DNA of 61,863 bases, filler included, from Stramenopiles sp. TOSAG23-2 (lineage: Eukaryota), in the NCBI GenBank assembly GCA_900128395.1. It is 24 parts of 24 records of this genome, joined end to end, with 100 filler letters (N's around TTAATTAATTAA, not from the genome) between each part and the next. Parts side by side here need not be neighbours in the genome. Positions count along the whole stretch, not along the records: positions 54,251 to 56,722 come from LT651713.1; 23 more parts are not named here. One strand, 5' to 3'. The notes under the pieces were generated by a model. The model saw nothing but the letters and a program-made list of their open reading frames with translations. It had not been told where the DNA came from and searched no databases. Positions 1 to 61,863 of this stretch are shown here, piece by piece; the stretch's first letter is position 1, and every line of letters starts with the position of its first letter. The translations under genes and the position numbers were made by a program.

Positions 1-750
1 AATCCTTACATTTATTAATATATATAATTTCTATACAAGTCTGGCTGGCTGGCAAGAATATTTATTGAAAAAAAAATATCAAAAAGAAAAAGAAAAAGTT
101 CAAAATTTGCTGTGTGTTTTTATATCTAGAGATATAAAAATTTGTGTATGATAATTGTACCCCGTGAAAAAAGTTTTTTTTATACATTAATCATACCCCG
201 GATTTCGTACAGGGAGAGATATCGTAATTTTGTTTTTACGTACTTTTTAAAGAAATTTTCTTGTCAGTTCTCATGTTCTCGCGTTCTGACCAACACACTT
301 ATTTAGTGTCGCACATACTCGTGTACGAGTATTATTTTGCTACTCGTACGAGTTTATCTTCACCCATTTTTATTTACTTGTAAATATTTTTATGTTCATA
401 CAAAAGAAGAAGGAAAAAGAAGGTGAACCAGTTCGTGGATTTTTCCCGTTGGATTTTCCCTCGTAGTGTAAAATATATATAAGTACAAAACTTCCTATAC
501 GTTCCAATTTCATTTTTTTTTGTACACATTTTTTGCAAAAAAAAGGCAAAAAGATAGAAATATATATTTATATTATTGTATTAAAAAGTGATGTGTGTAA
601 GATCGTGTGTACCGTGGTATATTTCTTCAATATAATATTATATATATATACGTATATATATATTTTGTACACAATTGGAATAGATCATATAACACAGCAT
701 TTGAAATAATATTTGCGTGTCGATACAGTAGATATAATTAATAATAAACG

Positions 751-2494
751 ATGGGTGGTGGTGCATCGAAAAACAAAATTATACCACAATTTACAGTAAC
801 AATTGTTATTAATGGAGAAGCTATCGTAGCTTTTGCTGTATGTGAAGATGCGACATTAGCAGATGCAAGGAAAGAAATATTATTAGAAAGTGAGGAATTC
901 TCTGATTTACCTACAAATTATTATTTCAGTCGTAACAATGCGCCATTTTCAATAAGAAAAGAAAATTCACATACAGTACGTGAACTTGCTGGAAGTGATT
1001 CTAGGTTAATATTAATACCAAAAAAAACAGAAGAAAAAAATAACGAAAGCAAAGGTGATGTAGAAACGAATGATATTCCAACGAACAATCTGGAAAAAGA
1101 ACAGGAAGAGGAAGAAGCGGAAGATAAAATCGAAACTGCTTTAGACAATGCCGAAAATGCAATGGATAAAGTAGATGAAGTAAATAACACTATCATTGAT
1201 AATACAACCGAAGAAATACAAATGGTACAACAAGATGGCTCAGTGACAACAGAAAGTGAGATAAGTTTACCATCATTTATAAAACTAGACGATACTTCAT
1301 TAGCAATATTAAATAATGTTTTAGATGGTATTGAAGTAGTTGCAGAAATTATTCCATATGCACAATTATTTATTAAAACATGTAAGAATATTTACGATCG
1401 ATGTCAAGAACCAAGTCGTTTACGTGCTGAAATACAAGATTTTTTACATTTTTTAAAAATCATTGAAACAAGTATTGTAAAAGGATTAAAACAATTTTCA
1501 AATGAAGATCGGTTAAAATTAATCAATAATAAATTAATTGAAGCGGCGAAAACAATAAAAGAATCACAAAATCGAAGTACATTTAGTGCATTTTTTTATG
1601 GAAAAGCAGATCGTGAAAAATTTACAGAAATTAAGAAAGATATCATGGATACCATGATACTGGTTAATTTTACCATGCAAATTGATGCAAATGTAAATGT
1701 TGCAAAATTGATGGCAAAAGATGAGGAATTACATAGTAAATTTGAAAACATTAATACATCAGAAGATGCATTGGAAACATTATTACAAGGAAAAAATAAT
1801 GATGTGTTGAAAAAGGAGATATTGCAACATTTGAATTTGAAAGAAAATGATTTAATATTGGAATTAGATGAATTGAAGAAGCGATTGACTAAAGTGGAGG
1901 AGAACCAAGAAAAAATGGCCGAAACACAGAATAACGTAGTCAAAACACAAGAAAAAATATTGAAACAAATCGATGTTACCACCTCATTAAAAACGATTTT
2001 AGATCCACTTGATTTCAATTTAGAAATTGATGGTGCCGTTGAACGTTTTCACAATGGTACAAGAAAATGGGCTTTTGATGATTTTGATAATTGGGTTGAA
2101 ATTAAATTAAATTCACGTGTATTTCTGTTATCTGGTGGTGCTGGTATGGGTAAAACTGGTATTATGAGTATGTTAGTACGTACAAGAATGGGAATTGTCA
2201 TTGCACATCATTTTTGTAGACATGATGATAGCCGTAAACGTGATCCAAAACATGTATTATGTTCTATTGCATATCAATTAGCGGAGAAAATACCAGAATA
2301 TCGTAAGAAATTAGAAGAATTAGGATTAAGTAATGCAAGTTTAAGTGAATTAAATGTGACGGGACTATTTGATAAAATTTTAAGAGCACCATTAGCAAAT
2401 ATAAAACGACCTGATGAATTTACATCAAAACGCCAAATTATTTTAATTGATGCATTAGATGAATGTGATCATAATGGTAAAAATGATTTATTAG
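751..2494 (+). CDS. NLR-like STAND protein: myristoylation signal, beta-grasp-like domain, MLKL-NTD-like helical bundle, coiled coil, NACHT NTPase (3'-truncated)
   Basis: Starts MGGGAS. NACHT motifs are GTRKW, Walker A GGAGMGKT (2134-2157), HHFCRHDD, SIAYQLA and Walker B IILIDALDEC. Residues ~185-310 (IPYAQLF..IYDRCQ..RSTFSAFF..DREKF) resemble the MLKL N-terminal bundle. Confidence 0.85.
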
Positions 2495-2964
2495 NNNNNN
2501 NNNNNNNNNNNNNNNNNNNNNNNNNNNNNNNNNNNNNNTTAATTAATTAANNNNNNNNNNNNNNNNNNNNNNNNNNNNNNNNNNNNNNNNNNNNCATAGA
2601 CACAATGGGGTGAAAGTCCGTACTTTCAATTTAGTACACAAATATATATGCTAATATGTTATATATGGGCTATCAAACATAATTAATTGAAATAACTAAT
2701 TGTTTAAGGACTTTATCAAATCACAAAATCGTCGTTAATAGCACGTTATAGGTGGATTAGGATGATCGATAGTTATAGTTTTTTTTGTTGAAAATTGAAT
2801 TAATTATTATCCTGATACTACTAGTAGATTAGATAGAAAAAGCAAGCGGGATTAGGATAATAACAAAAGATAACAGAGGAAAGAGTTGAAAGATATATAC
2901 ATAGTAGCAGCAATTGTAATAGCAATAATAATAATCATAATAGTGATAATAATAATAAACCAAC

Positions 2965-4101
2965 ATGTCGAATAATAAGTATAATTTTTTATCATCAATT
3001 TATGAACATTTAGGTGCTTTAGGGGATGGGACCTTTGGTGTCGTAACAAAGGCAAGGGATAAACGTGTGAAAGATCGAGTAGTGGCTTTAAAAAGATTTA
3101 AAGTGAAGCCAAGGGAATGGATGCAAGGTATTAATTTCACTGCACTTAGGGAAATTAGGATATTACGTGACGTCAACCATCCGAATGTTATTAAATTGTA
3201 CGATGTACATGTGCAAGAAAATACAATTGTCATGGCGTTAGAGTTATGTGCAACAGATTTAATGACAATAATAAATGATGGAACAGTAAAAATATCAACA
3301 GCACATATCAAAGCATTTATGAAAATGACATTAGAAGGTTTAGGGCATTTGCATAAACAATTCATCATTCATCGCGACTTAAAACCAAACAATTTATTAT
3401 TAACTGATCAAGGGATATTGAAATTAGCGGATTTTGGTTTTGCACGGTCGTTTGGTAGCCCTGGGCGTGAGTTGACGTTACGTGTTGCTACTATTGAATA
3501 TCGTTGCCCAGAATTATTATTATGTATGAAACAATATGGTTCAGCTATTGATATGTGGTCGGTTGGTTGTATATTTGCTGAGTTAATGCTTCGCCGTATA
3601 TATTTAGCTGGCCCGATAAATAATCGATCAGAATTAAATCAACTAGATGCAATCTACAAATATCGGGGGGTACCAACGTTGACGGATTGGCCTGGAATTA
3701 TTGATTTAGGCGATATGCAATCATTAGTTACTGAAAACCAAGGGCGTTTTTTCCGTAAAGACTTTACTACATTACCTGGTGTTTATGGTGCATCCGAAGA
3801 TGCAGTTGATTTATTAGATAAATTTTTACATTTTGATCCAAATAAACGTATTACCTGCGAGGAAGCTTTGCAACATCATTATTTTACAACTGCACAACCA
3901 CGTCCTAGTAAACCAAGCGATTTGCCAATCCCAGTACCTTTTGAATTAAGAGAAGGTGGTGCTATTAGTAATAGGAACAATAATATGAACAACAACAATA
4001 ATAATAACAACAACCAACAACAACAACAAATGATGATGATGGATGATAGTGGTTCGAATAATGACAAGAATGATGGCGTGTCAAGATCATTAGGATTTTG
4101 A
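2965..4101 (+). CDS. CDK7: Cyclin-dependent kinase 7 (CAK/TFIIH kinase) homologue
   Basis: Contains GDGTFG, VALK, the CDK7-type helix GINFTALREI, HRDLKPNNLL, DFGFARSFGSP and DMWSVGCIFAEL, followed by an N/Q-rich tail. Confidence 0.9.
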   Translation: MSNNKYNFLSSIYEHLGALGDGTFGVVTKARDKRVKDRVVALKRFKVKPREWMQGINFTALREIRILRDVNHPNVIKLYDVHVQENTIVMALELCATDLMTIINDGTVKISTAHIKAFMKMTLEGLGHLHKQFIIHRDLKPNNLLLTDQGILKLADFGFARSFGSPGRELTLRVATIEYRCPELLLCMKQYGSAIDMWSVGCIFAELMLRRIYLAGPINNRSELNQLDAIYKYRGVPTLTDWPGIIDLGDMQSLVTENQGRFFRKDFTTLPGVYGASEDAVDLLDKFLHFDPNKRITCEEALQHHYFTTAQPRPSKPSDLPIPVPFELREGGAISNRNNNMNNNNNNNNNQQQQQMMMMDDSGSNNDKNDGVSRSLGF

Positions 4102-4225
4102 AGAGAGAAGGAGAGGGAGAGAGGGAGGTATTTGCTGGTAGAGATATATGATCTGTGGTTAAAGTCTGAGTTTATATTATTTTATATAATATCATCTTTC
4201 AGTTTAGTGAGATAGATATTATTGT

Positions 4226-4323
4226 CTCAGTTATTGTACGAATACACGTATATTCTTTCTGTGGAGAGTACTCGCTCAGTTATTGTACGAATACACGTAT
4301 ATTCTTTCTGTGGAGAGTACTCG
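4226..4323 (+). repeat. Perfect 49-bp tandem duplication
   Basis: ctcagttattgtacgaatacacgtatattctttctgtggagagtactcg occurs twice (4226-4274 and 4275-4323). Confidence 0.95.
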
Positions 4324-4328
4324 TATGA

Positions 4329-4373
4329 TAGGAATTATCATTGAGTAAATTAAAAAATAAGTTTTTATGCATT
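4329..4373 (+). repeat. Dispersed ~45-bp intergenic element; other copies at 17601-17641 (-), 23127-23168 (+), 30610-30656 (-), 53467-53503 (+)
   Basis: Consensus close to TAGGAATTATCATGAGTAAATTAAAAAATAAGTTATGCATT, seen on five different contigs. Confidence 0.85.
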
Positions 4374-4622
4374 TTAATTTATACACTCTATATAATATAT
4401 TAAAACATATTAATTTTAAAAATCCCGTGTGTAATGAATTATATTATGCTCGATACTACTGCTATCTCAGAAATGTACAGTCAATCCTACTATAGTAAAG
4501 CTCTAATGCATGTCTGCACTCTAAATACTCTACAAAAGCATGAGTAGGTGTGTCGTCTATTACAACTTTTGTATCTATGGATATATATTATATTTTCAAC
4601 ACATATATCATACAACAAATCT

Positions 4623-5087
4623 TTAATCGGTTGATGATTGTGTTCGTGGTGATGGATTATTTACATGTTGATACAATCTATCAATCAACTCTTTTTTATT
4701 ACCTTGAGTTGATAAATTACATGCTTTTAAATATGTTTTTAAAATTTTTGGTTTTATTTTTCCAATTTCAGATTTACTTTTAAGTTTTTTTAGATCGTTT
4801 GCATCCTCCATGTTTTGATTTTTATTTGTTTTTTTTTTACCTTTTCTTACAACATCTTTTGAATCTTTCAGTTTTTTCAATTCTTTTTTCTTTGACTTTC
4901 GTTCTTGATCTTTTTCTATTTGATTCGATATCGCTTCTTTTTTCTTCCTTTGTACACCTTTAAAACATTGTTTTTTCATTAAAAATTTTTCAACTCGTAT
5001 CTTATGATTTCCTTGAATTTCAATGTTACGCAACTTCGTACCTGTTTCTCTGATAGCGCAACTACATCCTAATATTTTTTTCAACTC
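4623..5087 (-). CDS. C-terminal part of a SUI1/eIF1-like domain protein with a C-terminal SAP domain (5'-truncated)
   Basis: LKKILGCSCAI..IEIQGNHKIRVEKFL is SUI1-like. IKPKILKTYLKACNLSTQGNKKELIDRL matches the SAP consensus. Confidence 0.7.
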   Translation of the reverse strand, partial: ELKKILGCSCAIRETGTKLRNIEIQGNHKIRVEKFLMKKQCFKGVQRKKKEAISNQIEKDQERKSKKKELKKLKDSKDVVRKGKKKTNKNQNMEDANDLKKLKSKSEIGKIKPKILKTYLKACNLSTQGNKKELIDRLYQHVNNPSPRTQSSTD

Positions 5088-5313
5088 NNNNNNNNNNNNN
5101 NNNNNNNNNNNNNNNNNNNNNNNNNNNNNNNTTAATTAATTAANNNNNNNNNNNNNNNNNNNNNNNNNNNNNNNNNNNNNNNNNNNNATATCGATAGATA
5201 TGTGTGAAATAGAAATTAAGTGGAAAGTAGAATGCAGATATATTATATAGATCATCTATCGAAACAAGATATAATAAAGACAATCGCGAAGAATTGGTAT
5301 CAAAGATATATCA

Positions 5314-7524
5314 ATGTTGAGAAATGTATATACGGGCGTGAGGCGCTCAACCAATATGGTCCAAATGAATGGACGTAGACAATTTGTTGCTGCGACAACT
5401 GCGTCTGCACAACCACAAGAAACAGAGGAAAATAGTCAATTTAGTAATTTAAGAAACATAGGTATTTCTGCTCATATTGATTCTGGTAAAACAACACTGA
5501 CTGAAAGAATCTTATTTTATACTGGAAGAATTAAAGCAATACACGAAGTACGTGGTAAAGATGGTGTAGGTGCAAAAATGGATTCTATGGAGTTAGAAAG
5601 AGAAAAAGGAATTACAATTGCATCTGCTGCTACGTATTGTAACTGGGGTGATACGCAAATTAATATTATTGATACACCAGGGCATGTTGATTTTACTGTG
5701 GAAGTTGAACGTGCACTGCGCGTATTGGACGGTGCTGTGTTAGTCTTATGCTCCGTTTCAGGTGTTCAAAGCCAATCTATCACAGTTGATAGACAAATGA
5801 AAAGATATGATGTACCACGTGTAGCTTTTATTAATAAATGTGATCGTATGGGTGCAAACCCATATCGTGTTATTGAAGATTTAAGAACGAAGCTTAAACA
5901 CAATGCAGCTGCAGTACAAGTGCCAATAGGATTGGAGGAAAATTTAGAAGGTGTAATAGATCTAATCAGAATGAAAGCTTATTATCATGAAGGTGATGAT
6001 GGTGAAAATATCATCGAGAAAGAAATACCAGATTTATTAATGGATGAGGTGATGGAACGAAAACAAATTTTAATTGAAGCACTTGCAGAGGTTGATGATG
6101 ATATGGGTGAATTGTATTTAATGGAGGAGGAACCAACGGAGGAACAATTTTATGAATCCATAAGACGTTCTACATTGAATTTATCCTTCACACCTGTATT
6201 TGTTGGGAGTGCATTTAAAAATCGTGGGGTGCAACCTTTGCTAAATGGTATAGAACGATATTTGCCAAACCCAACTGAAATTAATAATATTGCATTGGAT
6301 CGAAGTAATGACGAGGAAGAAGTCCCATTAAAAACAGATCATGATGCTCCATTAGTTGCATTGGCATTTAAACTGGAGGAAGGGCAATTTGGACAATTGA
6401 CATATTTACGTGTATACCAAGGGGTTTTAAAAAAAGGTGCACAAATTGTAAATACAAGTACAGGAAAGAAAATGAAAGTTCCACGAACTGTACGTATGCA
6501 TAGTGCAGATATGGAAGATGTGAATGAAGTTGGGGCGGGGGAAATATGTGCAATGTTTGGTGTTGAATGCAATACTGGTGATACGTTTTGTGATCCAGGT
6601 GTTAATTTAGCAATGACATCGATGTTTGTACCAAACCCAGTTATTAGTCTAGCAGTTGCACCAACTGATACAAAAGATTCTGGGAAGTTTTCCAAGGCAT
6701 TACAACGTTTTAGACGTGAAGATCCTACCTTCCAAGTGCATCAAGATCCGGAAAGTAATGAGACAATTATTAGTGGTATGGGAGAATTGCATTTAGAAAT
6801 TTATATTGAAAGGATGAATCGTGAATATAGTTGTCCAGTCACCACTGGTCGCCCACAAGTTGCATATAAAGAGGCAATTAATCAAAGATCTGACTTTGAT
6901 TACTTGCATAAGAAACAAACTGGTGGTTCAGGTCAATTTGGTAAAGTTATTGGTTACATTGAACCAATTGGTGATGATGAAGAAGTCGAGGAAAATTTTG
7001 TATTTGAAAATCAAATGATTGGTAATAATATTCCACCTGAATATATCACAGCTGTTGAAAAAGGGTTTGAAGAAGCAACAAATAAAGGACCTTTAATAGG
7101 CCATCAGGTTCAAAAAGTTCGTGTCGTATTACAAGATGGTGCAGCCCATGCTGTTGATTCTAGTGAAATGGCTTTCAAATTAGCATCTCAATACGCATTT
7201 CGAGAAGCGGTCAATGGTGCAAATCCATCGATCTTGGAGCCAGTAATGCAAGTCGAAGTTGAGGTACCAGTGGAATTTCAAGGTGCTGTTATTGCTGGAT
7301 TAAATCGTCGTAAAGGTTTAATACAAAGTAATGAAACTAGAGAAGATTATTCCACTGTAGTAGCCGATGTACCATTGGCAGAAATGTTTGGTTATTCCAC
7401 TGATTTACGTAGTTCAACGCAAGGAAAAGGTGAATTTACTATGGAATACAAAACGCATTCACCAGTTATGAGAGATGTACAATCTGATTTGATCAAAGCT
7501 CATCAAGCTGAAATGAAAAATTAA
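5314..7524 (+). CDS. GFM1: Mitochondrial translation elongation factor G1
   Basis: Arg/Ser/Thr-rich presequence, then [54 protein letters not shown] and [12 protein letters not shown]. Complete and intronless. Confidence 0.97.
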
Positions 7525-7779
7525 TGTTTTATAAATTATATAATAAATAAATATAAAATGAGAAGAGGATATCAGATGAAAAAAAAACACGGAGGAAAAT
7601 GTAAAAAAACAGCGAGAGAGGGAGAGTTGTGTGTGTATCTGAAAACACACAAATTATCAAAAATGATGAAGAGAGGGTCNNNNNNNNNNNNNNNNNNNNN
7701 NNNNNNNNNNNNNNNNNNNNNNNTTAATTAATTAANNNNNNNNNNNNNNNNNNNNNNNNNNNNNNNNNNNNNNNNNNNN

Positions 7780-7953
7780 TTTGAACATAAATACGAGTAA
7801 AAGATATATGTTAAATTGTTGTTTTTCATATTTTACGGTGTATTCTATTTCCCTGATAGTCATCCGGTGAAAAGGTTTTTTTATTGGACCGGAGTGATTT
7901 GCAACATCTATTTCATCTTCCACCCCCGCACTACAATCTAGCATTCCACCCAT
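7780..7953 (-). CDS. 5' fragment of a hypothetical protein with a possible myristoylation/palmitoylation N-terminus
   Basis: MGGMLDCSAG... stays open to the contig end and finishes in a hydrophobic stretch. Confidence 0.35.
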
Positions 7954-9116
7954 CTTTATTATCAACACACACAAGGTATATAATAGCGAAAAATAAGAAA
8001 ATATTTAATCAATTATATGCTCTCTCTATATAATATATATATATCAATAACACACAACTGATAATAATATATACTAAAGATGCTAAGCACCTAAACTAAT
8101 ATTAGCCTAATAAAATATATAATTGATATTTCCAAAACAACAGAATAATCAATGCTTTCTTGTATTCTATACACTATGAAATATGAAGCAACCTTATCTA
8201 CTTAAGAATACTAACAATAACAATTCTACAATGTAACTATGTTCTCGCGTACCCAGTGTACATATTAAATTGTTAATTATTACTAAGTATACAATATTTA
8301 CATTTTTATAAATATATGCATATATATAAAAAATCATTTATTTAATAATTTCAATACAGGATAATAAATAAATATAATAATAATAATAATAATAAATGAA
8401 ATAAATAGCAATAAGTGCATAATGATGGTACAAACAACCATACCAGGTATAATAATAACAGGGTGATAATTGATAATAATAATAATGGCGGCCAAAATTA
8501 TATAATTAGAATAATAATAATAGGAGCTACCACCTGGTCGTAGAGCACTAGAGCAGGCCAGAGAGGCCAGCTGGGCCAGTACGATAGCACCGATACAGTA
8601 TGTTCAATATAATATTGAATATGAATTTTTCTTCTTTCTATGCACCTTAACCTATACAAACCAGAGAGGAAACTCTCTAACAGCGTCAATTTTAATTGGT
8701 CCTTTGCTGTTAGAGCGGATCCTCTCTACTTGCTGTGTGGTGGTGTGGTGGTGCCCTAAGGCTTGGTTGGTTGTTTTTTTTTAGTTTTTTCGATTTGTTG
8801 CAATTTGTATTAAGGAGCTATACCTACTACTGTACTGTATACTAATATGTATCTACATACACAGTATAGAATCATATATATTTTAAATTTTAATTATTAT
8901 TTATTCTATTATGTGACTTATTAGTGCAACTAGTCGTCTAATTATGGAATAGAATAATTACTTAGATCTATCACATACAGGTAATAAGTTAGTAACACTA
9001 ATATAATAAAAAAAGTTATTAGCGTAATAATAGAATTTGTTGTTTGAACATTTGATTTGTATATACCAGTAAGTCGGAGATAGATATATCCTGAACGCCC
9101 GTGTCAATATATTATC

Positions 9117-10023
9117 ATGGCGTTATTATCACTGTTATTAACGTTATCGTTTGACAACAATANNNNNNNNNNNNNNNNNNNNNNNNNNNNNNNNNNNNNN
9201 NNNNNNNNNNNNNNNNNNNNNNNNNNNNNNNNNNNNNNNNNNNNNNNNNNNNNNNNNNNNNNNNNNNNNNNNNNNNNNNNNNNNNNNNNNNNNNNNNNNN
9301 NNNNNNNNNNNNNNNNNNNNNNNNNNNAAGTTGATATTGGTAACGCTTCTTCTTATTGCACAAACATTAATAGTAATAGTACGTTCACAAACGTTATATC
9401 CACCAATGGATTTTTTAGATGTTGATTGGCTAGGTGAAGGTGATAATACACCTGCACCTGTTGCAGAAAAAGCTGCGTTGTTTGATTTATGGAGATCTAC
9501 CGCTGGTGGCCATTGGAATAATAAATGGGACTTGCGTACCGATCCATGTAACGACGGTTGGTATGGAATATTTTGTGATGCAAAAGGCCATATAATAACC
9601 ATAAATCTAAGTCAAAATCACTTAATAGGATTTTTGCCAAACTCGCTTAGTCGTTTGCCGTTTTTGAGAGAGCTTATTTTAAATCATAATTTGATTACTG
9701 GAATAATACCAAAATCATATTCAAAACTAAAGAATTTAGAGGAGGTAAATTTATCTCATAATCGTATTTCAGGGCGGCTACCACGTGATTGGGGAAATTT
9801 GGAATTTATACGTATTTTGCACGTCGCACATAATGAATGGGATGATAAAATCTTACCACCTGAATTATATAAATTACAAGAAATAGGCCAAACAGACGTA
9901 TGGTTTAATGAAGATTTAACAGATCCATTAAACGCTGAGAAAAAACTCAATGGTGCTGGATACAATCATCCACCAATACAACTACAACCATCTGGTCAAA
10001 TGAATGCTGGTGCACGCCTATAA
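9117..10023 (+). CDS. Secreted or membrane plant-type LRR protein (LRRNT cap plus ~4 LRRs); 165-N scaffold gap at 9163-9327, start uncertain
   Basis: Hydrophobic leader, then the cap EKAALFDLW..W..DPC.DGWYGIFC and repeats INLSQNHLIGFLP, LILNHNLITGIIP, VNLSHNRISGRLP. Confidence 0.85.
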
Positions 10024-11013
10024 TTTGGACATCGTAGGAAGGCGGGGAGCGGGGAATAAATTATACCGGGAGGGTACAATGTGTGTAAACATTTTTTTTA
10101 ATTTAATTTTCTCTTATTTTTAAAAGTACGCGTATTTTAATTTTTTATTCCTAGCAAATTTTAAAGCAAAACGGTTATTATAAGCGCAAGGAGTTTTAAT
10201 AACCGCGCAGTTTGTATATCTCTACATGTAGTAGAAATCCAATTAGAAGCTGCGTGCTCCTTTATATATANNNNNNNNNNNNNNNNNNNNNNNNNNNNNN
10301 NNNNNNNNNNNNNNTTAATTAATTAANNNNNNNNNNNNNNNNNNNNNNNNNNNNNNNNNNNNNNNNNNNNTTCTGACTGTTGATTTCTTCTTCTTTTCAT
10401 TCGTGATGCTATTGAATCTTCTTTTACACGTGTATATATATGCATCACTTTTTTATATATATATATTTCACAGATCTATTAAAAATATACTTTCACATTT
10501 TCACAGTTATAAAAATTTCATTTAACTTATAAGTAAGATTTCATTATATACGAGTACGTACGAGTATATTTTATATATATATACGGACGTAGATCTAGCC
10601 GAAGTAATCACTAGTGTGTATCAAAAGTCATTTACAGGGTACATAAAATTTTATATATAAATTAATGAGTAAGAATTTAATATATATTAATTCTTACTCA
10701 TAAATTAAATAAATTTTTTTACACCCTGTTAAAAATCATGTATATATACAGGTATGATACTTCGCTATGGATTAATATTCAATAGATCCATCCTTAGATG
10801 TTAAACTACGAGAGGGAATGTTTTGTGATCTTTTCTGTGCTTTGTTAAATCTATATATATATATATAATTCTTACTCTATATATATATATAATATTCTTA
10901 CTCATAATACAAACATACAAACCATTATCAGAAACATAATACTTTGGTTGTTTTATATTATATTGTATGAATGCATGCATGCAATTATTTTTTTGTATGG
11001 ACGCCATTTGGAA

Positions 11014-12003
11014 TCAATAGCCGACCGTGATTCTTTCATTGACCCCGTCATCTTTAGAAAGAATATCCAGCATTGCGACGGCAAAATCTTCAGCACTAAT
11101 ATTAGACCCAGCTTCCGTTTTGATTAAATCGTCTTTTCCAGTGCGATATTTTCCAGTTTTTTTTCCTGGCGCAACAGACTGTGGTAGGGTCAATACTTTC
11201 CAACTCATGCTGTCCTCAAGACTTAACAAGTACTCCAATGCCTCCACGTGTTGCATTGCATCATTCTTGTCGGATTCGGAAAATCCTGGCAAGTCCACCA
11301 CCTTTTGACCGGGTGCTACCTCTGCACTGCCAGCACCACCGACAAACAAAGCCCGTGTCGACGTACTTTTGCAGGCAGCCATGATCGTACGGTAAGTTTC
11401 GATAAGCCGTGGAGCAGTTTTTTGAGCTTCAATATTTTCAAGCGCGACTATTATAACATCCATATTCTCAAGCACTTTCGCCAACGCGTTGGAATCGTTT
11501 GCATCGACTTCCACGTCATCACTAACTATGTGTCCCCTCAGTTTCGCTTCACGGACAATTCGCGACCCGACCATACCGCTGCCGCCGAGAACATATATTT
11601 TGCGAATACCAATAGTCGGAAAAGCTTTTGGCCATCCTCCTACCTCCCTTATGACACGGCCAAGCATCATGCGGTATCGGGGAAAGACACCGGTACAATA
11701 ATCGTTGAAGGTATACAGCTTGGCAACTTCGATGCCATGCTTTTCGGCAAAGAATTCAACCATCTCGTCGACGTCTTCAAGCTGTAGGATTCTCCCAGTT
11801 AATTCTAGTGCTGGAAAGCTCGCTTTTCCATCACATTTGTCACGAACATACTTTCTCGTTTCTGGAGTATCAGGGGATATCTGAACTTTACCGGTTAAAC
11901 TGGAATCGTTCAAGAAGATCATTATTTTTAACGCATATGGGCACCCAGGAGAGACAAACAAACGTGGACGTTCGTCTGTACCAGCTTCTGCAAGAGTTGT
12001 CAT
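11014..12003 (-). CDS. Fusion of a GST-N/glutaredoxin-like domain and an NAD(P)H-binding atypical SDR (YwnB/biliverdin reductase B-like)
   Basis: N-half has PRLFVSPGCPYALK..KASFPALE. C-half has IYVLGGSGMVGSRIV.EA..RGH, FVGGAGS, TGKYRTGKD.L and ISAEDFAVAMLD..RITVGY. Intronless and visibly more GC-rich than host genes. Confidence 0.85.
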   Translation of the reverse strand: MTTLAEAGTDERPRLFVSPGCPYALKIMIFLNDSSLTGKVQISPDTPETRKYVRDKCDGKASFPALELTGRILQLEDVDEMVEFFAEKHGIEVAKLYTFNDYCTGVFPRYRMMLGRVIREVGGWPKAFPTIGIRKIYVLGGSGMVGSRIVREAKLRGHIVSDDVEVDANDSNALAKVLENMDVIIVALENIEAQKTAPRLIETYRTIMAACKSTSTRALFVGGAGSAEVAPGQKVVDLPGFSESDKNDAMQHVEALEYLLSLEDSMSWKVLTLPQSVAPGKKTGKYRTGKDDLIKTEAGSNISAEDFAVAMLDILSKDDGVNERITVGY

Positions 12004-12257
12004 CTTGTAGTGTGAGATTTTTTAATTTGGTATGCTTTTTGGTTGATCAATAGATTAATGGAACAGGAATACAGTTTTTGTGTCAACTTGATACCATGTT
12101 TTGTAAGCGTATTAATTATATCTGTACATATCGTAATAAGATATACGAAACGTACAAAGCACCAAAACTGAAAAAATAAAAGCAAGCCCGTAGTTTAATA
12201 GTAGTAAGTAATACCGCCACATCATCATTGGACGAGGAGGAGGATGGCGGTGGAGCG

Positions 12258-12603
12258 TTGTCCTTCGCCATAGGCACTACTTTTGCCTCAAGGAGGAGGA
12301 CGGCAGGCACCGATAGGCACAACTACATGGACACAGCATTAAAATGTATAAAAAATTATGCTTAATCTACTGTTTTTAGTATACTTTTTACATATTACCC
12401 TATTTAATTTAAATATCTCTCATGAAATCGCAAAGCCAACACAATCCAAATATTATTTTGCAACAACGAGATTTTTAACTATTTACTATTGAAAAATCAG
12501 ATATAGTTATAATTAGGGTCTCCAATTTGTCAAGGAGGAGGACGGCGCCACTATTTGTGCCTATTTTGGTGCCTAGGCATTTTGTGCCTATGGCGAAGGA
12601 CTA
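12258..12603. mobile_element. Non-autonomous hAT-type MITE (346 bp)
   Basis: 20-bp TIRs TTGTCCTTCGCCATAGGCAC and GTGCCTATGGCGAAGGACTA (1 mismatch). Perfect 8-bp TSD GTGGAGCG at 12250-12257 and 12604-12611. Subterminal AGGCAC/GTGCCT repeats and an AT-rich core. Confidence 0.88.
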
Positions 12604-12960
12604 GTGGAGCGGAGGGGATCATGCTGACTCTACTGCGTAAAAAAACCTTATATGTCGTTTTTCGTTTATAGTCCTATTCCTATGTTATTATTATTATAGT
12701 GCTATTTACCTGCTATTATAAAATAACGATACGCATAATTGAAATAATTTTTGTTGTTTGATGTTTTTTTAAAAAAATCGTATGGGCCGTATCGCTTCGA
12801 GTACCCTCTCGAAACATCTCGGGCCATTTCGCCTATGAAAGTTAAGTCTAACTTTCTGTANNNNNNNNNNNNNNNNNNNNNNNNNNNNNNNNNNNNNNNN
12901 NNNNTTAATTAATTAANNNNNNNNNNNNNNNNNNNNNNNNNNNNNNNNNNNNNNNNNNNN

Positions 12961-14668
12961 GATTACCATCACTCGATCTTTTCTTACTACTAAATAAATT
13001 CTTCATACCACCACCATTTTTATTTGCCATTGTATTTTTTAATGGGTTTGAATTACTTATTGTGTTTCCTCGATTATGCATCTGTGTATCGATATTGTTA
13101 ATGTCTTGATCATTTTCTTCTATATCAATTTTTTCTTGTTTATTATTTTGTTTTTTTCCGGATCTGCCGCCGTATCTTTCTTTACCTTTATTACCCCCTT
13201 TCATTTTTATACTAAAAATCGATTTATATTTTTCAAATCGAATGCCATTATAAAATCTTTTGTATTCTTCAAATGTGTTTTTACATGTAAATAATATGTT
13301 ACACAATCTGATATTATGATGAGAACATGGTTCTATGTCATTGTCATGGTTTTCTAAATCACATTGGGATGCTTTATTAGCGCTACCCAATGGTAATGTA
13401 TCCTTTCCCAAATTTGCAGTATTGCACTTGAACTGTGCTACAATATCTTCTAACTTGGCAGTGAAAGTTTTGGTTTTTTTTTTAATATCATATTTATATT
13501 TGTAATTATATCTAAGATGAAATTTAAAATCATTCTTGTTTTTTTCAAACTTAAGCTCTGTTTTCCGCACGAAAATTTCATGTGCTGTACCCCTTAAGCA
13601 TCGAAAGAGATTCTTCACATTCCCAACCGCCACCCTATTGTTTTCACTCTGATCGCATGCCTTACAATAGCAAGTACACCATTTATCTATGCCATCCACC
13701 TTTATTCTTTTCACACCACCAAGACACTTATTTAAAGGTTGGTTTTCGTATGGAGTTCCATATTGACATGGTGCATGGTTTATAACAAAAGGATCGATAT
13801 TTGATCTCTCGCATGTTGATTCATATTTTTTTATTTTTTTTGTAACAGCATCTTTCTTCCATGTTTTAACAAAACCTCTATTGCATCTGCGGCATTTTTC
13901 GACCTTATTTTTATTGCACCATTCTTCAGGAATTCCATTCTCGCATACACATTGTCCTTTGATTGGCAATGTACTAATTGAATATGGAAGTCCTAGAGTT
14001 GACCATATAGGTGATGATGATGGTGATGATGATGATTTTTTTGAAACTCTTCCCGTACAACATCGAATATTACTTGCACCAGGACACATACCTATTTTAA
14101 AATCGTCTGAGCAAGTATACTTGTTCACATCTTTACAATTACATTTTTTTGCAGAAGATGATGTTTGTGGTGTTGTTGATGGAATAAAACCATCATGTAT
14201 ACCTTGATTTGGTCTTGTAGGTGGTGATGATGATTTTTTTGAAACTGTTCCCGTACAACATCGAATATTACTTGCACCAGGACACATACCTCTTTTAAAA
14301 CTGTCTGAGCAAGTATACTTGTTCACATCTTTACAATTACATTTTTTTGTAGAAGATGATTTTTTTGAAACTCTTCCCGGTTTCGTACAACATTGTATAT
14401 ACTTATTACCTGGACATCTACCTGTTTTAAAACCGTTTGAGCAACTATATTCTTGTATGTCTTTACATTGCCCAGAACATTTTCTACGACGTGTATCTTG
14501 ACTATCTTCATTAAGTGATAATAAAGATAAGATATCATCTGTATGTTTCAACGTTGTTTTTTCTTCAACCTTTTCATGTTTTAACGCAACTGAGTGGTTA
14601 ACGAAACAAAAAAGTAATACTAGACTTAATGTCATACTTATTTCTATACTCTTCATTGTTCTCGTCAT
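12961..14668 (-). CDS. Secreted cysteine-rich repeat protein (3'-truncated)
   Basis: Signal peptide, an RRRK site, three 6-Cys modules ending G.CPG.....CCT, a CVCENG..C..C..C module and an N/K-rich tail. Confidence 0.85.
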
Positions 14669-15289
14669 ATCAATTTTATATAATATTTTTATATTTAAAA
14701 GTAAAGATAATCTTTTTCTACTTTTTAAAATGCCAAATAAATTGTTATATACTATAAAACAAAAGTTTTGAAATACGTTTGTTTGTTTTTATGAATGTAT
14801 GTTTATTTGTTTGTCTTTATTTATTTACAGTATATAACTTCATATCATGTTTGTTATTGTTTTGTGTATAGTCGTATAGTGTTATAATTAGCTAATGCAA
14901 ATAGCATTGTTACGCCAAAACTATTTTGACGCCCCTCCTTTTTTTAAAAATACGGTGAAGACACTTTCGTGCTTTCCATTTTCAGCTAGAATCCTTTTGC
15001 GCGTCCAATTATACGCTCATGCTAAAAAAATCTTCAAGCGTAGCATCGCACGCGTACACAGGCGGGCAGGCTGCGGGTCTCTTTGTACAGTAACTTTGAC
15101 TCTAGCTAGGTAATATGCTTACTTGGGCGGCGAGAGTTTCGTTTTTAAGGATAGTGCCCGAAATGTTAGGGTTTTGCACTGATAGGAGCTCTAGAGCCTG
15201 CAAGCTGGAAATCTCAGCTCCCAGAGTACAGAGCTGGGAAGACTCTGCGCTTGCTGGCAAGGCTGGCCATATTTAAAATAAATAGCATA

Positions 15290-15435
15290 TACACAGCATT
15301 AATGTCCCGTCCTACTATGTCCATACTAATTAACAGGCACACAGCTAATGTCCCGCTGTGTTCAAACGAAATCCGGGACATAAAAAACGTGTGTACAGTA
15401 AAATTAACATGGACATATCACCATGATGCTGTGTA
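15290..15435. mobile_element. Putative small palindromic MITE (TA-flanked)
   Basis: Nested inverted repeats: TACACAGCAT/ATGCTGTGTA at the ends, TATGTCCAT/ATGGACATA, and ATGTCCCG/CGGGACAT. Confidence 0.45.
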
Positions 15436-15699
15436 CTGCCTAATTCCAAANNNNNNNNNNNNNNNNNNNNNNNNNNNNNNNNNNNNNNNNNNNNTTAATT
15501 AATTAANNNNNNNNNNNNNNNNNNNNNNNNNNNNNNNNNNNNNNNNNNNNGTGTATTTGATAGCTAATATAGTGTTTAAGTATAATAAAAAATTTGTACC
15601 GAAAATCGGTGACTGGCCGGCACAGTAAAAATTATATCGGGTATTTGTAATAATAACAGTATCAAAAAGTAGTATGGAATATATTTATACTTGAATGCT

Positions 15700-16191
15700 A
15701 TAGCTATCTATGCCAATGGGGAATTTTGGAATACCTTAAAATGGTTCCCATGAAGACCAAATGGCAATCTATATATTATACTTGTTTACTCTCTTCACAT
15801 CGTAACAACTTGTGCACTTCTTGTTTCTCCAAACTTTGTATGAACTCATCTTTCGTAACATCTGGGTTATTTTTTGCAATAAACAATCTCCACTAATAAC
15901 ATCAACTATTACTTATTTCACTTATTGGAAAATTGTATTACGAAAAACTGTTACAATATATCTCATAATAAAAAAACAAATGGCAATCTATGCACAATCT
16001 TTCTGTAACCTACCACTAGTAGCAATACGGTAATTATTGTTATGAAAATAAAATAATACATGGATACTGCTATATAAACTTGAATATACTAATAACATGA
16101 CCATCATGAAAATCATCCCAAATAAAACTTTGGTCTTTGATATCGTCATTGCAAAGTTAACAAACAATAACAATAACAAAAACAGTGACAA
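15700..16191 (-). pseudogene. Possible degraded type-II membrane (glycosyltransferase-like) gene
   Basis: A hydrophobic N-terminus is followed, after an in-frame stop, by IAICFF..R, then several more stops. Boundaries are approximate. Confidence 0.25.
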
Positions 16192-16775
16192 TTCGTTTTT
16201 CTTGCTATTGATTCCAAAATGTGTAAAAAATCAATTCAATATATATATATATATATATATATCAATACAGTAATAGTATTAATAATACTTATATCTTTCG
16301 AAATCGTTATATAAAGGGATATATTTGAATGTATAAAATGTGCAAATGCGTGGATCAACATCATTTGAAATCATTCATTCATTCATTCATATATATATAT
16401 GTACATTAATTGCCTCATGTAAGGATTTTAATTTCCACCTTAGCAGGTACACAGGACACATGAAAAGGAAGGATCCCTTAAATAATCCTATAATAAAATC
16501 CGCTCTTCGTGAAAGACATGGCCAATAAATTAAAATGTTGTTGTGCTCAGAGTTACTATACGTAGTAGAGTTAGAGTAGGTTACGAGCTATTATAAAAAA
16601 TCAATAGTGTGTTGTTTTAATTCTTCTTATAATTATATATTTTATCATATTATTGGAAATATAGATGATTGCTAAATCATTCAATTGAATTATTGTATAT
16701 ACATTTGTATATATATATATATATTAACATACGCAATGTATATTGGGATCTGTGCGACAGTTTCGAAACAGGAAT

Positions 16776-17516
16776 ATGGATTTTCCAACAACAACTACGA
16801 CAACTACTACGAATGAAAACAATACTGTGAATAATAAAAATAAACGCAAAAGAGATCATAATGCTGATGAAACTAATAAAATTATGAAAAGAGATACTAC
16901 TATATCCTATGGACCATATAATGGGAAATTGCCAGTATTGTTATATTTAAAGAAATTAAATATATTTGTACCAGGTACTGATGTCTTAGGGATTAAAGAT
17001 GTCCGTCAAACAGCAGATAATAATAATAAACGGATTGTTAAATGGTATTATTGCGACGTAGCTGATGATGGTGAATTAATATACAAGAATGAACGTATTG
17101 GTTATTCACCGAAAGGATTTGTAAAAAAAGTATTTCAAAAAAATGTCTCATCTGGTATAAACGAAGTTTATTATGACAATAAACCATTATCATATTGGTT
17201 ATGGTTTGCCCAATTTATAGATACACCTGAAAACAAATATTATTTACCCGATGAAGAAAAACGCCGTCAATTGCTACGAGAATTACGTATCAAGAATAGT
17301 GAAAAAAAATATTTGGAAATGATTACCAAAAAGAAACTACTTGAAAAATATCAGCAAAAAGAGAAGGAGAAAAAGAAAAGAAAAGAAAAAAAGAAGGAGA
17401 AGAATAGGGAAAAAAAAGAGAAAGAGGAGAGGGAGAAAGCTTTACGAAAGAGCCTACACGAAGAGGAGGAAAGAAAACTTTCTGAGGAAGCTGGGGTGGA
17501 TGTAAGGCTGGTCTAA
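16776..17516 (+). CDS. RAMA-domain protein with a basic NLS and a K/E-rich coiled-coil tail
   Basis: L.YLKKLNIFVPGTDVLGI..CDVADDGELIY..YSPKGFV..SGINEVYYDNKPLSYW fits the MPND-type RAMA pattern (PG..VL.I, D..DG.I, SP..F, G..V.Y..PL). NLS-like KNKRKR. Confidence 0.65.
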   Translation: MDFPTTTTTTTTNENNTVNNKNKRKRDHNADETNKIMKRDTTISYGPYNGKLPVLLYLKKLNIFVPGTDVLGIKDVRQTADNNNKRIVKWYYCDVADDGELIYKNERIGYSPKGFVKKVFQKNVSSGINEVYYDNKPLSYWLWFAQFIDTPENKYYLPDEEKRRQLLRELRIKNSEKKYLEMITKKKLLEKYQQKEKEKKKRKEKKKEKNREKKEKEEREKALRKSLHEEEERKLSEEAGVDVRLV

Positions 17517-17748
17517 TCTGAATCTCTGAAGAAGGGTATGATACGACTTCGTATATTCGTATATTATTAAATATTAAATATAAATTAATATATTAATTTA
17601 AATGCATAACTTATTTTTTAATTTACTCATGATAATTCGTACCAACTCCGAATATTCGTAAAATTACATGTGTCTACGTATATTAATATACTGTACACTG
17701 TACGAAGTCGTACACACTACCACACCCCCCGCGTATTTCTCAAGTTTT

Positions 17749-18039
17749 TTAATTTAAAAATGGATGTTTTAATGCTTGACGAGTAGACATTCTTTTGTTT
17801 GGATCAATTTGTAATAAGTTCTCCATAAAATCAATGAATTTATCATAATTAACCCGTAGACGGTGTTTCAATGACGTTTTTTTTGGATACAAAAGGATAT
17901 ATTCCTCCACTTTTTGTTCGCTATTAGCATTGTTACTGTCGCTTTCATCTTCTCCTGTATCACTTTCAACTTCTACATCGTAGGTAGATTCATATAATCT
18001 ATTCGATGCTGTAAAATATTTGGGTACGTTCACGCCTTC
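17749..18039 (-). CDS. C-terminal end of a DYRK-like CMGC protein kinase (5'-truncated)
   Basis: KYFT..LYE..YPKKTSLKHRL..FIDFMENLLQIDPNKRMSTRQALKHPFL corresponds to kinase subdomains X-XI of the plant/protist DYRKP type. Confidence 0.8.
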   Translation of the reverse strand, partial: EGVNVPKYFTASNRLYESTYDVEVESDTGEDESDSNNANSEQKVEEYILLYPKKTSLKHRLRVNYDKFIDFMENLLQIDPNKRMSTRQALKHPFLN

Positions 18040-18409
18040 NNNNNNNNNNNNNNNNNNNNNNNNNNNNNNNNNNNNNNNNNNNNTTAATTAATTAANNNNN
18101 NNNNNNNNNNNNNNNNNNNNNNNNNNNNNNNNNNNNNNNTGTATCAATTATATCTTCACTTTTAATTGCATATGGATGGGTATATCGCGAAGATCTTCAA
18201 AGAAAATTTTCAAATAAATGTCAAACGAAAAAGGAGCAGGAAAGGTAATTAACATGATTAAATGTGTGGGTGGTGGTCGGTGGAATGACGGATTTTATGT
18301 ATAATATCATATAATATATGAGTAAGAGAACATTTTATATATGTAGAAAGGAGGGGGAGAGAGAGAGTAACACAGAAGTAATTTATTAAATACTCGTATT
18401 ACTTCGTAA

Positions 18410-18838
18410 AAAAATAAAAAAAACGAGCGTACCTATGATTATATACGTTTTGACGGTCACAAGATAGAGACCAACCGTCTGCTAAAAGAGTTTAGGACGT
18501 GCGAGCACTGTTGCAGACTATTGTTGCGCGTTTCGGCGTTAGAAGCGCGGTTGAAGAAGTATGAGAATCCTAGAAATATTATCGATGTGGATGCGGTCCT
18601 AGCTGGATTTTTCGAAAAGAATTACAAGCGGATATCGTGCAGGATGTATAGTAGGCGTGTGCTGTTTCAAGAGGTAAAGCGGTTTCTGGAGGATGAGTTT
18701 GATATCTGCTTGTTGAATGCTTCTGATGTTAGGTGGAGAGGTTTTATAGAGAAAATTTTAAACGAAAAAGCCAAAGGATATAAAAAATTCAGGATAGCTA
18801 AAAGAGATAAATTTTTAAGATTCTACTGGTTGGCTTGA
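18410..18838 (+). CDS. Hypothetical ORF lacking an in-frame upstream ATG (CxxC plus possible winged-helix-like segment)
   Basis: Open frame NERTYDY..TCEHCCRLLLRVSALEARL..DAVLAGFFEKNY..VLFQEVKRFL. Confidence 0.35.
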   Translation, partial: KNKKNERTYDYIRFDGHKIETNRLLKEFRTCEHCCRLLLRVSALEARLKKYENPRNIIDVDAVLAGFFEKNYKRISCRMYSRRVLFQEVKRFLEDEFDICLLNASDVRWRGFIEKILNEKAKGYKKFRIAKRDKFLRFYWLA

Positions 18839-19636
18839 CGTTGGGTAGTAGTTTGTGTATGTATGAGCCGGCTGGGTTTACTAAAAAAAGCTTGTAAAAA
18901 AATATTTACAAACAGGAAAACGACAATGTTTAACACCCCAGATGTTGAACATCCTGGATTAAATACTGGAAACATTAACCTTGAAGTTTGTTCATCTTGG
19001 CAAATGCCTCGGTAACAATATACACCACAAAGATGAAGCATTGGCTCATCTTTCAAAGTATTTCTGTTCATCATTGGAGAACATTTCGATAACGCGGCTT
19101 TATCTTTGACAAACTTATGAGCATCCTTCATTTCGTTGTGTTTATCGCGGATTGCATTTATTTTTTTTATTTCTTCTTTTTTTTTTCGTCTGTCCTCTTT
19201 CAGTTTTTCTTCCTCAATTCTTCTTTTTTCTGCAGCTTTTTCTTTTACTATCCTTCTTTTCTCTTTTGCTTATTCTTTTGCAATTCTTGCTTCTTCTACT
19301 TCTTTATTTTCAATTTTTCTTGTTGCCTCTTCTTTTGCGCTTCTTGTTTTTTTTTTGTCGTTTTTGTATTACTGCATCAGTACTTTCGCCAAATCTTGAA
19401 ATAACAGACAAAGGTCGTTTTTTATCATTATTTCCTTTCTTATGCGTGATTGTCTTTGCAGTCATAATCATAGGATCTTGGGCAGTTGGGCGTCTTGTGT
19501 TGATGAGATTTTGTACCGTTGTGGTAGTTGTAGTAGTTGTGCTGATAATATCTTGCTGATCATCATCTACGTCCATATTATCCGATGACATAACTGAAAC
19601 TTGATCTTCTTCACCTTCAGGTTCTCCAACTGGCAT
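18823..19636 (-). pseudogene. Disrupted K/E-rich coiled-coil gene
   Basis: ORF 19636-19310 continues, after a frameshift in a poly-A run near 19350 and one in-frame TAA, as KEEATRKIENKEVEEARIAKE*AKEKRRIVKEKAAEKRR.., which joins ORF 19131-18823. Confidence 0.55.
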
Positions 19637-20229
19637 TTATCCAACCATTTATTTCTAATATACCTTCAATTATACTTGTCCTTTTTGCCACTGTTGTATC
19701 TTTGCTCAGTCTAAACTCCCCACTGCTTTTTACACCGTCCCATTCTCCAAGCATACCAATATTAATTTTATTACCAATACATTTGTTCAGATTAATAATC
19801 ACAAATATTATTATTATTTTTATCATTATGTGAAATATTGCATATAATATTGGCATTTTATTCTGGGATATTAATAACGGCATTTTTGTTGTTATGTTAA
19901 ATATTTAGTGATGTAAATAAGAATAAAAACGCCTGCTTTTCCTACTTGAATTATTAGATTACTTAAGTGATTTTTTGTTTTGTTTTTGAAGTGGAGGACA
20001 GAAACTTAATTTTCGTACACCTTCTTCCGATATGTATATATTATCGAGACGTGAACGTGTGGTTTTCCTTGTCAGGGTACTGGCAAGGAAAATCTCTGGT
20101 TTCCAGAGTACCACCGGTGGTACGGAGGGCGTAAAAAGACTAAAAGTGACTGTAAAAATGGACCAATCATTATCAGCATGAAATAGCATTAGACGTAGGA
20201 GAAAAAATGCCTGCTATTCCTATATACCT

Positions 20230-20622
20230 ACAAATAGTTTGCGATCAACATGGGCCACCTGGAAAAACACGACGCCCCCTCCCCCCTTCCCCCCCCCGCC
20301 AAAATACCTTGAAATCGTCAAAAAATCGTGAAAATCTTTAAAATATTAAAAAATTGTATTGTTATTTTATTTTAATACTATCAAAACTTGTACTTAATTA
20401 AAAACTGCAATGTTTTAAGATTTTCACGATTTTCTCTCACACTGCAGTTTAAAATTAAGTACAAGTTTTGATAGTATTAAAATAAAATAACAATACAATT
20501 TTTTAATATTTTAAAGATTTTCACGATTTTTTGACGATTTCAAGGTATTTTGGCGGGGGGGGGAGGGGGGGGGGGGGCGTCGTGTTTTTCCAGGTGGCCC
20601 ATGTTGATCGCAAACTATTTGT
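20230..20622. repeat. Long foldback inverted repeat (~180-bp arms, 33-bp spacer)
   Basis: 20230-20409 is the reverse complement of 20443-20622, with a few mismatches (poly-C/G tract; AA vs TT near the spacer). Confidence 0.95.
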
Positions 20623-20724
20623 TTNNNNNNNNNNNNNNNNNNNNNNNNNNNNNNNNNNNNNNNNNNNNTTAATTAATTAANNNNNNNNNNNNNNNNNNNN
20701 NNNNNNNNNNNNNNNNNNNNNNNN

Positions 20725-21283
20725 CGGCTTCATCACCAATTCCAGGATTAAACGAAACATTCATTTCTTTTATAACATGATTGCATAAGATCGCATCTAG
20801 AATATGTACTAAACCAGTCGCTCCACATCGTGAATTAGTCAAATTTATAACGCCAATGGTATTGGATGATAAATTGAGTAACCAATCGGCAAATGCTTTT
20901 GCCCTAGCAAGCCCTATGTGAGTACCATCGACTGTTAGAACATGCGACAAACGACTGGATTGTTTGACTATGACTTTCAATGGAATTGGTGCTACTTTTT
21001 GTGCAACCAACGTGTCATGAAAAGATATTTGTGCCTTTTTCAGCATTTCTGCTGCAGAATTTTTTGTATTCTTTTTTTGAGATGATTGATTTACAGTTTT
21101 TTCAATAATACGATCAAGAAAATTATGTAAATATTTCTTAGTAATAATATCATCCTTCGTTTCATTTTTAGTTGGATTTGTTGTTACTAATTCTTTTACA
21201 AAACCACCAATTACAGTCTTTTTCCTAGCTATTTTGTAATTATCGAAAAATTTATTTCTGCTACTTTCTGTTGTTTGTTGCAT
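20725..21283 (-). CDS. Inverted fragment of an RNI-like LRR gene (probably chimeric)
   Basis: Contains the LRR INLTNSRCGATGLVHILDAI. Its last 55 nt (20725-20779) are an exact inverted copy of 22531-22585. Confidence 0.55.
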
Positions 21284-22830
21284 TATTAGACAGTCTTATG
21301 ACTGCTGGTGGTAGTGGGGATAAACCTCATATTAGCGTAAAAGTTCCACGGCGAAAATTGTCACATGGGGAAATGGATAAAATTGTAGAACTTGTTAAAG
21401 AGCGTCCGTTGCTGAATAAAATTTGCTTAAATAACTCATCTGGATGGGAAGAACCTGTTATGATGAATGGTGAAGTAGTCATGAAAGAGGATGACGTTGA
21501 ATTGAAATATCTAGATTTAATATTAAATGCTTTGTTAAAAGCAAAGGAGGAGAAAACAGCTACTTTATATGGCTTGGAATTAGAATTCGTATTGCCTAAT
21601 GATTTTGAGGCTAATAATATTTGGATCGATTTAGCAAAAATTATTCATAAACATAGAACATTGAAGACGTTAAAACTGTCGTTTAAAAGACGTAAAATTG
21701 TTATATCGCACAATATGATGGAATCACATATAGATGATGAGGAAAAAGTAATAGAAACGCTTGTTAAAAATTTACAAGGAAGTCTAGTTTTGTCTATATT
21801 AAGTTTAAAATCATGCGGTTTAACTGAAAACAACGTTTTAACGCTATTGCATGCAATGAAACATATGCAGAGTCTAAAACTCTTGGACATTAGTGAAAAT
21901 TCTATTGGATCTGATGGGACAAAAGAGCTTGCATCGCATTTAAAATATGGTAAAAATCTCATTGATTTCAATATCTTTGGTAATAATTGTCAAGATGATG
22001 GTATCATAGCAATAATAAAAGCTGTGAAAAACCATCCAAAAATACAAAATTTAAACATAGGTATGAATGACGTGACGAATAAATCTTCGCATTATATTGA
22101 AGATTTATTTCACCATAAAGAAAATTTAAGAGAGTTTCATTGCTCCTTGAACTTTTTGGGACGAGCAGTCACTAAAATATTGAAAGAAGTTGCATTCAAC
22201 CATTCGCTGAAAACATTAGATTTAAGTTATAACAATGCAACGGAATCAAGTATTCCTCCCCTATTGCGAGTTTTAAAGAAAAATGCTACGTTTGCAAAAC
22301 CAGAGCATCAAGCATTTCCTATCATAGGCTTACAACATGATGTTGCTAGGCACGCAATTGAACGAAGTAAAATTTTACATGCTACATACACCCATTACGA
22401 TCACTCTCCAGCGGAGGTTATTGCTGGAAGTCTAAATGGTAATAAGCATTTACAAGTTATTAATTTAGAGCAAAATGGGTTGACCAATAAGTTTTGTGCA
22501 ATTTTAAGCAAGGCATTAGGTAAACAAAACCATGTTATAAAAGAAATGAATGTTTCGTTTAATCCTGGAATTGGTGATGAAGCCGAACCTTTGATACGCT
22601 TAATTGATGCATTTACTTACGTAGAAACAACATATGGTAGGGATGAAATTGCATTGAATGAAGAGGAAGAGTTTAATTTAAAGTATGCTATTGCAAGAGA
22701 AAAAGAGACTAAATTATTTTTAGAAAAAATGAAAAAACAAGAAGCAGAAAGATTAGATCATGAAAAATTATTATATTTCTCAAAAGACTTTGTCGCTCAG
22801 ATGCTGATGAGTATTATTAACAAAATTTGA
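21271..22830 (+). CDS. Ribonuclease-inhibitor-like (RNI/NLRC3-type) LRR protein; true start missing
   Basis: 28-aa LRRs: LSILSLKSCGL, LKLLDISENSIGSDG, IQNLNIGMNDV, LKTLDLSYNN, LQVINLEQNGL. Confidence 0.85.
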   Translation: MFVALLDSLMTAGGSGDKPHISVKVPRRKLSHGEMDKIVELVKERPLLNKICLNNSSGWEEPVMMNGEVVMKEDDVELKYLDLILNALLKAKEEKTATLYGLELEFVLPNDFEANNIWIDLAKIIHKHRTLKTLKLSFKRRKIVISHNMMESHIDDEEKVIETLVKNLQGSLVLSILSLKSCGLTENNVLTLLHAMKHMQSLKLLDISENSIGSDGTKELASHLKYGKNLIDFNIFGNNCQDDGIIAIIKAVKNHPKIQNLNIGMNDVTNKSSHYIEDLFHHKENLREFHCSLNFLGRAVTKILKEVAFNHSLKTLDLSYNNATESSIPPLLRVLKKNATFAKPEHQAFPIIGLQHDVARHAIERSKILHATYTHYDHSPAEVIAGSLNGNKHLQVINLEQNGLTNKFCAILSKALGKQNHVIKEMNVSFNPGIGDEAEPLIRLIDAFTYVETTYGRDEIALNEEEEFNLKYAIAREKETKLFLEKMKKQEAERLDHEKLLYFSKDFVAQMLMSIINKI

Positions 22831-23777
22831 AAAAAAAACAAAAATATCTTTGTATCATATATATGAGATTATGTATTATGTCGTACATATGATATATTAA
22901 TATCAAAATATATATAAAATGTTCTCTTACTCATATATTGTATAAATATATACTGAAAAATATATTTATATATCATATCATACATAAAATATTTTATGCA
23001 TATGATATTAAAGCTTTAAAATATATTTAATTGAGTACATTGAGCATATTATTTAACATGAGAAGTAAAATTATTATATAATATAACTTACATTTTAACC
23101 CCATATATTTGTATTCTTTAGAAGAGTAGGAATTATTATGAGTAAATTTAAAACAATAAATTATGCGTAAATTAAATTATTTAAATTAAAAGAGAATTTT
23201 TTTTATATTNNNNNNNNNNNNNNNNNNNNNNNNNNNNNNNNNNNNNNNNNNNNTTAATTAATTAANNNNNNNNNNNNNNNNNNNNNNNNNNNNNNNNNNN
23301 NNNNNNNNNTGAAAATGATAATGTGGCGTTAACCATTTATTATTTTGAGTGTAGTGATGATCGACGTTAATTAAAAAAAAAAGGAAGAGAGCAAGAGAGA
23401 GTTTTGTGGAGTATTTCTAATGTGCGTACGAATATATTAATATTACGAATAAAAAAATTTAACATTTTTACGTCGTATATCATATACTCGTATTAATTTA
23501 TTTAAAAAAATATTAATATATTTCATTTAAATATTTAAATAATGGTTAAAATCTAAGTTTGAATATATAATTCTATTAATGAGTAAATAAAATCTTTAAA
23601 TTATACGAGTACGAATAAGAGAGAATTATTTTTATACGTACGTATAATTCTACGGAGGTTCGTAATAATTAATAATGTGTCAATTTATTTTATTAATACC
23701 TGGTATGGCATACGAAATTTTTTTTTTAAATAAAAAATATACGTCGTATTTTATATTAAACACCACAGCAGGGTGTG

Positions 23778-25793
23778 TCATACATATTTCCGCTTTTCAT
23801 TTAAAAAGTGTACAAGCTCATCAGCATTATTCCTTGTATCTTCAATAGACATCTCACCTAATATTTCCCCATCCCTTGTGCGGACATTCACTGTTCCATT
23901 TTCCTGTTCACGATCTCCAATCACTAAAATATAATTGTACTGCGCTAATTGTGCTTGCTTTATCATTTTTGGCAAGGTTAAACCATCTGTTTCTAGTAGA
24001 TCAACATAAAAATCATTTTCACTTAGTATGTCATAAACTTTTGTTCCGTGTGGCATATGTGAGCTAGAAACGGTACAAATTGCTATTTGGCGAGGAGACA
24101 ACCACATGGGCCATCTTCCACCATAATGCTCGCATAAAATAGCAAACATCCGTTCTAAAGAACCTAATATTGCACGATGTATCATGACTGGACGTTGTAC
24201 ATTATTATTTGAATCAACATATTCCAATCCAAATCGTTGTGGTAATTGAAAATCTAATTGTATAGTAGCACACTGATGTTCACGCCCTATCGCATCGGTA
24301 ACTACCACATCAATTTTTGGACCATAAAACGCTGCAATATAAGAAATATATATGTAAATGTTATTGTTAGTCCAATGCGGTGTCAATATAATAAAAGGTA
24401 AAATATATTTATGTTGTGTATGTATGTATGTATGTATGTCCTATATAAAAATAAAATCTCAGGCTGACGTGCAATCATTAATAATCAACAATGTCGTATA
24501 CGACTCAGATTCCTCAGAGTTATGTTTGTAATCATCGATTCATTCCATATAGGATATACAGATATATACAGATATATATATATAGATGGGTAGATAGATA
24601 CAAGATGTCTGCTTTTCAAGTGTTGTATATAAATGTATCACTTACCTCCATCACCATGATTATATGTCCAATTCAAATCAGTTTGTTCATTTAATAATGA
24701 TTCCAATGCATTTTCAGCTTCATTCCATAATTCAATACTTCCAAGATATTTTTCTGGTCGTGTTGATAATCGCATACGATATTCAAAACCAAAACGTTTG
24801 TAAACTGTATCAACCATGTTCAAACATTGTTTTAACTCTTCTTTCACTTGTTCCTCAGTACAAAAAACGTGTGCATCATCTTGTTGAAATTTACGTAAAC
24901 GTGTCAATCCAGAAAGGGCACCAGATATTTCATTACGATGCAATGGACTGAAATCAGCTACTCGTAATGGTAAATTTCTATAACTTCGAGGTTGATGTTT
25001 GTAAATTAAACAATGTCCTGGGCAATTCATAGGTTTTAAACCCATTCCATTATTATTATTACTATCGTTCGTATTTTGTTCTTCATTAAGAATTTTCTCT
25101 TCTTCAACACCTGGGACTACCATGTACATATCTTCACGATAATTTTGTAAATGGCCACTTGTATTCCATAATTCATGCTTATAAATCATTGGTGTCATTA
25201 TTTCATCATATTTATATTTTTTATATTCTTTTTTTAACATATTCAACAAGGAATTATAAATACGAGTTCCATGTGGTAACATAAATGCACTTCCAGGGCT
25301 TGTATTATGAAACATAAATAATTCTTGTTTCACACCAATTTTACGATGATCACGCAATTTTGCTTCATCCAAACGTTTTTGCCAACTTTTCATGCCACTT
25401 TTAGTGCCAAATGCAACACCATATATACGTTGTAATAAATGTTCTTCATCGTCCCTACTAATAGTTTCATTATTATTATCAGTAGTGTCACCACTTTTCC
25501 AATGTGATGCACTAGTCTTTAATAATTTTATTTGCTTAATTTGGTTTGTCATTGGAATATGTGGACCACGACATAAATCAACGAACGGCCCATTTCGATA
25601 TAAAGTAATAGCTTCATTATCAGGAATATGTTCCAACATATCAATTTTAAATTGATTATATGAAAACATTTTTGATGCAAATTCTTTTGTAACTTCTAAT
25701 TTCGTAAATTGTTGTTTTTCTTTCAATATTTTTTTCATTTCAACTTCCAGTTCTGGGAAAAATACTTCCTCACGTATTGTCATACCTTTAGGT
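23778..25793 (-). CDS. TARS: Threonyl-tRNA synthetase, eukaryote-type, 5'-truncated; exons 25793-24646 and 24331-23778
   Basis: Contains [65 protein letters not shown] and [14 protein letters not shown] intron at 24645-24332 (GTAAGT..TTGCAG) restores GDGAFYGPK. Confidence 0.96.
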
Positions 25794-26213
25794 NNNNNNN
25801 NNNNNNNNNNNNNNNNNNNNNNNNNNNNNNNNNNNNNTTAATTAATTAANNNNNNNNNNNNNNNNNNNNNNNNNNNNNNNNNNNNNNNNNNNNAAGTTAA
25901 AAGCGATTCTTCTTCACTTTAACTTCACAACCTAAAAAATGTACGGAACGAAATAGGGATTTTTATATATATTAAGTACAATCTAGTTGTACTGTGAGCA
26001 TTTCTTTTTTTTTGGTCTCTCTCCAATGTTATTCCCATATAAAAATAAAATCAATGGTTGTAGAGTACGTGAGGAAGAAACTTATACATTAACATGTATA
26101 TACAGTAATATAGAAACTTCGAAGAGAGGAAAGAAAGTCAGAATATATAGATATAGAAACAATCAATATTATCAACAATATACTTGAAGAAGAAGAATAC
26201 TAAGAATAATAAT

Positions 26214-26663
26214 ATGGGAAAATCAATAAGATCGAAACAAAAAAGAAAATGGCGTAGAATCAAGCGTGATAAAATATATAAACCATTAGCAGAGGAACGA
26301 TTAATGGCAGCATTATCAACATTAAATACTGCAGTTATTGTACAAAATGGTGGTTCTGGTTCAATAGGAAAGTTAAAGGATTTATTAAGTGGTAGAAAGA
26401 ATAGTAATGCAAAAACAAGCAATCCAGATGGATTGAAAGCGTTGCATAAATTTAATGACAGAATGAAAAAAGCAACTGAAAGAAAAGAAACGTCGAAAAA
26501 AGATCACTTCTCATTTTTAAATAAGGAAGAAATTCCAGAATGGCAAACAACTAATCCTAAACTTGAAGCAAAATTGTTAGCTAGTAAAATAAATAAAAAA
26601 AAGAAGAAAATGAGTAATCAAATGGAAGTTGAGCAATCAAGAGGACGCGGTAGAAGGAGGTAA
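26214..26663 (+). CDS. LLPH: LLP/Laps18-like small basic nucleolar protein
   Basis: The N-terminus MGKSIRSKQKRKWRRIKR..EERL is characteristic of the family. Confidence 0.7.
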   Translation: MGKSIRSKQKRKWRRIKRDKIYKPLAEERLMAALSTLNTAVIVQNGGSGSIGKLKDLLSGRKNSNAKTSNPDGLKALHKFNDRMKKATERKETSKKDHFSFLNKEEIPEWQTTNPKLEAKLLASKINKKKKKMSNQMEVEQSRGRGRRR

Positions 26664-27076
26664 ATAAAGTCTCTGTTGTATCAATGGGAGGATATGATGA
26701 TATCATCTTGTTAGCAATCTGAAAGAAGCTTATATATAAATTAATTTATCGTGTATGATACGGGCATATCGTATTTTCATATGCATATTTAAAATATATA
26801 TATATATCATCATACTGTTTGTTGATAAAGCTATGATAGATCATTATCTCCATGTTATTCTATATATATTGTGTTATTAAAGTGCGCGAAAGATCTAAAA
26901 TCACAAATCTATAAATTCGTAGAGAGATTAATATTATATTAGAAATATATTTTAAGTAAAAGCATATATATTTTTTACATTTTACCAAAATCACACCAAT
27001 GTTTAATATGTTAAGTTAATGGGCACAAGAACTCTTCCTCTCTCCTCTTTTTACGAATATCGGGGATATATATTTT

Positions 27077-28377
27077 TTACTTTTGACCAATTTTAAAAAA
27101 GTTCAAAACCCCTGTTGCCCATGGAGATGATACACCACCATTACCACCGCTCTTATTTGTTGGAGGTGAATTACTAGTTTGATGTCCCTTCCCTCTTATA
27201 GTATGCCCACCACTTATATTACCACCTTTACCCCCAATAATTCTTCCACCTTTCACATTTTTTGGCGAATTGCTACCATCACTATTACTTAATATTTGAT
27301 TTAATTTGTTTCGTAACATATTGATTTCATAATCTTTTGCTTTAATCATGCTTCGCATATCTTGCTCATGTCGTTCACTTTGACTCAACATATTTTTCGC
27401 TAATTGACGCGCGTTGACTTCCAATTGTTTAATACGATTTGCTTTTAATTGGTCTGCCTTACGTGCTTTCTCGCGTTCTAATTCCATCGTTGCATATTTA
27501 CGCAATAATTGCCTATGTACCATCACTAATTGTTCCAAACGTTGTTGTAATGCTCGTCGTTGCTTTTGTTGAGCAACCGTTTCCGTGGAGCTACTTTGTA
27601 ACAGCTTAACTTTATCTCTTTCCTTATCTAAAGCTAATTCCAGCTCAATTACTTTTTGACACCTATTTTTTAAATNNNNNNNNNNNNNNNNNNNNNNNNN
27701 NNNNNNNNNNNNNNNNNNNNNNNNNNNNNNNNNNNNNNNNNNNNNNNNNNNNNNTGACACCTATTTTTTAAATCATTTCGTAATGCATCAATGGTTACAT
27801 TTAACTTCATGTTTTGCTCTGTTATTTCACCTATTATTACCGTGCTGCTATCATTGTCATTGCTAACACTATTATTGTTACTACTATTACTACTACTACT
27901 GTTTTTGTTTTCTACAGATGTGCCGCCATTGTGCATTTCTAATGCTTCCTCCATTGTTAAACTCCCTTCATCAACTAATTGTTGTAAATCAGCTGTCAAT
28001 GGTTTATCACCACCTGTATTGTCATTATTATCAACCTTCGATACAGCCTGACCTCCACTGCTACTAGGTTTATTATTACTACTTTCCGTCCCAACCATTT
28101 GTGCCTCTGCCATGGCTACCTTCATAGTCATGGATTCTAACTTATTACGTAAAGAATCGTTCTGCTCATTCATAATTTTAATTTCATTTTTCAATGTAAT
28201 TAAATCTTCACTATCTTGCATATATTTTCTACCTTGCTCCTCCAATTCTTTTAATTTCAAATCACGTTCTTCAATCATTTGGCTCAAGGATTTTGAATTA
28301 TCTTTTTCTAAATCAAGTTCGTTTTGTAACCGTTGTATTTCGCTGTGAAAATGATGAACTTTCAAATCAATTTTTGC
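27077..28377 (-). CDS. Kinesin-1 (kinesin heavy chain) stalk and tail, 5'-truncated; one ORF across a false scaffold gap
   Basis: LRNDLKNRCQKVIELELALD and LEQLVMVHRQL..RIKQLE match the kinesin-1 cargo-binding tail, and HTIRGKG resembles IAK/IRGGG. The 19-nt sequence tgacacctattttttaaat appears on both sides of the N gap. Confidence 0.85.
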
Positions 28378-28479
28378 NNNNNNNNNNNNNNNNNNNNNNN
28401 NNNNNNNNNNNNNNNNNNNNNTTAATTAATTAANNNNNNNNNNNNNNNNNNNNNNNNNNNNNNNNNNNNNNNNNNNNGT

Positions 28480-29367
28480 TTGAGCTCCGTCCGCACTATT
28501 GTCGCTAGACGAACAAATGCACGTTCAAATAAAAATACAAGCTCCAGTCGCCAAAAAGTCAATATGAGTCCAATGGAGCGAAAAAATCGCGCTGCCAACG
28601 AAAAAGTAGGACCGGCAAAAAAATCAAAGCCATTCAAACGGTTTGAAGAAGTGCAAGATTGTTCATATTCCCCAGACGGTAGGTTTCTAGCATTAGGATC
28701 CAGGGATAACAATATTTATGTATTTGATGTCAAAAGAAATTATAGACAAATTGGATGCTGTACTGGACACAGCAGCTATATAACGCACATTGATTGGTCC
28801 GCCGATAGCACTATTCTACAATCAAACGATGGAGCATATGAGTTACTTTATTGGGATGCGGCTACAGCGAAACAAATTACTTCGTCATATTCACTAAGAA
28901 ATGTTGCATGGCAAGTATGGACATCCGTATTAGGATGGCCAGTCCAAGGTATATGGTTAGAAGCAAGCGATGGAACAGATGTAAATTCTTGTTGTCGTTC
29001 CGGTCAAGGGGATGTCATTGCTACTGCAGATGATTATGGCATGATACGATTATATAAATTTCCCGCATTGCGCGGTCAAGGTAAAGGAAAAGGTGAATTA
29101 CCACCACATAAGGCTTATAGAGGCCATATGTCCCATGTAATGAATTGTAGGTTTTTGTGCAATGATACACATTTAATATCAGTTGGTGGCAACGACGCGG
29201 CCGTTTTCCAATGGCGCCATGTCAATCCCGATGGTAGCACAGTAAGAACGGCATTGAAACAAGCAAGTAATCGTATAATTAGTAATAACAACGTAGATGA
29301 TAGTAATAACATGGAAAATAGTAGAATTAGTGGCAGTGGTAGATTAAGAGGGCATGGTAGATTTTAG
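28480..29367 (+). CDS. EMAP-like (EML5/6-type) WD40 protein, C-terminal part
   Basis: YSPDG..LALGSRDNNIY, GHSSYITHIDWS, LQSN.GAYELLYWD, LGWPVQGIW..DGTDVN and GHMSHV..LISVGGND..VFQW. Confidence 0.92.
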   Translation: MSSVRTIVARRTNARSNKNTSSSRQKVNMSPMERKNRAANEKVGPAKKSKPFKRFEEVQDCSYSPDGRFLALGSRDNNIYVFDVKRNYRQIGCCTGHSSYITHIDWSADSTILQSNDGAYELLYWDAATAKQITSSYSLRNVAWQVWTSVLGWPVQGIWLEASDGTDVNSCCRSGQGDVIATADDYGMIRLYKFPALRGQGKGKGELPPHKAYRGHMSHVMNCRFLCNDTHLISVGGNDAAVFQWRHVNPDGSTVRTALKQASNRIISNNNVDDSNNMENSRISGSGRLRGHGRF

Positions 29368-29851
29368 TAAATGTGAACACATGTAATGTGATACATCGGC
29401 TCTAAAATTCACTGTTCGATTTTATTTTTTAATCTTGTCTGGTTCTTGTTTAAAATATAATTATTCGTAAATAATTTTTTTGTATATTTTGAATGATAAA
29501 AAAAATTATCATCTAAAAATTAATAACTTACTCTACTTATATGTACAGTACATTACGCTGTGTAAATTTGGAAACAAACAAAAACACACTTTCTAACTCC
29601 TTAATAATTATTTTGCATCTACTTTTAGCACTGTTACTGCGATCTGCGCTGCTTATATAATAAGGGCCAGCCGGGCCAGCCAGCATGGTGGTAAGCTAAA
29701 AAAAACAATAATAATAATAATAATATAGATCTATGTAAATCTAAAATAAAAATACATCGGCAAATTCATTTCATTCATTTATTAACATTATATTTTCCTC
29801 TTTTTTTGCCATATGCTATAATACATAGAAATTAAAGATAAGTATAATAAT

Positions 29852-30469
29852 ATGTATGGAAGAATTTTCAAATTTCACATTGCACCGTGGGTGTCAAAAG
29901 CGCAACCTTGTAAGCGTTTTTTCTCAGCGAAGACAGAACTGAATGCTATTTTGCAAAGGGAAATAGACGAGGAGGAAGGTAACTTAGCAGAAATGGATGA
30001 GCATTATGAGGATGACGTATACGAATTGAATCGTCGTTTTTCAAAGGTAAAACTGGAAGATTATGATCCAATTATTATATTGGAAAAAACAGATGATGAA
30101 GGGAAGCATATGCGGGTGCGCTGTAATATTGAAGATCAAGTAGATGATGTTCATTATCTTGACGTATCGATTTCTAATAATGAAAATAAGACAATTGGCT
30201 TCAGATTAACTATAATTGAAAATTCAGTTGATGTTGAAAACTTTTTCATTAATAATACTGATAAATTGTTGGATACAAAAAATATTAATAATCTTTATGA
30301 TGGGCCAAAATTTAAAGAGATCGAAGACGATTTACAAGACGGTATGCTTTTGTATCTAGAAGAAAATGGAATTGATTCTAATTTTGCTGAAGTTATTCAA
30401 AACGTCATCTCTGTGAAAGAACAAGAAGAATACATACATTTTTTGGAGGAGATTAAAAAATTTGTTTGA
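29852..30469 (+). CDS. MAM33: Mitochondrial acidic matrix protein, MAM33/C1QBP family
   Basis: Presequence, L..EIDEE, then YDGPKF.E..DLQ..YLEENGI..FA..KEQEEY..FLE. Confidence 0.88.
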   Translation: MYGRIFKFHIAPWVSKAQPCKRFFSAKTELNAILQREIDEEEGNLAEMDEHYEDDVYELNRRFSKVKLEDYDPIIILEKTDDEGKHMRVRCNIEDQVDDVHYLDVSISNNENKTIGFRLTIIENSVDVENFFINNTDKLLDTKNINNLYDGPKFKEIEDDLQDGMLLYLEENGIDSNFAEVIQNVISVKEQEEYIHFLEEIKKFV

Positions 30470-30670
30470 ATATTTTTTTTATATTTTTTTTTAATATACC
30501 TAGCCAGCTAGTATCTCTTCTTAATGTAAAAAAATACGGAGACGTATTTACAAAAAAAGTATAATAAAATATATATATATATGTACATGTATTATATAAT
30601 AGTATAATTAATGCATAACTTATTTTTTAATATTTACTCACATATGATAATTCCTAGATACGAACGTTAG

Positions 30671-30958
30671 AACTCTCCAGAAAGAATACAAACTGTAAAG
30701 GTCATACGAGAAAAACAAGCAAAAGACCAAGAGCAAAAAACCGACGAAATTGCTGTAAAGGAAGAGGAGCGAAGGCGGCTAGAAAGGGAGAAAAGAGAAG
30801 CAGCAGCTAAAGCAAGAGCAGAAAAAGCACTTGAAACGAAGCCATTGGGCGTTACATCACCAACCAGCAATAATAATAGTAGTACTAGCCCTGGAAGATC
30901 TCCTAAAAGATCTGTTGATAAACGGATGGTAACATTGCTAGCACGATTGGTAGATGAA
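30671..30958 (+). CDS. Coding-like internal fragment (K/E/R/A coiled coil) with no start codon
   Basis: A 96-codon open frame NSPERIQTVK..EEERRRLEREKREAAAK.. runs to the contig end. It is not in the ORF track. Confidence 0.5.
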
Positions 30959-31114
30959 NNNNNNNNNNNNNNNNNNNNNNNNNNNNNNNNNNNNNNNNNN
31001 NNTTAATTAATTAANNNNNNNNNNNNNNNNNNNNNNNNNNNNNNNNNNNNNNNNNNNNATTATATATGCACACATAGAATAAAAAAACAAACTTATTGGT
31101 ACTTATACAACAAG

Positions 31115-33538
31115 ATGAACGTTCAATTTATATTTCTATTTTTAATTCCACTGATTACATTCAGTGTAATTAAACCTATTGCTATTGAAGCTAATGCGGA
31201 TGAAACACGTCTTAAAGTTATATTTAACACGAGAAATTCAAAGAAAAAAGGTGATATTATTACAGGTGGATTGTATGTAGATAATGAAAAATGGTTACAG
31301 TTTGATGAAAATTCAGCATTGTTTGCAAATAACAAATGGAATTCACAAACAGCTGGTAGTATAGTTTTAATTGATACGATCGATAATATTGAAGGAAATG
31401 ATCAGTATGGAAAATATTCTTGCATTAAAAAAATATGGTCACTTGATCATGATACTAAATTGCCTTCATTTTCTACTGAAGTATGTTCATATCCATCTGA
31501 AGAAGTTGCTATCTTTAAAACAACGATTTTATCCAATGATTTGAAAGGGACTAATGGAACGAATCCAAAATTCCCGATAATTAATTTTCCATCCATATAC
31601 TTAGATGAAAGTGGCAAACACGATAATGGTATGATTGAAAATTTAGGATATGCATATTTTCATGGTCTTTGGCAAGGTCCGGTTGTAAAACAAAACCTTC
31701 AAACTTTGCCAAGATTGCCTCAAAGGCATGAAGGGCCTATTATTTTCACTGATAAAAATGGTAAAACTGTACTTCTTGGTCCATTAAACGATCCATTAAA
31801 TACAGTTTTTCAAATATCCAGCAACAACGGTAATAATAAAAAAGTATTTTCGTATGGTCCAAGTCAAATGATAGAATCATTACCCATTAATTATACATAT
31901 AGTGTCGCAGCAGTTCTTGCTCCAATCAATGGTGCAACAAATACAATACAACGTTATGGTAAAATGCTACTTGGTCATCAGGCATCAACGATGGAAGATG
32001 TAGCAAAAACAATGAAGCAATCAAGAGTTAAGGATCCTTTTGTAGAAAAAATTTCTGCATGGACTGATAATGGTGCTTATTTCTTTTATAATAATTTAGG
32101 CCAGAAAAATTTACCCCCTGCACAAATTGCTTTACCATCATGGATAAATTCATTTAATGATAATGCTGAGATTAACGTACCTATGCAATCGTTGCAATTG
32201 GATGGATGGTGGATGAACCAAACAACCTCAGCTCCAAGCAATAAATTTTTCCCTGATTGGGATGGATTTCGTAAATCTTTCTCTGGTGGGGCTAACACTG
32301 TAAATTTATTAATGTATAAAGCTTTTTTCACGGAATCGTATGATTTATTTGAAAAATATGATAAAGTACAATCACCAAAAGGTGTTTATTATCCAAGTGC
32401 TGAAGATGCATATAAATTTTACAGTGAAGTATTTGATGGATTTATAAGTTTTGGCGCAAAAGCATTTGAGACAGATTTTATGTCTGATCATTTACTACCA
32501 ACTCCAGGTTTAGCACGCAATGTTAATGGATTGCCATTGTACCATGGTGGTTTAGCAAAAGCAGCATTGGAACATTCTTTACCAGTTCAATTTTGTATGC
32601 CAACTGTATGTCAAGTTATAGCTACAGCAAATTATCCTGCAATTACTAATGTTCGCGTTTCCACTGATTATGCGACTGAAACTATTCCAGGCAATACTGG
32701 TCAAGACGGATGGGTAGAAAATTATGTCATTGGTTTACCAAGTTTGATTACATGGGCTGTTGGTGTATCACCATCGAAAGATATTGTAGTAACGACTCAA
32801 TTGAAAAAACCTATTGGAGGTATGACAAAAATTTATAAAAATTGTGAAATGGATTTTCTATTAGCAGTTTTATCAACTGGACCAGTTGGTCTTGGTGATG
32901 CACCGAATTACACAAACATAACTTTGGTGAAAACTGGAATCAGAAGGGATGGTACATTGTTAAAGCCAAGTAAACCATTAACAGGTGTTGATTCAACATT
33001 TATCCCAAGCAATCGGGCACATGGCGAGATCGGTTTTTTACCAGTAACAAAAGACGGCGATTGTAGTAATAACACTAAAACATCATGTTCTCCATCATTA
33101 GATCAAACACATACATCTATACCTTTATTTAATGATTATGCAAGCGCCATTATTGATCATGGAAAATATGTAAATGGTATTGATAATAGTAGTTACAATC
33201 GTATAAAAAAATCATTAGTAGCAACTTGGCATATGCTATTATCAATGCATTTAGGCTCATATGTTCCACCAGTTTCAGATTTTTATCCATCCGTATCACC
33301 ATCATCTCTTTCTTTAAATAACTTGGGTAGTTTTAAAGAATGGAGATGGAGTAAATGTAAAAATGGCGAACATATAGCAAAAACAAATTGCATAGTGACA
33401 TTAACAAATGGTGAAATCCCAGATGTTTCATCAGGTCCTAATCGTGCTGATGCAAATGGTTCAGATGCATATCGTTTATTTCATTTTTATCCAAACTTAC
33501 CAGTTATACCATCGGCAAAAGTACACGATGGCTCCACT
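31115..33538 (+). CDS. Secreted glycoside-hydrolase-like TIM-barrel protein (clan GH-D-like, uncharacterised family), 3'-truncated
   Basis: Signal peptide, then WTDNGAYFFY, LQLDGWW, FETDF, QFCMP, RVSTDY, LSTGPVGLGD and RRDGTLLKPSKP. Confidence 0.7.
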
Positions 33539-33718
33539 NNNNNNNNNNNNNNNNNNNNNNNNNNNNNNNNNNNNNNNNNNNNTTAATTAATTAANNNNNN
33601 NNNNNNNNNNNNNNNNNNNNNNNNNNNNNNNNNNNNNNCCTCTTTTTATAATAATAAAAGTCAACATTTTACAAAAAAAAAGACTTATTTTCTTTTTATA
33701 ACAACAACAATAAACAAA

Positions 33719-35782
33719 ATGAGTCAAAGCAATAATAGTCCTAATACCAATGCTACAGCGGGTGGTATTAGTTTTCAAGTGAATTTTGCAGAAGATAATC
33801 AACCATTAAATGGTCCACCAAAATATAGTTCTGAAGGGACTGCGAAAAGGGTATTAGCAGATTATAAAAATATGTACAATAAATTGTATAAGCAGTTTCA
33901 AAAAGTTACTATTAAATGTCAAAAATATCGTGAAGAAACCCATGATTTACGCAATGCTGCGGAGACTACAACTAAGCAAATGGAATATTTAACCAGGAAA
34001 ATTGATCATTTAACAACGGAACGTAATAATTTTAAAAGTGAGAAAGAAAAAACTGAATTAATTTTAAAAAAATTAGATCATAAACTAGCAGGTGGTGCTG
34101 GTGGACAATATTTAGCAGATAAATATAAGGAACTAAGACGAAGAAACAAAACATTGAAGGATAAAGTGAAATTGCAACATGATGTTATTTCAAGCCAAGA
34201 AGGTAATTTATTACAAGCATCAAAAGAAATTGAAGTATTGGCACGTGCATTAGAAATACGTTCCGAAGAGTTAGAATTAAATCCAAATAGTACGGTGGAA
34301 GATACCTTACTTTATCAAGTTGCAAGTTTAAAACAACAAATTCAAAACAAAGATGATGAACTTACACAACGAAGTGAGGAGATCAATAACATGTTGCAAG
34401 ATAATATACGTTTAAGCAATGAATTGAAAAGCGTAAATGAAGTGAAAAATGCAGTTGAAGCGCGTTTGGTTACGGTACGTTCCGAATGCGAAGATGCGAA
34501 AAAAATAGCAGAAACATCAAATAATCGCACAAATGAGTTAGAAAAAGAACGTACAATCATGTTGGATTATATTAAAGAAATGCAAGCGAAAATTGGTGAT
34601 TTGGAATCTGAAAATGCAAGTGATAATAAACGTAGCAATAATACAATTAAATTATTGGAAAGTCGATTGGATGCTATGAAAGGCCATGATGGTGATGTAA
34701 CTTCCAAATTAGCACTTGCAGAGAAACGGATTGAACAAATGCGACATGTGCAAAAATTAACGGAACAACGTTTATCAGAGGAACATGTTAAAAATTCAAA
34801 TTTGCAAGAACATATTGACTTGCAAAGTAAAGATTCTGTTACACAATTAGCAGCAACAGATGCATTGAAAGAGAAAATTGTTGTACTGGAAGATGAAAAA
34901 AATGTAACAGATAGAAAATTAGATTTGCTGAGAAAAACACACGAAGAGAAGGATTTAGCAATGGAAGACCTGGTGAAAAGTTTAACTGTTTTAAAAGGAA
35001 AAATAAATGATCTTTCATTAGATAAAGAAACGACTACTGCGCGTTATCGTAGTGAAATGGAAGGCATTATGTCTGAATTGGAAAAAACAGTATTAGACAA
35101 AGAACGATCCGAATCTACGATGAGACAAGCCGTTGATAAATATGAAACATTGATAAAAGAGAAAAATGATGCAGAATCAAATTTGAAAATTGCACAAGAT
35201 GATGTGTTAATGCTGCGAGAAAATAAAGGCATGTTGCAAAAGACCATGTTGGAGCAATTAAATGGTTTAAGAAGTGAAGTATCACGTTTAACCGTCGAAC
35301 GTGATGATGCAGTTGAAGAATTATTACGTGTAAGGGAGGAAAAAGATAGAGTGGAAATTTTAATGAATGCAACTAAAGCAACAAATGCATTATATAAATC
35401 ACCACCAACATCTGCAGAAAAATCTAGTAACAACCGTAACAGTAGTCACAAGTTTAATTCAAGCTCGTACATGTCTTCTAGGAAATATGAAAGTAGAAAT
35501 ACAACGGAACATATGGAACATGTAAGATCAGCATTGAAAAAATATGGCAACAATAATGACAACAACATCAGTCGTAGTAATACTAGTAGTATTAGTCACA
35601 ATAATAATAATAATTTAAAAAATAATAGTGGTCGAATTCATATAAAACGTAGTGGATCTGTTATCATTGAAGGTATCGATAACAATACTACTAATAATAA
35701 TAACATATCATCTTTACGCAAATCTGGTTTTAGTCCAACATTAATTGATTTAGCAGCAGCCAATGATGATTCCTATCGGTAA
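33719..35782 (+). CDS. Long coiled-coil protein of unknown function
   Basis: 687-aa intronless ORF with an extended heptad E/K/L pattern and an N/S-rich tail. Confidence 0.9.
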   Translation: MSQSNNSPNTNATAGGISFQVNFAEDNQPLNGPPKYSSEGTAKRVLADYKNMYNKLYKQFQKVTIKCQKYREETHDLRNAAETTTKQMEYLTRKIDHLTTERNNFKSEKEKTELILKKLDHKLAGGAGGQYLADKYKELRRRNKTLKDKVKLQHDVISSQEGNLLQASKEIEVLARALEIRSEELELNPNSTVEDTLLYQVASLKQQIQNKDDELTQRSEEINNMLQDNIRLSNELKSVNEVKNAVEARLVTVRSECEDAKKIAETSNNRTNELEKERTIMLDYIKEMQAKIGDLESENASDNKRSNNTIKLLESRLDAMKGHDGDVTSKLALAEKRIEQMRHVQKLTEQRLSEEHVKNSNLQEHIDLQSKDSVTQLAATDALKEKIVVLEDEKNVTDRKLDLLRKTHEEKDLAMEDLVKSLTVLKGKINDLSLDKETTTARYRSEMEGIMSELEKTVLDKERSESTMRQAVDKYETLIKEKNDAESNLKIAQDDVLMLRENKGMLQKTMLEQLNGLRSEVSRLTVERDDAVEELLRVREEKDRVEILMNATKATNALYKSPPTSAEKSSNNRNSSHKFNSSSYMSSRKYESRNTTEHMEHVRSALKKYGNNNDNNISRSNTSSISHNNNNNLKNNSGRIHIKRSGSVIIEGIDNNTTNNNNISSLRKSGFSPTLIDLAAANDDSYR

Positions 35783-36259
35783 AATGATGTGTGTGTGTGA
35801 TCTGGGTGATGTTGATCCTGCTGTGTGTGATGTCTATGTATTGAAATATTATACAAAATAGAGAAATCAATTTTTTTGAGATTTAAAATTTTATATTAAT
35901 TAATTACCGATTCTTAATATTAAAAAAAAAAAAAGATTTTGTACTATAAATAATTATAAAATAACGAGACAATATGCTAATAAAAACGATGCATAAATCC
36001 AATAATAAAAGCATAAAATATATATTATATATATTATTATATAAGATACATATATATATTAATAACACAATAAAACAGATGAAGTGATGTGTGTGTTAGT
36101 GAATAATAAATTATGATNNNNNNNNNNNNNNNNNNNNNNNNNNNNNNNNNNNNNNNNNNNNTTAATTAATTAANNNNNNNNNNNNNNNNNNNNNNNNNNN
36201 NNNNNNNNNNNNNNNNNAGAAAAAAAAAAAGAAAAGGAAAAGAAAAGCAAAACTCAAGT

Positions 36260-37621
36260 ATGGCAAACCCACTAGTAATCGATGGACAGAAATACGTAGC
36301 AGCTGGCCCACCGCCAACCGACTCGATAAAACTTTTTGTTGGGCAAGTACCAAAAAGTATGGGAGAACGTGAATTGATACCGATTTTTTCCGAGATTGGT
36401 GAAGTCTACGAACTGGCCGTCTTAAGGGACAAAGAAACAAATAGACATCGTGGCTGTGCTTTTGTGACCTATTACAACCGCGACCACGCAACAAGTGCTG
36501 TTGTTGAATTTCATGATAAAAAGAAATTATCTCCAACTGTCGGTTTTATGCAAGTTAAACCTGCATCTGACTGCAAAATTTTTGTTGGGAATCTCCCATT
36601 GGACGTCAAAGTAGAAGCCGTGAATGCCATGTTTTCAAAATTTGGCGCAGTTGATGAAGTACATTTAATACGCGATCATCGTGGTGAATTTAAAGGATGC
36701 GCATTCGTGCGATATCGTTCCAAGTCAGATGCTGTAACGGCCATACAGCGCTTAAACGAATCGAAAAATTTAAAAGGCGCAACCGCTAATTTGATCGTAC
36801 GATTTGCAGATGGCCATCGTTCTATCTCACAAATGTCAAATGGGATGTCCAATGGTAATAATTCCAGAAATGGAGGAATGAATCGCAATTCACGAAATAA
36901 TAATGAAAACAATAACAATAACAACGATGTGATTATCAACAATTTAAATACATTAGATGAAGCTGGTCTAGCATTGGCGAATTGGTTATCGAATGTTATT
37001 GGCGTTGATGCGAGACAATATGCGGAAAATTTCGTACGCCGTGGTTTCCGCTCTATTAATGATATTGCGTTATTGAACGATGAAGATTCATTGCGTAAAG
37101 CATCTATTGATGTATCGAAAATTGTTTCCAATCCGGTACATCGCATACGTATCATACAAGCAAGCTCGATGGTATTACCACCTAGTGTTAGCGCCGATCA
37201 ACTAAACAATTTGAAACGATGGTTAGAGATGACTGTACATTTAGATCGCTCTGATGCAGATCGCGCTGCTAGACGTTTAGCTGCTGCAGGATTTTTGGAA
37301 ATGTCAGATTTGATGATGTTGGCAAATACTACATTATGTGAAAGTGCTGGTGTGAACATTTCGAAACTTGTGCCAAACTTTGCACATCGCTTAAAAATTA
37401 TTTCAGCAATACAACAAGGTATGTTACAACAATCGCAAGTTGGTGGCCTAACTGCGCAAGTTGGTAGCACGTTAAATGTTGGTACAAATGCATATGGATC
37501 AACTAGCACTGGTGCTCCTGGGCTAGGTGGCAATTCATCGTCAAGTAATAATTGGCGTAGCCCATCCGACAGTTTATCCGGTAATACATCAAGTGCATGG
37601 TTGCCACATGGAACCCATTAA
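36260..37621 (+). CDS. CELF/Bruno/FCA-like double-RRM RNA-binding protein with two SAM-like domains
   Basis: RRM1 KLFVGQVPK..RGCAFV and RRM2 KIFVGNLP..KGCAFV..LIVRFAD, followed by two W-L..GF..HR.K/RII repeats. Confidence 0.85.
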   Translation: MANPLVIDGQKYVAAGPPPTDSIKLFVGQVPKSMGERELIPIFSEIGEVYELAVLRDKETNRHRGCAFVTYYNRDHATSAVVEFHDKKKLSPTVGFMQVKPASDCKIFVGNLPLDVKVEAVNAMFSKFGAVDEVHLIRDHRGEFKGCAFVRYRSKSDAVTAIQRLNESKNLKGATANLIVRFADGHRSISQMSNGMSNGNNSRNGGMNRNSRNNNENNNNNNDVIINNLNTLDEAGLALANWLSNVIGVDARQYAENFVRRGFRSINDIALLNDEDSLRKASIDVSKIVSNPVHRIRIIQASSMVLPPSVSADQLNNLKRWLEMTVHLDRSDADRAARRLAAAGFLEMSDLMMLANTTLCESAGVNISKLVPNFAHRLKIISAIQQGMLQQSQVGGLTAQVGSTLNVGTNAYGSTSTGAPGLGGNSSSSNNWRSPSDSLSGNTSSAWLPHGTH

Positions 37622-38957
37622 ATTAACATATATATATCATATATATTATATATGTTATTTAAATTTTGAAAATTGTTGGGAATGATTGGTTTTTCAAATT
37701 AACTAAATACAAGGTTTGTTTATATTGGTAAAAAGTCTAATTTTTAATTACGAATGCAATCATAGAAACATTGTGAATTGTATATATATATATATATTAT
37801 ATATTATATCAATCAAATATATATATATATATGTGTAAAAATACAAAATAAAATTGAAAAAAATAATATATAAAAGGTATGATATCTGGATATCATACGA
37901 AGGAAAAAATAAATAAAATGTATTAAAAAAATATTACATATTAATTAATAGATAGAGAAGGAAGGCGATTAAATCTGTTTTCAAAAAATATATTTAAAAT
38001 ATATTTGTGAATATAATACTTTTTGAATAATACCAAATAGAGGTATATTCGGAGTGTACATGATGTCCTGGATGTGTAGGATTTGGGGTACAATTAAATT
38101 ATTAATATAATGGACTCGTCGTACCACTAATATTAATTAAATATTTTTTAAATTAAAAAAAAATATATTTTATTTATATCAATACTCTCTAATTAAAATT
38201 ATAAAGTGTGCGTTTAAAGTTAATATTTTTTATATTATGCATTAATATATTAAATATTTAAAAATATAAATTCCTCTCTTATATTTCAGCATGCCCGGCG
38301 CCCGGCATGCATCATATTATATTTACCACGGGAAGTAAAATTATTAATAACTGTGGTCAGCCTGGTGCATAAAGTATAAATAATGTAATAAAATAATAAT
38401 AACACCGTATACAACAGGTATATTTTTATTTTTATTATAAAATGAGATATTAATTAATTTGTTGTGTATTTATTGTTATTATATATTTAGCGCTTTACAG
38501 TATTTAAACATAGAAAACACAACATACATACTTATCATTATGATGAAGAATAAGAACACTACATACTAATATACTTTAAATTTTGGATACAATGGCTTTC
38601 ATTCATCGCATCTTGGCATCTAAAAAAAGAATACGAGTCAATGAAAAACAAATAAGAACACATTTATTATTATTTGATTTTTTTTTTTTTTTACGTNNNN
38701 NNNNNNNNNNNNNNNNNNNNNNNNNNNNNNNNNNNNNNNNTTAATTAATTAANNNNNNNNNNNNNNNNNNNNNNNNNNNNNNNNNNNNNNNNNNNNAACA
38801 AAGGCTGAAAATAAGAAAAAAGAAGAGGATAAAGGTAAAGAAGAAGTAGTATCTAGTAGCTAAAATATTATGTAATTAAAAATCAATATGTGATATCATA
38901 GTTTAAATTATTAAAAATATTTTGATCTCAACATCAATTCAATAAAACAGGATTCTT

Positions 38958-39896
38958 AACACACACACGCACACTCTTTGTGAACAATTCACATAAAATT
39001 GTACGCGCTCATATATAGCTTGAATAAATAAATGTTTTACCAGTAACTTTCAAGTATTAAATATAACTTTTATGATGATACTTTTTGTATTATCTTTCTC
39101 TGCAACTTAAACTAAAGTTAAAGTAATAAAGAAAAGTCTGTATAGTATAATAGTAACCATCATATTGTATATAATAGCAAGATAAATTATTTGATATTTT
39201 TTATAATATTAACAGGTACATACTATTGATTTTAACCAAAAACCACACATTACATTTTATTAAAAAAACATATATCTATATATATATGATGGTGTATTGA
39301 AAAAGAAGAAGGGGAAAGGGTAAAGGGGCATACACGATTGCATCTATTTGTATTATTGGAAAGATAGAAAATTGTATAACAAGAAAATAACAATGTTTCG
39401 TGGATTCATTAACAATGCAATGAAAATGAATAAATATAATAACACACACACGCACACTCTTTGTGAACAATTCACATAAAATTGTACGCGCTCATATGTA
39501 GCTTTAATAATAATACTCGTAACTTTTATGCATATCATACGATACTTTTTATATTATCTTCCTCTGCAACTTAAACTAAAGTAATAAAGAAAAGTCTGTA
39601 TTTTTAGTACTATTATAATATTAATATGATAAATTATTTGATATTTTATTATTAACAGGTACATACTATATTGAAATAAAAACCACGAAAGCCAACAAAC
39701 CACCCATTTTTTTATTAAAAAAACATATATATCTATATATATGATGGTGTATTGAAAAAGAAGAAGGGGAAAGGGTAAAGGGACATACATGATTGCATAT
39801 ATTTGTATTATTGGAAAGATAGAAAATTGTACAACAAGAACATAACAATGTTTCGTGGATTCATTAACAATGCAATGAAAATGAATAAATATAATA
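38958..39896 (+). repeat. Diverged ~480-bp tandem duplication of an upstream region plus the first 16 codons
   Basis: Both copies (38958-39440 and 39441-39896) start aacacacacacgcacactctttgtgaac and end atgtttcgtggattcattaacaatgcaatgaaaatgaataaatataat. They differ internally by SNPs and indels. Confidence 0.9.
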
Positions 39897-40351
39897 TTCG
39901 TATACGTACCTTTGCAAATGCTACAAATAATAATAATAGTAAAATTGGATTATCGCAAGTGGTGCCATCAAATATATCAGTAGTATCTGCAGTGAAGAAA
40001 AAGAAACAAGCTATTACAAATGTATTGTTTTCATTCCTAACATGTGTATTAGGTGCTCAAGTAATTAGATATCGCTATATGAAGGATGAAGTCGATGATG
40101 AATTAAATACTTTACAACAGAAATATAATAAAACAAAAGCGACTATTAGTGGAGAGAAATTACAAACATTATGTAATGATATGAATATCAATGAAAAACA
40201 AAAAAATATTTTATTTCAATATTTTCAACCTTTAAATAGTAATAACATAGATGTTGATAATAATAATCAAAATGAAACTACCATTAGAAGTAATAATGAA
40301 TCAAGTGAGGTGAAAAAAGATTCAAAACCAGTAAAAAGTTTTAGAATTTAA
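39848..40351 (+). CDS. Hypothetical single-TM protein, probably mitochondrial
   Basis: Presequence-like MFRGFI..IRIRTFA, one hydrophobic helix and a short coiled coil. Confidence 0.65.
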   Translation: MFRGFINNAMKMNKYNIRIRTFANATNNNNSKIGLSQVVPSNISVVSAVKKKKQAITNVLFSFLTCVLGAQVIRYRYMKDEVDDELNTLQQKYNKTKATISGEKLQTLCNDMNINEKQKNILFQYFQPLNSNNIDVDNNNQNETTIRSNNESSEVKKDSKPVKSFRI

Positions 40352-40412
40352 ACAGAAAAACAATTTTTTATTAACTTAAAATATTTTTTTTTTACATCAA
40401 TCATTTAAAATT

Positions 40413-40787
40413 TTATATTTTCTCTAATAAACCTATCATATGTCCATGAGGACTTCGTAATGATGCAACTTTTGCAACAGGTGTATATTCAATTTTACCA
40501 TCTAATTGTGCACCCATTGATATCAACGTTGGTATTTTCATATCAAAATCCTCTACTTCAAAATTCAAAAATGGTCCATAACCAGTTGCTAAAAATGCTT
40601 CATTTCCATCTATCTCTTTTATTAAAATTGGTGTCTCATTTGATACAGCAGATGATGAATATAATTTCGCAGTTGTTTCTGTTACACTCAATGGTGTTAA
40701 ACCAATACCACTTGCACCATAAAATTCTATTGCATTATTTAGCATTCCTCTCCTTACAAATAGTACGATCTGTCGCAATGACGACAT
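40413..40787 (-). CDS. Glyoxalase/VOC superfamily protein
   Basis: LRQIVLFV..AIEFY..IGL, GYGPFLNFEVEDFD..GAQLDG.I.Y..KVASLRSP.GHMIGL.E. Confidence 0.85.
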   Translation of the reverse strand: MSSLRQIVLFVRRGMLNNAIEFYGASGIGLTPLSVTETTAKLYSSSAVSNETPILIKEIDGNEAFLATGYGPFLNFEVEDFDMKIPTLISMGAQLDGKIEYTPVAKVASLRSPHGHMIGLLEKI

Positions 40788-40938
40788 GTCCGATGAGAGT
40801 TGTATATATATATATATATATATATATCACCATAAAATTCTATTGCATTATTTAGCATTCCTCTCCTTACAAATAGTACGATTTGTCGCAATGACGACAT
40901 GTCCGATGAGAGTTGTATATATATATATATATATATAT
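40716..40938. repeat. ~112-bp tandem duplication of the VOC gene 5' end with an (AT)n microsatellite
   Basis: caccataaaattctattg..gagagttg(ta)n occurs twice with one substitution. Confidence 0.85.
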
Positions 40939-42124
40939 GTGTGTAGATAGATAGATATTTTTTGTATTGTATCCTGTTGTTCCTATCTGCAATGTATAGT
41001 GTGTACAAATGATATTTTATCTGGAAGAAATACACACACTGGCACAAATTTATCAATCAAAAAAACAAAAAAATACGAGTGTCATATACTCAAAAAAAAA
41101 AGTTATTATTTAAAATAGCTTTACGTTTTAAAATAAAATATATATAGCTTTTTTATACACATATATTATATATAATAAAATATATACCCCGGACTTTATT
41201 TTCTTTTTTCAATATCTTTTAATTATTTACAATATTTTTTTATTCAAATCCATAAACAATTTTGAGGATGTATGANNNNNNNNNNNNNNNNNNNNNNNNN
41301 NNNNNNNNNNNNNNNNNNNTTAATTAATTAANNNNNNNNNNNNNNNNNNNNNNNNNNNNNNNNNNNNNNNNNNNNGTATTACTGCTACGTACGTGTGTTG
41401 TGCCTGTGTATATTCCTCTGTCTCTATTAACTAGTTTTATAATGAATTAAGTCTAAATGAATTCTATGTTGTTTTTTGTGGTCAGGGAGAATTGAGGAAG
41501 AATGTTTTTTCATTTCTTAATACTGTGTAGTGTTATTTATTACCTGGTATAGTCGAAACAACCATTCTAATTCCGAGAGGAAGAATTGAGGAATGTTTTA
41601 TCATTTCTTAATACTGTGTAGTCTTATTAATAAAACCGGACGCCAGATTTTACGGTTTTACCAAATTTCATATATATTTGTACTTGTTAGTATATTTCAT
41701 TACAGTATACGAATACCATTATACAATGCTATGTAGTGTATATATTCCTCACGGGGTTCAAATAAGTACATATTTTAGTATACTATAGATATATATTTAT
41801 ATAGGATAATATGCATAAAATCGGATATTCCATAGATATTCTAGATATTTTCATCCAAATTAAAATTGTAGCACCTGGTAATTCCAGGGAATTCGCCATT
41901 TTGGATTTTATAGATATTATACATATTTTACATTTACCTTGGTATAACATATTACTGGATTATACAAACATCCTTGTGCCTTATATATATATAATTTATA
42001 GACTCTATACTCTATAATATGTATTTGCATTTACCACATAATATTTAAAAATTAAAATATGATCAAATATTATTTAAAAAGTACTCATTTACTCCTCACA
42101 ACATAATATGCAAATAAATGCATA

Positions 42125-42950
42125 ATGGCCGATATTGCTAGAGCGAACAATCGTCTACAAAATACCAATAATGAATGTACCACAATTCAAATACGTTTAA
42201 TTAAAATTAGAACTTTCTCTAAATCACTTTCAATATGTACTGGAATCTTATTATCATCAACATGTAATATCAACAATCTACCAAATTACAGTCGTGTACA
42301 AATACTTTGCCGTAAGACAAAGGAAAATGTAAAGCAATATAATATGTTATCAAAAATTGATGGAATACAATCAAACAATACAATTGATAATAAAACAATA
42401 ACGATGAGCTTTGTTGCAAAAAGAGAACCAGTAGTTCGAACTACCGCTGGTGCAATTGTATTTAAAGCTATTGAAATAGGTAAATATGACATCATCGACA
42501 ATAACATATTATCGTCATTATCATCATCTTTAAATGAAAATAATACAAGTAGTCGTATTATTATTATTAAACCTAAAATTCATCGACATGAAATTTTTGC
42601 TACATGGATATGCCAAAATTTTAAAAATAAAGATTTAACTAATATTTTAGATATTGCAGGTGGTAAATGTAAATTATCGCAATATTTATTGTATCAAAAT
42701 TCAACTGTAATAAAATCGACTATAATTGATCCAGCTGTTAAGGAAGAATATATATCAATGCCTGAATATCTTGAAAAAATGATGAATTTAACATTTAAAA
42801 TAGAAGAAGAACAAGAAGAAAATAATGATAAGAATATTGATCATGATGATGATGATCCAACAGCAATGACTGTTAATGACTTTATGGCATTACAAAAAAG
42901 CAAGTTGCAAATTTTTCCAATGAATTTTGATCAAGATTTTGATGATACGC

Positions 42951-42987
<37 letters not shown>

Positions 42988-43480
42988 TTTAGTGTCGAAC
43001 GAAAATAATAATTATACTGCAATTTTTGGTTTACATCCAGATCAAGCCACAGATGCAATATTTGATTATGCATTAAAACATAAAATACCATTTGCATGTA
43101 TACCATGTTGTATATTTAAAACGTTGTTTCCAAATAGAATTTTAAAAAGTGGGCAGAAAATTTCAACATATAATGGTTTAATAAAATATTTACGTGAAAA
43201 AGATCCAAGAATTCGATTAGCACAATTACCATTTGTTGGACGTAATATAGTTTTGTACATGTGTTCGTATGATTATGATGAAGAAATGGAACAAAATATA
43301 AATAATACTGATAATAATGATAACAAAAAGAAGAAGAAACAACAACAACAACAACTATGGTGTGATGATGGTTGGTTTAGTGCACCATCACGGCCACCAT
43401 CATGTTCTTCATCAAAACAAAATATAAAATGGAAAGAAGTGGAAGATGATGATGATGAAAATCATGTACACGATGAATAA
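42125..43480 (+). CDS. Class I SAM-dependent methyltransferase-like protein
   Basis: RHEIFATWI, ILDIAGGK (motif I), TIIDP, GLHPDQATD, FACIPCCIF..LFP.R and LPFVGRN.VL. Confidence 0.8.
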
Positions 43481-44408
43481 ATATCTTATTACAATGATAT
43501 ATAGAAAGAAGAAGAAGAAAAGAAGAGAGAGTAAATATGATGGAGAATTGTGCGATTATTATTTATATTTATACTTCGTAATTTTCTCTTTTACTCATAT
43601 ATTAATGTGATAAAACATACGAGTACACACCACAAATATACTCCCTTTGTAAAAAAATTTACGAAGCTCTCGGCGGTATTTATAAAATACGTTTATACGA
43701 GGTAAAATTAGTTTACGAACTTCATATATGCATTTATTAAAATGTACAAAATTGGAAATATTAAAAAATGTTGTTTACTTCGTATAAAAATAATAAAAAT
43801 ATTTTAAAAAAATTTAATTTATTTTTATTTAAAACATTTTAATATTTTAGTANNNNNNNNNNNNNNNNNNNNNNNNNNNNNNNNNNNNNNNNNNNNTTAA
43901 TTAATTAANNNNNNNNNNNNNNNNNNNNNNNNNNNNNNNNNNNNNNNNNNNNTAATCAACTTAGTGATAATATGAGATCACAATTAAAAGCTATACAACA
44001 ATATAAAGAAGATGGATCAAACGGGTATCAACAAGTGAATGGGATGATGAGGATATACACATAATAATTAATACTATATATTTATATACTACCAACTACA
44101 ATATCCTATACATATAATTATTCACAAAAAATCACAAATCTACTATAGATATATTATAAAAAATACAATTGAGAAATTAGAAAGAATTATAAACATCGAT
44201 AGGAGCAGGAGAGAGATATAAAAAACACATTCGTACGTATATATATACATCTAACGATACATCATCTATAAATGATCATTTTAATGATCTAACCACACGT
44301 TATTACATCATCGTATTCGTTGAAATTATTTCAAAAATATAAACACCACACGTATATTTTAAAAATCTCTAATTTAATAATAATAATTAAATAAATAAAT
44401 TAAAAAAC

Positions 44409-45839
44409 ATGCAAAGATGGATTACCTTTATGACTATTATATTCATACATATATATAATGATGAAACAATACATCTTTTAAATTATTATTTATTATTAAT
44501 TGATAGTAAAATTGAACATAACACAAATCACAACAACAACAACAACAACAATAATAATAATATCGAATTTATCCATCAGATCAAAAATATCTTTGTATTA
44601 TATTTAATATTTTTAACATTTTTAAAAGATCAAAATGATATACAAAAATTAAAATGTGAAATTAAAGATATTAATAAATTATGGCAAAATGATAAAAATA
44701 AATATATATATGAAAAAATGAAGAACAACAGCGACAATAATAAGGACGACGACAACAACAACAAACAACAATTAAATGAAAAAGAAAAACAAATTAGATT
44801 GAAACAATTTGGTATTGATGAAGATTTATTATTACAAAGTTCAAGTGAATATTTATTTTATACATATGAGGAACAAAATAAATTAAAACAAATAAAAAGG
44901 AAATGGAATGCAATGAAAAATAATAATAATAAAAACACGACGACGACAAATTTAATAAAATCATTATACGACACAACAGAAGATGATGAAGTAGAAGATG
45001 ATTTTACATTTTATCGATTTTTAAAAGCACGTAAATGGAATGTAGATAAAGCATTATCGATGTATGAAAAATTTCGTTTATTTCGTAAAAAAGAAAATGT
45101 ATCCCATTATATAAAAAATTCCGTAGGTCCATTTGGATCTAAATCATTATTAAATGCATGTCAATATTCATTGGAAGCAACAGATGGTTTAGAAACTAAT
45201 CCAGCATTACGTTTAGTAGCACGTGATCCATGTGAAAAATATTTTAGAACTTTTTGTAGTGCTGTAAATTGTGGTTATACGAAAGCTGGATCGCCCATTT
45301 ATATTGAACGCACTGGTGAAATTTCACCAATATATTCCAAAATGATGGAACATATTAATTCAGATGAAGTAGTCAAACGTCATATACGTCAACAAGAATT
45401 AGTCAATCAACGTTGTAAAGAAATCACACAAACAATTGGCGTTCCAGTTGGAAAACAAACACTTATATTTGATTTAAAAGGTATGTCATTTTATCCGAAT
45501 CAAGCAGCTATGAATGTGTTTAAACGTGTATTACAAATCGATGCAAATTATTACCCTGAAACATTACATACACATTTTTTAATCAATGCACCAAGTATAT
45601 TTTTAGTGATATGGAAAGTTGTTAATGGTTGGTTGGATCCAGTGACACAAAAGAAATTCCATATTATTGGTACAAATTATCAAGATACTTTATTAAAACA
45701 TATTGATCCAAGCCAATTACCAATTGAATATGGTGGTACGAATCATTATCAACTTCCACATGTTACATTGGATATGGATATTGGGGAGAAACATGCAGAA
45801 TTATTACATGCAGAGTTAGATAAATGTATTATTAAGTAA
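44409..45839 (+). CDS. SEC14/CRAL-TRIO lipid-binding protein (the true start may be the ATG at 44718)
   Basis: DDFTFYRFLKARKWNVDKA, G.PIYIER.G, IFDLKG, YYPETL..INAP..F..IW..WLDP.T..K and IDPSQLPIEYGG. Confidence 0.92.
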   Translation: MQRWITFMTIIFIHIYNDETIHLLNYYLLLIDSKIEHNTNHNNNNNNNNNNIEFIHQIKNIFVLYLIFLTFLKDQNDIQKLKCEIKDINKLWQNDKNKYIYEKMKNNSDNNKDDDNNNKQQLNEKEKQIRLKQFGIDEDLLLQSSSEYLFYTYEEQNKLKQIKRKWNAMKNNNNKNTTTTNLIKSLYDTTEDDEVEDDFTFYRFLKARKWNVDKALSMYEKFRLFRKKENVSHYIKNSVGPFGSKSLLNACQYSLEATDGLETNPALRLVARDPCEKYFRTFCSAVNCGYTKAGSPIYIERTGEISPIYSKMMEHINSDEVVKRHIRQQELVNQRCKEITQTIGVPVGKQTLIFDLKGMSFYPNQAAMNVFKRVLQIDANYYPETLHTHFLINAPSIFLVIWKVVNGWLDPVTQKKFHIIGTNYQDTLLKHIDPSQLPIEYGGTNHYQLPHVTLDMDIGEKHAELLHAELDKCIIK

Positions 45840-46062
45840 GAAAAGAGAAGAAGAAGAAGAAAGCGAGGTGGTGAGGATATATATATATATTTATTTTATT
45901 ATGATCTAATACTATTACTATGTTAATTTATGAAGATTGCTTCGATGTGTTTGTTTGATTTTTGAATGAATGAAACATTTTCAAAACTAAAAACAAACAT
46001 GGAAGAGATATACACAGAGGTGTTCATGATATATATATATATATATATATTATGTATGCAAC

Positions 46063-46428
46063 ATGGCATCTATTACTACGACGAATCCAACGCCTGCAAA
46101 ACGACAACGGACGACATTACAACCTGCAACGATTGAAGCGTTAAAAGAAAAACATGCAGAACCTATTAACATTGGTATATTAGTTTTACCAGCTGGAATT
46201 GAATCAACATGTGGTATATTGACAAATATACTTGAATATTTAGATATTAAAACATTATGTAATGTGAAACGATCTTCTTTGATACAACAATTTAGGAAAG
46301 CATATGGATCAGATGATTTTGAACGTGTACGTGATGCAGCATTGCAAATGGTGTATGATAGAAGAAGTATCAATGAGATGATACTTTCACATCCAGCGAG
46401 AAGACTTTATTTATTAATTGAAAGATAT
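46063..46428 (+). CDS. N-terminal fragment of an F-box-like protein (3'-truncated)
   Basis: NLS-like PAKRQR, and LP..GILTNILEYLDIKTLCNV resembles the F-box core. Confidence 0.5.
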
Positions 46429-46528
46429 NNNNNNNNNNNNNNNNNNNNNNNNNNNNNNNNNNNNNNNNNNNNTTAATTAATTAANNNNNNNNNNNNNNNN
46501 NNNNNNNNNNNNNNNNNNNNNNNNNNNN

Positions 46529-47614
46529 TTGAGATAAAACCCATTCAACATCAGTATCAATTGGTGGTGCTAATTTTCTAACAATACGTTCATAATAATT
46601 TACATATCGAATTTGTGATGGTATGGTAACACCTTTCTCATTATGTGTTCTTCGTTTTGCAAATAGGCGTGTTGCTTCATCTGCAGTTTTTGCAGTGCCA
46701 CTGTGTACTAAATATGCACATACCATCAAGCCAGTTCGACCTTTTCCAGCTTTGCAGTGCACTGCTACGGTATTACGATCATCAATTCTTAAAAAATGAT
46801 CAATACTATCACAAAATGGTTTTATCATATTAAGTGGACATGGATTATGATCATCAAATGGCCAATGTGCCACCGCACCATTGAATGATTCTGGGTCGTA
46901 CTGTCGTTCTGAGCATAAATTGTATATTTTAAAATGATTTAGATGATAAAATTTAAAAAATCGTTGTACTTCCTCCATGGGATTTCGATACATGCCTTCC
47001 AATGCTGATGAAGGAAAACCCATTGCAATAATTTTACGTGTTATGTATGTTAAATCAAGATCAAAACCATCCCTAATAAATCTTATTTTTTTCAAAGATA
47101 CCATTTGTCTAAAATGTCTTACCAGATTATCAGCAGAATGCCCTTTTGTAGTATGTAATTGACTGTATATAATAGCCGTTACACGTTGATCTTTCAATGC
47201 ATATTTATACACTGAATTTTCTTGAAAATTCATTTTGTTTTCCTCATGCTTTTTTTCTTCGTTTACTATACCACCATTCGTGCCTTCTGGTTTTGTCTCT
47301 GGAATAGTTTCAATCTTAATATTATTTATCTCAACTTCTTCTAAATAACCTAAAGTTAATAATTTATTACCTAATATAATAGCATCTTCCCTTGAACTGG
47401 CTTCTAGTCCTTTTATCAAAGCATCGACTACAGCTGTTCCGGTAAATTTCTTTTGGCCTATGGTCATTAAAGTTTGACGAGTTTGCGACATACTAATTTT
47501 CCTACTTCTACCAGTAGTAGGGTTTGTTATTGTTTCTTCTACCATTCTTTTACAATAATTTGTAAAAAACGAAGCGCTCCCGCGTTCCGTATCTGACCTA
47601 CAAGACCAAAACAA
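46529..47614 (-). CDS. DEP-domain plus PTEN-type phosphatase (partial)
   Basis: DEP motif FTGTAVVDAL..SREDAIILGNKLL..GYL..F.ENSVY. PTEN motifs VS..K.RF..DGFDLDLTYI, IIAMGFP, IYNLC.ER.Y, PFDDHNP, HCKAGKGRTG and GVTIPSQIRYV. Confidence 0.92.
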
Positions 47615-47648
47615 AAGAAGTTTGGCATTTTGAAGTTGTTAGAATAAC

Positions 47649-48278
47649 TTATGGCATTAATCGTGGTATCGCTTTACTAAAGATACCAGCCAACAGTGTC
47701 AAAACCGCAAATTGATATTCTAGAAGAAACATGACGCTTCCAAAACCAATAATAGCAATGTATGTTGCACCTGCTGCAATGAAACTCCAAGTGTAGCACA
47801 AAATACTTTTAATGAAATCTGGTATCAAGTAGCGGTAACAAGTAGATATTGTGGAATACACAAACCAGCTAAATAGACCAGTATAGCTGTCTACAATAAT
47901 GACGAAAAGAACGAGGCAGAACCACATCAAATCTTCTTTTTGCAATCGCAGGTTTCGCAATTTTCTTTGCAATCGATTTGCTTGCTGACGTAGGTTTGTA
48001 TTGCTTTGTTCAAGAGTCTGGTTTTCCAAGCTTAGAATTGAATTTCTTCTGTGAACTACATCGTTCTCCCTCCTTCGACTTGAATTCCTTCTCTGAACTA
48101 CATCGCCTCCCCTCCTTCGACTTGAATTCCTTCTCTGTACTACACTACCTTGGTCTACCAATGCTAATGCAGCTTGATTAGAATCTTGTTGAATGCGGAA
48201 ACGTCCATTAGGGTTGTCATTGTCGCCAAGGAAGATATTGACAACGACCGGTTGTCTGAAAATGTATCTAGCCGGCAT
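47649..48278 (-). CDS. Hypothetical membrane protein with 14-aa Arg-rich repeats, a coiled coil and C-terminal TM helices
   Basis: 209-aa ORF. A 42-bp tandem repeat at 48038-48144 encodes VVQRRNSSRRRGGD-type units. Confidence 0.65.
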   Translation of the reverse strand: MPARYIFRQPVVVNIFLGDNDNPNGRFRIQQDSNQAALALVDQGSVVQRRNSSRRRGGDVVQRRNSSRRRENDVVHRRNSILSLENQTLEQSNTNLRQQANRLQRKLRNLRLQKEDLMWFCLVLFVIIVDSYTGLFSWFVYSTISTCYRYLIPDFIKSILCYTWSFIAAGATYIAIIGFGSVMFLLEYQFAVLTLLAGIFSKAIPRLMP

Positions 48279-49609
48279 TTTGGGTGTATCAATGGTGCTT
48301 TTGTGTTTAAATCAATATTTAGATGAATCGCATAAACAGTCTTGCAGTTTTATTTTTGTTTTGTTAATTTTTCTATACTATTTTATGGAAAAAGTTTTTG
48401 GGGTTTTATATATGCTATAACCACAGTGTATACTTGCTATAATATAATACAGTACAAAAAAAAAGAAAAGTGTGCAAGTGTGCCGGTGTGACAAATAGTG
48501 AAAAAGTCTGTAATGTCATTATATTAGTGCTATGTGCCTGCTAGCTGACTAGCTTTAAAATGTTGGTCATTTACCCTATGTATTAATAAAAAATACAGTA
48601 TTATAATACTATTCCATGCTATTACAAGGGATTTAGCATCAGGTCCAATATTTTGGTCCAGATTTTTCAGCCGAGCCTGCCCTACCAGCCTATACCACCA
48701 AAATAATCCGATTATACCTGGTATTAATACTGTAAAATGACGAAGTTAAAGTGTTGTTTTAGTTTGTTGCTGCTGGTGATTATTATAGAGAGGATCCTCT
48801 CTAATTATGTGGATCCCCACTTTTTTTACTATTTATTATATAATAATAATTTACTATTTATTCCCTGCCCTGATGTGTGTGTATAGGGGTATTAACGTTT
48901 CAAGATAACAAAGAAGAGACTAGGAAGAAAGAAATATTTAAGGAAAACAGTATTAAAATAAATATAGTATAAAAAGTATAAATTATTATATTAGAATCTG
49001 TAGNNNNNNNNNNNNNNNNNNNNNNNNNNNNNNNNNNNNNNNNNNNNTTAATTAATTAANNNNNNNNNNNNNNNNNNNNNNNNNNNNNNNNNNNNNNNNN
49101 NNNAGGAAGGGGAATTATAGAATACAAAACGACGTAGTAGACGGTTTGCAGCGTTTCACACATATCTGTTGTGTAAAAACTAATGGAAATACATCTATGA
49201 GAGGGAGGTAAAGTGGAGGAACAAGAACAATATTCAACAAAAAAACACAATAAAATTGTACATAACATAATAGTTTAAGCTCAATACATCGTATATATAT
49301 TATTAGAACAACTAATTGTAATATTTTGTATTGTGTAGAAAAAATTAATTGACGAAGAAGCATTTTAAGATTAATTAGGTATATAATTTTTTAGGTAATT
49401 TTAGGTACTATTTTTACTAAGTTACGTTGTATAATATTTATTATAGTGACTCTTTATTTATTTGTACAATAGTTGGAATTGATTTAATATATTAACGATT
49501 GCTGTGAAAAAAACAAGAAGATATACGAAGAAAAAAAACATACGACACATATATTTGTAAACAATAACATAATTTAAAAAAAAAAAACAAAACATAATTA
49601 ATTATCATC

Positions 49610-50170
49610 ATGTCAGCACAAACATCTATACGTCAGTTAGACGCAGATTTTGAAAAAATACAAAAAAAATTACAAGAAGGTTGGGCAAAACAAAAACATT
49701 TAGCAGAACAATTTACTGCAAAATTAAAAGGTGGTCCACAAGAAGGCCATATTGGCATGATCGAATCCCAACGATTACGTGTTAAAAACATCGATAGTGC
49801 GATTGTAGCATCTCGTCAACCTGGTTATTTTGAATTATATGAACATCCATCTGAAATAAAAAGTATCGAATCCAAAGGTGAATTAAAACAATTAACACAT
49901 CGTATACGGGATAATGAACGTGAATTGGAGCAATTAAGACAAGAGGAAGCACGTATTGTAAAACAAAAAAAAGAATTATTAGCAATGAATCCACCAACGA
50001 TTAATAGTTTACAGCAATGGTTTGGTACCTATGGCAAGCCAGAAAAACCAACGGTACCCGGGTTCATGACTAATTTTCAAAAAAATCCAAAAACATATGG
50101 TGGTACTAAACATCACAGCGCATTTAAAACATTATCTACTACAATGAAAAGTGGACGATTGATACGATAA
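49610..50170 (+). CDS. Hypothetical coiled-coil protein
   Basis: 186-aa ORF with host-like codon usage and an ATG in an A-rich context. Confidence 0.75.
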   Translation: MSAQTSIRQLDADFEKIQKKLQEGWAKQKHLAEQFTAKLKGGPQEGHIGMIESQRLRVKNIDSAIVASRQPGYFELYEHPSEIKSIESKGELKQLTHRIRDNERELEQLRQEEARIVKQKKELLAMNPPTINSLQQWFGTYGKPEKPTVPGFMTNFQKNPKTYGGTKHHSAFKTLSTTMKSGRLIR

Positions 50171-50771
50171 TGAAGAGGGAGAGAAGGCGATGTGCGTGTA
50201 TGTGTGTACTAGCAGCGCTTGTGTGCGTGTCTTGATAGAAGAAGGAATGGCAGGAGAGTGTGTGTGTATTAAAACGTAAATGTATGAATATGCAATATGA
50301 AAAATAAATTTTTGTAAAACAATAATCACATCACACAATGTATCCCTCCTCTCTTACGTGTTCCTCTCATCTCCATTGTTTGAAGTCCAATTAATAAATA
50401 TAAATATACATGAGAGTATATTGGAGTGTGATATAGATATATAATATAGAAAAAGACAAATATATATATATATATTACTACATCGTGTAGGCAGTCATAA
50501 ACAATAATAATCATTGTAGAAAATACGTTTACGTGAAAGACGCGCGATTATACGTAATACATATATAACGATATATATATATTTATTATAATAAATTAAT
50601 TTAATTATAATTATTATTTAATAATTTGGTAAATTTCCAATAAAAAAATAATAGAATTTATATTAAATTATAAGTTTTAATTATATTATATTTTTCGTTG
50701 ATAATATAATTTGAAAGAATATATATTGAAAAACAAAATATTCATCTGTAAGAATATATATAAAAAGAAAT

Positions 50772-51245
50772 ATGTCTAGTAAAACATCAGAAGGAGGTAA
50801 AACATCAGATGATAATGTATCGATTGTCAAAAAAGTGGAAGAATATTTTTACAATAGTGATGATTTTGCACAGATTTTTGAAGACTTTGCCATCAAAAAT
50901 GCACCTAAAGTAGATTTATCTACGGATGAATGCAAATTAGAATATACAGAAATGTATAATGAATTTCATAAATTGTATGAAGATGCATTATCTGAATACA
51001 TTGAATCGCAAGGTTTTAGTATTAAAGATTTTTATAAAGAAATTCGTAGTGCATTTAATGAAGATGAAAATTCCGACGTTGCTGTCTTTGCAAAGATTAT
51101 GATGGCTACGTGTGATTTCGATGTTTTTGTCATGTTAATGCGTGAACAAGCAAGGATAATACAAAATAAACCAATGCAAAATGTATCGTATGAAGATTTT
51201 CAAGATGAGGAAGAAGGGAGTGGTGGTGGTAATAATAAGAAATGA
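50772..51245 (+). CDS. BART (ARL2-binding)/CFAP36-like domain protein
   Basis: F..IFEDFA.KNA, E.KLEYT.MY.EF..LYE..L..YI...G....FY and DFDVFVMLMR. Confidence 0.82.
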   Translation: MSSKTSEGGKTSDDNVSIVKKVEEYFYNSDDFAQIFEDFAIKNAPKVDLSTDECKLEYTEMYNEFHKLYEDALSEYIESQGFSIKDFYKEIRSAFNEDENSDVAVFAKIMMATCDFDVFVMLMREQARIIQNKPMQNVSYEDFQDEEEGSGGGNNKK

Positions 51246-51504
51246 TATATATATGTGTGTGATTACCATTTTGTTTTAAAATCCAAAAATACTTTTTTAA
51301 TTGTCTGTAAAAATATATTTTTATAAAAACACTATATGGTCTGGAACACTGGTTTCTAGAACACCACACTCTTTCACTCTTTCTAATATGCATCAAAGGA
51401 AAATATACAGAAGAAAATATGAGGCGCGGGTGTCTTTGTTTAATACATGTGTGCGTATCATTAAAATGATATATATACAGTAATAATAATTTTAATAATC
51501 ATCT

Positions 51505-51576
51505 TCACTCACTAATCTCATCTCCACGTTTTCCACCTTTTGAACGTATAAGATCAATGATCTTTTGTTGAATTGG
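51505..51576 (-). CDS. Extreme C-terminus of an ankyrin-repeat family paralogue
   Basis: PIQQKIIDLIRSKGGKRGDEISE* is near-identical in DNA and protein to the end of the ankyrin gene at 56440-56721. Confidence 0.7.
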   Translation of the reverse strand, partial: PIQQKIIDLIRSKGGKRGDEISE

Positions 51577-51703
51577 ANNNNNNNNNNNNNNNNNNNNNNN
51601 NNNNNNNNNNNNNNNNNNNNNTTAATTAATTAANNNNNNNNNNNNNNNNNNNNNNNNNNNNNNNNNNNNNNNNNNNNATTTTCAAATATTTGGAAAATAT
51701 TAT

Positions 51704-53209
51704 TTGTTTCAATTATATACGTCAGAAATATTGGAGTCTATGAATCAAATAAATAATTTATTTACTTTTTATAGTTGTTCATTGCCGGTAGAAGTGACGT
51801 CGATTTTATGTATTGCTCTTAGCATCGATAGTTTTCATACAGTTAGTTTTATGGTACGAAAAAATAATCCCAATAGAAGAGACAAACAAATTATTATTGA
51901 CACGATTGTTGACTTTTTATGTATTGCTTTGCCATTGATGATTACGTGGTTTGGATACCGAATTCCAATATCAATAGGAGAAATGATGCAAGTTAGTATC
52001 TATCCAGCATTCACGATATTAATGAAATTGGATACTATATTAGAAGAAATCATTCGATCTCGTACCGCTTCAGCAACGTTAAAAGCACAAGACCAAGCCG
52101 CTACGATAGAAAGTAGAAGACGGAAAAGTCTGTTTCGAGGATTAAGCCATTATGAAATTGGCGAGCAGCAACAACTATTTGTTCCATATTATGTTCATCT
52201 TGGGGCTGGTATATGCAAATTTTCATTTGGCATTTTATTTTTAATCGTAGCAATAGTACAATTAGCGTTGGTGTCATCTGTTAATGAATCTACATGCGAA
52301 GTAACGTTATGGGAAAGTTGTATCGTTAAAACACCATTTTGTGGAACCATTTTTACACCAGCATGTAATTGTGTTGTTTTAAATGTACGAAAACATAATT
52401 GGACAGAATTTCCAAGTGAAATATATAAGATGAATGCATTAAAAGTTATGCGGATTAATCATGGGCCATTGAAAACGCTGCCTAGTAATATAGATGTGAA
52501 ATTTGCAAAATTAGCTACTTTAAATTTAAATCACAACAAATTAATTGAAGTACCAGATAGTTTAGGGAACATGAAGTGTAATCAATTGAAATTAGATAAC
52601 AATAACTTGAATACATTGCCAGACAATGTTTGGGGGAATGAACATATCTTTTGGTTGGAAGTAGATAATAACAATATTTCAACCATTCCAGAATCAATTA
52701 GCACTTCAAAATCCTTGACCGAATTTCTGATAAGTAACAATAGTCTATATGAATTACCAGACGCAGTATTTGCAGTAAAGATGGTAATGTTTTATGCTGG
52801 TGGAAATAATCTAAAAAACATACCTGAAGCAATTGGCGAGGCAACATCTCTTCGATATTTAAGATTGAACAACAACAATAATATTACGATTATACCAAAC
52901 GAAATAAAAAACTTAATAAACTTAGAAGATTTTGATATTAGAAACAATGATATTAAAATCCTGCCTGATGGCATCGAATCTATGAGCGCACTGAAAAATT
53001 TTTATCTTCATGGTAACCCAATTTGCTCAAATGGATGGATTCAAAAAGCTTCCAAAAAAACCCAAGATTTTGTCAATCAAAATGGCGCGGGCTGTGTTGC
53101 GCAATGTTCGATGTATTGCCAAGATATATTTAAAGACGACCAGTATTGCGACAGCGACTGTAATTCGGCAGTGTGTGATTACGATGGAGGAGATTGTAAA
53201 ACGGAATGA
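51704..53209 (+). CDS. Multi-TM, Cys-cap, LRR, LNR (Notch) domain protein (5'-truncated)
   Basis: Several hydrophobic helices, CIVKTPFC..PACNC, about 9 LRRs (L.L..N.L..LP), LHGNPIC, and a C-terminal C..YC..DQYCDSDCNSAVCDYDGGDC matching LNR. Confidence 0.88.
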   Translation: MFQLYTSEILESMNQINNLFTFYSCSLPVEVTSILCIALSIDSFHTVSFMVRKNNPNRRDKQIIIDTIVDFLCIALPLMITWFGYRIPISIGEMMQVSIYPAFTILMKLDTILEEIIRSRTASATLKAQDQAATIESRRRKSLFRGLSHYEIGEQQQLFVPYYVHLGAGICKFSFGILFLIVAIVQLALVSSVNESTCEVTLWESCIVKTPFCGTIFTPACNCVVLNVRKHNWTEFPSEIYKMNALKVMRINHGPLKTLPSNIDVKFAKLATLNLNHNKLIEVPDSLGNMKCNQLKLDNNNLNTLPDNVWGNEHIFWLEVDNNNISTIPESISTSKSLTEFLISNNSLYELPDAVFAVKMVMFYAGGNNLKNIPEAIGEATSLRYLRLNNNNNITIIPNEIKNLINLEDFDIRNNDIKILPDGIESMSALKNFYLHGNPICSNGWIQKASKKTQDFVNQNGAGCVAQCSMYCQDIFKDDQYCDSDCNSAVCDYDGGDCKTE

Positions 53210-53604
53210 AAAACTTTATCATACGTTGTACACTTTATTCTCTATTGGCTATGCATACGTAAAATATTATTTTCTTTGGGAGAGTAGGAAATTAATGCGA
53301 GAAGGCGCGAGTAAATTTTATTCATACGTATAAATAATAATCGCGCACTTCACCATCATTTTCCAGATAGTTACCAGCTTCTGTTTTCAGACAGATCTTT
53401 CACGATTTCAGTGCGAGATACGGTCGTAGAGATATTAATGACTCAGTTACTTTATTCTTTGGGGAGTAGGAATTACACACCGTGAGTAAAATAAAAAATA
53501 AATTAAAAATGTACGGCGTATATAGTCAAAATACTATATTTTATTATGTGTAGGAAAAAATTAAAAAAATATGTGCCCATAAATTAATATCTTTCCCTTT
53601 CATT

Positions 53605-53747
53605 TAACTTAGATTTTAACCATCATTTATAATTTAATCTTTATTTTAAGTTTTTAAATAAATATGATATCATATGATATTATACGGGAATTATTGAGAC
53701 ACATATTAAATTATTATATGATAATATAATGGTTAAAATCTAAGTTA
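53605..53747. mobile_element. Putative TA-flanked MITE (143 bp including TA ends)
   Basis: Perfect 19-bp inverted repeat TAACTTAGATTTTAACCAT/ATGGTTAAAATCTAAGTTA. The same end also occurs at 23542-23559, with a variant at 23084-23100. Confidence 0.6.
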
Positions 53748-53801
53748 TACGAACGCTTCGTAACACATATTAAATTTATAATAAGCAAACTCTTTTAACT
53801 T

Positions 53802-54149
53802 TTAACTGGCTCCGCTATGACGTCCTAACAACCTCCTCCTCCTCGCTTTCATCCCATCATTCACATTACCATATGCATGGCATTCACCATTAATCTCACA
53901 TATCTCATATGCAGCTGAACCACCATCTTTAAATACACCTAAATATATACCCATATTTTGATTTACAAAATATTGCGTATCTGTATTTGTACTACCAGTA
54001 CCAACTTGACTTATACAATCACATAAATCTGGTGATTGTGAACATGAAAATTGATATGAACCATCGGTATCAACATTAACACCACTTAAACTATTATGGA
54101 CTTTACATTTACCATCATTATCTTCATGTGAATTAACATTTAATATGAA
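53802..54149 (-). CDS. C-terminal fragment of a Cys-containing, probably extracellular protein
   Basis: A 116-codon open frame FILNVNSHED..CSQSPDLCDC..ARRRRLLGRHSGAS* runs from the contig end. It is not in the ORF track. Confidence 0.65.
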   Translation of the reverse strand, partial: FILNVNSHEDNDGKCKVHNSLSGVNVDTDGSYQFSCSQSPDLCDCISQVGTGSTNTDTQYFVNQNMGIYLGVFKDGGSAAYEICEINGECHAYGNVNDGMKARRRRLLGRHSGAS

Positions 54150-54972
54150 CNNNNNNNNNNNNNNNNNNNNNNNNNNNNNNNNNNNNNNNNNNNNTTAATT
54201 AATTAANNNNNNNNNNNNNNNNNNNNNNNNNNNNNNNNNNNNNNNNNNNNTATTCTTGTGTAATGTAATGATATGTACATATGCATCTATATATATATAT
54301 ATACCCACAATTTCTATTCTAGTCGTCTTATAATCTATCAGTCTCTCTCTATCTCACTCAGTGCGATCGAGAATTCTTTTTTTTTTGTGCTTTTTTATTA
54401 TTTTTTCGATTACGATCATCGTCGTCGTCAACAAAAGAAACTTGAAATTCCAGTTTTTGAGTGCTATTCCCATACTAATTGAACTTCGAGGTCGACGTCA
54501 ATTTGGCTATTTTTCAACATTTGTTTTACGAAAATAGTTTAAATATATAAATTAAACAATCCTATCATTCCTTATAGTATACAAAATAGAACCACATTTT
54601 GTTAATTAATGTAATATTTCGAAGTTAACGCAATCGGGAAAGTACCTTTTTGTGTGTGTTCGCCTTGTCTATATACCATGGACACACGACTATAGTCTAA
54701 TTATTTCAATATGTTTTCCACTCAACCAAATTAAAAAATAACATTGTAATAGTATTGAAATAGATACTTACCCAACAAACGCAACCAAATATATAAGATA
54801 GATAGAAATATAAAAAAGAAAGAAAGAAAACAAAAAAAAAGAAAACAAAACAAAAAGAAAATATTATAATTAGATAGAACAAACAAAAACAATATAAATA
54901 AAATTAATTTGATTAGTTAATTTATCTATAAAATAAAAGTACGTATATCTAGAGAACAAAAAAAATATTAAA

Positions 54973-56076
54973 ATGAGTGAACCAATAAATAATTACACGC
55001 CAATATGTAATTCAGGTCAAGACATTCGAAATATGCTACGTGATCACGTTGAAGATGAAATAATTTTATTTTCAGACAATGAACTAACATCCGCTTTCGA
55101 CCATATGGAAATGTTTGGAAACATTGACAATGATTGGGGTATATCTGATAATGAGCGTAACATCCCTTTTTTTAGTGATTCTGAGATCTTTGATGAACAT
55201 GAGAATAGAAATTCTATGATTAACATTAATGATGAAGATACGAAAAAAAATATGGTTATCGATAATAATTATTATAATGAAATGGATAATAATAATAATA
55301 ATAATCATATGATGCTCGACAATGATTATGATTTTGATAATAATAATATGAATATAGATTTTGATGTTGGTCTCATTGTCAGAAATAATTCTCGATATTC
55401 ATGTGTACACGCTTCTAGCGGATGTAATGAAACTTTTTCTAGCATCAGTAACAGAAACAATCACGTAAAAAGAAATTGCCCATTTGGTCTTCGAGAAAAG
55501 AAACATATATGCCCATACAGCGGATGCAGTAAGGCATACGGGAGATATCAAAGTTTAGAGGATCATATCCAAAATGTCCATCTTGGAAATCCACAACGGT
55601 ATAAATGCCCTTGCAAAGACTGTCTATGTCCAGGATATGGAAATATACAAGGCATAAAAAGGCATATGGTGAAGACACATCCAAACATGATTGCCAATGT
55701 TGAAAACTTTTCGAAGTATATTAAATCATTTAACAACATTAAAAAAGCAAAAACATTATCAACCAATGGAGCGAGTGTTTTGCAAATTCAATCATCGTCA
55801 CCGTCTCTGGTCGTTGGGGCTACTCCTTTGACTCCATCACCACAACGAGACTTGGGTGAACGACTTGACAAAGTAGAACTGACGAGAAAAAGAAAACGTG
55901 ACAAGGAAACGAATCGTAATCGTCGTTGGGCTCCATCACCAGCTTTAAAAAGAAGGAAACTGACTTTTGTAGGTAAAAAAAAGAAACCTGTAACTCTGAT
56001 TGAAAAAAATGGAAGAGAACGCAATGAAGAAATTAACAAACACTTGGGCAAAATAGAAAGGCGGTCTTCGTCGTAA
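54973..56076 (+). CDS. C2H2 zinc-finger transcription factor
   Basis: Three fingers: CVHASSGC..F..HVKRNC, CPYSGCSKAY..LEDHIQNVH and CPCKDC..IKRHMVKTH. Acidic N-terminus and basic C-terminus. Confidence 0.85.
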   Translation: MSEPINNYTPICNSGQDIRNMLRDHVEDEIILFSDNELTSAFDHMEMFGNIDNDWGISDNERNIPFFSDSEIFDEHENRNSMININDEDTKKNMVIDNNYYNEMDNNNNNNHMMLDNDYDFDNNNMNIDFDVGLIVRNNSRYSCVHASSGCNETFSSISNRNNHVKRNCPFGLREKKHICPYSGCSKAYGRYQSLEDHIQNVHLGNPQRYKCPCKDCLCPGYGNIQGIKRHMVKTHPNMIANVENFSKYIKSFNNIKKAKTLSTNGASVLQIQSSSPSLVVGATPLTPSPQRDLGERLDKVELTRKRKRDKETNRNRRWAPSPALKRRKLTFVGKKKKPVTLIEKNGRERNEEINKHLGKIERRSSS

Positions 56077-56439
56077 AATATTACAACCCCAGATTTGTGT
56101 CAGTAAAGCTTTTTTTAATATTTCTTAGGATTGGTCACACTACTTTTTTTGGAGCACACGGATATATTACCCGGTAAAAAATGGATTGATAGATTACTCT
56201 TGGGAGATATTTTTAATTATTAAAAATAAATTATCATATACGTATATTCGTACACATAAAATATGAAAATATATAAAATACGTAGTAATTAATTTATGAT
56301 GCAGAGATCTGGGAGATGTGTAATGTGTAGATGTAATTATCTTTATATTGTTTTTATTTTGTATATTTTTTTATATTTTGTACGCGTATTTTTTATTTTT
56401 TATTTATTTTGATATTATATGATATATGTTATGTTATTT

Positions 56440-56721
56440 TTATAATTCACTCTTCCGTTTTCCACCTTTTGAATGTATAAGATCAATGATCGTTTGTTTA
56501 ATTGGACTTTTATTATCATATGCCCCGTCCAGGGGAGTGCCCCCGAACCTGTTCTTCTTATTAATGCTATTAAGAGGCATATTAGTTAATAAGAACTCAA
56601 TCAACTCAGTATCCTTTTTGTTAGTCCATGCTGCTTCATGTAATGCATTATATCCATTACTATCTGTAATATTAGGATCAGCTTCACCTTGTTCAATTAA
56701 ATATTTAACTATTTGGAAATG
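56440..56721 (-). CDS. Ankyrin-repeat protein, C-terminal fragment
   Basis: HFQIVKYLIEQGEADPNITDSNGYNALHEAA..LIEFLL..INKKNRFGGTPLDGAY..IIDLIHSKGGK. It is not in the ORF track. Confidence 0.9.
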   Translation of the reverse strand, partial: HFQIVKYLIEQGEADPNITDSNGYNALHEAAWTNKKDTELIEFLLTNMPLNSINKKNRFGGTPLDGAYDNKSPIKQTIIDLIHSKGGKRKSEL

Positions 56722-57415
56722 TNNNNNNNNNNNNNNNNNNNNNNNNNNNNNNNNNNNNNNNNNNNNTTAATTAATTAANNNNNNNNNNNNNNNNNNNNNN
56801 NNNNNNNNNNNNNNNNNNNNNNTTTATTTGTATTACTTGATATATATGTGTCTACTGTAAATATAATATCATATGTACTCTGATGTAATAAAACATATAT
56901 CTCTTATTAATTTTCATTCTTTGTATCTGTCTGTGTGTGTAATATCCTCGTATAATACCGGGATTATATACTGTACATTCAATACATGAAGGTGCAAAAT
57001 ATTACGTTATATGATTGCAGCCGCCTTACAAATTATTAACACTGGACACAGCATGCCGGGCATGGCGGTACCGATACTTTTTCATGCGATATTTTGGCCT
57101 CCATGCTATTCCCATGCCCAGCATGCTAAGTATCGTACCAGGAAAAAATTGACTGGGCCAGCCAAGCCAGCCCAGCCAGCCTTATACCAGGTTGTGGTAG
57201 GGCTGGCAAGTATTATTACTACTAGAGACTAGAGCTAGATATATAATATCAATCATCAAATGAATTATTCTTCTAGATAATAATTAATAATTATATATTT
57301 TACATTAATAATACATCCAGACGACTGTCAATATATTTAATATATATAGAGAGGTATATCCATATAATAGTTCTATCAAAAAGTAATAGTCAAAGGCAAA
57401 AAAAAAACAAGCAAA

Positions 57416-58363
57416 ATGCAAGTACAAAACCGAACACAAAAAGTCATGGGATTGACTTTACCAGAAGATGCAGACGAAGGAGATGTGAAAAAAATTAAAA
57501 TCTCTATAGCAAGCATTATTGGTTTAGTCTTTTTATTTGTAGTATGGCAGATTTTCGTTTTTAGCGGAGATCCGTCTAATTTTATTGGGTTAGCCATCAA
57601 CCTACTGACAATATTTGGCATCGCCGGGTGTGCATATATGGGACTTTATACTAAAAATCCAACTATGTTGAAATTTCTATCTTGTTGCACCTTTTATATG
57701 GTATTCAATGTAATCTTAGGGATATTATATGTTGTTATGATTTTTAATGGGGCAAAAAACCGTTGCGACGACTGCATAAAGAGGAACAATACAAAGTGTA
57801 TCTCTGATCCGAGAAATGATAATAGTGCTGAGTTAGATACGTCTGAAAATTGCCAAAACTATCTGCTTGAGAACCAACCACGTGCAATAATATATATAGC
57901 ATTTTGTGTTTTACATATGTTTTTATTTGCTGTTGTGGGCGTAACTGGATGTCAATTAAGTGGTATGAGATACTTTGTACAACAAAGAAATTTTGCACAA
58001 GGAGGAGGAGGACAAGTATATTCAACAGGTGCTGTAGTAGTTCAATCACAACCAATGGTAGTAACTGGACAGCCAATGATGATGGTTCAATCACAACCGC
58101 AGATAATATCATCTGGTCAACCACAGATCGTAACATCTGGTCAACCACAGATCGTATCATCCGGCCAACCACAGATCGTAACATCTGGTCAGCCAGTAAT
58201 TATGACATCAGGTCAACCCCGTAAGTTTTCTAAATATTTTCTAAATTTTCTATTATACTAAAATATGGATCATGTCTTTTCTAACAGTAATTTATATTCA
58301 CATCTATATGTATATGTTCTTACAGAAATCGTACAACCGGTTGTTACTCGACAACAACTTTAA
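57416..58363 (+). CDS. Four-TM (tetraspan-like) protein with a GQPQIV repeat tail; exons 57416-58220 and 58326-58363
   Basis: Four hydrophobic helices with a Cys-rich loop between TM3 and TM4. The intron 58221-58325 (GTAAGT..CTAAC..TACAG) restores a final GQPQIV repeat. Confidence 0.85.
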
Positions 58364-58584
58364 AAAATGGATGAAAAGTAAGCATGTATACCTCTATATT
58401 TATGTTGTTATCATGAAAAACCGTATACACGCATACACACTGTCCAACCAAAAAGTTTTATTGGTGCGTGCGTGCGCGTTGTGTGTTGTGTGATTTTAAA
58501 AAAATTGACTAATAACTGTACTAAACATCGTACTAATATCTCAGCTATTATATTGTAAAACAACAATATTAAAAATATCAATAT

Positions 58585-58903
58585 TAGTGTTGCTAAACGG
58601 CACGGCGCAGACGGCACACGGCGACGGCGGCGGGCGCCGCCGTCTACGATTTTGATGCAAACGGGCACAGACGGGCAAAAAACCTCATAGGCATTAATTA
58701 ACATTTCTCTACAAATATATTGTACTAAAAATCTGCACCCTCACTCGATAATATCGGATATTTTTAGAATAAATATTTTGGAATTCATGCTGCTCTAAAC
58801 AGTTTATTATAGCATATAAATATCATTACAATACATACTCATATCATTAGATGCCAGTTTGTGCCGCCGTCTGCGATTTTTTTTACAGACGGCTGCAACA
58901 CTA
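58585..58903. mobile_element. Putative hAT-like MITE remnant
   Basis: Terminal inverted repeat TAGTGTTGC/GCAACACTA, dense ACGGC/GCCGT subterminal repeats at both ends and an AT-rich core. No TSD was found. Confidence 0.55.
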
Positions 58904-59393
58904 ATTTTTTGTCATAATAACTTTTCAAGTAGTGTAATAAAAAATAACTTTTCAAGTTTGTAACGTTAGACCATTGTAACGTTGGCCATGATGGTACTTC
59001 ACTGCTATTTGCTCAATGTGTAATAGACGTAGTTTGTATATATTCCACATAGATATATAGAGAGAGTGAGAAACATTCCATAGACTATATATATACATTC
59101 TATGATACAAACATCTAGATATATACATATATAACGCTATAGTTATACATACATTATATCTCTCTAATCTGTAAAATATACAACAGCAACCAAAACAAAT
59201 CATAAGAGATTGATTGAATAACAATTATTGGTAAAAAATTTTCTTTTTATCAACATTTATTTTTGATATTCCCAATTCATCGAAACTAACTACNNNNNNN
59301 NNNNNNNNNNNNNNNNNNNNNNNNNNNNNNNNNNNNNTTAATTAATTAANNNNNNNNNNNNNNNNNNNNNNNNNNNNNNNNNNNNNNNNNNNN

Positions 59394-60790
59394 GGGGGGG
59401 GGTGGCAACCAATGGAGGGTGTATGTTCGTAGGCACTGATTCTATGTTTAATTGTACTAGGTGTGTTTTAACCAATTGTCGAGCCAGTTCATATGGCGGG
59501 GCTCTAATAGTAGAAAATGGTGGTTATTCGTTTTTACTTCATTCGAATATTTCGAAAAATGAGGCTGAATATGGCGGCGCTCTATTTGCACATGAAAATG
59601 GTAAAATTGCACTTGAATCATGTAGTCTCCTAATGAATCATGCATACTCGAACGGTGGTGGTTTATACGTGTGGACTTCTGGATTTGCAAATATTTATAA
59701 AACAACTGTTGAAAACAATACAGCAAACGAGGGAGGTGGACTTGCTGCTGATTCTGCAAGTATTAGTGAAATTATACTTAGAAACTCAGTATTAAAAAAT
59801 AATGTTGCAAATACTGGAGGTGGCGCGAAGGTTGGCTGCAGCAGTTGCGGGGCCGGCAAGGACAAAATAATAATACTTGATAGCATAGTAAAAGATAATA
59901 CGGGTGGTTCAAGTGGAAATGTAAACATTTTATTGTCCAGTTCAATTTTAATATTGATAAATGTGGATATTAATGGGAAGATTTCTGGGGCAAGCTCTAC
60001 AAAATCGTGCTCTACTGCTCCCACACAATGCACCGACAATGGCTACACCAATGCGATATGCACCACCCGTCAAAATCCCGACGAAGGTGTAATATGCGCT
60101 CAAAATTGTTCAACAGGTTACAAAAAAGCTGGAACTTTCAATCACACATGCGTAGTATGCTCTGCGGGCACCTATAATCCTTTATGGAATCAACACCAAT
60201 GTCAACCATGGTCCGATTGCATCAGCAGCCAGTACATCTCTATAAACGGCACAAGCAGCTCTAACCGTGTATGTAGTAGCTGTGGGTCGGGGAAATATTC
60301 TGCTTCTGCCAACACCTATTACTGTACGGACTTGACGAACTGTGTGGCAGGTGAGAAAATAGGTTCCAATGGCACAAGCAGCACCGACCGTACCTGCGTA
60401 GCATGCACAACTGGAACATTCTCTACCGGAACCAACCGGAATGCATGCACGAATTGGACCACATGTAACGTTACGACCGAAGTGGAAAGCAGCGCTGGTT
60501 CTACGACGGCGGACAGAGTTTGTGCAACAGTAGGAAGTCCATCGCCAACAGGAAGTTCGCCAGACGCTCCATCGCCATCAGATAATGCACCACCACCAGC
60601 AGGTGCGCCATCCCCAATGGATATTAGTCCTTCGCCAGCAGATTCAGCAACTACCACCGGAGCACCCAACTCCACAAGTGTTCTCTCTTCTTTACAGAAT
60701 AAGATAGAAGAGCTGAGTATCGGTAGTTGCAATCAGCCAGTCTGGTTTACAACCATGTTTCTGATTGCATGGAGTGTCGTACAATGTTAA
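59394..60790 (+). CDS. Surface protein with a beta-helix (GGA/L repeats), TNFR/Cys-rich repeats, a Pro/Ser stalk and a hydrophobic C-terminus (5'-truncated)
   Basis: N.A..GG(A/G)L repeats, C..C..G(T/K)(Y/F)S....C..W..C..G...SDRVC repeats, a PSP-rich linker and a GPI/TM-like end. Confidence 0.85.
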
Positions 60791-61166
60791 GAATACGAAC
60801 GGGCTTCGTATCAATTATCATTTAGTTTCAAATCGCAATATCATTTTCACAAATTACTTCGGTGCAAATAAATAGAAAAAGGTCTTAGTATCTCATGCAT
60901 ATTATAGATGATAAAAATAGTTTCTTAAAGTTAAATCTGGTTTTAGAAGGGACTATGATAATCTAATTAATGATTTATGTATTAAAAAGAACGAATTATA
61001 TATGCATTTATATATGATAATATGCATATACTCGTACGAGTATATGGTCTAATATTAAATATGAACTTTAACTTGTAATATGCTAAAATGATTTTAATAA
61101 AAAATTCTTAAATTTTATATTGGAAATATCTTTTGCTCTTTTCATCTCATCAATACACACACTTCT

Positions 61167-61859
61167 CTACATGGTCATATTACTTTGCAAAATGGTAATC
61201 AATTCCGGCTCATCACCCATGATATACTTTGATTCATGTGCAGTATCAATTAACTTCGTCATGGCCTTCTTGTAATCAGTTGTTCTTAATATTTCACAAA
61301 TATTTTTCATTGGCATATTTTTTCTTAATAAATATCTACAACACTCGCACATAGCATTGCATGGCGGGATTGTTTCTTTTGCTCGTGATAACATATGTCT
61401 CCAATCATTGCCAATATGTTGCAATGGGGGATAGCTTTTGATTAAATAATTTGATCCTAGTTTACCCCCGTTAAAACTAAATACAAAACCTGTCATAAAA
61501 TTTCGTCGTTGATTTTTTTTAATTATTGCTCCAGTGCTAGAATCCCATGCCTTCTCCGTTTTACAATATTTTATGAAATCCTCTCTTAGTTGCAAATAAG
61601 CCAATGGAACGTTCACACGTAAATCGATGACAAATACACAATCTAATAAATTTAATTTCATTATTTCAGCTTGTGCAAACATTGGATATAGACGTTCTTG
61701 AAAGATTAAATCTCCCGTCTTCGATAAATTTCCTCTAAATTTCTTATATTGCCGTTTCGTCAAACCGTCAAATCCACTAGATAGCTTTGCCAAATCTTGT
61801 TGATAAACTTTACACATTTTCTTATGATCTCCTTCTTTCCAATCTTTGACTTGGCATTC
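61167..61859 (-). CDS. MYND zinc-finger protein, C-terminal part
   Basis: ECQVKDWKEGDHKKMC, upstream of the annotated Met, is the second half of a zf-MYND. Confidence 0.7.
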   Translation of the reverse strand, partial: ECQVKDWKEGDHKKMCKVYQQDLAKLSSGFDGLTKRQYKKFRGNLSKTGDLIFQERLYPMFAQAEIMKLNLLDCVFVIDLRVNVPLAYLQLREDFIKYCKTEKAWDSSTGAIIKKNQRRNFMTGFVFSFNGGKLGSNYLIKSYPPLQHIGNDWRHMLSRAKETIPPCNAMCECCRYLLRKNMPMKNICEILRTTDYKKAMTKLIDTAHESKYIMGDEPELITILQSNMTM

Positions 61860-61863
61860 TTAG

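Follow-up and report, generated by a model that had tools for sequence, protein, structure and literature searches.

The open reading frame on the first contig of the window (the whole stretch of DNA analysed, 61,863 nucleotides with filler, from Stramenopiles sp. TOSAG23-2) encodes a real NLR-like protein of the four-helix-bundle NLR kind, and it probably covers the 5′ two-fifths of a gene whose product, in a marine unicellular eukaryote, is an NLR-like STAND receptor of the 'all-in-one' type. In the explanation that we favour, whose chances we put somewhat above even when it is taken as a whole, the receptor would consist of a myristoyl start, a ubiquitin-like domain, an MLKL_N-like bundle, a NACHT domain of the NPHP3_N/HET-E type and a WD40 sensor. 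We infer a cell-death or antiviral function for such a protein, and put forward its lipidation, membrane damage, ligand and phenotype as proposals. The features are collected in Table 1.

Table 1. Features of the first contig; nucleotides are counted along the window and amino acids along protein P0001.
Feature	Amino acids	Nucleotides	Strand	Basis
Incomplete CDS, 581 aa, P0001		751..2493	+	open frame; no intron sign in 982-2231
N-terminus MGGGASK, myristoylation-type motif (Gly2, Ser6, Lys7)		751..771	+	family N-termini, motif search
Ubiquitin-like beta-grasp domain (predicted)	11-92	781..1026	+	AlphaFold, Foldseek
Acidic linker, predicted disordered, poorly conserved	93-175	1027..1275	+	pLDDT 25-43
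Extra conserved helix h0 (LDDTSLAILNNVLDG...), directly before bundle	181-198	1291..1344	+	both models, low pLDDT
MLKL_N-like four-helix bundle	198-323	1342..1719	+	Pfam, profile, atlas, structure comparison
Brace-like helices and long coiled-coil helix	315-417	1693..2001	+	AlphaFold
Pre-NACHT motif SLKTILDPL..F.LEIDGAVERFH.GTR.WAF	412-442	1984..2076	+	nearly invariant in family alignment
NACHT-type STAND NTPase, N-terminal part (Pfam NPHP3_N), ended by contig end	436-581	2056..2493	+	Pfam
Walker A P-loop GGAGMGKT	462-469	2134..2157	+	motif search
HHFC	486-489	2206-2217	+	motif search
Walker B IILIDALDE	563-571	2437..2463	+	motif search
Artificial spacer between contigs (N44, TTAATTAATTAA, N44)		2495..2594	.	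marks end of contig 1

The gene and its occurrence

The window is made up of 24 short contigs joined by such spacers. The frame begins at the first ATG downstream of an in-frame stop, is open throughout its 581 codons and is incomplete at its 3′ side, where the contig ends at 2494. Since one 1235-nt RNA-library contig covers 982-2231 colinearly, there is no sign of an intron in that part. An RNA-library contig also extends past 2493, and its loose end, which we read by eye as QCIREHFLEL, agrees with the family consensus after NDLL and implies that the frame continues. Such contigs contain the sequence and are in themselves no proof of transcription. Two RNA runs had zero depth over the upstream non-coding positions 1-756, where one DNA run had some; because the runs are contigs, this gap is no evidence of a transcript boundary. 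Within the window, tblastn gave no second copy of the gene (next best E 1.2) and an Rfam scan gave no match, while PADLOC returned no defence model matching P0001. On the relative P0002, PADLOC gave one row, on the WD40 region.

Matches to the N-terminal module are rare, numbering 61 in 1.84 billion representative proteins. About ten independent relatives, at 41-80% identity, have the whole architecture in colinear form. Relatives bear EukProt source labels, in one case with the name of a MAST-4 stramenopile, and eukaryotic genes are present on other contigs of the window; an origin from a 'protist' fits the data. Many studies of marine metagenomes contain the DNA, and contigs from two metatranscriptome studies do so too. 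The NACHT-WD40 chassis is joined to many alternative N-terminal domains, its 108 matches carrying varied effector-type or lipid-binding domains (HEPN_DZIP3, TIR, PX, FYVE and RelA_SpoT). Those chassis relatives that have names are called HET-E-1, NACHT, TIR or ubiquitin-like domain proteins, the HET-E-1 ones being fungal.

NACHT domain and the missing sensor

The initial annotation had seen a NACHT NTPase with GGAGMGKT, HHFC and IILIDALDE motifs, and all three were located. Pfam NPHP3_N matched aa 436-575 with E 2.3e-24 and 86.9 bits against a cut-off of 24.8, and the NACHT assignment, as made by profile and motif search, lies far beyond chance. The pre-NACHT motif was also noticed in relatives with other N-terminal domains, namely the metagenome locus L002 and the Prymnesium protein P0165. 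L002 was set aside as a full relative, as it shares the NACHT-WD40 chassis only, and so was P0165, which shares only the pre-NACHT motif and NACHT. The metagenome locus scan gave two loci only, and the other one, L001 (a 2.4-kb contig), was set aside as chimeric, its unrelated 3′ ORF being bacterial-looking by eye.

The sensor had been described as cut off by the contig end, and the contig does end upstream of where it would lie; no repeat sensor of this protein is present in the window. The full-length relative P0002 (1596 aa) is 45% identical over the whole query and then carries at least 11 WD40 repeats. WD40 was matched in 3 of the 12 aligned relatives, P0002 among them, the end of P0006 reads in the alignment as the start of a WD40 repeat, and full-length relatives have two WD40 propellers. 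Judging from these relatives, the lost sensor would be of the WD40 type. By eye, the WD40 repeats of P0002 are ordinarily divergent, with no evident repeat homogenisation.

N-terminus, ubiquitin-like domain and linker

The N-myristoylation pattern in PROSITE style consists of Met-Gly, a small residue at position 6 and a residue at position 3 which is neither charged nor bulky. MGGGASK agrees with it at all of these positions and is followed by a further basic residue, Lys9. An MG start is found in 27 of 30 family N-termini and 23 of the 30 match the PROSITE-style pattern; a lipid anchor on P0001 is likely on this motif evidence. For aa 11-92 AlphaFold gave a beta-beta-alpha-beta-beta layout at pLDDT 82-87. 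Foldseek with the 435-aa model gave ubiquitin-like matches only, to ubiquitin, SUMO, ISG15 and UBX (probability 0.96-1.0, E 0.02-0.13), with a target TM of 0.37-0.64 and of 0.23 in one two-domain USP7 row; the top TBK1 rows of the same search were dismissed, their rmsd being above 30. We are confident, going by the model, in the prediction of a ubiquitin-like domain here. The same domain also heads TIR proteins, P0057 and P0074 among them, as well as LRR, SAP and NACHT-KH-WD40 proteins. The linker behind it has a net charge of -21, and its length varies across the family. The conserved Met-Gly start, this domain and the internal position of the bundle are points which the initial annotation did not contain.

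Sequence similarity of the helical bundle to MLKL_N

A helical region of the MLKL type had been placed at nt ~1303-1680 on account of an IP-x-A..IY..Q start and an RS.F..FF..D.EKF end. Both sequence marks were found, the former as IPYA...NIYDRCQ at aa 201-219 and the latter as RSTFSAFFYGKADREKF at aa 275-291 (nt 1573-1623), and a helical domain is indeed present, but Pfam sets MLKL_N slightly downstream, at nt 1342-1719. MLKL_N was the sole Pfam match of aa 175-365 (E 5.6e-6, profile positions 2-126 of 142), and its 26.4 bits fall just short of the curated cut-off of 27. No HeLo, Helo_like_N, SesA, Goodbye or RPW8 row was listed in the Pfam scans of P0001. Distant relatives also matched MLKL_N, namely P0041 (E 2.5e-4), whose bundle region is 28% identical to that of P0001, and P0079 (E 1.4e-3); within the family the match was obtained for just 4 of 27 members in one set and 3 of 12 in another. 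SLATT_6 gave weak rows, both below cut-off, for two distant members, P0055 (E 2e-3) and P0077 (E 2.7e-4).

When a profile of 19 family sequences was compared with 177,635 distinct solved sequences, six MLKL sequences took ranks 1-6 of the 39 listed, at E 0.026-0.031, which is not significant alone; the same 39 rows include NRG1.1 CC-R and mouse MLKL. A protein-atlas language-model search gave a top cluster with a score of 0.95 (204 of 256 features shared), and 36% of the 59 members of that cluster have MLKL_N. Two other queries of the solved chains returned no MLKL: the single sequence found only Hook3, a coiled-coil chance match (E 1.5), and a three-sequence profile only an S-layer protein, on the linker (E 0.051). 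The bundle is basic, with a pI of 9.1. At the level of sequence, a near-threshold similarity of the bundle to MLKL_N is demonstrated.

Predicted structure, position and self-association of the bundle

The AlphaFold model of aa 175-365 (pLDDT 66.7) has helices at about 201-218, 226-248 and 252-274, a short helix at 277-282 and helix 4 from 284, which amounts to an up-down arrangement of four helices in which a short one is inserted between helices 3 and 4; confidence in the bundle models is moderate (pLDDT 60-67). K285, D287 and R288, at the start of helix 4, are invariant. Such a short helix is common to MLKL and HeLo-like domains, according to the available text of PMC9815663. In front of the bundle, around h0, L179, S183 and L187 are nearly invariant in the family alignment. 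The initial annotation had proposed to check the fold by AlphaFold and Foldseek: the model is a four-helix bundle and not a plain coiled coil, but Foldseek gave it no match at E <= 1e-3 (best E 0.2). Comparison by VIA gave colinear alignments with AtMLKL3 (Z 8.7 and an rmsd of 2.0 across 106 residues), with human MLKL 6zvo (Z 9.1 and an rmsd of 3.0 across 113, at 16% identity), with mouse MLKL (Z 8.2, at 17% identity), with NRG1.1 CC-R (Z 8.2-9.1) and with Rx CC (Z 10.1-10.3). The resemblance to these executioner bundles at Z 8-10 is thus present, but it does not rise above that of unrelated bundles, as unrelated designed helical repeat proteins reach Z 10.5-11.8.

The bundle is internal: it begins near aa 199, behind the MG motif, the ubiquitin-like domain, the linker and h0, and P0001 has no free first helix at its extreme N-terminus. 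Canonical executioner domains rely on a free N-terminal helix, and caution over function is urged where an N-terminal extension is present (PMC9815663, in its available text); the internal bundle is a real departure from them. In the relatives P0068 (aa 8-202) and P0070, the latter possibly a fragment, the bundle is N-terminal in the protein as predicted. Behind it AlphaFold placed brace helices at 315-331, 337-346 and 351-361 and a long helix at 365-406. Self-association in silico, run with four copies of aa 196-420, unlike the calibration, and without the family alignment, scored 0.58 against 0.00 for the best control, partner pLDDT being at least 50 and agreement of contacts between runs at least 28%. 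Of the proteins solved as same-chain pairs, 21 of 30 attained the mark, as against 0 of 23 for those solved as single chains. The predicted interface comprises aa 230-249 and aa 297-328, the latter holding the family-invariant I298, M302, F307, T308, Q310 and L327. The bundle and brace are thus predicted, from modelling, to self-associate.

Proposed mechanism and alternative explanations

NACHT oligomerisation is established for the STAND class. We propose that the lipid anchor and neighbouring lysines would hold the resting receptor at the membrane and that the WD40 sensor, to go by the relatives, would bind a non-self or danger ligand. The NACHT domain would then oligomerise and bring the basic bundles into contact by way of helix 2 and helix 4/brace, as predicted in silico. 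By analogy with MLKL, HeLo/HELL and CC/RPW8 domains, the clustered bundles may perturb the membrane, with death or arrest of the cell as the outcome, for instance in viral infection. Alternatively, it is possible, although distinctly less probable, that P0001 is an NLR-like STAND protein whose non-lytic bundle and coiled coil serve as an oligomerisation or adaptor module and signal via the ubiquitin-like domain, in which case the receptor itself would cause no membrane damage and partner proteins would signal. A fold match which is not specific to executioner bundles and an internal bundle would suit such a module, as would a predicted homotypic interface, which speaks of self-association only, and a ubiquitin-like domain whose presence at the head of TIR, LRR, SAP and NACHT-KH-WD40 proteins is what one would expect of a shared adaptor. 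However, three independent sequence-based searches gave MLKL_N and no other helical family, the bundle is N-terminal in P0068 and P0070 (with the reservation on P0070 made above), and a basic bundle with a likely lipid anchor suits action at the membrane.

The initial annotation had itself set an NPHP3 orthologue against its reading. A housekeeping NPHP3-like membrane or ciliary scaffold, which would have no immune role and would target a P-loop protein to the flagellar compartment, would share with P0001 the conserved MG start and a P-loop domain of the Pfam family named after nephrocystin-3, and NPHP3 is N-myristoylated, with a coiled coil at aa 83-207 and C-terminal repeats (PMC7202064, in its available text). 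We nevertheless consider it improbable, for the relatives end in WD40 and not in TPR, nephrocystin does not occur as a name among the 108 chassis relatives, the many different N-terminal domains found on the chassis are typical of NLR-type shuffling, and the rarity of the module is unlike a conserved ciliary gene. That the frame is an assembly artefact or a dead gene fragment is hardly tenable: the contig is just 2494 nt long in a highly fragmented assembly, and chimeras occur among the related contigs, such as L001 and that of P0030, part of which is an integrase, but the 581-codon frame is open, the colinear architecture recurs in about ten relatives, and independent metagenomes and RNA-library contigs cover the gene.

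Returning to the favoured membrane-acting receptor, a bolder version of it, which we regard as doubtful, would be that an abundant uncultured marine protist kills itself on infection by means of this membrane-anchored protein (myristoyl, ubiquitin-like domain, MLKL-like bundle, NACHT and WD40), and that the family-specific ubiquitin-like domain could be a homotypic adaptor wiring a protist immune network. If true, a counterpart to necroptosis or resistosome death would exist in a unicellular organism and would have arisen outside animals, plants and fungi, and the ubiquitin-like domain, heading TIR, LRR and other NACHT proteins as well, would play the role of a death-fold domain.

Comparison with known systems

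Animals (MLKL), plants (CC/RPW8 NLRs) and fungi (HeLo/HELL) are described in the available text of PMC9815663 and PMC12881547 as having four-helix-bundle executioners that are either joined to NLR-type receptors or under their control, and a survey of 67 protists, as far as its available text goes, gives no homologues of necroptosis regulators (PMC7539657). In the literature covered, which was partial, no protist is described as carrying an MLKL-like bundle on a NACHT receptor; S1 Table of PMC9815663 could bear on the point. If the assignment holds, the logic of the death module would extend to free-living marine plankton, where virus-induced mortality shapes populations, the compact domain of aa 176-330 would be directly testable for membrane activity, and such a bundle would be placed or gated in a new way, by the lipid anchor and ubiquitin-like domain upstream of it.

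Vertebrate MLKL gave the best sequence match to P0001, both in Pfam and among solved chains, and is colinear with it in structure at 15-17% identity; brace-like helices follow the bundle in P0001 too, with predicted self-association via helix 4/brace. Vertebrate MLKL is activated by a pseudokinase phosphorylated by RIPK3, whereas activation of P0001 would be by the fused NACHT-WD40; moreover, its bundle is not N-terminal and a lipid anchor is likely. Plant NRG1/ADR1 and Rx join a helical bundle in the N-terminal region to a STAND NTPase and a repeat sensor, as the complete P0001 would, but P0001 has NACHT and not NB-ARC, would have WD40 and not LRR, carries a predicted ubiquitin-like domain upstream, and had no RPW8 match listed in Pfam. 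With nephrocystin-3 it shares a myristoylation-type N-terminus, a coiled coil and the Pfam P-loop family, and differs from it in the sensor of its relatives, as stated above, and in the extra ubiquitin-like and MLKL_N-like domains. Coral NACHT-WD40 proteins with N-terminal HEPN_DZIP3 have a chassis 30-35% identical to that of P0001, and in the one scanned, P0099, the order of effector, NACHT and WD40 is the one that P0001 would have; their effector, however, is predicted to be HEPN and not a helical bundle, and the host is an animal.

In the fungal 'all-in-one' NLRs (HeLo, HELL, MLKL_NTD-like and the basidiomycete MLKL-likes) the N-terminal bundle is followed by NACHT or NB-ARC and by WD40, TPR or ANK. 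They have the order of four-helix bundle, NACHT and WD40 that the complete P0001 would have, and also the short helix between bundle helices 3 and 4, and the chassis of P0001 is related to HET-E-1-named proteins. The basidiomycete MLKL-likes have, as P0001 does, an extra helix before helix 1 (available text of PMC9815663 and PMC12881547). In contrast to the fungal proteins, P0001 comes from a marine organism which is not evidently a fungus and whose nearest relatives are in EukProt and marine metagenomes, its bundle family is small (61 matches) and highly diverged, and the bundle is preceded by about 195 residues made up of the myristoylation motif, the predicted ubiquitin-like domain and the acidic linker.

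Contig layout and extent of the gene

The stretch is not one locus; it is made of 24 contigs of ~2.5 kb each, in descending order of length, joined by spacers (44 N, TTAATTAATTAA, 44 N); genes on either side of a spacer are not genomic neighbours. The gene under study, encoding a truncated protein of 581 residues (P0001), lies on the first of them. It had been described as cut by the contig end, and its frame indeed runs off contig 1. The gene carries on past this end: a marine RNA-library contig overlaps 2434-2493 and extends further, and its loose end, translated by eye, gives QCIREHFLEL, the family consensus after NDLL. One RNA-library contig of 1235 nt is colinear with 982-2231, so that this interval holds no intron; such contigs are not proof of transcription. 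Parts of the gene stretch occur in marine metagenomes (15 studies among 20 rows containing part of it) and in contigs from two marine metatranscriptome studies. Products of eukaryotic type on the other contigs of the window include a kinase, an EF-G-type elongation factor, an EML-type propeller, CRAL/TRIO, RRM and Sina proteins, and one contig carries a class II tRNA synthetase fragment which fits threonyl-tRNA synthetase. A marine unicellular eukaryote is a reasonable source.

Features of the window and of P0001 (aa, residues of P0001)
Feature	Position	Strand	Remarks
Contig 1	1-2494		AT-rich non-coding 750 nt, then one open frame
Open frame of P0001	751-2493	+	starts at first ATG after in-frame stop; open at contig end
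Predicted ubiquitin-like domain	781-1026 (aa 11-92)		beta-grasp fold, pLDDT 82-87 (AlphaFold)
MLKL_N match	aa 198-323		profile positions 2-126 of 142, E 7.9e-5 (whole P0001 against Pfam)
NACHT (Pfam NPHP3_N)	aa 436-575		E 2.3e-24, 86.9 bits (cut-off 24.8)
Extra N run	9163-9327		165 N
Open frame, 609 aa	12962-14788	-	no Pfam match at E <= 1e-4
Open frame, 533 aa	21229-22827		no Pfam match at E <= 1e-4
Extra N run	27676-27754		79 N
Open frame, 826 aa	31061-33538		no Pfam match at E <= 1e-4
Open frame, 713 aa	33641-35779		no Pfam match at E <= 1e-4
DEP + dual-specificity phosphatase protein	46529-47638
LRR protein with Notch LNR domain	51680-53206
Protein with TNFR-type cysteine-rich repeat	59396-60787

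NACHT domain and family architecture

The assignment of a NACHT NTPase is secure, as the NPHP3_N match is accompanied by both Walker A (GGAGMGKT) and Walker B (IILIDALDE), and all motifs quoted in the initial annotation were found in P0001 where it had placed them. A full-length relative from a public assembly, P0002 (1596 aa), aligns to all 581 residues with 45% identity and continues with the rest of the NACHT module and at least 11 WD40 repeats. Eight more relatives (41-80% identity) show the same order of parts, and 3 of the 12 relatives in our alignment have a WD40 match. The common order runs from an MG start through a conserved domain of ~85 aa, a variable acidic linker and a conserved helical region to a coiled coil, a pre-NACHT motif (SLKTILDPL...ERFH.GTR.WAF, nearly invariant in the family) and the NACHT domain. 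The N-terminal module is real but rare: an exhaustive profile search of 1.84 billion representatives, made without the NACHT, returned just 61 proteins at E <= 1e-3, mostly fragments.

Two public records look chimeric, namely the metagenome locus L001, with an unrelated ORF (1709-2374), bacterial-looking by eye, 3' of the family gene, and P0030, in which a phage-integrase fragment is fused to a family fragment. A eukaryotic metagenome contig of higher GC (L002, 57-4672) encodes the pre-NACHT motif, NACHT and WD40 over several frames, behind an N-terminal domain of ~270 aa that is unlike that of P0001 and has no Pfam match.

Predicted helical bundle

The initial annotation had placed an MLKL-type bundle ahead of the NACHT. 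When aa 175-365 were scanned alone, MLKL_N (E 5.6e-6) was the sole Pfam family listed up to E 10, at 26.4 bits, slightly below the curated cut-off of 27. Two distant members, P0041 (28% identical in the bundle region; E 2.5e-4) and P0079 (E 1.4e-3), also match MLKL_N; in all, the match is seen in only 4 of 27 members of one set and 3 of 12 of another. A 19-sequence domain profile run against 177,635 distinct solved sequences placed six MLKL sequences at the top (E 0.026-0.031), with NRG1.1 CC-R and mouse MLKL lower in the list, and the top cluster of a language-model search (score 0.95; 204 of 256 features shared) has MLKL_N in 36% of its 59 members. Because these three sequence-based lines concur and no rival family turns up, the region is probably homologous to the MLKL/HeLo/CC-R bundle class. 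The bundle module was seen in further, different arrangements in P0046 (SAM_TNK, bundle and the start of a P-loop) and in P0075 and P0076 (bundle and divergent P-loop). SLATT_6 is a bacterial two-transmembrane effector family, which the bundle regions of two distant family members, P0055 (E 2e-3) and P0077 (E 2.7e-4), matched weakly and below threshold.

AlphaFold with a 27-sequence alignment predicted a compact bundle (pLDDT 66.7, pTM 0.52) with helices at 202-218, 226-248, 252-274, a short one at 277-282 and a long one from 284; PMC9815663 names a short helix at this place, between the third and fourth helices, as a trait that MLKL and HeLo-like domains have in common. Foldseek gave no match to this model at E <= 1e-3, NRG1.1 CC-R standing at ranks 4-5 (E ~0.5). 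The pairwise values tabulated here are to be read with the comparison tool's warning that Z below ~13 is common among helical bundles, and with designed helical repeat proteins reaching equal or greater Z (up to 11.8). Since unrelated designs score equally high, the fold is consistent with an MLKL-like bundle and not specific to it.

Bundle model compared with solved structures
Structure	Z	rmsd/residues	Identity
Rx CC	10.1-10.3	2.2/100 and 2.5/105	8-9%
AtMLKL3	8.7	2.0/106	9%
Human MLKL (6zvo)	9.1	3.0/113	16%
Mouse MLKL	8.2	2.8/93	17%
NRG1.1 CC-R	8.2-9.1	3.3-4.1/104-113	13-15%

Structure prediction with four copies of aa 196-420 supports a putative oligomerising bundle-brace unit: the score was 0.58 (best control 0.00; partner pLDDT >= 50, agreement between runs >= 28% of contacts), which passes the mark set for the test. 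Of 30 proteins whose solved structure is a pair of one chain, 21 reach this mark; of 23 solved as single chains, 0 do. The job differs from its two-copy calibration and did not use the family alignment. The confident predicted interface comprises aa 230-249 and 297-328, the latter including the family-invariant I298, M302, F307, T308, Q310 and L327.

N-terminal prefix

P0001 begins with MGGGASK, which fits a PROSITE-style pattern for N-myristoylation; an MG start is found in 27 of 30 family N-termini and the pattern in 23 of 30, counts which are not independent as these N-termini are related. Upstream of position 775 (run X16) an RNA-library contig departs and reads ...ATGGGGAAAAAACAAACA, that is MGKKQT, an N-terminus also present in fragments P0043 and P0082; close variants or paralogues whose third residue is Lys are therefore present in the sea alongside P0001. 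Residues 11-92 are predicted to form a ubiquitin-like domain (Foldseek probability 0.96-1.0 against ubiquitin, SUMO, ISG15 and UBX domains), which may serve immune-type proteins as a common adaptor. It also heads TIR_2 proteins (P0057, P0074), an LRR protein (P0086), a SAP protein (P0072) and an NPHP3_N-KH-WD40 protein (P0078), and P0066 is listed among the carriers (profile E 4.5e-12 to 6.2e-4 among 1.84 billion proteins). An acidic linker (net charge -21) separates it from the basic bundle (pI 9.1). The lipid-anchor motif, the ubiquitin-like domain, the linker and the internal position of the bundle were all absent from the initial annotation.

Alternative readings

We consider it somewhat probable that P0001 is an all-in-one NLR-like receptor whose clustered MLKL-like bundle damages membrane. 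Its presumed WD40 sensor would bind a ligand, the NACHT would then oligomerise, and the membrane-proximal bundles would cluster and damage the membrane. The main rival, rather unlikely, keeps the NLR-like receptor and takes the helical region as a non-lytic assembly or adaptor module. The bundle is internal, beginning near residue 199 with a conserved extra helix ahead; executioner bundles normally act through a free N-terminal helix, and an N-terminal extension calls for caution about function, according to the passages of PMC9815663 dealing with them. Some distant relatives have the bundle at the N-terminus, among them P0068 (1571 aa; bundle at aa 8-202), which carries ankyrin repeats further on.

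A housekeeping NPHP3-like scaffold and an artefact are both less likely than the lytic-bundle or adaptor readings. The scaffold merits weight because NPHP3, too, carries a myristoyl group and contains a coiled coil (PMC7202064), features matched in P0001 by its myristoylation-type start and coiled coil, but the relatives end in WD40 and not TPR, and none of 108 relatives of the NACHT-WD40 part has a nephrocystin name. Among those that bear a name are fungal HET-E-1, NACHT proteins of corals and one TIR protein, and a Prymnesium relative is named in UniRef as containing a ubiquitin-like domain. The NACHT-WD40 part is moreover paired with HEPN_DZIP3, PX, FYVE, RelA_SpoT-like, TIR and the unannotated L002 N-domain, and such shuffling of partner domains is typical of NLR-type receptors. 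WD40 ends, names and shuffling together argue against orthology to housekeeping NPHP3/NWD proteins, which we hold improbable; that the gene is an artefact is highly improbable.

Comparison with known receptors

In the main texts of the papers searched we found no description of a bundle-NACHT receptor like P0001 in protists, and a survey of 67 protists, in the portion available, did not find necroptosis homologues (PMC7539657). Receptors combining a bundle, NACHT and repeats are well known in fungi, as are plant counterparts with bundle, NB-ARC and repeats, according to sections of PMC9815663 and PMC12881547. P0001 differs from both, and is new, in its host group, its divergent bundle family and its predicted myristoyl and ubiquitin-like prefix.

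Follow-up and report, generated by a model that had tools for sequence, protein, structure and literature searches.

The C-terminal ankyrin gene fragment at one contig end of the window (the whole stretch of DNA analyzed here, 61,863 nucleotides) belongs to a lineage-specific family of hundreds of members, dispersed and in tandem, whose host is a marine, AT-rich, intron-poor protist. Approximately 20 positions on three predicted beta-hairpin/first-helix surfaces of the encoded proteins differ in almost every copy, while the framework around them is near-identical. We consider it probable that gene duplication with birth-and-death evolution, together with interlocus conversion under diversifying selection, has produced a DARPin-like recognition repertoire, possibly F-box linked.

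The gene fragment and its family

The window is made up of 24 contigs of 2,470 to 2,494 bases each, arranged from the longest to the shortest and joined by spacers of the form N44-TTAATTAATTAA-N44. The contigs have GC contents of 26 to 38% and carry long ORFs without introns for common eukaryotic products, among them EF-G, threonyl-tRNA synthetase, kinases, and an EML-type propeller. The fragment lies on the minus strand (56440 to 56722) at the right-hand end of a contig with 30% GC (54251 to 56722), which is followed by one of the artificial, nonbiological spacers (56723 to 56822). It comprises the end of repeat 2, repeats 3 and 4, and a KGGKRKSEL tail, encoded by a reading frame of 93 codons (56721 to 56443) and a TAA stop codon (56442 to 56440). 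As the ORF meets the contig end at 56722, the N terminus is missing and the C-terminal part alone is present. Four Pfam models exceeded their gathering scores on the fragment, namely, Ank_4 (E value, 4.7e-10; 39.9 bits; cutoff, 22.7), Ank_5 (1e-09; 39.0 bits; cutoff, 27), Ank (2.1e-09; 37.6 bits; cutoff, 21.1), and Ank_2 (4.9e-08; 33.9 bits; cutoff, 27.3).

A second family member is represented by its tail (PIQQKIIDLIRSKGGKRGDEISE*) on the minus strand at 51505 to 51577, where it is cut by the end of its own contig; both family members of the window thus sit at contig ends. Over the first aligned bases, this tail (51576 to 51505) is identical to the fragment at 48 of 52 positions, which identifies it as a paralogue and bears out the paralogous C termini on two contigs reported in the initial annotation. 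Because 15 bases separate its cut end from the point at which the GC-rich patch described below would begin, the whole window holds a single copy of the patch. We attribute the breakage of these assemblies at such genes to this family.

When longer relatives were sought among proteins, 176 of 212 candidates matched at an E value of ≤1e-3, and members were present on hundreds of contigs in single runs; the possibility that the family has only a few members, raised in the initial annotation, does not apply. Identity of the relatives to the fragment over its 93 residues was 58 to 84% (120 among the matches listed). A scan of metagenome contigs gave 304 pattern matches, 160 of which were confirmed by tblastn, and the best 80 of these 160 confirmed stretches provided a set of 76 loci. 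Contigs matching the window contig with at least 80% likeness were also found in four public runs from three studies, with 121 and 216 contigs in two small DNA runs (X1 and X3), 752 in a seawater metagenome (X2), and 273 in a metatranscriptome (X4); presence of the family in this RNA library does not prove its transcription. The matching contigs fell almost wholly on positions 56409 to 56722, and the rest of the contig had depths of 0 to 10 where it was covered. Of the 30 bins, only 5 had any depth in run X1, which left the unique part of the contig uncovered; holes in such contig-based coverage prove nothing, and the summed depths of matching contigs do not equal copy numbers.

Tandem copies occurred at 10 of the 76 loci, in a head-to-tail arrangement at nine of these ten. 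Neighboring genes encode tubulin, Vps35, ESCRT-II, LSM, Arf, phosphoglucomutase, and IFT-type TPR proteins. Because the neighbors are nuclear housekeeping genes, the family is a nuclear one of a protist and not viral; a giant-virus origin was ruled out on the same grounds.

Complete ORFs, mostly of 275 to 325 codons, were present in 59 of 89 extracted gene copies, and the genes are taken to be functional, since an internal stop codon was found in only 1 of 94 matches. A typical member has 250 to 310 residues and consists of an N-terminal region that is variable and bears a motif of the form [LI]P-x8-IL-x-YLD-[IV]-K-x-L, four ankyrin repeats, and a short tail of one of two types (...SKGGKR-x-EL or ...SKGGKAN-x2-DENGR-x-VG-x-GNGDLNH). 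In some family proteins, two or three such modules are chained. Ank families were above the Pfam cutoff in all eight full-length relatives, and one relative (P0119) matched 303 PDB sequences at an E value of ≤0.001, including ankyrin-1 (2.3e-28) and DARPins (2e-26 and weaker). In the ESM Atlas, generic ankyrin clusters were retrieved, the third-ranked of which carries the automatic name "F-box domain-containing protein," a lead only. Repeats 2, 3, and 4 within one gene were 14 to 28% identical to each other (five members compared).

Hypervariable codons, framework, and the GC-rich patch

In an alignment of 121 proteins, entropy per column was approximately 0 bits for the framework and 2.5 to 3.7 bits for the hypervariable positions of repeat 3 (20, 22, 24, 29, 32, and 33) and repeat 4 (57, 58, 59, 61, 66, 69, and 71, plus an inserted column). 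The variability was localized alike inside each of four assemblies, and a third hypervariable hairpin is present in repeat 2 of a 27-member subfamily. In the fragment, the repeat 3 hairpin (56623 to 56664, minus strand) contains the variable codons D20, N22, Y24, E29, W32, and T33, mostly of the form NNT. The repeat 4 hairpin (56509 to 56553, minus strand), defined by the protein and codon alignments and by variants in the runs, contains N57 (56551 to 56553), R58 (56548 to 56550), F59 (56545 to 56547), G61 (56539 to 56541), G66 (56524 to 56526), D69 (56515 to 56517), and K71 (56509 to 56511). Among the rows listed for the four runs, variant letters fell on 56509, 56516 to 56517, 56524 to 56526, 56540 to 56541, and 56546 to 56553, and none fell on 56527 to 56539.

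For codon-level comparisons, we aligned 90 copies, i.e., the window copy and 89 of the 94 tblastn matches spanning residues 1 to 2 to at least residue 86. Framework codons were nearly fixed, including their synonymous bases (CAT in 88, TTC in 88, GTT in 87, GAT in 89, and ATT in 89 of the 90 copies). This fixation is not a matter of codon bias, as the leucine codon that is fixed varies from site to site. At the hypervariable codons, third bases were largely kept (NNT or NNC/G), and TGG was frequent at several positions. The encoded residues were rich in D, N, R, W, and Y, with P nearly absent; W accounted for 9.4% of residues at hypervariable positions versus 0.0% at framework positions, and R, Y, and D were enriched 3.4-, 3.3-, and 2.8-fold, respectively. 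According to established knowledge of ankyrin structure, the variable hairpin-tip and first-helix positions are the canonical target-contact positions of ankyrin repeats. Localized diversification at these contact positions, as proposed in the initial annotation, is substantiated by the entropy per codon, with amino acid values of 2.9 to 3.7 bits at codons 57, 58, 59, 61, and 66 versus about 0 bits for the framework. The variable sites of fungal ankyrin repeats with high internal conservation (HIC) are mapped to the same surface, i.e., the concave face and the beta-hairpin/loop (PMC4986451, PMC11761791).

The GC-rich patch itself (56521 to 56550, minus strand) spans codons R58, F59, G60, G61, T62, P63, L64, D65, G66, and A67, with the coding-strand sequence AGG TTC GGG GGC ACT CCC CTG GAC GGG GCA, and a recount reproduced the 22 G+C in 30 bases given in the initial annotation. 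Nine of the 11 codons from 57 to 67 end in G or C, versus a third-position GC content (GC3) of 0.20 over the remaining 82 codons of the fragment. As a bare anomaly of composition, the patch is within what a 61-kb scan yields, and chance could produce it: nine separate regions reached 22/30 G+C (82 of 58,565 scanning windows), and when 28 long ORFs were scanned ten codons at a time, a GC3 count of at least 8 was seen 29 times in 10,619. The patch is judged to be real because it is conserved throughout the family.

This conservation centers on the core ACT CCC CTG GAC (T-P-L-D of repeat 4; 56527 to 56538, minus strand), which is invariant in the family codon alignment. Its codons were kept in 88 (ACT), 85 (CCC), 80 (CTG), and 87 (GAC) of the 90 copies, and the exact 12-mer was present in 68 of 77 copies from four assemblies. 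The core contains codons ending in G or C, a type seldom used by this genome; the matching cores of other repeats consist of AT-rich codons, such as ACA CCT TTA ATG in repeat 2. Within the patch, six codons out of ten (G60, T62, P63, L64, D65, and A67) are among the most invariant of the family in both amino acid and nucleotide sequence, and most of the G+C of the patch therefore lies on framework codons and not on variable ones. The hypervariable codons inside the patch are 58, 59, 61, and 66, adjoined by codon 57. GC3 at positions 57, 58, 59, 61, and 66 was 0.93, 0.92, 0.87, 0.93, and 0.59, respectively, and at positions 20, 22, 69, and 71 it was 0.01 to 0.08, the variable codons of repeat 3 and of positions 69 to 71 retaining T. 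The patch is thus a family-wide island of six invariant codons and four hypervariable codons with scrambled first and second bases. The earlier description of a GC-rich patch over the variable positions is correct for codons 58, 59, 61, and 66 but not for the six invariant codons, which bear most of the G+C. Invariance of the patch among paralogues, named at the outset as an argument against diversification, was accordingly found for one half of it, with the T-P-L-D core fixed and the interleaved codons varying.

Folding predicts a stem of 9 bp with a 4-nt loop at this site (56527 to 56548, minus strand; 56540 to 56548 paired with 56527 to 56535), in which G-rich hypervariable codons are paired with the invariant C-rich core. 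The minimum free energy (MFE) of 80 nt of the window copy was -20.2 kcal/mol (z, -2.39), and 5 of 200 dinucleotide shuffles folded equally well. In 72 of 79 core-bearing copies, the C run of the core was predicted to pair with the upstream G-rich variable codons. Shuffling of the 5' arm alone weakened the fold (mean MFE, -14.0 kcal/mol for native copies versus -9.9 kcal/mol), with z below 0 in 89% and below -1.64 in 41% of copies, and an AT-rich synonymous core in place of the native one gave an MFE of -7.1. The mean z of the repeat 3 control region was also negative (-1.60), and the stem signal may reflect merely Gly, Trp, and Arg codons beside CCC. The repeat 4 hairpin was also the segment with the most length change, with 31 of 90 copies off the modal length; the corresponding number for the repeat 3 hairpin was 8 of 90.

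Sources of the diversity

All 4,005 pairs of the 90 copies were analyzed for substitution rates with the Nei-Gojobori method. The framework had a dS of 0.159 and a dN of 0.103 (omega, 0.65), and the 13 hypervariable codons had a pN of 0.586 (approximately 1.1 after Jukes-Cantor correction). The dN/dS comparison suggested in the initial annotation therefore places substitution at the hypervariable codons far above the synonymous rate. Hypervariable pN was flat, with 0.56 at a framework pS of <0.02 (40 pairs) and 0.59 at a pS of 0.2 to 0.5 (493 pairs), pairs with a hypervariable pN of ≤0.05 (duplicates) being left out of these bins. At 1 to 2% framework nucleotide divergence, 75% of the hypervariable codons already differed (17 pairs). 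The differing codons of close pairs were one, two, or three bases apart in proportions of 0.37, 0.47, and 0.16, and the proportions for random pairs were 0.36, 0.44, and 0.21. Because these proportions are equal, the differing codons resemble draws from the family pool and not single mutational steps.

Linkage among the hypervariable codons was tested in 85 of the 90 copies, after removal of near-duplicates. Mean r was 0.011 within and 0.010 between hairpins, the largest value being 0.13 (positions 57 and 58), and the variance of matches per pair was 1.53 versus 1.35 ± 0.04 under independent shuffling. The variable codons are almost mutually independent, near linkage equilibrium even one to two codons apart. 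As adjacent variable codons fit within one read, this independence is not an assembly effect. Hairpin blocks were nearly all distinct (86 and 87 among the 90 copies), and blocks occurring more than once were confined to duplicate or orthologous loci. With these numbers, shuffling of cassettes drawn from a small pool is ruled out.

Seventeen pairs of syntenic loci were compared on the basis of contig sequences, with at least 400 nt of nonfamily flank of 87 to 99% identity and the least-different copy pair used in each case. The pairs were bimodal, three having no differences and 14 having differences at 8 to 13 of the 11 to 13 hypervariable codons. One pair with 99.0% flank identity differed at 12 of 13 codons, and three pairs with flanks of 95 to 97% identity did not differ at any. 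Both the bimodality and its lack of relation to flank identity disfavor steady mutagenesis in situ. In the pair L048/L050, the flanks show approximately 0 differences per 45 nt on both sides, and the divergence, which includes framework and N-terminal sites, is limited to the ORF (835 to 1839). This pattern fits ectopic conversion from a paralogue, as homology stops at the ORF ends, and lends support to gene conversion as a diversifier, one of the processes put forward in the initial annotation; ORF-confined divergence could also reflect assembly chimeras of a repeat family. Differences between L005 and L013 were restricted to the ankyrin hairpin part. Within a tubulin-linked trio (L025, L032, and L066), the rare codon string ATG AGG TTC GGG GGA is common to L025 and L032, and beside the shared stretch every one of the consecutive variable codons has been replaced, with all three bases changed in several of them. 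Between identical framework codons, the replacements in L025 versus L032 included ATT/TGG, TGG/GAT, TAT/GTG, and GAA/CTT. A separate comparison of flanks, superseded by that of the syntenic pairs, was mixed, with some identities of 0.85 to 0.96 and others at background level (shuffled control, 0.41).

In the reading that we favor, gene duplication would have yielded the hundreds of dispersed and tandem members. Frequent interlocus (ectopic) conversion and recombination would homogenize the framework, leaving its synonymous sites frozen as a consequence, and would reshuffle the contact codons, the homogenization of which would be stopped by strong diversifying selection. In the repeat 4 hairpin, the first two bases would thereby be scrambled and the ancestral G/C third base mostly retained. 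The product would be a germline-encoded set of putative binding proteins, whose members may act as substrate adaptors of SCF ubiquitin ligases directed at variable partners such as prey, parasites, viruses, or nonself. From these patterns we infer selection as the driver, conversion as the mechanism, and a role in binding or in ubiquitin ligation. No donor-recipient conversion tract was seen among the 90 copies, nearly all of whose hairpin blocks are unique. As tracts should leave linkage, the lack of short-range linkage counts against tract-wise conversion alone; either exchange has been both old and frequent enough to erase the linkage, or an extra process acts per codon.

A process of the latter kind could be a codon-targeted mechanism, other than that of a diversity-generating retroelement (DGR), which writes first and second bases and leaves selection merely to filter the outcome. 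This could come about through template switching at the GC-rich quasi-palindrome or through a recombination or repair hotspot. Such targeting would be consistent with hypervariable codons that are saturated at any framework divergence and mutually independent, as in a combinatorial library, with the isolated three-base replacements between identical framework codons of L025 and L032, and with the largely retained third bases. The stem found at the patch in most core-bearing copies, in the same hairpin that is richest in indels, also points in this direction. However, the syntenic pairs are bimodal and not clock-like, the changes in L048/L050 extend to framework and N-terminal sites, and neither an enzyme nor a template was found in the window or in flanking ORFs. 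Omega values well above 10 are attainable by diversifying selection in a population of large size, and the stem may be a mere by-product of codon content, as noted above. We therefore regard targeted writing of codons as unlikely. Similarly doubtful is a built-in device in which the synonymously frozen framework would serve as a homology platform and the GC-rich, quasi-palindromic patch as a hotspot for recombination, template switching, or repair errors, forming with the F-box-like head a ubiquitin-coupled immune or nonself system. If such a device existed, new specificities would emerge at a pace far beyond that of ordinary mutation.

Drift without adaptation, with contact positions as unconstrained loops that reached saturation in a framework under purifying selection, is very improbable. 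Ankyrin hairpin tips accept substitutions, and the framework omega of 0.65 indicates a constraint that is not extreme. However, neutral sites cannot outpace the synonymous rate, and drift is rejected because the hypervariable pN exceeds the framework dS and is hardly lower where framework pS is below 0.02; the skew of residue use toward W, Y, R, D, and N and the near absence of P also argue against it. We give even less credit to an artifact, be it a chance GC-rich stretch or variation created by misassembly or single-cell DNA amplification. The patch is one of nine such GC-rich regions in the window, single-cell assemblies are prone to chimeras, and the family breaks contigs, but 90 copies from eight contig-name series have the core and the variable positions in common, and the pattern is present in the four runs of three studies, the RNA library included. 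Assembly, moreover, cannot have made the combinations of adjacent variable codons, which fit into one k-mer or read.

The probability of a DGR, in which a reverse transcriptase copies a template repeat into a variable region with adenine-specific errors, is negligible, although many hypervariable codons are NAT or NAC and recall AAY template codons. Searches for Pfam families revealed no reverse transcriptase in 70 ORFs of the window (28 plus 42) or in 70 ORFs flanking relatives. Variable sites were not adenine specific (22 of 95 sites with consensus A, 21 of 54 with G, 7 of 38 with C, and 13 of 77 with T), and 53 of the 95 consensus-A sites, including synonymous third-base A, were near-invariant. 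In addition, TGG is common at several variable positions, the core 12-mer occurs once in the 61-kb window, as the patch itself, and the copies are dispersed among nuclear housekeeping genes. A classical DGR is therefore excluded as far as the data reach, i.e., for the window and the flanks of relatives, and the DGR-like targeted mutagenesis considered in the initial annotation failed the tests for a nearby reverse transcriptase and for A-biased changes.

Putative function and comparison with known systems

The N-terminal regions of 28 members most commonly matched the F-box-like family PF12937 (13 of 28; best E value, 0.0016), and 8 of 28 matched the F-box family PF00646 (best E value, 0.035), in both cases below the gathering score. 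The F-box-like match of relative P0119 was also subthreshold (E value, 0.12). A profile search with the N-terminal region returned no F-box protein from the PDB and one irrelevant match (E value, 0.34), and the AlphaFold model of this region (28 sequences) had a mean pLDDT of 51.6 and was unusable. A role of the family as SCF adaptors is a tentative hypothesis that these matches suggest, and we consider it somewhat more likely to be wrong than right.

The family has evolved in the manner of a recognition repertoire, and from this pattern we infer the status of an "immune-like receptor family" named in the initial annotation. To our knowledge, almost nothing is known about immunity in marine heterotrophic protists, for which the family would provide a candidate self/nonself or antiparasite recognition system. 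It also represents a natural experiment on which residues and positions suit ankyrin binders, directly comparable with DARPin design. Contact codons in near-complete linkage equilibrium beside a synonymously frozen framework test how far conversion and selection can reach without a dedicated mutator. A full-text literature search, judged by its listings, gave no comparable ankyrin repertoire of hundreds of small protist genes, and such a repertoire in an uncultured marine protist appears to be undescribed.

Expanded families of F-box and BTB adaptors, such as nematode and plant F-box and MATH-BTB proteins, are under positive selection, and proteins combining ANK with F-box-like domains occur in poxviruses and intracellular bacteria. 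The adaptor families resemble the present one in being large and fast evolving and in joining a ligase-docking motif to a variable recognition domain. Here, in contrast, the F-box is subthreshold and N-terminal to the ankyrin repeats, and site saturation is far greater than is known for those families. With DGRs, the family shares variation at specific codons of a ligand-binding scaffold, many of which keep the third base, but it differs in lacking adenine specificity and any reverse transcriptase or template found, and in comprising many dispersed genes of a eukaryotic host and not one cassette.

The variable positions of the family correspond to those randomized in DARPin libraries. Both have a fixed consensus framework and independent variable residues in the hairpin and first helix that are rich in W, Y, R, and D, and one family member had DARPins among its best matches in PDB sequences. 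In contrast to DARPins, the family is natural and germline encoded, has four nonidentical repeats, and carries additional N- and C-terminal regions.

Fungal NLRs provide known examples of hypervariable repeat receptors with homogenized scaffolds, and lamprey VLRs and plant NLRs show other forms of them. The HIC repeats of fungal NLRs are the closest described system. These WD40, ANK, and TPR repeats are 80 to 100% identical via concerted evolution, with four or five codons per repeat, located on the binding surface, that are hypervariable under diversifying selection (PMC11761791, PMC4986451). Family members exchange sequence internally and with one another, and assemblies from short reads are broken by such repeats, examples of which are the Podospora het-d, het-e, and nwd genes (Dyrka et al. 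2014, PMC4986451; Ament-Velasquez et al. 2025, PMC11761791). The likeness lies in a homogenized scaffold in which each repeat has a few hypervariable codons on the binding face that outpace synonymous sites in their evolution. The homogenized unit in the present family is the whole gene, conserved from gene to gene at the corresponding repeat, with low identity among the repeats of one gene, whereas HIC repeats are at least 85% identical. Repeat-number polymorphism was not seen among our copies, which showed only codon indels in the hairpins. Compared with the fungal NLRs, the family has no NACHT or NB-ARC domain, the eight full-length members having only Ank families above the cutoff, and it consists of small proteins, encoded by hundreds of genes in a marine protist.

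Copy number, module chains and a likely pseudogene in the ankyrin family

Both members of the ankyrin family in the window are cut inside the ankyrin region by contig ends, at positions 51577 and 56722. The family evidently breaks the present short-read assembly, and copy numbers derived from such assemblies are therefore underestimates. Some protein relatives (P0002, P0003, P0005, P0006, P0010, and P0104) carry two or three complete modules chained in a single protein of up to 820 amino acids. Subfamilies are set by two alternative C-terminal tails. In one copy from the metagenome loci (L003:1501-1779), a framework codon is replaced by an in-frame stop, which makes this copy a likely pseudogene.

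A stem-loop pairing a G run with a C run is predicted to be able to form at the GC-rich patch (56527-56548, minus strand) and at the same segment of most copies in the 76 metagenome loci (L001 to L076), although the controls for this analysis were convincing only in part. The stem-loop lies at the hairpin richest in codon indels.

Neighboring genes and a possible inverted repeat

Directly downstream of one family member, on a 45-kb contig, is an open reading frame (ORF) for a D12-class N6-adenine DNA methyltransferase (L015:1834-2799, plus strand; 1.7e-45). Other members adjoin plus-strand ORFs encoding a VHL beta-domain protein (L070:2-622; 9.9e-06) and a ubiquitin C-terminal hydrolase (L016:1-711). 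With only two cases, the adjacency of the latter genes is probably a coincidence.

Near the end of the contig spanning 18140-20624, two stretches rich in G/C homopolymers (20265-20305 and 20543-20594) are reverse complements of each other, approximately 280 bases apart. Either a genuine inverted repeat or a chimera formed during amplification may account for the pair.

Receptor-like and NLR-like ORFs

Two plus-strand ORFs in the window look like surface receptors from their predicted domains, one with leucine-rich repeats and a Notch LNR domain (51680-53206) and the other with Gly-rich repeats and a TNFR cysteine-rich domain (59396-60787). A further plus-strand ORF of 582 codons, open at its contig end (748-2493), encodes an NPHP3_N-type NACHT domain (2.3e-24), and an N-terminal stretch is similar to the MLKL_N executioner domain (7.9e-05, below the cut-off). 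The combination has the look of an NLR-like protein with a death-domain architecture, within the same protist assembly as the ankyrin family.
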